A stretch of 24,000 bases of DNA from Pseudomonas mangiferae (GTDB lineage: Bacteria > Pseudomonadota > Gammaproteobacteria > Pseudomonadales > Pseudomonadaceae). Both the position numbers and the translations under genes were made by a program. This document shows, one piece after another, positions 1-24,000 of this stretch (position 1 is its first letter; each line of letters starts with the position of its first letter). Below the pieces are notes generated by a model that did no database searches, was not told where the DNA came from, and saw only the letters and a program-made list of their open reading frames with translations. The stretch is from contig NZ_VJOY01000005.1 in the NCBI RefSeq assembly GCF_007109405.1, positions 103,921 to 127,920 of the forward strand, in the 5' to 3' direction.

Positions 1-1
1 G

Positions 2-517
2 CGCAGTATCTGGGGCCCGCCCGAGGGGTGCGAGGCGCTGCGCCGCCAGCTGCTGGCGGACGTGGCCGACAACAGCGCCTTCCAGCGCCTGCTGGCGGAG
101 AACGCCCTGCGCCAGCGGCCGCCGGTAGGGCGCTTCCGGGACTTCGTGGTGGCGCGCAAGGGCGCCGAGAAGGACACCCTGGACCTCAAGGTGCAGGGCC
201 TGACCCCCTTCGTCGACGGCGCCCGCCTGCTGGCCCTGGCCAACGGGGTGGACGCCGTGGGCACCCTGGAGCGCCTGCGGGCCCTGGTGGCGCGAGACGT
301 CATCGACGAAAAGGACGGCGCCGCCTACGCCGAGGCCTACCACTTCATCCAGCTCATCCGCATGCAGCAGCACCAGCAGCAGGCGCGCCAGGACCTGCCC
401 TACGGCAACCGCCTGGACCCGGACAGCCTCAACCACCTGGACCGGCGCATCCTCCGCGAATCCTTCCGCCAGGCCCAGCGCCTGCAGGGCAGCCTGGCGC
501 TGCGCTACCAGCTATGA
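2..517 (+). CDS. DUF294-type putative nucleotidyltransferase, C-terminal substrate-binding domain; 5' end lies outside the window
   Basis: Frame 2 is open from nt 2, and the 'M' at 62 in the ORF track is an internal GTG (Val). The translated tail (FQRLLAENALRQRPPVGRFRDFVV...KDTLDLKVQGLTPFVDGARLLAL...TLERL) matches my recollection of the DUF294_C domain of cNMP/CBS nucleotidyltransferase-like proteins. The TGA at 515-517 overlaps the next start (ATGA). Confidence 0.65.
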   Translation, partial: RSIWGPPEGCEALRRQLLADVADNSAFQRLLAENALRQRPPVGRFRDFVVARKGAEKDTLDLKVQGLTPFVDGARLLALANGVDAVGTLERLRALVARDVIDEKDGAAYAEAYHFIQLIRMQQHQQQARQDLPYGNRLDPDSLNHLDRRILRESFRQAQRLQGSLALRYQL

Positions 518-1230
518 CGCCGTTCCCCTGGCTGCCCCGGCGACGCCTGCGTGCGCCCCTCGACCCGGACCTGCTGCAGCGCCGCGCGCGCCTGCCGGCC
601 CCGGCGCCCTTCGCCGCGGCGCCGGCGGCCCGCCAGCGGCTGGTGGTGCTGGACCTGGAAACCAGCGGCCTGGACCTGCACCGCGACCAGGTGCTGTCCA
701 TCGGTGCGGTGGCCATCGAGGACGGCGCCGTCGACTTCGCCCAGCAGTTTGAGGCCACCCTGCGCCGCGACGGGCAGCGCGAGCCCGGCGCCAGCGTGCT
801 GATCCATGGCCTCGCTCCGAGTGCCCTGGCCGCCGGGGTGGCGCCAGCGGACGGGCTGCTGGCGTTCATGGAATTCCTCGGCGACAGCCCGCTGCTGGCG
901 TTCCATGCCGGCTTCGACCGGCACATGCTGGCGCGGGCGCTCAAGGACAGCCTCGACCTGCGCCTGGCGCACCCTTTCCTCGACGTGGCCGAGCTGGCGC
1001 CGCTGCTGTGCCCGGAAGCCGGCCTGGAGCGCGGCGCCCTGGACGACTGGGTGGCGCGCTTCGGCCTGCAGGTGCAGCAGCGCCACCACGCCAGCGCCGA
1101 CGCCCTGGTCACCGGCGAGCTGGCGCTGATCCTCTTCCACCGGGCCCGCCGCCAGGGGCTGGACGACCTCGCCGGGCTGGCCGACGCCTGTGCCCGGCGC
1201 CGCCGCCGGCAGCAGGCGCCGTCGTTCTGA
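514..1230 (+). CDS. DEDDh-family 3'-5' exonuclease (DNA polymerase III epsilon/DnaQ-like)
   Basis: ATG 514 overlaps the upstream stop (ATGA at 514-517). Three exonuclease motifs appear in the expected order: VVLDLETSGL (Exo I, DxE), LAFHAGFDRHML (Exo II) and HHASADAL (Exo III, H-x4-D). The part of ORF 28..1230 upstream of 514 is a Pro/Arg/Gly-rich read-through of the previous gene in another frame. Confidence 0.8.
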   Translation: MTPFPWLPRRRLRAPLDPDLLQRRARLPAPAPFAAAPAARQRLVVLDLETSGLDLHRDQVLSIGAVAIEDGAVDFAQQFEATLRRDGQREPGASVLIHGLAPSALAAGVAPADGLLAFMEFLGDSPLLAFHAGFDRHMLARALKDSLDLRLAHPFLDVAELAPLLCPEAGLERGALDDWVARFGLQVQQRHHASADALVTGELALILFHRARRQGLDDLAGLADACARRRRRQQAPSF

Positions 1231-1314
1231 AGCAGTCACCCCCTTCCCCGCGTTCCGCCTCGGCACGACCGGCCGACTGGCCGTGATTGCAGGCGGCCAT
1301 GCCTGTCTGAGATG

Positions 1315-1333
1315 ATGCTTGCGAATCATTCTC
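1315..1333 (+). promoter_or_regulatory. Possible Fur box upstream of the ECF sigma gene
   Basis: atgcttgcgAATCATTcTC matches the 19-nt Fur consensus GATAATGATAATCATTATC at 11/19 positions by hand. The right half matches 9/10 and the left half is poor. It sits about 30 nt upstream of the preferred sigma start, and FecI-type sigma genes are typically Fur-repressed. Confidence 0.3.
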
Positions 1334-1365
1334 GTTTTTCAGTGCATTCCTGTCCGGAGGCTGCC

Positions 1366-1884
1366 GTGTCAGCAGGGGAAACGCTCGATCATCGAGGCGT
1401 GGGCGCGCTCTATCGCGACCATCGCCCGTGGCTGCTCGCCTGGCTGCGCAAGAGCCTGCACTGCCCCCAGCGGGCCGAGGACCTCAGCCAGGACACCTTC
1501 CTGCGCCTGCTGAACCGGCAGGACCTGGCGACGCCGCGGGAACCCCGGGCCCTGCTCACCACCATCGCCCGTGGCCTGCTGGTGGATCACTTCCGCCGCA
1601 GCGCCCTGGAACGCAGCTATCTGGACGAACTGGCGCGGCAGCCAATCGCCGAGCAGCCGGACGTGGAAGAGCAGGCCCTGCTGCTGGAGGCGCTGGCGGA
1701 GATCGACCGGCTGCTGGGCAGCCTCTCGGCCCGGGCCCGGGCGGCCTTCCTCTACAACCGCCTGGACGGCCTCGGCCACGCCGAGATCGCCAGCCGCCTG
1801 GGGGTCTCGGTGCCACGGGTGCGCCAATACCTGGCCCAGGGCCTGCGCCAGTGCTACGTGGCCCTCTACGGGGAACCGCGGTGA
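1366..1884 (+). CDS. ECF sigma-70 factor, FecI-like iron-starvation type
   Basis: Region 2 (DLSQDTFLRLL) and region 4.2 HTH (HAEIASRLGVSVPRVRQYLAQGL) are recognisable. I prefer GTG 1366, which is preceded by GGAGG at 1356-1360. The track's ATG 1312 is an alternative start. The stop overlaps the anti-sigma start (GTGA at 1881-1884). Confidence 0.85.
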   Translation: MSAGETLDHRGVGALYRDHRPWLLAWLRKSLHCPQRAEDLSQDTFLRLLNRQDLATPREPRALLTTIARGLLVDHFRRSALERSYLDELARQPIAEQPDVEEQALLLEALAEIDRLLGSLSARARAAFLYNRLDGLGHAEIASRLGVSVPRVRQYLAQGLRQCYVALYGEPR

Positions 1885-2840
1885 ACGCCCTGCCGGTGTC
1901 GGCGCGGGTGCTGGACGAGGCCATCGGCTGGCGGCTGTGCCTGGACGCGGGCGATGCCGACGGCCAGGCCCAGGCGGACTTCGCCGCCTGGCACGCGGCC
2001 CACCCGGAACACGCCCGGGCCTGGGCGCAACTGGCCGGCCTGGACCGCCAGCTGGCGCCGGCCAGCGCCGCTCCGGCCCGACGCGCGCTGCTGCGGGCGC
2101 GGCCGATGGCGCGTCACCTGCGGATCGGCGGCGGCCTGCTCGGGGTGCTGCTGGTGGGCGTGCTGAGCCTGGGCCTGCTGGAGCGCCAGCGGCCCCTGAG
2201 CGACTGGCTGGCCGATGAACTCACCCTGGGCGGCGAACAGCGCGAGCTGCGCCTGCCGGACCAGACCCGGGTGCGCCTGAACAGCCGCAGCGCCCTGGAC
2301 GTGCGCTTCGACGCACAGCAGCGGCGGATCGTCCTGCGCAGCGGCGAGATCCTGGTGGAGACCGCCCATGGCGACGACCGCCCGTTCATCGTCGCCACCG
2401 CGGACGGCGACCTGCGGGCCCTGGGCACGCGTTTCCTGGTGCGCCGCGAGGCCGACGGCACGCGCCTGACGGTGCTGCAATCGGCGGTGGCGGCGCGCCC
2501 GGCGGCCGGTGGCGACGCGCGCATCGTCACCGCCGACCACCAGGTGCTGATGCACGCCGACCGCCTGGAGGCCAGCCACGCCGCGCCGGTGGGCGCCGAC
2601 GCCTGGAGCCGCGGCATGCTGGTGGTGGAGAACCGGCGCCTGGGCGACCTGCTGGCGACCCTGGGGGAATACCGCGCCGGCCTCCTCGGCGCCGACCCGG
2701 CGGTGGCCGACCTGCGCATCAGCGGCAGCTTCCCGCTGTACGACAGCGACCGCGCCCTGGCCGCGCTGCCGCCGAGCCTGCCGGTGCGCATAGAGCGCCA
2801 CACCGACTGGTGGGTGCGGGTGCGGCCGGCCCAGCCCTGA
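1881..2840 (+). CDS. FecR-family transmembrane anti-sigma factor / sensor
   Basis: GTG 1881 overlaps the sigma stop. The N-terminal cytoplasmic sigma-binding segment (EAIGWRLCL...FAAWHAAHPEHARAW) is followed by a single TM helix (GGGLLGVLLVGVLSLGLL). A periplasmic FecR domain follows (LRLPDQTRVRLNSRSALDV...RIVLRSGEILVET). The position between an ECF sigma and a TonB transducer supports the call. Confidence 0.85.
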   Translation: MNALPVSARVLDEAIGWRLCLDAGDADGQAQADFAAWHAAHPEHARAWAQLAGLDRQLAPASAAPARRALLRARPMARHLRIGGGLLGVLLVGVLSLGLLERQRPLSDWLADELTLGGEQRELRLPDQTRVRLNSRSALDVRFDAQQRRIVLRSGEILVETAHGDDRPFIVATADGDLRALGTRFLVRREADGTRLTVLQSAVAARPAAGGDARIVTADHQVLMHADRLEASHAAPVGADAWSRGMLVVENRRLGDLLATLGEYRAGLLGADPAVADLRISGSFPLYDSDRALAALPPSLPVRIERHTDWWVRVRPAQP

Positions 2841-2850
2841 GGGCGCGAAC

Positions 2851-2880
2851 GGGGCCGGCGAAAAAAATATCGCCGGCCCC
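2851..2880 (+). terminator. Perfect 10-bp GC hairpin between the anti-sigma and receptor genes (possible terminator/attenuator)
   Basis: GGGGCCGGCG (2851-2860) pairs perfectly with CGCCGGCCCC (2871-2880). The loop is 10 nt, aaaaaaatat. It lies 11 nt after the fecR-like stop. The downstream sequence CTATCACTTT is only weakly T-rich, so intrinsic-terminator function is uncertain. Confidence 0.4.
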
Positions 2881-2908
2881 CTATCACTTTCGCGCCGTGC
2901 TTCGGCAA

Positions 2909-2933
2909 GGGAATGACCGAACCATTTCCGTCC
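2909..2933 (+). promoter_or_regulatory. Candidate ECF (FecI-type) promoter for the receptor gene
   Basis: A GGGAAT element (2909-2914) is followed 14-16 nt later by CGTCC (2929-2933). This resembles the GGAAT / CGTC-like -35/-10 pattern of ECF-dependent receptor promoters. The position is right, but the match is short. Confidence 0.3.
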
Positions 2934-2953
2934 GCTCCGGAGTTCCACCGTCC

Positions 2954-5362
2954 ATGTCCATGCCGCTCAGTTCCCTGTTCCGCCCGCGCCTGATGGCCGT
3001 CGCCGTTGCCCTGGTCGCCCAGCTGCCGCTCCACGCCCACGCCGAGCGCTACCAGCTGCCAGCGGCGCCCCTGGCCGCCACCCTGAACCGCATCGCCAGC
3101 GACGCGGGGATCGCCCTGAGCATCGACCCGGCCCTCACCGCCGGCAAGACCGCGCGCCCGGTCCAAGGCGAGTACGAACCCGCCGGCGCCCTGCGCGCCG
3201 CGCTGGCCGGCAGCGGCCTGCAACTGGTGCGCGGCGACGCCGGCAGCTACAGCCTGGCGGCCCTGCCGGCCGAAGGCGATGCCCTGGCACTGCCGGACGT
3301 GAACGTCGACGCCCGGGCCAGCGTCGAGGACGGCAGCGAGGAAGCCGGCTACCGCAGCGAGAACGTGAAGAACGTCGGCGCCCTGGGCGGCATGCGCCTG
3401 CAGGACACCCCTTACTCGGTGAGCGTGGTGCCCCACGAGTACCTGCAGAACATCCAGGCCACCACCATGGACGACGTGTTCAAGCGCAACCCCTTTACCC
3501 AGGTCTACAGCCCCACCGGGGCCGGCTACGCCAGTGCGGTGAGCATTCGCGGCTTCGCCAGCGCCGGCAACCTGAACATCGCCAACGACGGCCTGCGCTT
3601 CACCACCGCGGCGGACGGCGGCAACTACCTGGAGGAAATGCAGCAGTTGGAAGTGGTCACCGGCCTCACCGGCTTCCTCTACGGCCCGGCCTCGCCCGGC
3701 GGGCTGGTCAACTACGTGCTCAAGCGGCCCACCTACGAGCGCTACAACAGCGTCACCCTGGGCAACGCCGGCGGCGAGAACTATTACCTGCACGGCGACT
3801 TCGGCGGCCCCCTCGACGAGGCCAAGCGCTTCGCCTACCGGGTCAACGTGCTGGCCCAGGACGGCGAGACCGCCATCGACCTGCAGAAGCGCCGCCGCGA
3901 GATGATCAGCGCGGCCCTGGACTGGAACGTCACCGACGACCTGCTGGTGCAGTTCGACGCGTCCCACAAGAAGACCCGGATGCGCGGCCTGACCAGCTAC
4001 TGGTACATCCCCGACGGCAGCATGCGCCCGGATGCCTCGTCCCTGGACAACGACCGCCTGTACAGCCAGAAATGGGCCTTCTCCGACGACGAAAACGACC
4101 GCGTCGGCACCCGCGCCACCTGGCGCCTGAACGACGTCTTCAGCCTGCGCGGCGCCTTCTCCGCCACCGAGTTCACCTCGGAGTACACCTACACCGGCCC
4201 GAGCATCTACACCCCGGGCCGCTACGTGCAGGAGCTGTATGCCTTCGCCCCGGAGGACCACGAGGAGAAGTCCGGCTACCTGTTCCTCGACGCCGCCTTC
4301 GACACCGGGCCCCTGGGCCACAAGTTGACCCTGGGCTACCAGGGCAACACCGCGCGCACCAAGCAGCACATCGACAACGTGCCGTACCCCGGCCCGCAGT
4401 ACCAGTCGGTGGTGGGCAGCATCCCCCTGGACGAGACACCCCAGGTGGACAAGCCGGCCTATTCCATCGGCGACCGCTCCCGGCGCCTGGGCTCCACCAG
4501 CGAGTCCAACAACTACCTGATCGGCGACGTCATCACCCTCAACGAGCAGTGGTCGACGATCCTCGGGGTCACCCACACCCAGATCAAGAGCTACAGCAAC
4601 GACTTCGTCTACGCCACCGCCTTCGGCTACGACGAGACCGCCACCCGTTACGACAAGTCCGAGACCTCCCCCAATGTCTCCCTGGTGTTCAAGCCGCTGC
4701 CCTGGCTGACCACCTACGCCACCTACATCGAAGGCCTGCAGGCCGGCGGCAGCGCGCCCAGCACGGCGATCAACCGCGGCGTGGCCCTGGAGCCCCAGGT
4801 CAGCGAGCAGTACGAGATCGGCGCCAAGGCGACCGTCGGCGAGACCCTGCTGACCCTGGCGCTGTTCAACATCGAGAAACCCAACAGCTACGTGAACGGC
4901 GCCAACCTCTATGTCCAGGACGGGCGCCAGGAGAACAACGGCCTGGAGTTCAGCGTCACCGGCAAGGTGCTGCCGCAGCTGACCCTGATGGGCGGCGTGA
5001 CCCTGCTGGACCCGCAGATCAAGAAGACCCGCCTGGCTGCCAACGAGGGCAACAAGCCCAACAACACCGCTTCGCAGCTGGCCAAGCTGTACGGCGAGTA
5101 CGAACTGGGCGCGGTGCCCGGCCTGGCCCTCACCGGCGGCGCCTACTACACCGGCAAGCAGTACGTGGACGAGGCCAACAGCGCCAGCCTGCCTTCCTTC
5201 ACCGTGTTCGACGCCGGTGCCCGCTATCGCACCCGGGTGGCCGAGAACCAGGTGACCCTGCGGGTCAACGTCAACAACCTCACCGACAAGGCCTACTGGC
5301 TGAACAGTTCCTACCTGGGCGAGCCGCGCAGCGTGGCGTTCTCCGCCCAGCTGGAATTCTGA
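2954..5362 (+). CDS. TonB-dependent siderophore receptor with N-terminal signalling (STN) domain (transducer type)
   Basis: Start at ATG 2954 gives a signal peptide (MSMPLSSLFRPRLMAVAVALVAQLPLHAHA). An STN/secretin-like domain follows (YQLPAAPLAATLNRIASDAGIALSIDPALTAGKTARPVQGEY...LQLV). A plug domain is present (TPYSVSVV...VSIRGF), followed by a long beta-barrel ending in the typical aromatic terminus ...AFSAQLEF. The ORF track's 2810 start lies in the intergenic hairpin/promoter region. Confidence 0.9.
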   Translation: MSMPLSSLFRPRLMAVAVALVAQLPLHAHAERYQLPAAPLAATLNRIASDAGIALSIDPALTAGKTARPVQGEYEPAGALRAALAGSGLQLVRGDAGSYSLAALPAEGDALALPDVNVDARASVEDGSEEAGYRSENVKNVGALGGMRLQDTPYSVSVVPHEYLQNIQATTMDDVFKRNPFTQVYSPTGAGYASAVSIRGFASAGNLNIANDGLRFTTAADGGNYLEEMQQLEVVTGLTGFLYGPASPGGLVNYVLKRPTYERYNSVTLGNAGGENYYLHGDFGGPLDEAKRFAYRVNVLAQDGETAIDLQKRRREMISAALDWNVTDDLLVQFDASHKKTRMRGLTSYWYIPDGSMRPDASSLDNDRLYSQKWAFSDDENDRVGTRATWRLNDVFSLRGAFSATEFTSEYTYTGPSIYTPGRYVQELYAFAPEDHEEKSGYLFLDAAFDTGPLGHKLTLGYQGNTARTKQHIDNVPYPGPQYQSVVGSIPLDETPQVDKPAYSIGDRSRRLGSTSESNNYLIGDVITLNEQWSTILGVTHTQIKSYSNDFVYATAFGYDETATRYDKSETSPNVSLVFKPLPWLTTYATYIEGLQAGGSAPSTAINRGVALEPQVSEQYEIGAKATVGETLLTLALFNIEKPNSYVNGANLYVQDGRQENNGLEFSVTGKVLPQLTLMGGVTLLDPQIKKTRLAANEGNKPNNTASQLAKLYGEYELGAVPGLALTGGAYYTGKQYVDEANSASLPSFTVFDAGARYRTRVAENQVTLRVNVNNLTDKAYWLNSSYLGEPRSVAFSAQLEF

Positions 5363-5402
5363 GGCCCAGGGTCCCGGCCGCACGCCGGGGCCCGTTCCGC
5401 CG

Positions 5403-6506
5403 ATGAAGGCATCCACCATTCGCCGCTGGTCCGCGGTGCACACCTGGAGCAGCCTGGTGTGCACGCTGTTCCTGCTGATGCTGGCCCTCACCGGGCTGCC
5501 GCTGATCTTCCACCACGAGATCGACCACCTGCTGGGAGACGCCCCGCAATTGCGGGACCTGCCGGCGGGCACGCCTTCCCTGGAGCTGCAGGCCCTGGTC
5601 CGCGCCGCCGAGGCGCACCGGCCCGGCGAGGTGCTGCAGTACCTGGGCTGGGACGACGACGAGCCCCACGCGGTGCTGGCCATCACCGCCGCCCGGGCCG
5701 ACACCGAGCCCAACGCCTCCCACACCTTCATGCTCGACGGGTGCACCGGCGAGGTCCTGCCGATGCCGTCGGCCAACGGCGGGCCGATGCTGTTCATCCT
5801 GCGCCTGCACGTGGACCTGTTCGCCGGGCTGCCGGGCAAGCTGCTGCTGGCGGCCATGGGCGTGCTGTTCGCCGTCGCCCTGGTGTCCGGCACCGTCCTC
5901 TACGCGCCGTTCATGCGCCGCCTGGCGTTCGGCACGGTGCGCGAAACCAAGCCGCGCACGCGCTGGCTGGACCTGCACAACCTGATCGGCATCGTCACCC
6001 TGACCTGGGCGCTGGTGGTGGGCATCACCGGGGTGTTCAGCGCCTGCGCCGACCTGCTGATCGACGCCTGGCGCAACGACACCCTGGCGGCCCTGGTGGC
6101 GCCCTACCGCGACCTGCCGCCGCCCAGCCGCCACGCCCCGGCCGACCGCCTGCCGGCCATCGCCGGCGAGGCCGCGCCGGGCATGCGCCCGGACTTCATC
6201 GCCTTCCCCGGCACGCGCTTCTCCAGCGGCCACCACTACACGGTGTTCATGAAGGGTGGCACGCCCCTCACCTCGCACCTGTGGACGCCGGTGCTGATCG
6301 ACGCCCGCGACCTGGCAGTGACCGCGGTGGGCCAGCGGCCCTGGTACATGGATGTGCTGTCCATGTCCCAGCCGCTGCACTTCGGCGACTACGGCGGGAT
6401 GCCGATGAAGGTGCTCTGGGCGCTGCTGGATGTGCTCACCCTGGTGGTGCTGGGCAGCGGCCTGTACCTGTGGTGGGTGCGCCGCGCCGCGCGGAGGGCG
6501 GCATGA
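5403..6506 (+). CDS. PepSY-associated TM-helix protein (PiuB/FoxB-like putative siderophore-interacting membrane reductase)
   Basis: The N-terminus WSAVHTWSSLVCTLFLLMLALTGLPLIFHHEIDHLL is the characteristic PepSY_TM start. Several TM segments with conserved His follow (LHVDLF, LHNLIGI, PLHFGDYGG). The position directly downstream of a TonB receptor supports the call. Confidence 0.85.
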   Translation: MKASTIRRWSAVHTWSSLVCTLFLLMLALTGLPLIFHHEIDHLLGDAPQLRDLPAGTPSLELQALVRAAEAHRPGEVLQYLGWDDDEPHAVLAITAARADTEPNASHTFMLDGCTGEVLPMPSANGGPMLFILRLHVDLFAGLPGKLLLAAMGVLFAVALVSGTVLYAPFMRRLAFGTVRETKPRTRWLDLHNLIGIVTLTWALVVGITGVFSACADLLIDAWRNDTLAALVAPYRDLPPPSRHAPADRLPAIAGEAAPGMRPDFIAFPGTRFSSGHHYTVFMKGGTPLTSHLWTPVLIDARDLAVTAVGQRPWYMDVLSMSQPLHFGDYGGMPMKVLWALLDVLTLVVLGSGLYLWWVRRAARRAA

Positions 6507-6691
6507 GCCGCCGCGCCCTGCCCTACCGCCGGGTATTCGCGGTGCCGGCGGCGATCGCCCTGCTCAGCGCCGCGGGGCTCGGCGCCGCCCTGCTGGGAGA
6601 CGGCCTGTGGGACGCCTGCGCCTGGCTCGGCCTGGGCGTGCCCTGCCTGCTGGGGGGCTGGCCCCTGCTGCGCCGCCGGCCCCGGGGCTGA
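6503..6691 (+). CDS. Small (62 aa) two-TM membrane protein, translationally coupled to the PepSY gene
   Basis: ATG 6503 overlaps the upstream TGA (ATGA) and is preceded by GGAGGG (6494-6499). The product has two hydrophobic helices flanked by Arg-rich ends. I recognise no family, so the coding call rests on coupling and hydrophobicity. Confidence 0.5.
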   Translation: MSRRALPYRRVFAVPAAIALLSAAGLGAALLGDGLWDACAWLGLGVPCLLGGWPLLRRRPRG

Positions 6692-6753
6692 GAAGGCGAA
6701 CCGGCACGGCGCCGCGGCAGTCCATAGGCCCATGCCTCTGCGGGAGCCGCCCC

Positions 6754-7707
6754 ATGTTCCGAGCCATCGCCCTGTGCCTGTTCACCCTGCTGGCCAGCCA
6801 GCCCCTCCGGGCCGACGAGGTCCGTTACTACCCGTTGCCTGAGGGCAGCCACCCGGGCGCGGTGGCGCCCGGCTCCGACGGCCGGGTCTGGTTCACCCTG
6901 CCCGGCCAGGGCGCCCTGGGCCGCCTCGACCCGCAGACCGGCCAGGTCGAGCAAGTGCCCCTGGGCCCCGGCGCCCAGCCCGAGGACGTGCTGGTGACCA
7001 CCGACGGCGCCGCCTGGGTGGCCGATCGCGGGCTCAACGCCCTGTTGCGGGTCGACCCGCTGCGCCTGGGCGTGGAGATCTTCAAGCTGCCCGCCGAGGC
7101 CGCGGACGCCGGCCTCGCGGCCCTGGCGCGGGATCACGACGGGCGCCTGTGGTTCACCGGCACCCGCGGCTGGTACGGGCGCTTCGACCCCGCCCATGGG
7201 CAGTTCAAGGTATGGCCGGCCGCCGAGGGCGAAGGGCCCCAGGGGATCACCGTGACCCCGGCCGGGGATGTCTGGTACGCCAACCCGCGGGCCCATGCCC
7301 TGGTCCGCGTCAACCCGGCCGCCGGCCTCGCCGAGACCCTGCCGGCCGCCCACCCGCAGCAGTCGCCCCAGCGGGTCTGGAGCGACGCCCAGGGCAAGCT
7401 CTGGGTGAGCGCCGCCGACGGCGACAGCCTCGGCCACTACGACCCGCTGGCCCGGGAATGGCGCGAATGGCCGCTGCCCGACGGCGCCACCGCGCGGCCC
7501 CATGCGGTGTACGTCGACGAGCAGGACCGCATCTGGCTGAGCGACCGGGCGGGCAACGCGCTGCTGCGCTTCAACCCGTTCGGCCACGACTTCACCCCCT
7601 TCGCCAGTGACCGGCCCGGCGCCGATGTGCGACAGTTGCGCGGCCGCGTCGGCGAAGTCTGGGGCGCGGAAACCGGCCACGACCGCCTGGTCGTCATCCG
7701 CTACTGA
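6754..7707 (+). CDS. Exported Vgb (virginiamycin B lyase)-like seven-bladed beta-propeller protein
   Basis: ATG 6754 is preceded by GGGAG (6742-6746). The signal peptide is MFRAIALCLFTLLASQPLRA/DE. Seven repeats carry a G-x-hW-h-hydrophilic pattern: GRVWFT, GAAWVAD, GRLWFTG, GDVWYAN, GKLWVSA, DRIWLSD and GEVWGAE. Each is followed by ..L.R.DP/NP, as in the Vgb/streptogramin lyase family. Confidence 0.7.
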   Translation: MFRAIALCLFTLLASQPLRADEVRYYPLPEGSHPGAVAPGSDGRVWFTLPGQGALGRLDPQTGQVEQVPLGPGAQPEDVLVTTDGAAWVADRGLNALLRVDPLRLGVEIFKLPAEAADAGLAALARDHDGRLWFTGTRGWYGRFDPAHGQFKVWPAAEGEGPQGITVTPAGDVWYANPRAHALVRVNPAAGLAETLPAAHPQQSPQRVWSDAQGKLWVSAADGDSLGHYDPLAREWREWPLPDGATARPHAVYVDEQDRIWLSDRAGNALLRFNPFGHDFTPFASDRPGADVRQLRGRVGEVWGAETGHDRLVVIRY

Positions 7708-7734
7708 GCGCCGCCACACCCGCCGAGGACTCCC

Positions 7735-8358
7735 ATGAGCCTGACTCTGTTCCACTCCCCCTATTCCCCGTTCGTGCGCAAGGTGCGGGTGCTGTTGCAC
7801 GAGACCCATCAGCAGGAGCGGGTGACGCTGCAGCCGGTGCAACTGACCCCGGTGGAGCCCAGCGACGACCTCAACCAGCACAACCCGGCCGGGAAGATCC
7901 CCGCGCTGCGCCTGGAAGACGGCAGCGTGCTGCACGACAGCCGGGTGATCCTCGACTACCTGGACCAGCAGCACACCGGCGAGCCGCTGATCCCCCGGGA
8001 AGGCCCGGCCCGCTGGCGCGCGCTGACCCTCGCCTCCCTGGCCGACGCGGTGATGGACGCCAGCGTGCTGCTGCGCTACGAACAGTTCCTGCGCCCGGAG
8101 GACAAGCGCTGGGACGGCTGGCAGAACGCCCAGCTGGAAAAGATCGATCGCGGCCTGGGTTACCTGGAGCGGGACGGCGTCGACGAGCTGGCCAGCCGCT
8201 TCGACGTGGCCGCCATCGGCGCCGCCTGCGCCCTGGGCTATCTGGACCTGCGTCATCCGGACTACGCCTGGCGCCCGCGCTTCCCGCGCCTGGCGCACTG
8301 GTACGCCCAGGCCAGCCAACGGCCGTCCATGGTGGACAGCGCCCCGCCGCCGGCCTGA
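7735..8358 (+). CDS. Glutathione S-transferase family protein
   Basis: GAGGA lies upstream of ATG 7735. The N-terminal thioredoxin-like fold is present (LFHSPYSPFVRKVRVLL...NPAGKIPALRLEDGSVLHDSRVILDYL). A helical C-terminal domain follows. Confidence 0.85.
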   Translation: MSLTLFHSPYSPFVRKVRVLLHETHQQERVTLQPVQLTPVEPSDDLNQHNPAGKIPALRLEDGSVLHDSRVILDYLDQQHTGEPLIPREGPARWRALTLASLADAVMDASVLLRYEQFLRPEDKRWDGWQNAQLEKIDRGLGYLERDGVDELASRFDVAAIGAACALGYLDLRHPDYAWRPRFPRLAHWYAQASQRPSMVDSAPPPA

Positions 8359-8484
8359 CCGCTCACCCACCGCGGCTCACCGTCGCCTGCTGCCGCGGCG
8401 GCGGGCGCGGCGGGAACAGCCGGGCGATCCGCCACGCCAGGCGGCGCCCCTCCTGGGAATCCTCACGCAGGCCGATCCGCCCGC

Positions 8485-8787
8485 TCATGGCCGCCGGCTC
8501 CCGCGAAACAACAGCCAGCCGCTGAGCAGCGCCACCTGCAGCAGCGCCATGCAGAAGCCCAGGAACGACGCCACCGCCGGGTGACGGCGGGCGTGGGCGA
8601 TGCCGGTCAGGCCGTCCCACAGCCCGTCGGGCAGCAGCCACAGCAGCAGGCTCACCAGGGGCCGGCCGCTGTCCAGCCAGGCCTGGATCGCATCGAAGCG
8701 GCCGAGGAACATCAGCAGGGTCAGGGCCGAGACGCCCAGCAGCAGCCCGCCCAGCAGGCACAGGATCACGCGTAGCACGGTATTCAT
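8485..8787 (-). CDS. Small (100 aa) polytopic inner-membrane protein, probably co-transcribed with creD
   Basis: I prefer ATG at 8787, with GGAG 7 nt upstream on the minus strand, over the track's 8823. The product has three hydrophobic helices (VILCLLGGLLLGVSALTLLMFL, LVSLLLWLL, FLGFCMALLQVALLSGWLLF). It starts 41 nt after the creD stop. No family recognised. Confidence 0.6.
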   Translation of the reverse strand: MNTVLRVILCLLGGLLLGVSALTLLMFLGRFDAIQAWLDSGRPLVSLLLWLLPDGLWDGLTGIAHARRHPAVASFLGFCMALLQVALLSGWLLFRGSRRP

Positions 8788-8828
8788 GGGGGGCTCCGGA
8801 GCGCGCGCCCGGGGGCGCGCCATGAGGG

Positions 8829-10166
8829 TCAGTCGGCGGCGCGGACGTTCAGGCCGTACCAGTCCACCCGGCGGGTCAGCGCCATGGTCCCGGCCAGCAG
8901 GCCAAACACCAGCAGCGAGCCCAGCAGAAGGGCGTAGTCCTCGGCCCCTAGCAGGCCGTAGAGCAGCCCGTAGAGGGTCGCCAGGGCCGCGCCGAAGCCC
9001 AGGCCCCGGGTCCGGCCGCGCAGCACGTGGCTAGCGTAGTAGCCGTTGAGCAGTACGCAGGCGCCGGCCGACAGGCCGTAGGCCGGGCCGAACCCCAGGT
9101 GTTCGGACAGCGACAGCAGCAACAGGTAGAACAGCGCCAGGGACAGCCCCGCCAGGGCGTACTGGACCGGGTGCACCGAGCGCCGGCCGATCACCTCGAA
9201 GAGGAAGAACACGGCGAAGGTCAGCAGGATGAACAGCAGCGCGTACTTGATCGCCCGCTCGCTCTTCAGGTAGTGGTCCACCGGGTCGATGAAGGCCACC
9301 CCCAGGGTGCTGGTGGGGAAGCGCTGGCAACTGGCATCCTGGGCGCAGGCGGCTACCGCTTCCTCCTGGTTGGTGGCGAAGAAGCTGGTCTGCCAGCGGG
9401 CGCTGAAGCCGTGGTCGCCGCTTTCCCGCTCGCTGGGCAGGTACTCACCGAAGAAGCTCGGGTGCGGCCAGTCCGAGGCCAGCATGATCCGGCTGTCACG
9501 GCCGATGGGGTTGATGGACAGCTGCTCGCTGCCCTGCAGGTCCAGGTCGAAGGCGAACGCCAGGTCCTGCGGCGTCCCGTCCAGGGCCGGCAGCGGGGCA
9601 TGCACGCCGCTGCCCAGGCGGGCTTCGCCGCTGCCCGGTTCGAAGGCGATGCGCTGACCGTCCAGCTCCAGGCGCAGGTCATTGCGAATGCCGCGGATGT
9701 CGCTGACCCCCAGGGCCAGGAACGGCGCCTCGAAGGCATAGTCGGGGAATTCCGCCTCGCTCAGGCCGAAGCGCTCGGGCACCGCGAACTGCCCACTGAA
9801 GCGGTTGACGCCGTGGTACAGGCGGGCCTGATAGATGCCGCGGTAGCGCGCCTCGGTGGTCAGCCTGCCGTCCACGGCGAAGCGTTCCGGCAGCAGGTAG
9901 AGGCGACCCGCCACCTCCTGCTCCTGGGCGTAGCGGCTGCCGTCCTCGCGGGTGTTCCAGACGGTGAGCCGCTTGCGGTAGGGGACCACCAGCAGCGGGC
10001 CGTTGAGCTGCTGAGCGTAGCTGGAGCTGCGGGCGATGTCCGTCAGCACGCCGTCGCGCAGGCGCTGCCGCTCGGTCACCAGGCCGTCGATCATGGTCAG
10101 CGGAATCATCAGGAGAAGGATGAGCAGGGCGATGGCGCCCGCTTTGAAGCCCAGGGTGCGGATCAT
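8829..10166 (-). CDS. creD: Cell envelope integrity / inner membrane protein CreD
   Basis: The N-terminal TM helix (GAIALLILLLMIPLTMI) precedes the DGLVTERQ motif. A large periplasmic domain and a C-terminal cluster of TM helices follow, as in CreD. It lies immediately downstream of creBC. Confidence 0.9.
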   Translation of the reverse strand: MIRTLGFKAGAIALLILLLMIPLTMIDGLVTERQRLRDGVLTDIARSSSYAQQLNGPLLVVPYRKRLTVWNTREDGSRYAQEQEVAGRLYLLPERFAVDGRLTTEARYRGIYQARLYHGVNRFSGQFAVPERFGLSEAEFPDYAFEAPFLALGVSDIRGIRNDLRLELDGQRIAFEPGSGEARLGSGVHAPLPALDGTPQDLAFAFDLDLQGSEQLSINPIGRDSRIMLASDWPHPSFFGEYLPSERESGDHGFSARWQTSFFATNQEEAVAACAQDASCQRFPTSTLGVAFIDPVDHYLKSERAIKYALLFILLTFAVFFLFEVIGRRSVHPVQYALAGLSLALFYLLLLSLSEHLGFGPAYGLSAGACVLLNGYYASHVLRGRTRGLGFGAALATLYGLLYGLLGAEDYALLLGSLLVFGLLAGTMALTRRVDWYGLNVRAAD

Positions 10167-10235
10167 GGCGGTTCTCGTGCAGGGGATGACGAGCCGCAGT
10201 CTGGGCGGGCAACGGGGAGCCGGTATGGAGGGCCG

Positions 10236-10253
10236 GTGGAGACTTCGTGGAGA
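10236..10253 (-). promoter_or_regulatory. cre-tag-like direct repeat (putative CreB binding site) upstream of creD
   Basis: The minus strand reads TCTCCAC-GAAG-TCTCCAC, a heptamer repeated with an 11-nt period. Its core TCCAC-N6-TCCAC matches the E. coli cre tag TTCAC-N6-TTCAC at 4/5 positions in each half. It lies in the 100-nt creC-creD spacer, about 70-87 nt upstream of the creD ATG. Confidence 0.45.
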
Positions 10254-10266
10254 ATGTGTGGCGCCG

Positions 10267-11691
10267 TCAGTCCAGCGGCAGCCGCAGGCTCGCCTCCACG
10301 CCGTCGTCGCGGTTAGCCACCTGCAGGCTGCCGCCGTGGAGCTGCGCCACTTCCTGGACGAAATTCAGCCCCAGCCCGGTGCTCTTGCGGCCACTGGCCG
10401 GGCGCGGCAGGGAATAGAAGCGCTCGGTGAGGCGCGGCAGCGCGTAGTCCGGCACCGGCGGCCCCTGATTGAACACGCCGATACGCGCCGCGCGGCCCTC
10501 GGCCCGGGCGCTGAGCACCAGGGCGGCGCCCGCCGGGGCGAAGTCCAGGGCGTTCTCCAGCAGGTTGGCCAGGGCCTGGCGCAGCAGGAAGCGCTCGCCG
10601 CGCACCCGCAGGTCGCCGTCCACGTCCAGCCGCGCCACCAGTCCGTTCCGTTGGAGGCGGGCGGCCTGGGCCTGCAGCAGCTCCTCCAGCAGCGGCGCCA
10701 CGGGGATCGGCACCCGTTCCTCCAGGCCCTGGCGCTGCTCCACCTGGGCCAGGTTCAGCAGCCGCTCGATCAGGTGCTGCAGGCGCGTGCTCTCGCGGTC
10801 GATGTGGGCCACGAAGCGCTGCCGCTGCGCCGCGGGCATTTCCCCCTCCAGCAGCTCGGCGGCGCCGCGGATCGCCGCCAGCGGGCTCTTCAGCTCATGG
10901 GTGAGGGTGTGCACGTAGCGCTCCACGTAGGCCTTGCCCTCCAGCTCGACGCGCATCCGCTCCACCGCCTCGGCCAGGTGCCCCAGCTCGCCGCCGCGCA
11001 GCCGCGGCACCTCGGCGCGCTCGCCAGCGCTCACCGCTTGGGCGTAGCGGGTCAGCCGCCGCAGGGAGCCGCTGAGCCACCAGGACAGCAGGCCTCCCAC
11101 CAGCAGACCGAGGCCGATCAGCCCGCCGCCGAGCCAGGCGAGGCGCCGCTGGGAGCGCTCGATGTAGGGCAGCAGGGTGCGGTTCGGCTTGGCCACCGAG
11201 ACCACCCCGATGATCCGTTCGCCCTCGCGGATCGGTGCCGCCACGTACATCACCGAGGACTCCGGGTCGCCGTCCACCTCCCGGGTGGAACGCGCGCCGT
11301 AGCGGCCCTGGAGGGTCAGGTAGACGTCGTTCCAGCGGGAGTAGTCCTGGCCCACCGCCTCCCCCGCCGAATCCAGCAGCACCACGCCGCGGGCGTCGGT
11401 GACGTAGATACGGTGGTTCACCGCCTGCTTGCGCACGCCCCAGATGTCGGCCTGGGGCTGGCGCTGGCCGTAGGCCCGCAGCAGGTCCGGCAGCCGGCCC
11501 TGGGCCAGGGTGCCGCGCTTCACGTCGTCCCGCAGCAGTTCCGCCAGCAGGTTGGCGGTGTCCACCAGGGTCTCCTCGGTGGACTGGCGCACCCCCGGAC
11601 GGATCTCGTCCATCACCGTGCCCAGGACGAACCAGCCGGCCAGGCCGACGAACAGGAAGTAGGCCAGGAAGATGCGGATTCCCAGGGGCAC
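10267..11691 (-). CDS. creC: Two-component sensor histidine kinase CreC
   Basis: The start is GTG (cac at 11689-11691), 3 nt after the creB stop. The N-terminus PLGIRIFLAYFLFVGLAGWFVL is followed by a periplasmic domain and a second TM/HAMP region. The H-box is LTHELKSPLAAIRG, and the ATPase motifs are NLLENALDF and GLGLNFV. Confidence 0.9.
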   Translation of the reverse strand: MPLGIRIFLAYFLFVGLAGWFVLGTVMDEIRPGVRQSTEETLVDTANLLAELLRDDVKRGTLAQGRLPDLLRAYGQRQPQADIWGVRKQAVNHRIYVTDARGVVLLDSAGEAVGQDYSRWNDVYLTLQGRYGARSTREVDGDPESSVMYVAAPIREGERIIGVVSVAKPNRTLLPYIERSQRRLAWLGGGLIGLGLLVGGLLSWWLSGSLRRLTRYAQAVSAGERAEVPRLRGGELGHLAEAVERMRVELEGKAYVERYVHTLTHELKSPLAAIRGAAELLEGEMPAAQRQRFVAHIDRESTRLQHLIERLLNLAQVEQRQGLEERVPIPVAPLLEELLQAQAARLQRNGLVARLDVDGDLRVRGERFLLRQALANLLENALDFAPAGAALVLSARAEGRAARIGVFNQGPPVPDYALPRLTERFYSLPRPASGRKSTGLGLNFVQEVAQLHGGSLQVANRDDGVEASLRLPLD

Positions 11692-11694
11692 CCG

Positions 11695-12396
11695 TCAGCG
11701 CTCCGGGTCGTAGCTGTAGCCCAGCCCGCGGTGGGTCTGGATCGGCTCGGCGGCGGGGTCCACCTGCCGCAGCTTGGCGCGCAGGCTCTTGATGTGGCTG
11801 TCCACCGTGCGCTCGTAGCCGGCGTCCGCCGCCACCCCCAGGGCGTCCAGCAGGCGCTCCCGGGCGAACACCCGCTGGGGCTGGCCGAGCAGGGTCTGCA
11901 GCAGGCGGAATTCGTGGCGGGTGAGGGCCAGGAGCTGGCCCCGGTAATGGATGCGGTGGCGCTCCAGGTCCACCTGGAACGCCGCGTTCGCCGGCGCGTC
12001 GATGCCGGACGCTTCCCGCGGTGACAGTTCCCGCGGCGCCAGGCGGCGCAGGATGGCCTTGGCGCGGGCCGCCACTTCCCGCGGGCTGAAGGGCTTGACC
12101 ACGTAGTCGTCGGCGCCGATCTCCAGGCCCACCACCCGGTCCACCTCGGCGTCCCGGGCGGTGAGGAAGATCACCGGCACCTCGGAGAACCGCCGCAGCT
12201 GGCGGCAGGCCTCGAAGCCGCTGATGTCCGGCAGGCCCACGTCGAGGATCAGCAGGTCGAATGGCGCCTGGCGCACCCGCTCCAGGGCCTCGCCGGCGAG
12301 GCTCAGCCAGGTGGTGGCGAAGCCCTCGGCCTGCAGCGCGTAGACCAGGGTATCGGCGATGGCGGCTTCGTCTTCGACGATCAGGATGTGCGGCAT
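11695..12396 (-). CDS. creB: OmpR-family response regulator CreB
   Basis: The receiver domain is clear (ILIVEDE...DLLILDVGLPDISGFE...IFLTARD...GADDYVVKPFSPRE). A winged-helix DNA-binding domain follows (LTRHEFRLLQTLL...VDSHIKSLRAKL...IQTHRGLGY). The creBCD gene order supports the call. Confidence 0.9.
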   Translation of the reverse strand: MPHILIVEDEAAIADTLVYALQAEGFATTWLSLAGEALERVRQAPFDLLILDVGLPDISGFEACRQLRRFSEVPVIFLTARDAEVDRVVGLEIGADDYVVKPFSPREVAARAKAILRRLAPRELSPREASGIDAPANAAFQVDLERHRIHYRGQLLALTRHEFRLLQTLLGQPQRVFARERLLDALGVAADAGYERTVDSHIKSLRAKLRQVDPAAEPIQTHRGLGYSYDPER

Positions 12397-12501
12397 GGCG
12401 GGCCCCTGCGCAGCGGAAGGAGCCGCCCGCCGGCGCCTGGGCGCGCCCGCGGACGGTGGCGCCGCACGGTGCCGCAGCGGCGCGCCGGCGTCAACCGGGG
12501 C

Positions 12502-13017
12502 TCAGCAGCCCGGCTTGCCGGCGGTGTACTTGCGTGCCGGGTCCACCGCCGCGTCGAGGCGGCGCAGGGCGCGGGCGCCCACCAGCAGCGGGTAATTGAA
12601 CGCGGTGCGGTCGGTGAGGTTGACCTCGACGCTGCGGCGCACCTCGCCCAGGCACATTTCCAGCTCGATCACCGGGCGCTTGGCCACCTCGGTGGCGCCG
12701 CTCTCCTCCTCTTCCTCGCCGGCCTCGTCGGCGCGGTTCTTGATCTTGCTCATGCGCGCCAGGCGGTGCTCGTAGACGGTGTCGTCGGCACCCTTGGCGG
12801 CCAGGCGGAAGCGCACCCAGTCGTCGCCGTCGCGCTGGAAGCGCTCGATGTCCTTGGCCGACAGGGAGGCGGTGAGGGCGCCGGTATCCAGCTTGGCCTT
12901 GAGGGTCTGGCCGATCTCCGGCAGGCGGACGTTTTCGTAACGACCGTAGAGGGTCGGTTGTTCGGCGGCGAAGACCGGCAGCGCGGCCAGCCCGAGCAGG
13001 ACGAGGAAGCGTTTCAA
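12502..13017 (-). CDS. Exported retropepsin-like peptidase of the RimB / 'ATP-dependent zinc protease' family
   Basis: The start is TTG (caa at 13015-13017), with GGGAG 8 nt upstream. The signal peptide is MKRFLVLLGLAALPVFA/AE. The aspartic-protease motif KLDTGALTASL is present, together with the family-typical WVRF and LTDRTAFNYPLLVGARAL...VDP segments. It contains an acidic insert, RADEAGEEEEESGATE. Confidence 0.7.
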   Translation of the reverse strand: MKRFLVLLGLAALPVFAAEQPTLYGRYENVRLPEIGQTLKAKLDTGALTASLSAKDIERFQRDGDDWVRFRLAAKGADDTVYEHRLARMSKIKNRADEAGEEEEESGATEVAKRPVIELEMCLGEVRRSVEVNLTDRTAFNYPLLVGARALRRLDAAVDPARKYTAGKPGC

Positions 13018-13113
13018 ACCATGGACTCCCGGGTGCAGAAGCGGATGGAGCCAGGCGGTCGCCCGGCACTGGCCGATAGACTCGCGGCGCCGGGGTTTCG
13101 TTCTGCGCCGGGC

Positions 13114-14361
13114 TCAACCGAAAGCGGAGCCCGCGCGCCGCTCGCGGCCCAGCCAGAGCGCGTCCAGGTCATGGAAGCCCCAGGCCTCGGGGACTTCGCG
13201 GCCGACGATGCGATCGTTCCCGGGCGGTCGCGCCAGGTCCACCACCTGCTGCGGGATCGGCATCCGCGAGCGGGTCGAGAAGAATACCTTCACCCGCGGC
13301 GTCAACAGCGAGCGCTCGTACTGCTCCAGCACCACCCCGAGCCGGCCGCTCTCCAGGCGCACCAGGGACCCGGTGGGGTAGATGCCCACGGTCTTGACGA
13401 AGGCCTGGAACACCGCCTCGTCGAAGTGCCCCTTGCACCATTCGGCCATCTTGCGGATCGCCTCGGCCGGGTTCCAGCCCTGCTTGTAGGGGCGGTCCGA
13501 GGTGATGGCGTCGTAGACGTCGCAGACCGCGCCCATGCGGGCGAACAGGCTGATCTGCTCGCCTTCCAGGCTGTGGGGGTAGCCGCTGCCGTCCACCTTC
13601 TCGTGGTGGTGCAGGCAGACGTCCAGCACCAGGGCGCTGACCTGCTTGCTCTCCAGCAGGATGCGGGCACCGGCCTGGGGGTGGCCGCGCACGGTGGAGA
13701 ATTCGCTGTCGCTGAGCTTGCCGGGCTTGTTCAGCACGTCCTGGGGCACCGCCATCTTGCCGATGTCGTGGAGCAGCCCCGCGACCCCCGCCTCGCGCAC
13801 CAGCCCCTCGGGCAATTGCAGCTGGCGGGCCAGGGCGATCATCAGGGCGCAGACCGCCACCGAGTGCATGTAGGTGTATTCGTCGGAGGTCTTCAGCCGC
13901 GCCAGGCTGATCAGCGCGTTGGGGTGGCGCAGCACCGAGGCGGAGATGTCCTCCACCAGCTCGCCGACGTGGCCGGTGTCCACCGCCAGGCCCATGCGCG
14001 CGTCGCTGAACATCGCCACCACCGCCGCCTTGGCCTCGCTGCACAGCTTGAGCGCGCGGCCCACTTCTTCGTCCAGGGACACCGGCCGCACCACCCGCGG
14101 CGTCTCCACCGCCAGCAGCCGCGCCTCGGCCTCGGCCTGCACCTCGGCGACGCTCTGGCTGGCCTGGCCCGGGTCCACGTCGCGACCCTTGCCGATGTCG
14201 ATCCAGACCTCGCGCACACCGCTGTCCTGCAGGCGCTGCAGGTCCTTCGGCGAGGTGAGCTGGAAGCGGGTCTTCCAGAACGGATGCTCCATCCACGAGC
14301 CGCACAGTTCATGGATGTGCATGCCCAGGCGCAGATCGGTGACAGCGATGCGTTTCAGCAT
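13114..14361 (-). CDS. HD-GYP domain c-di-GMP phosphodiesterase with N-terminal DUF3391-like domain
   Basis: The HD motif (GLLHDIGK) and the HHHEKVDGSGYPHSL (GYP) motif are both present. The N-terminus MLKRIAVTDLRLGMHIHEL is typical of the DUF3391 leader. I prefer ATG 14361, with ATG 14373 as an alternative. The track's extension to 14736 overlaps the divergent gene's region. Confidence 0.85.
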   Translation of the reverse strand: MLKRIAVTDLRLGMHIHELCGSWMEHPFWKTRFQLTSPKDLQRLQDSGVREVWIDIGKGRDVDPGQASQSVAEVQAEAEARLLAVETPRVVRPVSLDEEVGRALKLCSEAKAAVVAMFSDARMGLAVDTGHVGELVEDISASVLRHPNALISLARLKTSDEYTYMHSVAVCALMIALARQLQLPEGLVREAGVAGLLHDIGKMAVPQDVLNKPGKLSDSEFSTVRGHPQAGARILLESKQVSALVLDVCLHHHEKVDGSGYPHSLEGEQISLFARMGAVCDVYDAITSDRPYKQGWNPAEAIRKMAEWCKGHFDEAVFQAFVKTVGIYPTGSLVRLESGRLGVVLEQYERSLLTPRVKVFFSTRSRMPIPQQVVDLARPPGNDRIVGREVPEAWGFHDLDALWLGRERRAGSAFG

Positions 14362-14518
14362 GGCGGGCCCCATGGCAAAGCGGTCGCCCGGCAGTCGCGG
14401 GCACTCTTCCAGTAAATACGCCGGCCGCGCGCCGGGCAAGGCGGCAGCCGTCGGCTTGGGCACGCCGATGCCGCTGGGTATCATGGACGGCCCTTCGCCA
14501 GCCAAGGAACCGAAAGCC

Positions 14519-15409
14519 ATGCGGGCGCTCCTCACCGGCCTCTGCGCCGTCTTCCTGCTGTTGCTCAACACCCTGGTGCTGATCGGGCCGATGATGCTGG
14601 TCGCCCTGTTCAAGCGGGTGGCGCCGTCACAGGCCCTGCGCGACCGCTGCTCGCGGTGGGTGATGGGCATCGCCGAGACCTGGGCGGAAAACGACAAGCG
14701 CATCTTCGCCGCCCTCACCCCCACGGTATGGGACATCCGCGGCGGCGAGCAGCTGCGCCGCGACAGCTCCTACCTGGTGATCAGCAACCACCAGTCCTGG
14801 GTGGACATCCCGGCCCTGGTGCAGGCCCTCAACCGCCGCGCGCCCTACTTCAAGTTCTTCCTCAAGCAGCAGTTGATCTGGGTGCCGTTCCTCGGCCTGG
14901 CCTTCTGGGCCCTGGAGTACCCCTTCATGAAGCGCTATTCCAAGGCCTACCTGGAGAAGAACCCGCACATGCGCGGCAAGGACCTGGAGATCACCCGGGC
15001 CGCCTGCGAGAAGTTCAAGCGCCTGCCGGTCACCGTGGTCAACTACCTGGAAGGCACCCGCTTCACCCCGGCCAAACAGGCCTACCAGCAGTCTCCCTAC
15101 CGTTACCTGCTAAAGCCCAAGGCCGGCGGCGTGGCCTTCGTGCTGGCGGCCCTGGGCGACCAGTTGGACGCGATCCTCGACGTCACCCTGGTCTACCCGG
15201 GCGAACGGGTGCCGGGGTTCTGGGACCTGCTCTGCGGGCGGGTGCCGCGGGTGATCATGGACATCCGCAGCCTGCCCCTGGACCCGCGCCTGTGGCAGGG
15301 CGATTACCAGGGCGATCCGGTCTTCCGCCAGTACGTGCAGGACTGGGTCACCCAGCTGTGGCAGGAGAAGGACGCGCGGATCGCCGCGCTGCGCGCCGGG
15401 ACGGCCTGA
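14519..15409 (+). CDS. Lysophospholipid (PlsC/YihG-type) acyltransferase
   Basis: The HX4D acyltransferase motif NHQSWVDIP and the YLEGTRFT block are present, with an N-terminal TM helix (LLTGLCAVFLLLLNTLVLIGPMMLV). I prefer ATG 14519, with AAGGA 10 nt upstream. ATG 14483 is an alternative start. The long 5' part of ORF 13874..15409 is antisense to the HD-GYP gene. Confidence 0.8.
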   Translation: MRALLTGLCAVFLLLLNTLVLIGPMMLVALFKRVAPSQALRDRCSRWVMGIAETWAENDKRIFAALTPTVWDIRGGEQLRRDSSYLVISNHQSWVDIPALVQALNRRAPYFKFFLKQQLIWVPFLGLAFWALEYPFMKRYSKAYLEKNPHMRGKDLEITRAACEKFKRLPVTVVNYLEGTRFTPAKQAYQQSPYRYLLKPKAGGVAFVLAALGDQLDAILDVTLVYPGERVPGFWDLLCGRVPRVIMDIRSLPLDPRLWQGDYQGDPVFRQYVQDWVTQLWQEKDARIAALRAGTA

Positions 15410-15527
15410 GCGGCCCCGGCGAAATTTCCGACGAACGCCACCCGCGCCCAGTCCACGGGCCCTCGGGCGCACCGCCCGCGGCCCCGAGAGAGGGTGGCGA
15501 TTGGCCGCGAGCCGACCTTCCGTGTTT

Positions 15528-15549
15528 ATATTGAACGTTCGATCAATAT
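15528..15549. promoter_or_regulatory. Palindromic operator, BetI(TetR-family)-like, upstream of the BCCT transporter
   Basis: ATATTGAACGTTCGATCAATAT has perfect 7-nt arms, ATATTGA / TCAATAT. They flank an 8-nt core that contains the self-complementary GAACGTTC. The site is AT-rich in an otherwise GC-rich spacer, about 60 nt upstream of the ATG. As I recall them, BetI operators share a TTGAACGTTCAA-like core. Confidence 0.45.
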
Positions 15550-15609
15550 TCTGACCAGGAGGTCTGCCTTGCCTATCTTCCGCCCTCTCGCGTCGATGGG
15601 CGCTCGCCG

Positions 15610-17613
15610 ATGAGTGCGCCGTCGACCCCGGAGGCCGCGACGCCCCGCATGAACCCGCCGGTGTTCTACAGCTCGGCGGCGGTCATCCTGCTGTTCGGCC
15701 TGGTGGTGATGGGCGCGCCCCAGCGCGCCGGCGACTGGCTGCTGCGGGCCCAGACCTGGGCCGCCGACAGCGTCGGCTGGTACTACCTGCTGGCGATGAC
15801 CCTGTACTTGGTGTTCGTGGTGGTCACCGCCCTGTCCGGCTATGGCCGGATCAAGCTGGGGGCCGACCACGACGAGCCGGAGTTCAGCTACCTGTCCTGG
15901 GCCGGCATGCTGTTCGCCGCCGGGATCAGCATCACCCTGTTCTTCTTCTGCGTTTCCGAGCCCCTGACCCACTTCGCCCAGCCTCCCCAGGGCGAGGGCG
16001 GCAGCCGCGAGGCGGCGCGCCAGGCGATGCAGCTGCTGTTCCTGCACTGGGGCCTGCACGGCTGGGGCGTATTCGCCCTGGTGGCCATGGCGCTGGCCTA
16101 CTTCGCCTACCGCCACAATCTGCCCCTGGCCCTGCGCTCGGCCCTCTACCCGCTGATCGGCAAGCGCATCGACGGCCCCCTGGGCTACGCGGTGGACGCC
16201 TTCGGGATAATCGCCACGGTCTTCGGCCTGGGCGCCGACATGGGCTTCGGCGTACTGCACCTGAACGCCGGCCTCGACTACCTCGTCGGCATCCCCCACA
16301 GCGCCTGGGTGCAGGCCACGCTGATCGCGCTGATGATGGGTGCGGCGATCCTGGTGGCGGTGTCCGGGGTGGAAAAGGGCGTGCGCCTGATGTCCGACCT
16401 GAACATGCTGCTGGCCTGCGGGCTGCTGCTGTTCGTGCTATTCGCCGGCCCCACCCAGCATCTGCTCAACACCCTGATCCAGAACCTCGGGGACTACCTG
16501 GGCGCACTGCCCACCAAGAGCTTCGACCTCTACGCCTACGACGAGCCCTCCGACTGGCTGGGCGGCTGGACGGTGTTCTACTGGGCCTGGTGGATCGCCT
16601 GGGCGCCCTTCGTCGGGCTGTTCATCGCGCGCATCTCCCGCGGCCGGACGATCCGCGAGTTCGTCTTCGGCGTGCTGTTCATCCCCCTCGGCTTCACCCT
16701 GGCGTGGATGTCCATCTTCGGTAACAGCGCCCTGGACCAGGTGATTGGCCATGGCTTCGGCGACCTGGCGCGGGTCGCCGTGGAAGAGCCGGCCATGGCC
16801 ATCTACCGGCTGCTGGAAACCTACCCCTGGAGCCGGGCGGTGATCGGCACCACGGTGTTCGTCAGCTTCGTGTTCTTCGTCACCTCGGCGGATTCCGGCA
16901 CCGTGGTGCTGTCCACCCTCTCCGCCCGCGGCGGCAGCGTCGACGAGGACGGGCCGAAGTGGCTGCGGGTGTTCTGGGGTGTCACCACCGCCCTGGTCAC
17001 CAGCGGGTTGCTGTTCGCCGGCAGCATCGACGCGCTGAAATCGGCGGTGGTGCTCACCTCCCTGCCGTTCTCGCTGATCCTGCTGCTGATGATGTGGGGC
17101 CTGCACAAGGCCTTCTACCTGGAGTCCCAGCGCCAGCGCGCGCGGCTGCATTCGCCGATGCCGGTGACCGGCCGCTCCAGCCGCCACGGCGGCGGCTGGC
17201 GCCAGCGCCTGGGCCAGGCGGTGCACTTCCCGTCCCGGGACGAGGTATACCGCTTCATGGACAGCCGCGTGCGCCCGGCGATGGAGGACGTGGCGGCGCA
17301 ATTCCGCGAGAAGGGCCTGAGCGTCGACACCGACCTGGACGCCAACACCGCCAGCCTCAGCCTGGAGATCGGCCACGGCGAGGAACACCCGTTCCTCTAC
17401 CGGGTGATCATGCGCGGCTACTTCACCCCGTCCTTCGCCATCGCCGGCCTGCAGGCGCGCAACCTCAACAATCGCCGCTACTACCGCGCGGAGGTGCACC
17501 TGGCCGAGGGCAGCCAGGACTACGACCTGGTGGGCTACAGCCGGGAACAGGTGATCAACGACATCCTCGACCAGTACGAGCGGCACCTGCAGTTCCTGCA
17601 CCTGGTGCGTTGA
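15610..17613 (+). CDS. betT: BCCT-family choline/betaine transporter, BetT-like with long cytoplasmic C-terminal extension
   Basis: The BCCT signature WTVFYWAWWIAWAPFVGLFIARISRGRTIREF is present. The protein has 12 TM-type hydrophobic segments and a hydrophilic tail of about 150 aa, as in BetT. No in-frame start exists upstream of ATG 15610, since TGA lies at 15532. ATG 15649 is an alternative start. The symbol rests on family resemblance plus the upstream operator, not on a search. Confidence 0.85.
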   Translation: MSAPSTPEAATPRMNPPVFYSSAAVILLFGLVVMGAPQRAGDWLLRAQTWAADSVGWYYLLAMTLYLVFVVVTALSGYGRIKLGADHDEPEFSYLSWAGMLFAAGISITLFFFCVSEPLTHFAQPPQGEGGSREAARQAMQLLFLHWGLHGWGVFALVAMALAYFAYRHNLPLALRSALYPLIGKRIDGPLGYAVDAFGIIATVFGLGADMGFGVLHLNAGLDYLVGIPHSAWVQATLIALMMGAAILVAVSGVEKGVRLMSDLNMLLACGLLLFVLFAGPTQHLLNTLIQNLGDYLGALPTKSFDLYAYDEPSDWLGGWTVFYWAWWIAWAPFVGLFIARISRGRTIREFVFGVLFIPLGFTLAWMSIFGNSALDQVIGHGFGDLARVAVEEPAMAIYRLLETYPWSRAVIGTTVFVSFVFFVTSADSGTVVLSTLSARGGSVDEDGPKWLRVFWGVTTALVTSGLLFAGSIDALKSAVVLTSLPFSLILLLMMWGLHKAFYLESQRQRARLHSPMPVTGRSSRHGGGWRQRLGQAVHFPSRDEVYRFMDSRVRPAMEDVAAQFREKGLSVDTDLDANTASLSLEIGHGEEHPFLYRVIMRGYFTPSFAIAGLQARNLNNRRYYRAEVHLAEGSQDYDLVGYSREQVINDILDQYERHLQFLHLVR

Positions 17614-17621
17614 GGCCGGGG

Positions 17622-17654
17622 GGGGACGCGAGCAGGCGCCCTTCCCCTCGTTTT
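17622..17654 (+). terminator. Weak candidate intrinsic terminator after the BCCT gene
   Basis: GGGGA-CGC (17622-17629) can pair with GCG (17636-17638) and TCCCC (17643-17647). The pairing has a 6-nt loop and a 4-nt bulge and is followed by TCGTTTT (17648-17654). The stem is imperfect, so this is tentative. Confidence 0.3.
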
Positions 17655-17748
17655 CCGGGGGCTCGCCGCGTTCGAACTGTGCGTGACACCACAGGATCAT
17701 TCGCGCTTCTCCAGCATGCTGGCGCGTCCATGGCAAAGGGAATTCATC

Positions 17749-18534
17749 ATGCTGACGTTCACACGCAATACACGGGACGCCGACCCCGTCACCGGAACGG
17801 TCGACCTGGTCATCGGCAACAAACTGACGGTGAAGCTGAATGGCCTGGGGCCCGACAAGAAACATTACCAGGTCACCAGCGACAGCCCGTGCATCGACGT
17901 GAAACAGAAAGCGGACGAACGCTTCCAGGAACAGACGATCCGCTTCGAGGCCAGAATGGCCTGTCAGGGCGCCCGCATCACGGCGCTCAGTGGCACAGGT
18001 GAGAAATTCCTGACAGGGCTGACGTTTAATGTCGTGCCAAGGCTGGAGCTTCCACCCGTGAATACGGATGAGGGTGCGCTTGCACGGGTATTGTTGGCCG
18101 AATCCATAACCCCGGACGACCAAGAATTTCCTGGTGGCGAAGCCTCACTTACATCGATGCGCCTAATACAACAGGTACTCCTAAACAGATTAGGCTTTCC
18201 TGATATCAGCGTCTTCAATCGGCCAAGCGCTCGCACTATTACTGCACTCATCATGGCAGGCCTGGGAAATGAAGTTAAAGGTTTCGGGGCCTATCCAAAT
18301 ATTGAGGCCAAACAAGCCAGACTTATCGCGAATATACTTACTATCGGAAACGATGCCAGTGACAGACGTTACGCACTGTATCGAGATCATATTAAAAGGG
18401 CACTGGATGTCGTCACTGGCACGGTACCGCGCCTGGAGGGTGATTACTACGGATGGAGAACCAAAGAATCCTCTCACCCGGGCGGTGCCTATGAACAGCC
18501 CTACAATATCGCCGGCCAGACTTTTATAAACTAA
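17749..18534 (+). CDS. Hypothetical two-domain protein: N-terminal beta-rich domain plus C-terminal SleB/CwlJ (Hydrolase_2)-like cell-wall hydrolase-type domain; candidate antibacterial effector
   Basis: I prefer ATG 17749, with AAGGGA at 17736-17741 and a 7-nt spacer. The track start 17683 is a GTG. There is no signal peptide. The C-terminal half has three motifs in the family order. LARVLLAES corresponds to LARxxxGEA with the catalytic Glu. MRLIQQVLLNRL corresponds to VAxVILNRV. The terminal IAGQTFIN corresponds to IGxHxFY. The resemblance is at motif level only. Confidence 0.6.
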   Translation: MLTFTRNTRDADPVTGTVDLVIGNKLTVKLNGLGPDKKHYQVTSDSPCIDVKQKADERFQEQTIRFEARMACQGARITALSGTGEKFLTGLTFNVVPRLELPPVNTDEGALARVLLAESITPDDQEFPGGEASLTSMRLIQQVLLNRLGFPDISVFNRPSARTITALIMAGLGNEVKGFGAYPNIEAKQARLIANILTIGNDASDRRYALYRDHIKRALDVVTGTVPRLEGDYYGWRTKESSHPGGAYEQPYNIAGQTFIN

Positions 18535-18568
18535 GCCGCTCTTTTACAGAGAGATACAGGAAGACAAA

Positions 18569-19108
18569 ATGATGTCACGCGCTCTTTATCTTCTAGCATT
18601 ATCAGCGTGTTTATTGGGCATTAGCCATATCCCCATCGCTCACTCCAAAGAAAAATTCGGGCCCACTATATTCGAGGGACAAGTTTCACGTTTCGATGCA
18701 AGCCAGGCTCCACTTTTCCTGGAGCCTCTATACGAACTGCAATACCTGATCGTGAGCATGGGGAAAAATCAAATACTCAATCACTTCTGCATGGTCGGCT
18801 ATCGGTGGCCGGACGGCCATCAACGGGTAGCGGTGTACTGGCCGGAGGGACGGACGATCTATCGCTGGAATGGCCGGCGTGACAAGCCTGACCGATACAG
18901 CCGCTATGCCTCCACATTGTTCATGTCGCCCAGCATCGATCTCGACCACAACGTAGTGGAGCGCCAGGAAGACATGGGCATGGCCACCTACCTGCGATCG
19001 TCCGTGGGCGGGACGATCGCGGACTGCAAGGCGCACGGAACCTGGTACCGCGTGGAGCCCTTCCAGCCGCCGAAGGACGAAGACAACGATGAAGAAGGAT
19101 GGGAGTGA
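18569..19108 (+). CDS. Exported/lipoprotein partner of the upstream hydrolase-like gene; candidate periplasmic immunity protein
   Basis: AGGAAG (18558-18563) lies 5 nt before ATG 18569, and the gene starts 34 nt after the upstream stop. The N-terminus MMSRALYLLALSAC carries a lipobox-like L-S-A-C. Alternatively, signal peptidase I could cleave after IAHS. The tail is acidic (KDEDNDEEGWE). No family recognised. Confidence 0.6.
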   Translation: MMSRALYLLALSACLLGISHIPIAHSKEKFGPTIFEGQVSRFDASQAPLFLEPLYELQYLIVSMGKNQILNHFCMVGYRWPDGHQRVAVYWPEGRTIYRWNGRRDKPDRYSRYASTLFMSPSIDLDHNVVERQEDMGMATYLRSSVGGTIADCKAHGTWYRVEPFQPPKDEDNDEEGWE

Positions 19109-19148
19109 CGCAGGCTAGTTAGCGCCATCAGGTGCGTGGATAGGGTGA

Positions 19149-19619
19149 TTAGCGACAGTCGAACCGTCCACGCCAGCCTGCTGGATGGTCGCCTCGCCAC
19201 ATTGTTCCAACGCAAGTCTCACGATGATCGTCTAAGCGTCGACCCAGCTTCAGCAAGCCGCTTCCGTATTCGCAGACCAGCCATTTTCCGTCAGGGTAAT
19301 CCCCTTCAAATGACCAGGTAGAGGAAGCATCATCGGCATCAGGTCCGTCAGCATCCTGAGGTTTGAGCGCTCCGCCATGCTCAGGCGGACCATCGTATAC
19401 AGCGATGCTTTCTAATACCAATTGCGTGGGAATAGAAACCAACCTTGTTTCAGCAGGTAAATCTGCAGCCTTTATTTCAGCCGATTGAATCGGCAGCGTG
19501 AATGGGCATTCGAATTTTTCGCTTTCGGCCGTTTCCCGCGCATGAGCTTCCCCACAAAAAATAAGCAATATTAGTAGCGGTAATTTTCTCAAAAAATTAT
19601 TCAATGATTGAATATGCAT
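19149..19619 (-). CDS. Exported partner of the papain-fold gene; candidate periplasmic immunity protein
   Basis: Starting at ATG 19619 gives MHIQSLNNFLRKLPLLILLIFCGEAHA/RE, a signal peptide, and overlaps the upstream gene by 23 nt. An alternative TTG at 19592 gives MRKLPLLILLIFCGEAHA with no overlap. The mature protein has four Cys (ECPF, LVCEY, ETCVG, FDCR), consistent with periplasmic disulfides. The longer track ORF (to 19805) runs inside the upstream gene. Confidence 0.55.
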   Translation of the reverse strand: MHIQSLNNFLRKLPLLILLIFCGEAHARETAESEKFECPFTLPIQSAEIKAADLPAETRLVSIPTQLVLESIAVYDGPPEHGGALKPQDADGPDADDASSTWSFEGDYPDGKWLVCEYGSGLLKLGRRLDDHRETCVGTMWRGDHPAGWRGRFDCR

Positions 19620-19992
19620 CGGCATTATTGCTCGGATCATTATATCCACCTTTACTATTTTTACCCTTTCTACGGATGTATCTTTTGGAAACGAAAGGCT
19701 TTCTCTTGTCATCCTTCCACTGATCCATAATCCATATGCCATTGGCATCTTTTGAAAGAAAGAATGCAGCATGATTACCCGTAGAGTGGTTAGAGTAAAC
19801 GCCATTACTGAATGTGGCTATCGCCGTTCCCTTGTGAATTATTTTGTTCTCGTCTTCAAATACAGATTTTCCTTCATGCCAAAAAGCCGTATTAGGTATA
19901 TTTGTATAATGCTGAAGAAGTGCTACGCATTGCTTGGAGCCAACTTTGCTTGTGTTCTCCAACCCGTCTGCTTCTGGATAAATATAGGGCAT
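19597..19992 (-). CDS. Small (131 aa) papain-fold (NlpC/P60/CHAP-like) Cys-His hydrolase, BPSL0067/Tae2-like; candidate peptidoglycan amidase effector
   Basis: The order Cys (GSKQCVALLQHY), His (TGNHAAFFL), polar residue (IMDQW) is typical of papain-fold amidases. There is no signal peptide. The size and motifs match my recollection of the 'BPSL0067 family' and the Tae2 T6SS amidases. This is unverified. Confidence 0.65.
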   Translation of the reverse strand: MPYIYPEADGLENTSKVGSKQCVALLQHYTNIPNTAFWHEGKSVFEDENKIIHKGTAIATFSNGVYSNHSTGNHAAFFLSKDANGIWIMDQWKDDKRKPFVSKRYIRRKGKNSKGGYNDPSNNADAYSIIE

Positions 19993-20286
19993 AAAATAGC
20001 TGCTCGAATTTTTAATGAATAGTAAATTTTCAGAAAAATTTTGAACATGGTCTGATTCACATTTTCAACAGATCAATAGAGAGTTCGGCAGAGAACTGCG
20101 CCATCCAGTTAAGATTTTTATGCATGCGGGCATTGAATCAGCTGTTCCGATTGCTTCGATCTGACAAAGCAGCTGTCGTCTGGCCACATTGACCACGCCA
20201 CCCCTCATTCCCAGCCATCGACCGCGCTGAACTCTGCTGGCGGCCCATTGCCCACTTCCTTACCCATCGGAAAGAGGAGACAGGTT

Positions 20287-21399
20287 GTGAGCAACCCAGG
20301 CACGCAAGGCAAGGTGCGCTACGCCGTGGTCGGAGGCGGCTGGATATCCCAGGCGGCGTTCATGCCCGGCGTCGGCCAGACCGAGAATTCCGTGATGACC
20401 GCCCTGGTCACCGGCGACCCGCGCAAGGCCGACGAATTGGCCGGGCGCTATGGCCTGAAAAGTTATGCCTACGAGGACTACGAGAACCTGCTGGGCTCCG
20501 GGGAGATCGACGCGGTGTACATCGCCACGCCGAACTTCCTGCACCGCCAGTTCGTGCTGCCGGCGCTGAAGGCCGGCATCCACGTGTTGCTGGAGAAGCC
20601 CGCCGAAGCCGGCGAGGCGGCGGCGCGGGAGATCTTCGAGGCGACCAAGGCGTCCCGCGCCAAGCTGATGGTCGCCTACCGCCTGCACCACGAGCCAGGC
20701 ACCCTGGAGATGATCGAGCGGGTACGCGCCCGGGAGTTCGGCGACCCACGGCTGTTCACCTCCACCTTCTCCCAAAAGGTAGACCCGTCCAACCACCGCG
20801 CCCGCAACGGCTTCTGGGCCGGCCCGGTGGCGGATATGGGGCCCTACCCGCTGAACGCCGTGCGCAACCTGTTCGGTGCCGAGCCCATCGAGGTGAGCGC
20901 CGTAGGCGTGAAAACCCCGGGCCTGGGCTTCGATTTCCACGACAGCGTCACCGTTACCCTGCGCTTCCCCGAGGAACGCCTGGCCACCTTCACCGTGAGC
21001 TACAGCGTGCCGGGCAGCGAGCGCTTCCAGCTGATCGGCAGCGAGGGGGAGATCGAGGCGTCGCCCTGTTTCGGTTTCGGCCCGGGTACGGCGATCACCT
21101 ACCGCACCACCCGCGGCGAGCAGCAGGAGGAACGCCGCCAGGCGGTGCTGGACCAGTTCGCCGGCGAGACCGCGTATTTCTCCGACTGCATCCTCAACGA
21201 CCGCCAGCCGGAAGCCGATGCCGAGGAAGGCTGGCTGGACGTGCGGGTGATCGCCGCGGTGGAGCGCGCCCTGGAGAGCGGCCAATCCCAGCGGCTGGAG
21301 CCCTACGACCGCAGCAAGCGCCCTGGCCGCGACCAGGCCCGCCAGTACCCCCAGGGCGAGGTGCCGTCGTTCATCGACGCCGAGCCGCCCACCGGCTGA
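20287..21399 (+). CDS. Gfo/Idh/MocA-family NAD(P)-dependent oxidoreductase
   Basis: GTG 20287 is preceded by GAGGAG (20275-20280). The Rossmann N-terminus is VRYAVVGGGWISQAAF, followed by the family EKP motif (HVLLEKPAE) and a C-terminal alpha/beta domain. The track's 20248 start adds 13 codons without an RBS. Confidence 0.85.
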   Translation: MSNPGTQGKVRYAVVGGGWISQAAFMPGVGQTENSVMTALVTGDPRKADELAGRYGLKSYAYEDYENLLGSGEIDAVYIATPNFLHRQFVLPALKAGIHVLLEKPAEAGEAAAREIFEATKASRAKLMVAYRLHHEPGTLEMIERVRAREFGDPRLFTSTFSQKVDPSNHRARNGFWAGPVADMGPYPLNAVRNLFGAEPIEVSAVGVKTPGLGFDFHDSVTVTLRFPEERLATFTVSYSVPGSERFQLIGSEGEIEASPCFGFGPGTAITYRTTRGEQQEERRQAVLDQFAGETAYFSDCILNDRQPEADAEEGWLDVRVIAAVERALESGQSQRLEPYDRSKRPGRDQARQYPQGEVPSFIDAEPPTG

Positions 21400-21433
21400 A
21401 GGCTGGCCAGGCCACGGCAAGACCCGAAACAGC

Positions 21434-21451
21434 GGCGGGCCATGGCCCGCC
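21434..21451. terminator. Perfect 18-nt GC palindrome downstream of the oxidoreductase gene (possible stem-loop/terminator)
   Basis: GGCGGGCCATGGCCCGCC is its own reverse complement. It starts 35 nt after the stop at 21399. No U-tract follows on either strand, so function is uncertain. Confidence 0.3.
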
Positions 21452-21753
21452 TGCTGGTTGGCGCCCCTGCGAAGGCATGCGGCCCAGCGCCTTCAGCCGT
21501 CACCGGCCCTGTCGTGATCCCTCGAATTGAGATGATCAGGGACGTGTTCGGCTGTTGGCCGGCGGCGGGGAGTCGGCCGAAGTCGCGGTCGGCCACCTCT
21601 GTCCTGGCGGCCCACTCAACCTGGTTCATGCCACCGAGGGAGCCTCCTCTGCCCCACATGTTGTTTCGGTCCGGCATCCCGATCCTGCGCAACGACTGCT
21701 GCCTATTGGACCGCCCGCGCTGACAGCACCACCGTCGTCTCACGGTCCAAGCC

Positions 21754-22665
21754 TCAATCGTCCAGATGGAGCGCTAATCGGCTGTCGAAACACCGCCGCT
21801 GGCCGTTGAGGGGATCGTCGAAGACCAGGCGCCGCGCCAGCAGTTGCAGGGGGCGGCGGTAGTCGTCGGTTTCCCGCTGGGCACGCTCCAGCAGCACCGG
21901 GTAGAACGGATCGCCGAGGATCGGCGCGCCCAGCCCGGCCATGTGCACCCGCAACTGGTGCTTGCGCCCGGTGACCGGCTCCAGCTGGTAGTGCCAATGC
22001 TGCGCATGGCGCGCCAACACCTCGATCCGCGTCTCGCTGTTGGGCTCGCCACCGACGCCTTCGCGCATGCGGAAGAACGGCTCGCCGGGTTCCAGGCGCG
22101 AGCGATGAAGGTAGGGGAACTGCAGCTGCGGAAGGGCCGGCGCCAGCGCTTCGTAGGTCTTGTGGATGCGTCGCTGGCGGAACAGCGCCTGGTAGGCGTC
22201 GCGGGTGGCGGGGTCCACCGAGAACAGCACCAGGCCGGCGGTGAGGCGGTCGATGCGGTGGATCGGCACCAGGTGGGGGTTGTCCAGGCGCTTCATCAGC
22301 CGCGCCAGGAGGGTCTGCTCCACGTACGCGCCCGAGGGCATCACCGGCAGGAAATGCGGCTTGTCCACCACCAGCAGGTGGGCATCTTGGTGCAGCACGG
22401 TTTCTTCGAAGGGGATCGGGGTCTCCGCCTCCACCTCGCGGAAATAATGGACTCGCTGGCCGACCCGGTATGGCTGGGTCGCCGCCAGTGGCTGGCCCTC
22501 GGCGTCCAGCACCCGGCCCCGGGCGAAACGATCCAGCCAGCGCGCCCGGGAGACCGTCGGAAACCGCGCGCACAGGCCCTCCAGCAGCGTCGGCCAGTCG
22601 CCCACGGGCAGGTGCACGGTGCTGGCGCCGGCGGGCAGCGTGGGAACGGGGCGCTCGGGCATCAT
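21754..22665 (-). CDS. RluA-family pseudouridine synthase
   Basis: The catalytic motif HRIDRLTAGLVLF is present, together with VVDKPHFLPV and GRKHQLRVHMA. These are conserved blocks of the RluA/TruC family. Tandem ATGs occur at 22665 and 22662, and GAGG spacing favours 22662 slightly. Confidence 0.85.
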   Translation of the reverse strand: MMPERPVPTLPAGASTVHLPVGDWPTLLEGLCARFPTVSRARWLDRFARGRVLDAEGQPLAATQPYRVGQRVHYFREVEAETPIPFEETVLHQDAHLLVVDKPHFLPVMPSGAYVEQTLLARLMKRLDNPHLVPIHRIDRLTAGLVLFSVDPATRDAYQALFRQRRIHKTYEALAPALPQLQFPYLHRSRLEPGEPFFRMREGVGGEPNSETRIEVLARHAQHWHYQLEPVTGRKHQLRVHMAGLGAPILGDPFYPVLLERAQRETDDYRRPLQLLARRLVFDDPLNGQRRCFDSRLALHLDD

Positions 22666-22788
22666 CGGCCTCGGGGGCTGAAACGGGCCGCCATTAGGCC
22701 GCAGTGCCGGGGCCCGGTCAAAGGGCGGCGAGGGTCGCGCGGGCCCGCCACCCCGGTAGCGCGCAGGGAGCTGGCCACGCGTCGCCGC

Positions 22789-23730
22789 TCAGTCGAGGCG
22801 TTCGTCGAGGAAGGCGAAATAGCGCTGGCGGAGGGCTTCGGTCTCGTTGGCCAGGTGGTGTCGCGCCGCGGGCAGCAGGAGCAGCTCGGGGCGGTCGAAC
22901 TTGTCCTCCAGCACCTGCAGGTTGTGGCCCCAGTCCACGGTCATGTCGGCGTCGCCCTGGATGATCAGCGGGCGCTTCGCCACCCGCGACGCCGCCTCGA
23001 TCCGCGGGATCCAGCGGGACAGGGCGCCGACCCAGGCGGTGGGCAGGGTCTGGGGTTGCAGGGGGTCCTGGCGGTGGACGAAGTCGATGAACTCCGCGTC
23101 CCCGGAATTGACGCTGAAGCGCCGCGGGATGGCGTCGACGAAGGGGCGCAGCAGGCGGTAGCTGAGCCTCGACCAGCCCCAGGAGCGCGGGCGCACCAGG
23201 GGCGCGAGGAGCAGGGTCTCGCCGTGGCCGTCGATGGCCGCGCCGGTGAGCAGGCGGTCCAGCAGGATCGCGCCGCCGGTGCTCTGCCCGCACAGGTGCC
23301 AGGGCGCTGGCAGGCGCAGCGCCGCTGCTTCGGCCAGCAGCCCGTCGAGGGTCGCCTGGTACTCGGCGAAATCGCCGATGCTGGCGCGGGTACCGCTGGA
23401 CAGGCCATGGCCCGGCAGGTCGCAGGCCAGCACCGCGAAGCCCCGGCCCAGGGCCCAGTCGATGACGTGGCGATAAAGGCCCATGTGGTCGTAGTAGCCG
23501 TGCAGCAGGAGCAGGCTGGCCCGCGGCGCCGGCGGCGTCCACAGCTGCGCCGCCAGGCGGTAGCCGGGGATGTCGAAGTGCGCGAGCCGGCTGCGCACCT
23601 CGGGGTGCCGCGTGGCGAAGTCCAACCCGTAGAAACGCCGGTACGCGCTACCCTGGGGCAGCTCCTCGGCGTCGGCGGCGAAAGGACGCAGCAGCGGGCT
23701 CAACTGGTCGGGCTGGAACGGGTCGGTCAT
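22789..23730 (-). CDS. Alpha/beta-fold hydrolase (lysophospholipase/monoacylglycerol-lipase-like)
   Basis: The HGYYDHMG oxyanion-region motif and the nucleophile elbow GQSTGG (G-x-S-x-G) are present. A C-terminal acid/His region follows (IIQGDADMTVD ... ARHHL). Confidence 0.85.
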   Translation of the reverse strand: MTDPFQPDQLSPLLRPFAADAEELPQGSAYRRFYGLDFATRHPEVRSRLAHFDIPGYRLAAQLWTPPAPRASLLLLHGYYDHMGLYRHVIDWALGRGFAVLACDLPGHGLSSGTRASIGDFAEYQATLDGLLAEAAALRLPAPWHLCGQSTGGAILLDRLLTGAAIDGHGETLLLAPLVRPRSWGWSRLSYRLLRPFVDAIPRRFSVNSGDAEFIDFVHRQDPLQPQTLPTAWVGALSRWIPRIEAASRVAKRPLIIQGDADMTVDWGHNLQVLEDKFDRPELLLLPAARHHLANETEALRQRYFAFLDERLD

Positions 23731-23807
23731 GACGGATCCGGGGAAGGGTGCGGCGGACGATGTTCTGCCCGGCGCGCCGGCGTGGCAAGCTAGCGCACCG
23801 AAGCCCG

Positions 23808-24000
23808 ATGGTCCGCCCCATGCGCCCGCGCCGCAAGCCCCTCGTCGCCTGCCTGTCCGTGCTGCTCTGCGCGGTGGCGCTGTACGCCGCCTGGAGCTGG
23901 TACCAGGACCGCTACATCCGCCCCTTCGATACCCGTGCCACGCTGTTCAGCGGCGCGCCGCTGCACCTGCCGGCGGACCTGGCCGGGCCCGGGCCGGTGC
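23808..24000 (+). CDS. 5' part of a membrane-anchored hypothetical protein (continues beyond the window)
   Basis: The frame is open from ATG 23808 (or ATG 23820) to the window end. It encodes a basic N-terminus plus a TM/signal anchor (RPRRKPLVACLSVLLCAVALYAAW). The ORF is absent from the track because it has no stop in the window. No family recognised. Confidence 0.4.
   Translation, partial: MVRPMRPRRKPLVACLSVLLCAVALYAAWSWYQDRYIRPFDTRATLFSGAPLHLPADLAGPGPV

Follow-up and report, generated by a model that had tools for sequence, protein, structure and literature searches.

The low-G+C segment of 2.6 kb that separates a BetT-like transporter gene from a Gfo/Idh/MocA oxidoreductase gene in Pseudomonas mangiferae raises two questions: whether it is a single islet, as the first-pass annotation of this DNA supposed, and what its four genes encode. 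All positions refer to the window, that is, the whole stretch of 24 kb that was analysed. The segment probably represents two independent antibacterial effector–immunity modules (A–B and Tae2/Tai2), which meet tail to tail within a single intergenic hot spot of P. mangiferae.

Composition and Gene Order of the Segment

The left flank is formed by a host core gene for a BetT-type BCCT choline/betaine transporter (15610..17613, + strand; Pfam BCCT, 2.7e-183; NCBIfam BetT, 1.5e-248), which shares 92.5% amino acid identity with the syntenic gene of the relative L006. The right flank holds a Gfo/Idh/MocA oxidoreductase gene of host-type composition (20248..21399, + strand; Pfam GFO_IDH_MocA, 8.6e-22, plus C-terminal domains), syntenic in the relatives L001, L006, and L092. 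Both flanking genes had been recognised before, and Pfam and NCBIfam confirm them, just as 200-nt sliding windows and 60-base lines confirm the reported drop in G+C. In 200-nt windows, the interior of the segment has a G+C content of 0.37–0.52 versus 0.64–0.75 in the flanks. Across the entire window, 19 of the 60-base lines fall below 50% G+C, every one within 18121–20160 (among them lines of 47%, 43%, 25% at line 19561, and 23% at line 19981), and the minimum outside this interval is 53%. The trough consists of two lobes, with a stretch of ~62% G+C between them at 18800–19200. GC3 is 0.96 for BetT and 0.90 for Gfo, while A reaches 0.59, B 0.66, Tai2 0.42, and Tae2 0.37, and all four genes of the segment are compositionally foreign.

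These genes form two convergent bicistrons, with a gap of 34 nt between A and B on the left and an overlap of 23 nt between tae2 and tai2 on the right. In each pair the first gene encodes a leaderless protein resembling peptidoglycan enzymes, and its partner carries a signal peptide (signal peptides were called by inspection). No integrase, transposase, or T6SS core gene is present among the genes of the window, a tRNA search of the window returned none, and no convincing repeats flank either the segment or the cassette described below. On all of these points the first-pass annotation proved correct.

The Tae2/Tai2 Cassette

The right-hand pair is of an already known kind. The gene tae2 (19597..19992, − strand) encodes a 131-residue papain-like Cys-His-Asp peptidoglycan amidase of the BPSL0067 family, with matches to NCBIfam NF033857 (BPSL0067_fam; 2.4e-48, 163 bits vs. 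a cutoff of 27) and to PDB 6WIN, "Type 6 secretion amidase effector 2" (3.5e-41). Its residues C22, H74, and D90 are conserved in 121/121 sequences. What had been described as a papain-fold Cys/His enzyme can, on these grounds, be assigned to the T6SS amidase effector family Tae2, whose known members are ~55–70% identical to the protein found here (70% for the nearest). The gene tai2 (19149..19619, − strand) encodes a 156-residue periplasmic immunity protein of the STY0301 family (NCBIfam NF042415, STY0301_fam; 9.6e-18 with a trimmed start, 64 bits vs. a cutoff of 22; 2.6e-17 before start trimming), with a signal peptide that ends between AHA and RE. In L086 and L087, too, Tae2 homologues are followed by genes of the STY0301 family, and the partner is read as a putative Tai2. 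The AT-rich region 5' of tae2 inside the cassette (19993..20186, − strand; 39% G+C, defined by composition) presumably holds the tae2 promoter, although a promoter scan of this region detected nothing above chance.

Tae2 from Burkholderia thailandensis (BTH_I0068), the founding member of the family, is a T6SS amidase that cleaves DD-crosslinks and is neutralised by the immunity protein Tai2 (PMC10469887; PMC8926400). Like the known Tae2/Tai2 systems (B. thailandensis BTH_I0068, S. Typhi SPI-6 VR1, PDB 6WIN), the right-hand pair shows full-length matches well over the curated cutoffs, keeps the Cys-His-Asp residues, and combines a leaderless effector of ~130 residues with an overlapping immunity gene, directly downstream, that encodes a signal peptide. 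Unlike the Tae2/Tai2 pairs located in T6SS clusters, it lies outside any such cluster, as do the orphan Tae2 + STY0301 bicistrons of L086 and L087, and it resides on a 1.08-kb cassette devoid of mobility genes, beside another toxin–immunity pair. In L088, a Tae2 homologue is encoded directly after TssA-TssM-TagF-TssB-TssC-Hcp. The earlier description of the locus as an orphan with an unknown delivery route is overstated for this pair, since Tae2 is an established T6SS substrate and Tae2/Tai2 bicistrons often occur as orphans. If it works like the characterised Tae2 proteins, from which its enzymatic specificity is taken by homology, the leaderless effector would be exported by a T6SS, which the P. 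mangiferae host presumably possesses, into the periplasm of neighbouring Gram-negative cells, cutting peptidoglycan cross-links there, while Tai2 would be Sec-exported to the periplasm of the producer and neutralise incoming Tae2.

The limits of the cassette (19112..20186; 1.08 kb, G+C 0.445) were obtained by blastn against related genomes. It starts 3 nt after the stop codon of B, replaces a G+C-rich native spacer, and is absent from three syntenic relatives, L006, L001, and the near-conspecific L092, where blastn reveals spacers of 137 bp, 13 bp, and 310 bp (66% G+C in L092), respectively, at its position; the spacers of L092 and L006 share similar-looking stretches (by eye). All three relatives carry A–B without tae2-tai2: in L006 and L092 the pair occupies the same BetT/Gfo junction, and in L001 it lies beside Gfo-RluA. 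Only the Tae2/Tai2 cassette is, therefore, an insertion specific to this strain, probably acquired horizontally and recently, whereas A–B is not a fresh insertion, because it is kept at the same junction in the relatives; A–B is the older module and the cassette the younger. The idea of a single 2.6-kb islet has to be abandoned in favour of one strain-specific part, 19112–20186. The empty-site comparison suggested in the first-pass annotation yields a cassette missing from the relatives but an A–B pair already there, and the conservation of four genes at the junction, which that annotation had set against its own reading, is found for A–B and not for Tae2/Tai2.

That the whole 2.6-kb segment arrived as one recent islet, or that tae2-tai2 was ancestral and later deleted in the relatives, is very improbable. 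The four genes are contiguous and foreign in composition, and mobility genes that could date the events are absent. Against both readings, however, stand the relatives with A–B alone, their G+C-rich native spacer where the cassette sits, and the GC3 of Tae2/Tai2 (0.37–0.42), far less host-adapted than that of A/B (0.59–0.66). Three independent clean-junction deletions would also be less parsimonious than one insertion.

The A–B Pair

Gene A (17749..18534, + strand), with an ATG at 17749 and an AAGGGA Shine-Dalgarno sequence upstream, encodes a leaderless protein of 261 residues, a candidate SleB-like peptidoglycan-cleaving toxin that matches a hypothetical protein of P. mangiferae of equal length (261 aa) at 100%. 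A–B is a rare, unannotated pair, whose families lack any match in Pfam or NCBIfam; A also has none among PDB sequences, and B has no relatives in PDB. The A family comprises 362 clusters among 1.84e9 representatives, and close homologues in 5.8e9 proteins amount to seven for A and four for B, the latter being the only B homologues at word-search level.

The AF2 model of A has a pLDDT of 96.2. Residues 1–100 (17749..18048, + strand) are predicted by AF2 and Foldseek to form an Ig-like (Big-like) beta-sandwich, a candidate delivery or receptor domain, with strands spanning residues 3–96, Foldseek matches to Ig, filamin, and BIG2 domains, and profile matches to S-layer Ig domains and lambda gpV. 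Residues 107–261 (18067..18531, + strand) appear to form a divergent SleB/CwlJ (Hydrolase_2)-like toxin domain. The hhalign comparison of A3 with the Hydrolase_2 profile covers the whole domain over 120 columns (E 4.6e-5, although with a probability of only 68%), and shuffle controls stay at or below 16.2 versus 36.0 for the real alignment, so that the SleB/CwlJ call made from the sequence holds up. Hydrolase_2 is also the most recurrent weak Pfam match across members of the A family. This alignment places E118 (codon 18100–18102) on the catalytic Glu of SleB; E118, N146, and R147 are invariant, and E118 is predicted to be the catalytic Glu. The order of motifs (LA..hhh.E, NR[LV], GQF, DP...Y, G..FY) is likewise that of SleB/CwlJ (PF07486; PDB 4F55, 4FET). 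The similarity is nevertheless a remote one: the Pfam Hydrolase_2 model does not match A at E <= 1, and SleB did not appear among the Foldseek matches, as the Ig domain dominated their ranking. A differs from SleB/CwlJ in an extra helical insert of ~40 residues, in being neither a spore nor a phage protein, in its periplasmic partner, and in its polymorphism between strains.

Gene B (18569..19108, + strand) encodes a candidate periplasmic immunity protein of 179 residues, with a Sec signal peptide at residues ~1–26 and predicted cleavage between AHS and KE. A signal peptide and two conserved Cys are present in every member of the B family. The alternative of a lipobox, left open in the earlier annotation of the partners, is ruled out for B, as Cys14 is not conserved among its homologues; the signal is a plain Sec one. 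In all contexts B is the gene immediately after A, an order kept from 100% down to ~36% identity.

Comparison with L092 reveals a hypervariable block (18090..18930), delimited by nucleotide and amino acid identity, that includes the toxin domain of A and residues ~1–120 of B and coincides with the left low-G+C lobe. Nucleotide identity is 95–100% at 17734–18034, ~0.5–0.7 at 18094–18930, and 0.98 at 18994, and the right flank is 96.7% identical. At the amino acid level, the N-terminal domain of A is 99.0% identical, its C-terminal domain 70.6%, and the B core 56.8%, with a fourth value of 87.7 in the A/B series and 99.2% for Gfo. The toxin domain of A and the immunity core of B are swapped together between near-identical strains. 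Moreover, L004 and L005 have an A paralogue with three B paralogues in tandem behind it, A is frameshifted beside an intact B in L006, and in P0147 and P0151 an A-type domain comes after the core-end motif of Rhs. Sequence comparison thus gives good support to A–B as a polymorphic toxin–immunity pair, because toxin domain and immunity core have diverged between near-conspecific strains, B occurs in tandem arrays, and the toxin domain serves as Rhs C-terminal cargo.

As in polymorphic toxin systems such as Rhs (Zhang et al. 2012, PMC3482391), a constant N-terminal part is joined to a variable C-terminal toxin, which recurs as an Rhs C-terminal tip, and a co-varying immunity gene is found directly downstream or in tandem arrays. 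Unlike those toxins, A is short (261 aa) and lacks an Rhs, CdiA, LXG, or PAAR trafficking module, and a SleB/Hydrolase_2-type toxin domain is not in the catalogue of PMC3482391. The closest precedent for A–B, judged from its published description, is T6EC3/T6IC3 from Acinetobacter rudis CIP 110305 (Geller et al. 2024, Mol Syst Biol, PMC11148199). T6EC3 is a T6SS effector that combines PAAR with a SleB-like domain at its C terminus, in which E108 is essential, and its immunity protein has a natural signal peptide. Similarly to T6EC3, A has a SleB-like toxin domain missed by Pfam sequence models, with a Glu near the domain start, a predicted periplasmic action, and a neighbouring gene for an immunity partner that carries a signal peptide. 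However, no PAAR fusion occurs among the A-family members listed. The right-hand pair is a known one, and A–B has a published functional precedent (PMC11148199).

Delivery and Role of A–B

In the proposed mechanism, the Ig-like domain of A would mediate loading, delivery, or uptake, and the specificity expected of the SleB/CwlJ-like domain is cleavage of the peptidoglycan glycan strand via Glu118, as a lytic transglycosylase or a muramidase. B would be the cognate periplasmic immunity protein, presumably binding and inhibiting A. Toxin domain and immunity core may evolve as a swappable unit, with recombination at the conserved linker LELPP.NTDEG.LAR.LLAE, through which near-identical strains could carry mutually non-immune A–B alleles. 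The T6SS glycoside-hydrolase effectors Tge1-3, with their Tgi immunity proteins, and the bacteriocin pesticin, with Pim, work likewise: an enzyme that cleaves glycan strands is sent to the periplasm of a rival, and the producer is shielded by an immunity protein in its own periplasm. A–B would follow the same logic with a different fold (SleB-like rather than lysozyme-like), and Pfam, NCBIfam, PDB, and profile searches found no sequence relationship to either system.

The effector–immunity reading of the first-pass annotation stands for both pairs, Tae2/Tai2 as a known family and A–B by comparative evidence, but injection of A by a T6SS is a tentative proposal, with chances slightly short of even. 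Within 10 kb of A, none of the eight contexts examined contains vgrG, hcp, PAAR, an adaptor, or a T6SS core gene, no PAAR, VgrG, or Hcp fusion was seen among the 150 family members listed, and MIX or FIX-type markers were not detected in A or its listed relatives. These absences would suit a bacteriocin that, like pesticin or colicin M, is released and acts through a receptor, in which the Ig-like domain binds an outer-membrane receptor, the SleB-like domain is imported into the target periplasm, and B acts as a Pim/Cmi-like immunity protein (or, as a variant, delivery by tailocins, eCIS, or outer-membrane vesicles). The bacteriocins pesticin and colicin M target peptidoglycan and have immunity proteins in the periplasm, Pim and Cmi, an arrangement that B fits equally well, and the modular structure of A, with tandem Ig-like repeats in its relatives P0069 and P0105, recalls a receptor-binding domain joined to an enzymatic one. 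Nevertheless, a bacteriocin is rather unlikely: A–B has no neighbouring gene for lysis or release, and neither a disordered N-terminal segment for translocation nor a TonB box can be recognised in A (residues 1–11 are ordered, pLDDT ~92). Rhs proteins, which usually serve as T6SS cargo, carry this toxin domain as well, a true T6SS effector cassette landed directly beside A–B, and the SleB-like T6EC3 is PAAR-fused.

It is improbable that A–B is no weapon but an accessory enzyme for remodelling the producer's own cell wall, regulated or inhibited by a periplasmic partner. Hydrolases of the SleB/CwlJ type normally act on the cell's own wall, many phage versions being endolysins, and four related genomes stably retain A–B at a single chromosomal junction. 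Some family members (P0143 and P0124) have signal peptides of their own, which suggests that not every A-family member is a leaderless, injected toxin. A itself, however, lacks an export signal for a presumed periplasmic substrate, and A–B is extremely rare and patchy, with atypical composition in every host. Its enzyme domain and partner are hyper-diverged between near-conspecific strains with flanks 97–99% identical, and tandem B arrays, Rhs fusions, and a decayed A beside an intact B are hallmarks of conflict systems rather than of housekeeping genes. A phage lysis-module remnant (A being an endolysin joined to an Ig-like tail or decoration domain, B a phage accessory protein) is hardly credible, even though Hydrolase_2 is frequent in phage endolysins (490 phage records match SleB) and phage structural proteins often contain BIG2/Ig-like domains, given that tblastn of A gave 0 matches in 50,697 phage records and 72,556 plasmids, that phage genes are absent from all eight A contexts, and that B is a soluble periplasmic protein co-varying with the enzymatic domain of A.

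Within the preferred reading of A–B as a toxin–immunity pair, A of this strain ends 13–19 residues before its relatives, and the shortened protein might therefore be impaired.

Composition and history of the junction

At this locus, an unremarkable Tae2/Tai2 cassette sits beside a pair of greater interest that is uncharacterised, a putative SleB-like polymorphic toxin with its immunity gene. The locus lies between a BetT-type BCCT transporter (15610–17613, + strand) and a Gfo/Idh/MocA oxidoreductase (Gfo; 20248–21399, + strand), as the first-pass annotation had noted, and its four genes are arranged exactly as described there. On the left, gene A (17749–18534, + strand; 261 aa) is followed after a 34-nt gap by its partner B (18569–19108, + strand; 179 aa), while on the right tae2 (19597–19992, − strand) and tai2 (19149–19619, − strand) overlap by 23 nt. 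Measured in 200-nt windows, G+C is 0.64–0.75 in the flanks, falls to 0.44–0.52 in a left lobe (18000–18800), returns to ~0.62 between the lobes (18800–19200), and drops to 0.37–0.43 in a right lobe (19400–20200). Of the sixty-base lines in the 24-kb window, 19 fall below 50% G+C; all of them are located within 18121–20160 and include the lines of 47%, 43%, 25%, and 23% that had been counted by hand, and the minimum outside this interval is 53%. The GC3 values are 0.96 for BetT, 0.90 for Gfo, 0.59 for A, 0.66 for B, 0.42 for Tai2, and 0.37 for Tae2.

The other genes of the window are of ordinary chromosomal kinds and encode an ECF sigma factor together with a TonB-dependent receptor, PepSY_TM, GST, CreBCD, an HD-GYP protein, an acyltransferase, an RluA-type pseudouridine synthase, and an alpha/beta hydrolase. 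The window holds no T6SS, integrase, or transposase gene and no tRNA. Promoter and terminator scans gave signals at shuffle level only.

A scan of species-representative genomes with the Gfo protein, together with close-homologue look-ups, tblastn, and blastn, provided three syntenic comparators. In Pseudomonas sp. RIT-PI-AD (L006), the order is CreD-CreC-CreB, HD-GYP, acyltransferase, BetT, A, B, Gfo, and RluA. The second locus, L092, which is 96.7% identical to the right flank of the window over 3.8 kb, reads BCCT, A, B, Gfo, RluA, and abhydrolase, and in the third, L001, a DHFR gene precedes A, B, Gfo, and RluA. Since A–B is present in all three comparators and tae2-tai2 in none, the segment is composite: A–B has occupied this junction in the clade for longer, and tae2-tai2 joined it recently, at the level of the strain. 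The proposal of a single acquired islet does not hold, as only the tae2-tai2 cassette is strain-specific.

The cassette spans 19112–20186 (1.08 kb, 44.5% G+C), and its counterpart measures 137 bp in L006, 13 bp in L001, and 310 bp in L092, where it is a spacer of 66% G+C. Its left break falls 3 nt past the stop codon of B. The cassette holds neither terminal repeats nor mobility genes, and a search for flanking repeats around it returned only short matches at chance level. A 17-nt direct repeat with 15/17 identical positions joins 19188–19204 (GTCGCCTCGCCACATTG), inside the 3′ end of tai2, and 20175–20191 (GTCGTCTGGCCACATTG), which ends at the right boundary of the cassette. It is probably due to chance, but could be a trace of the recombination behind the insertion.

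The Gfo gene is rare in Pseudomonas. Beyond a few pseudomonads, its closest relatives are 50–62% identical and belong mainly to Alphaproteobacteria (Jiella, Methylobacterium, Roseomonas, and Acetobacteraceae; loci L007–L085), and the A-B-Gfo-RluA block of L001 has a different left neighbour, the DHFR gene. Although its G+C resembles that of the host, the block may itself have been transferred horizontally.

The Tae2/Tai2 pair

The right-hand enzyme, described in the first pass as a papain-fold Cys/His protein, is a member of the Tae2 family. It matches NCBIfam BPSL0067_fam (NF033857) with a score of 163.2 bits (cut-off 27, E 2.4e-48, profile positions 2–115 of 115), as well as PDB entry 6WIN, "Type 6 secretion amidase effector 2" (E 3.5e-41, residues 2–131). 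Residues C22, H74, and D90, which correspond to the papain-like catalytic residues, are 100% conserved in 121 family sequences, including 6WIN. The protein, of 131 aa, has a hydrophilic N-terminus and is leaderless. The gene immediately downstream encodes a 156-aa protein matching NCBIfam STY0301_fam (NF042415) with a score of 64.4 bits (cut-off 22, E 9.6e-18). Its N-terminus (MHIQSLNNFLRKLPLLILLIFCGEAHA/RE) is, as judged by eye, a Sec-type signal ending in AHA/RE.

The published Tae2, BTH_I0068 from B. thailandensis, is a T6SS amidase with the immunity protein Tai2 (PMC10469887, PMC8926400). The literature describes Tae2 as an amidase delivered by the T6SS that cleaves the mDAP-D-Ala cross-link, and also places it in the variable region VR1 of Salmonella SPI-6. 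From this SPI-6 location and the adjacency to Tae2 genes, rather than from a published locus tag, we infer that STY0301_fam corresponds to the published Tai2. L086 (Massilia) and L087, which are unrelated genomes, each have a gene of this family downstream of a Tae2 homologue; there the Tae2 homologue forms an orphan bicistron amid housekeeping genes, like the pair in the window. In L088, a Tae2 homologue directly follows TssA-TssM-TagF-TssB-TssC-Hcp.

By family membership, the right-hand pair can be assigned as a plain further Tae2/Tai2 member, with export through a T6SS and cleavage of the mDAP-D-Ala cross-link as its predicted functions. The closest relative of this Tae2 is only 70% identical, so no donor can be named. 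The first-pass view of an orphan locus with an unknown delivery route stands as regards the orphan state; however, an orphan location is normal for the Tae2 family, and the route is thus not mysterious for this protein. The pair offers nothing new beyond another orphan Tae2/Tai2 copy.

At L088 (9342–10958), the partner downstream of the Tae2 homologue lies outside the STY0301 family; it has 179 aa and only a weak lipoprotein match, which suggests an alternative immunity family for Tae2. An unannotated 200-aa gene is located between hcp and tae2 at the same locus.

Gene A and its SleB-like domain

Gene A belongs to a compact family, of ~260 + 180 aa together with B, that lacks database annotation. 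A word-based search of 5.8 billion proteins retrieved seven homologues of A, and when 1.84 billion representatives were searched exhaustively with a profile, the family grew to 362 clusters. In single-sequence searches, A had no meaningful match in Pfam, NCBIfam, or the PDB. A metagenome scan with the A-family profile (the alignment around A) returned two short loci. Plasmid and phage records searched with A by tblastn contained no match, a result that speaks against A having come from either source.

The AlphaFold model of A, built on an 87-sequence alignment (pLDDT 96.2, pTM 0.90) and superseding an earlier model from six sequences (pLDDT 62), predicts two domains with confidence: a beta-sandwich at residues ~3–96, which is Ig/Big-like, and a mainly helical domain at residues 107–260. 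Elsewhere, the A-type C-terminal domain occurs alone or behind one to three Ig-like repeats, and in two proteins, P0147 and P0151, it follows a canonical Rhs core-end motif, where it would represent the C-terminal toxin tip of the Rhs protein.

The SleB/CwlJ (Hydrolase_2) character proposed for A in the first pass survives as a remote relationship. A falls below the membership threshold of Pfam Hydrolase_2 (PF07486) and matches no Pfam family at E <= 1; Hydrolase_2 is the most recurrent weak Pfam match in its family, found in three of 87 members with a best E of 0.011. However, when the A-family profile was compared by hhalign with a profile of 10 sequences (the SleB catalytic domain of PDB 4F55 and nine diverse phage SleB-type hydrolases), the match reached E 4.6e-5 and a probability of 68.5% over 120 columns. 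It spans the whole of both domains (A 107–261 against positions 4–125 of 126), places E118 of A, invariant in the family, on the catalytic Glu of SleB, and lines up the NR, GQF, DP, and FY motifs of both proteins. The score of 36.0 compares with at most 16.2 for 40 column-shuffled templates and 14.4 for the reversed template, and the comparison of the A-family profile with one SleB sequence alone gave no significant match (probability 0.4%). These alignments point to the C-terminal domain of A as a remote SleB/CwlJ homologue with a conserved catalytic Glu.

Several observations concern the ends of A and its relatives. In the window, the 3′ end of A (18520–18534) reads AGQTFIN followed by the stop codon, without the conserved Y-T-L and a tail of 13–19 residues, while the tail in L092, L001, and L006 reads ..GQTFYKLNPAFLERYGKTR. 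In these three loci the stop codon of A touches or overlaps the start of B, where the window has its 34-nt gap. The short end may be due to a small deletion or a premature stop, and since A is 13–19 residues shorter than its relatives, it may be impaired. Two single-domain members, P0143 and P0124, have N-terminal signal peptides of their own, so part of the family may be Sec-exported enzymes rather than leaderless injected toxins. In seven others (P0137, P0150, P0153, P0158, P0160, P0138, and P0139), the A-type toxin domain is N-terminal and precedes 200–300 residues without a Pfam match. In the two sequences read, P0137 and P0150, this extension is rich in Pro and Ala and terminates with the conserved motif RLPPSGATAFDP(R/G)LTPAWAG; it may serve to target the protein to another secretion system.

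The A–B pair and its delivery

A holds no export signal, and in every context down to ~36% identity with A (L091), a B-type gene comes directly after the A homologue. Four homologues of B were found by the word-based search of 5.8 billion proteins. B has no match in Pfam, NCBIfam, or the PDB by sequence, and no recognisable relatives outside its own family. Every B homologue holds a Sec leader with an AxA-type cleavage site (signals judged by eye) and two conserved cysteines. The partners had been expected to carry either a signal peptide or a lipobox: the Sec leaders of B and Tai2 bear out the former, whereas the lipobox of B was dropped because its Cys14 is not conserved.

A toxin–immunity relationship is also supported by a comparison of the window with L092, which is near-conspecific. 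Gfo and the N-terminal domain of A share 99.2% and 99.0% amino-acid identity, respectively, while the C-terminal domain of A falls to 70.6% and residues 1–120 of B to 56.8%, before the tail of B recovers to 87.7%. The breakpoints, at ~18090 and ~18930, bracket the left low-G+C lobe, and the left one falls on the most conserved linker motif of the A family, LELPP.NTDEG.LAR.LLAE. L092 and L006 diverge evenly across all parts of A–B and Gfo (81–93%), which indicates that the window holds the exchanged allele. In L006 (8414–9188), the A orthologue is frameshifted at ~residue 146 and split into two frames, with an intact B downstream, and the corresponding database protein, P0009, is a 159-aa fragment of A; this is a pattern of decayed toxin and retained immunity. 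Two further assemblies, L004 and L005, hold an A paralogue followed by three tandem B paralogues.

A–B and its relatives show features of polymorphic toxin–immunity loci: a conserved N-terminal part, a toxin domain and downstream immunity gene that co-vary between close strains, toxin domains on Rhs scaffolds, and immunity genes in tandem or beside a broken toxin. A–B would thereby behave as a classic polymorphic toxin with its cognate immunity gene, and it is quite probably a toxin–immunity pair, the functions of A and B being predicted ones. The effector–immunity observation of the first pass was confirmed and its interpretation partly supported, for Tae2/Tai2 by family match and for A–B by comparative evidence.

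The A paralogue of these two assemblies (L005:2014–5230 and L004:10001–13217) is 48% identical to A and lies between a GntR regulator and an alcohol dehydrogenase. The tandem B paralogues (~44–46% G+C) all have signal peptides and share 45, 40, and 36% identity with B; in this region the two assemblies differ in their gene calls. The same sample also has the Gfo-linked A–B locus (L001), so that one genome holds two such loci.

The closest characterised system is T6EC3 from Acinetobacter rudis CIP 110305, a PAAR effector with a SleB-like domain whose toxicity is abolished by E108Q and whose immunity protein, T6IC3, has a signal peptide (PMC11148199). It is the only SleB-like antibacterial effector known to have been tested, and its double-membrane phenotype is unusual. 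A likewise has a SleB-like domain in which a Glu stands near the beginning, and the gene next to it encodes a partner with a signal peptide. However, the N-terminus of T6EC3 is a PAAR domain, whereas that of A is an Ig-like beta-sandwich without a PAAR match in Pfam. T6EC3 is listed under the IMG gene id 2566738812 (PMC11148199). A–B would work like Tge/Tgi and T6EC3/T6IC3, both glycan-cleaving effector–immunity pairs.

Delivery of A by a T6SS is possible, and is put forward tentatively. It is favoured because relatives of the A domain are Rhs-borne, because the SleB-like PAAR effector T6EC3 has been published with a signal-peptide immunity protein, because the toxin is leaderless and the immunity protein periplasmic, and because a genuine T6SS effector cassette has been inserted beside A–B. 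No vgrG, hcp, PAAR, adaptor, or known T6SS marker lies within 10 kb of A in eight A-family contexts. Among the listed A-family members, Rhs is the sole fusion, with no VgrG or Hcp fusion and no PAAR fusion that would link A to T6EC3, and a literature search on P. mangiferae secretion systems found nothing. A serious alternative is a pesticin-like released bacteriocin, in which the Ig-like domain of A would bind a receptor. It also seems conceivable, if rather unlikely, that A–B represents a new class of peptidoglycan-targeting interbacterial toxin without a T6SS, where an Ig-like carrier would take a SleB-type lytic transglycosylase into the periplasm of rivals, B would have a periplasmic immunity fold of novel structure, and the conserved linker would act as a recombination joint for within-species allele swapping. 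Candidate routes for non-T6SS delivery are receptor-mediated bacteriocin import or another contact-dependent system; if true, this would be a delivery route not yet described for the SleB fold.

Allele swapping, tandem immunity arrays, Rhs-borne relatives, and a decayed toxin beside a kept immunity gene would mark A–B as a real toxin–immunity system, and the left pair is more useful than the right one. With its toxin domain, the class of SleB-like antibacterial effectors, recognised only very recently, would gain a further member; a SleB-type entry is absent from the 2012 catalogue of polymorphic toxin domains (PMC3482391). B could represent a new fold among inhibitors of lytic transglycosylases. 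The pair also provides a clean natural experiment on toxin–immunity specificity, because its two alleles stand in an otherwise 97–99% identical background.

Finally, two observations concern the partner gene in distant lineages. P0148 (249 aa) joins a B-like N-terminal half, with a signal peptide and the motif HFCIAGYR..WAEGRKIILW, to an A-like C-terminal part (profile positions 132–263); it could be a genuine fusion or result from a frameshift or mis-assembly, and whichever its origin, it links the A and B families in a distant lineage. Downstream of the most distant A homologues (~30% identity; L089:2116–3156 and L102:2168–3208), an ORF of 346 aa without a Pfam match stands where the B-type gene of 165–180 aa would be.

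Follow-up and report, generated by a model that had tools for sequence, protein, structure and literature searches.

A probable horizontally acquired orphan Tae2/Tai2 effector-immunity module in a member of the Pseudomonadaceae

The tae2 and tai2 genes and their products

The window (by which we mean the whole 24-kb stretch of DNA that was analysed) carries on its minus strand a pair of overlapping genes. The first of these, tae2 (19992..19597, minus strand), encodes a leaderless protein of 131 amino acids that is predicted to be a papain-fold peptidoglycan amidase of the BPSL0067 family. The Cys, His and polar motifs that had been picked out in an initial annotation of this DNA are all present, as QCVALL (the putative catalytic C22), GNHAAFF (the putative catalytic H74) and MDQW (D90), and these three residues are invariant across 25 aligned Tae2 homologues. 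Judged by inspection, the N-terminus, MPYIYPEADGLENT, is polar and has no hydrophobic stretch, and it starts MPYIYPE as in the homologues, which agrees with the earlier view that the protein has no signal peptide.

The initial annotation had also proposed a relationship to the BPSL0067 family and the equivalence of that family with the Tae2 class of amidases, and profile searches bear out both points. Against the NCBIfam model BPSL0067_fam (NF033857) the protein scores 163.2 bits for a cut-off of 27, with positions 2-115 of the 115 in the model covered, and its only significant relative in the PDB is 6WIN, to which residues 2-131 align with an E-value of 3.5e-41 and an identity of about 53-60%. 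According to the preprint that describes it, 6WIN is the Tae2 of Salmonella Typhi (Tae2St), with Cys23 and His73 as its catalytic residues (10.1101/2020.04.10.036376); in the HMMER alignment these fall opposite C22 and H74. The name of the NCBIfam family comes from BPSL0067 of B. pseudomallei. No other relevant PDB chain was found by sequence at E<=10, a threshold at which even the solved Tse1, Tae3 and Tae4 chains are absent, and a Pfam search at E<=1 returned no domain, CHAP and NlpC/P60 included. The AlphaFold model of the protein (pLDDT 89.6) superposes on 6WIN with a TM-score of 0.89 and an rmsd of 1.9 Å; besides 6WIN no PDB fold was matched at E<0.2, the next-best being CHAP endolysins with weak TM-scores of 0.42-0.47. 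By its sequence, the 131-aa protein is clearly a member of the Tae2 (T6SS amidase effector 2) family.

The second gene, tai2 (19149..19619, minus strand), encodes a predicted exported protein of 156 amino acids that belongs to the STY0301 family and is the presumed cognate immunity protein. It had been described as a signal-peptide protein with four cysteines, and inspection supports this description. Residues 1-27 (19539..19619, minus strand) read as a Sec signal peptide with an RK n-region, an LPLLILLIF core and an AHA/RE cleavage motif, the 156-aa form starting MHIQSLNNFLRKLPLLILLIFCGEAHA/RE; the leader quoted previously, LLILLIFCGEAHA/RE, is found in it. Past the predicted cleavage site lie C38, C116, C136 and C155, a fifth cysteine being within the signal peptide, and these four residues together with Y118 are invariant in 58 aligned Tai2 sequences. 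All the homologues have a hydrophobic N-terminal leader followed by a conserved CP motif, and a few of them have lipoboxes.

This second protein scores 64.4 bits against the NCBIfam model STY0301_fam (NF042415), the cut-off being 22. Since both members of the pair match curated models far above the family cut-offs, we do not regard them as a chance pair of open reading frames. A word-indexed protein search with Tai2 recovered nothing other than the query itself, and no Pfam model was matched, NCBIfam being the only one of the two collections with models for these families; a full HMMER search of 1.84 billion representatives gave 209 relatives at E<=0.001, the best of them about 40% identical. 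Its AlphaFold model is all-beta, with a pLDDT of 87 overall that rises above 90 over the mature part. A Foldseek comparison of this model with the PDB gave no credible match (best E-value 0.33), nor did a profile search of the PDB, and neither a solved Tai2 nor a solved Tae2-Tai2 complex was found there by sequence or profile.

Two possible starts had been noted for tai2, and both are indeed present. The tae2 stop codon occupies 19599-19597, so that an ATG at 19619 overlaps tae2 by 23 nt; the alternative, a TTG at 19592, is 4 nt past that stop. Neither start codon is preceded by a good Shine-Dalgarno sequence, the ribosome-binding sites being weak. The ATG is the start used in the stored gene call (the 156-aa form), and among the 67 homologous pairs with a clear start, 40 have partners that overlap the Tae2 gene, another 24 starting within 40 nt of it. 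For these two reasons, and as far as sequence comparison can tell, the overlapping ATG 19619 appears the likelier start and is better supported than TTG 19592.

Pairing of the two families and comparison with known systems

To examine the association of the two families, we fetched 80 genomic Tae2 loci and searched their open reading frames with an HMM built from Tai2-family representatives. In 72 of the 80, among them those of Burkholderia, Enterobacter and Citrobacter, the Tae2 gene is directly followed by an STY0301-type gene of the same orientation. Because of this recurrent position, the STY0301-family partner is, on the evidence of gene neighbourhood, Tai2, and the Tai-type arrangement originally seen in the window has its counterpart in most of these loci. 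Genes for Hcp, TssB/C, TssK, TssF or VgrG occur within 4 kb of 17 of the 80 loci, the other 63 being orphans. With respect to the rates of divergence, we considered whether the identities of the window proteins to those of the nearest pair (69% for Tae2 against 26% for Tai2) might constitute an unusual signal, and rejected the idea: for pairs throughout the family whose Tae2 proteins are 60-70% identical, the median identity of Tai2 is 31%, and the Tae2:Tai2 divergence ratio of the window pair is typical.

The Tae2 enzymes of B. thailandensis and of Salmonella SPI-6 are T6SS peptidoglycan amidases that cut mDAP-D-Ala cross-links (PMC8926400, PMC10469887), and for Tae2St, with the same scissile bond, hydrolysis is confined to Gram-negative sacculi (10.1101/2020.04.10.036376). 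The window pair resembles the S. Typhi pair in the length class of its Tae2, in the full-length alignment, fold and catalytic Cys/His of that protein, and in having an STY0301-family partner of exported type directly downstream. However, the Salmonella Tae2/Tai2 genes are located in variable region 1 of SPI-6, inside the T6SS cluster and downstream of tssC (PMC10469887), whereas the window pair is an orphan in a Pseudomonadaceae host, on a contig other than that of the T6SS and within a low-GC insert of 1.1 kb; its Tai2, moreover, is highly diverged, even the closest relative being about 40% identical (see above). The Tae2 of B. thailandensis, a substrate of T6SS-1, is BTH_I0068 (PMC8926400) and falls in the same NCBIfam family as the window protein. 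The Burkholderia loci in our set (L075-L078, L086) likewise combine a Tae2 gene with an STY0301-family gene, in their case with a 4-nt overlap, and they too are orphans, no T6SS core gene being found up to 4 kb away; but their Tae2 proteins are only 41-43% identical to that of the window, and in the tree they group apart from it with good support. A more general likeness is to Tae1 (Tse1)/Tai1 (Tsi1) of the P. aeruginosa H1-T6SS and to Tae3 and Tae4, which are likewise small, leaderless papain-fold amidases that leave the cell through an antibacterial T6SS and have a periplasmic immunity protein. The window Tae2 nevertheless has no detectable sequence relationship to Tae1, Tae3 or Tae4, and the site that these enzymes cleave differs from that of Tae2 (PMC10469887).

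The host genome (4.68 Mb in 41 contigs) holds further members of both families. A second Tae2/Tai2 pair is found on contig C22 (G000, locus L004, 1459-1836 and 1823-2164), with scores of 92 bits for its Tae2 and 62 bits for its Tai2. These genes overlap by 14 nt, form an orphan locus, have the native GC content (63-70%) and are common to both congeners. Relative to the window proteins, identity is about 37% for Tae2 and about 36% for Tai2, and the Tai2 of C22 has a classical lipobox, LLAGC, whereas that of the window has a site of the signal-peptidase-I type, AHA/RE. Given this divergence and the different export sites, cross-protection between the two pairs seems doubtful. A third STY0301-type gene, on contig C39, stands without a toxin gene and is broken by an in-frame TAG within the leader. 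Elsewhere in the Pseudomonadaceae, the Tae2 family was present in two of 24 other genomes, both of them the congeners (40 relatives were searched in all).

The 1,079-bp insert and its origin

The base composition of the pair sets it apart from its surroundings: tae2 has a GC content of 39.1% and tai2 of 49.3%, against 68.8% for the window and 69% for the genome. The lowest-GC 300-nt interval of the 24 kb (36.7%) starts at 19551, within the pair, and the stretch that encodes the Tai2 signal peptide is, at 25%, the most AT-rich coding stretch. The initial annotation had called the pair the most AT-rich coding sequence in the window, at roughly 25-35% G+C. The first half of this statement stands; the figures do not hold for the gene as a whole (39%) and are true of some lines only, single 60-nt lines of the pair dropping to 23-25%. 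In the mature region of tai2 the GC content is 47-63%, above the 39% of tae2, a difference that may point to separate histories for tae2 and tai2.

Comparison with the two congeners places boundaries on the foreign DNA. In one of them (G002), positions 1-4012 of the corresponding locus (L088) match 15125-19111 of the window at 82% and positions 4150-5346 match 20191-21383 at 84% (both by blastn). This congener has the gene for a BetT-like transporter, a gene pair that lies to the left of the module in the window, and the oxidoreductase gene, and the Tae2/Tai2 module is absent. Since the flanks are the same but 137 unrelated bp stand in place of the module, the 1,079 bp at 19112..20190 (tai2, tae2 and an upstream leader) are best read, from this alignment, as an insertion in the host lineage. 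In the other congener (G001) the homology ends right after the transporter gene, and neither pair is at the site. A close copy of the window Tae2 is in neither congener. The pair is present in one of the three genomes of the genus, and the insert is probably recent.

Within the insert, an AT-rich non-coding leader of 198 bp with 45% GC (19993..20190, minus strand) lies upstream of tae2. The promoter of tae2, inferred rather than located, presumably lies in this leader; a simple scan of 19000-20300 for the sigma-70 consensus returned no site. With respect to the means of insertion, the window is devoid of tRNA genes and the insert of mobility genes, and the ends of the insert display neither a clean target-site duplication nor terminal inverted repeats. 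The sole boundary candidate is an imperfect direct repeat of 17 nt (15 of 17 positions), the right junction falling precisely where its second copy ends; by a rough estimate about 0.06 such repeats would be expected by chance in the stretch, and we do not take it as established.

The relatives of the pair lie at some distance from the host. The flanking oxidoreductase resembles Pseudomonas proteins most, and among those with a species name that of P. alcaligenes comes closest (81%); P. alcaligenes is also the nearest named relative of the host. The nearest relatives of Tae2 are at most 70% identical, mostly metagenomic, and found also in Burkholderiales. The best Tae2 relative for which there is a genomic context is on a plasmid-like contig with TrfA and ParA that has the same 39% GC. 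A plasmid collection contains nine distant relatives; most are partial and none reaches 60% identity, and no donor plasmid was identified in it. In the Tae2 tree the window protein belongs to a group of 24 rows, mostly from Burkholderiales and Rhodocyclaceae with some from Acidobacteriota, Gemmatimonadota and Alphaproteobacteria, and far from the host's own paralogue. This group is poorly resolved, and hence no donor can be named. The source of the module is a distant lineage.

The gene pair to the left gave no sequence-level match in Pfam, NCBIfam or the PDB. As regards the contents of the spacer between the BetT-like transporter and oxidoreductase genes, both pairs are absent in one congener; the other congener has just the left pair; the host has that pair and the 1,079-bp module. 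Two further readings can be put forward, which we consider rather unlikely. One is that this spacer is an accretion site for effector-immunity cassettes, which may collect orphan cassettes without an integrase, a transposase or a tRNA. The other is that the STY0301/Tai2 domain, predicted by the model to be all-beta with two disulfides and having no detectable relative among solved structures, would represent an undescribed immunity fold.

Proposed function and alternative explanations

The pair had been reported to be far from any T6SS gene in the window, and this holds: the 24-kb window contains no T6SS gene, there is no gene for Hcp, VgrG, PAAR or an adaptor near the pair, and the core cluster is on a different contig (C11). 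The presence of a T6SS in the host, which had been left as a matter to be checked, is now clear. There is one complete cluster, comprising genes for TssM, TssL (DotU and OmpA), TssK, a PP2C phosphatase, Fha, a Ser/Thr kinase (PpkA-like), TssA, TssB, TssC, Hcp, TagJ/ImpE and TssF; several VgrG genes lie outside it, mostly at contig ends. By gene content only, we take this cluster to be of the phosphorylation-regulated antibacterial H1 type, the host system sharing Fha, the kinase, the phosphatase and TagJ with the H1-T6SS of P. aeruginosa.

Very probably, in our view, the two genes form an orphan Tae2/Tai2 effector-immunity module that was gained by horizontal transfer and works in the following manner. 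Tae2 would be made in the cytoplasm without a signal peptide and loaded onto the single H1-like T6SS of the host, most likely as cargo in the lumen of Hcp. This route is suggested by the small size of the protein (15 kDa) and the lack of an adjacent VgrG, PAAR or adaptor gene; as no gene of this kind, or for Hcp, is nearby, the route of delivery is a guess. Having reached the periplasm of a Gram-negative neighbour by injection, Tae2 would use its Cys22/His74 site to cut the D-Ala-mDAP cross-link amide of the peptidoglycan, which would weaken the wall and lead to lysis. The tai2 gene would be translated from the ATG inside the end of tae2, its expression being coupled in this way to that of tae2, and Tai2 would be exported by Sec, oxidised in the periplasm to form two disulfides, and bind and block the Tae2 that arrives from sister cells. 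How Tae2 is exported, which bond it cleaves, the immunity conferred by Tai2 and the expression of the two genes are proposed here for the window pair by analogy with the rest of the family. AT-rich DNA in pseudomonads is open to silencing by MvaT/MvaU-type proteins. The tae2/tai2 DNA may be silenced in this way, a possibility that we count against the main explanation, together with the negative promoter scan, the weak ribosome-binding sites, the distant source of the module, the lack of nearby genes for loading and the difference in GC content between tai2 and tae2.

A quite improbable alternative, if the best of those we have weighed, is that the module serves for defence: Tai2 would guard the host against the Tae2 of competitors, for example Burkholderiales, and the host T6SS would not deliver Tae2, either because of an incompatibility with its Hcp or spike or because the gene is silent. 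Such a role would suit the foreign character of the module (39% GC, with its nearest relatives in other classes and phyla) and the absence of a gene for a loading partner close by. That immunity genes of this family do occur alone in the host is shown by the toxin-less Tai2-like gene on C39, which speaks for a defensive role as well. On the other hand, Tae2 is intact and has every invariant residue, while decay is what one would expect of an unused toxin. This last argument is weak in both directions, the insert being probably recent and the time for decay therefore short.

Less probable still is the suggestion that the pair is a silent passenger, xenogeneic DNA bound by MvaT/MvaU that has no present function. 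The leader and the 5' parts of both genes are extremely AT-rich, the scan revealed no consensus promoter, and the pair occurs in one of the three genomes of the genus, all of which would be consistent with this suggestion; but both reading frames are intact and overlap in the coupled arrangement typical of the family, and the silencing of T6SS effector genes is in many cases no more than conditional. Finally, it is scarcely credible that Tae2 is a housekeeping or phage-type wall hydrolase (a CHAP or NlpC/P60 autolysin or endolysin) with no link to a T6SS and that its partner is an unrelated periplasmic protein: the papain/CHAP-like fold, the weak matches to CHAP endolysins and the likeness of Tae2St to the endolysin LysK (10.1101/2020.04.10.036376) would allow it, but against it stand the specific, full-length match to Tae2 with no CHAP or NlpC/P60 domain in Pfam, the lack of phage genes nearby, the lack of a signal peptide in a protein that is yet paired with an exported-looking partner in 72 of 80 genomes, and the T6SS core genes that adjoin 17 of the 80 Tae2 loci.

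As an orphan effector-immunity module, which is the reading we prefer, the pair is a genuine but ordinary addition to the known Tae2/Tai2 family, and it leaves our knowledge of how Tae2 acts unchanged. What it extends is the host range: a diverged Tae2/Tai2 pair is added to a lineage of the Pseudomonadaceae, where the family is rare among the genomes searched. The locus offers a before-and-after view of the gain of a T6SS weapon, as a module of about 1.1 kb, made up of a presumed promoter and two genes, beside an older pair that resembles an effector and its immunity protein. A single genome with two pairs that are about 37% identical and a Tai2-like gene that contains an in-frame stop would be well suited to the study of cross-immunity and effector redundancy. 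The Tai2 family, for which there is a confident predicted model and no match in the PDB, would also make a reasonable structural target.

Surroundings and structure of the insert

The convergent gene pair to the left of the tae2/tai2 insert (window 17683-19108, + strand) encodes a leaderless protein of 283 aa and an exported protein of 179 aa, with no sequence match to either in Pfam, NCBIfam or PDB. This pair is found at the same site in the congener G002, where it is 82% conserved, and it therefore predates the arrival of the Tae2/Tai2 insert. A second congener, G001, carries a copy (69%) on a different contig.

An imperfect 17-nt direct repeat (15/17) is associated with the insert: one copy (window 19188-19204) is situated within the 3' end of tai2, and the end of the other (20175-20191) is the exact point where homology to the congener resumes. 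This repeat may be either a recombination scar or, perhaps, the product of chance. There is also a step in GC content within the module itself (window 19149-19992), from ~39% in tae2 to 25% in the signal-peptide part of tai2 and 47-63% in its mature part; the two genes may thus have had separate histories.

The T6SS and other Tae2/Tai2 genes of the host

The only T6SS cluster of the host genome (contig C11:469324-494793; loci L106 and L107) encodes Fha and TagJ/ImpE along with a PP2C phosphatase and a PpkA-like kinase that bears a PEGA domain; this gene content is H1-like. The cluster ends without a VgrG gene; outside it, VgrG genes occur at contig ends (C37:304326, C5:93923 and C38:96192).

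A second intact Tae2/Tai2 pair is present on contig C22 (L004:1459-2164, + strand). Its GC content of 63-70% is native to the genome, and the pair is common to both congeners. Its two genes overlap by 14 nt, its Tai2 has a classical lipobox (LLAGC), and its identity to the window pair is only ~37%. Finally, a third STY0301/Tai2-like gene (C39:128458-128841, equivalent to L105:2453-2842; - strand; 83.9 bits) has no Tae2 partner, and its signal peptide is broken by an in-frame TAG (MLAALLPA*LLAGDYVCPEV...); this is probably an orphan immunity gene in decay.

Tae2 loci in other genomes

The closest Tae2 relative with genomic context (L005:781-7118, a metagenome contig from SRR32051689) is 69% identical to the window Tae2, has a GC content of 39% and is carried, together with its Tai2, on a plasmid-like contig with TrfA, ParA and BrnT. 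Adjoining this Tae2 on the opposite strand are a DPBB (RlpA-like) gene and a 190-aa gene, possibly a further cell-wall effector pair.

A downstream STY0301-family gene is absent from seven of the 80 Tae2 loci compared (L007, L010, L017, L035, L071, L073 and L082). These belong to Holophagaceae, Planctomycetaceae, Gemmatimonadales, Vibrio, Pseudoalteromonas and Chitinispirillaceae, lineages that may employ a different immunity family.
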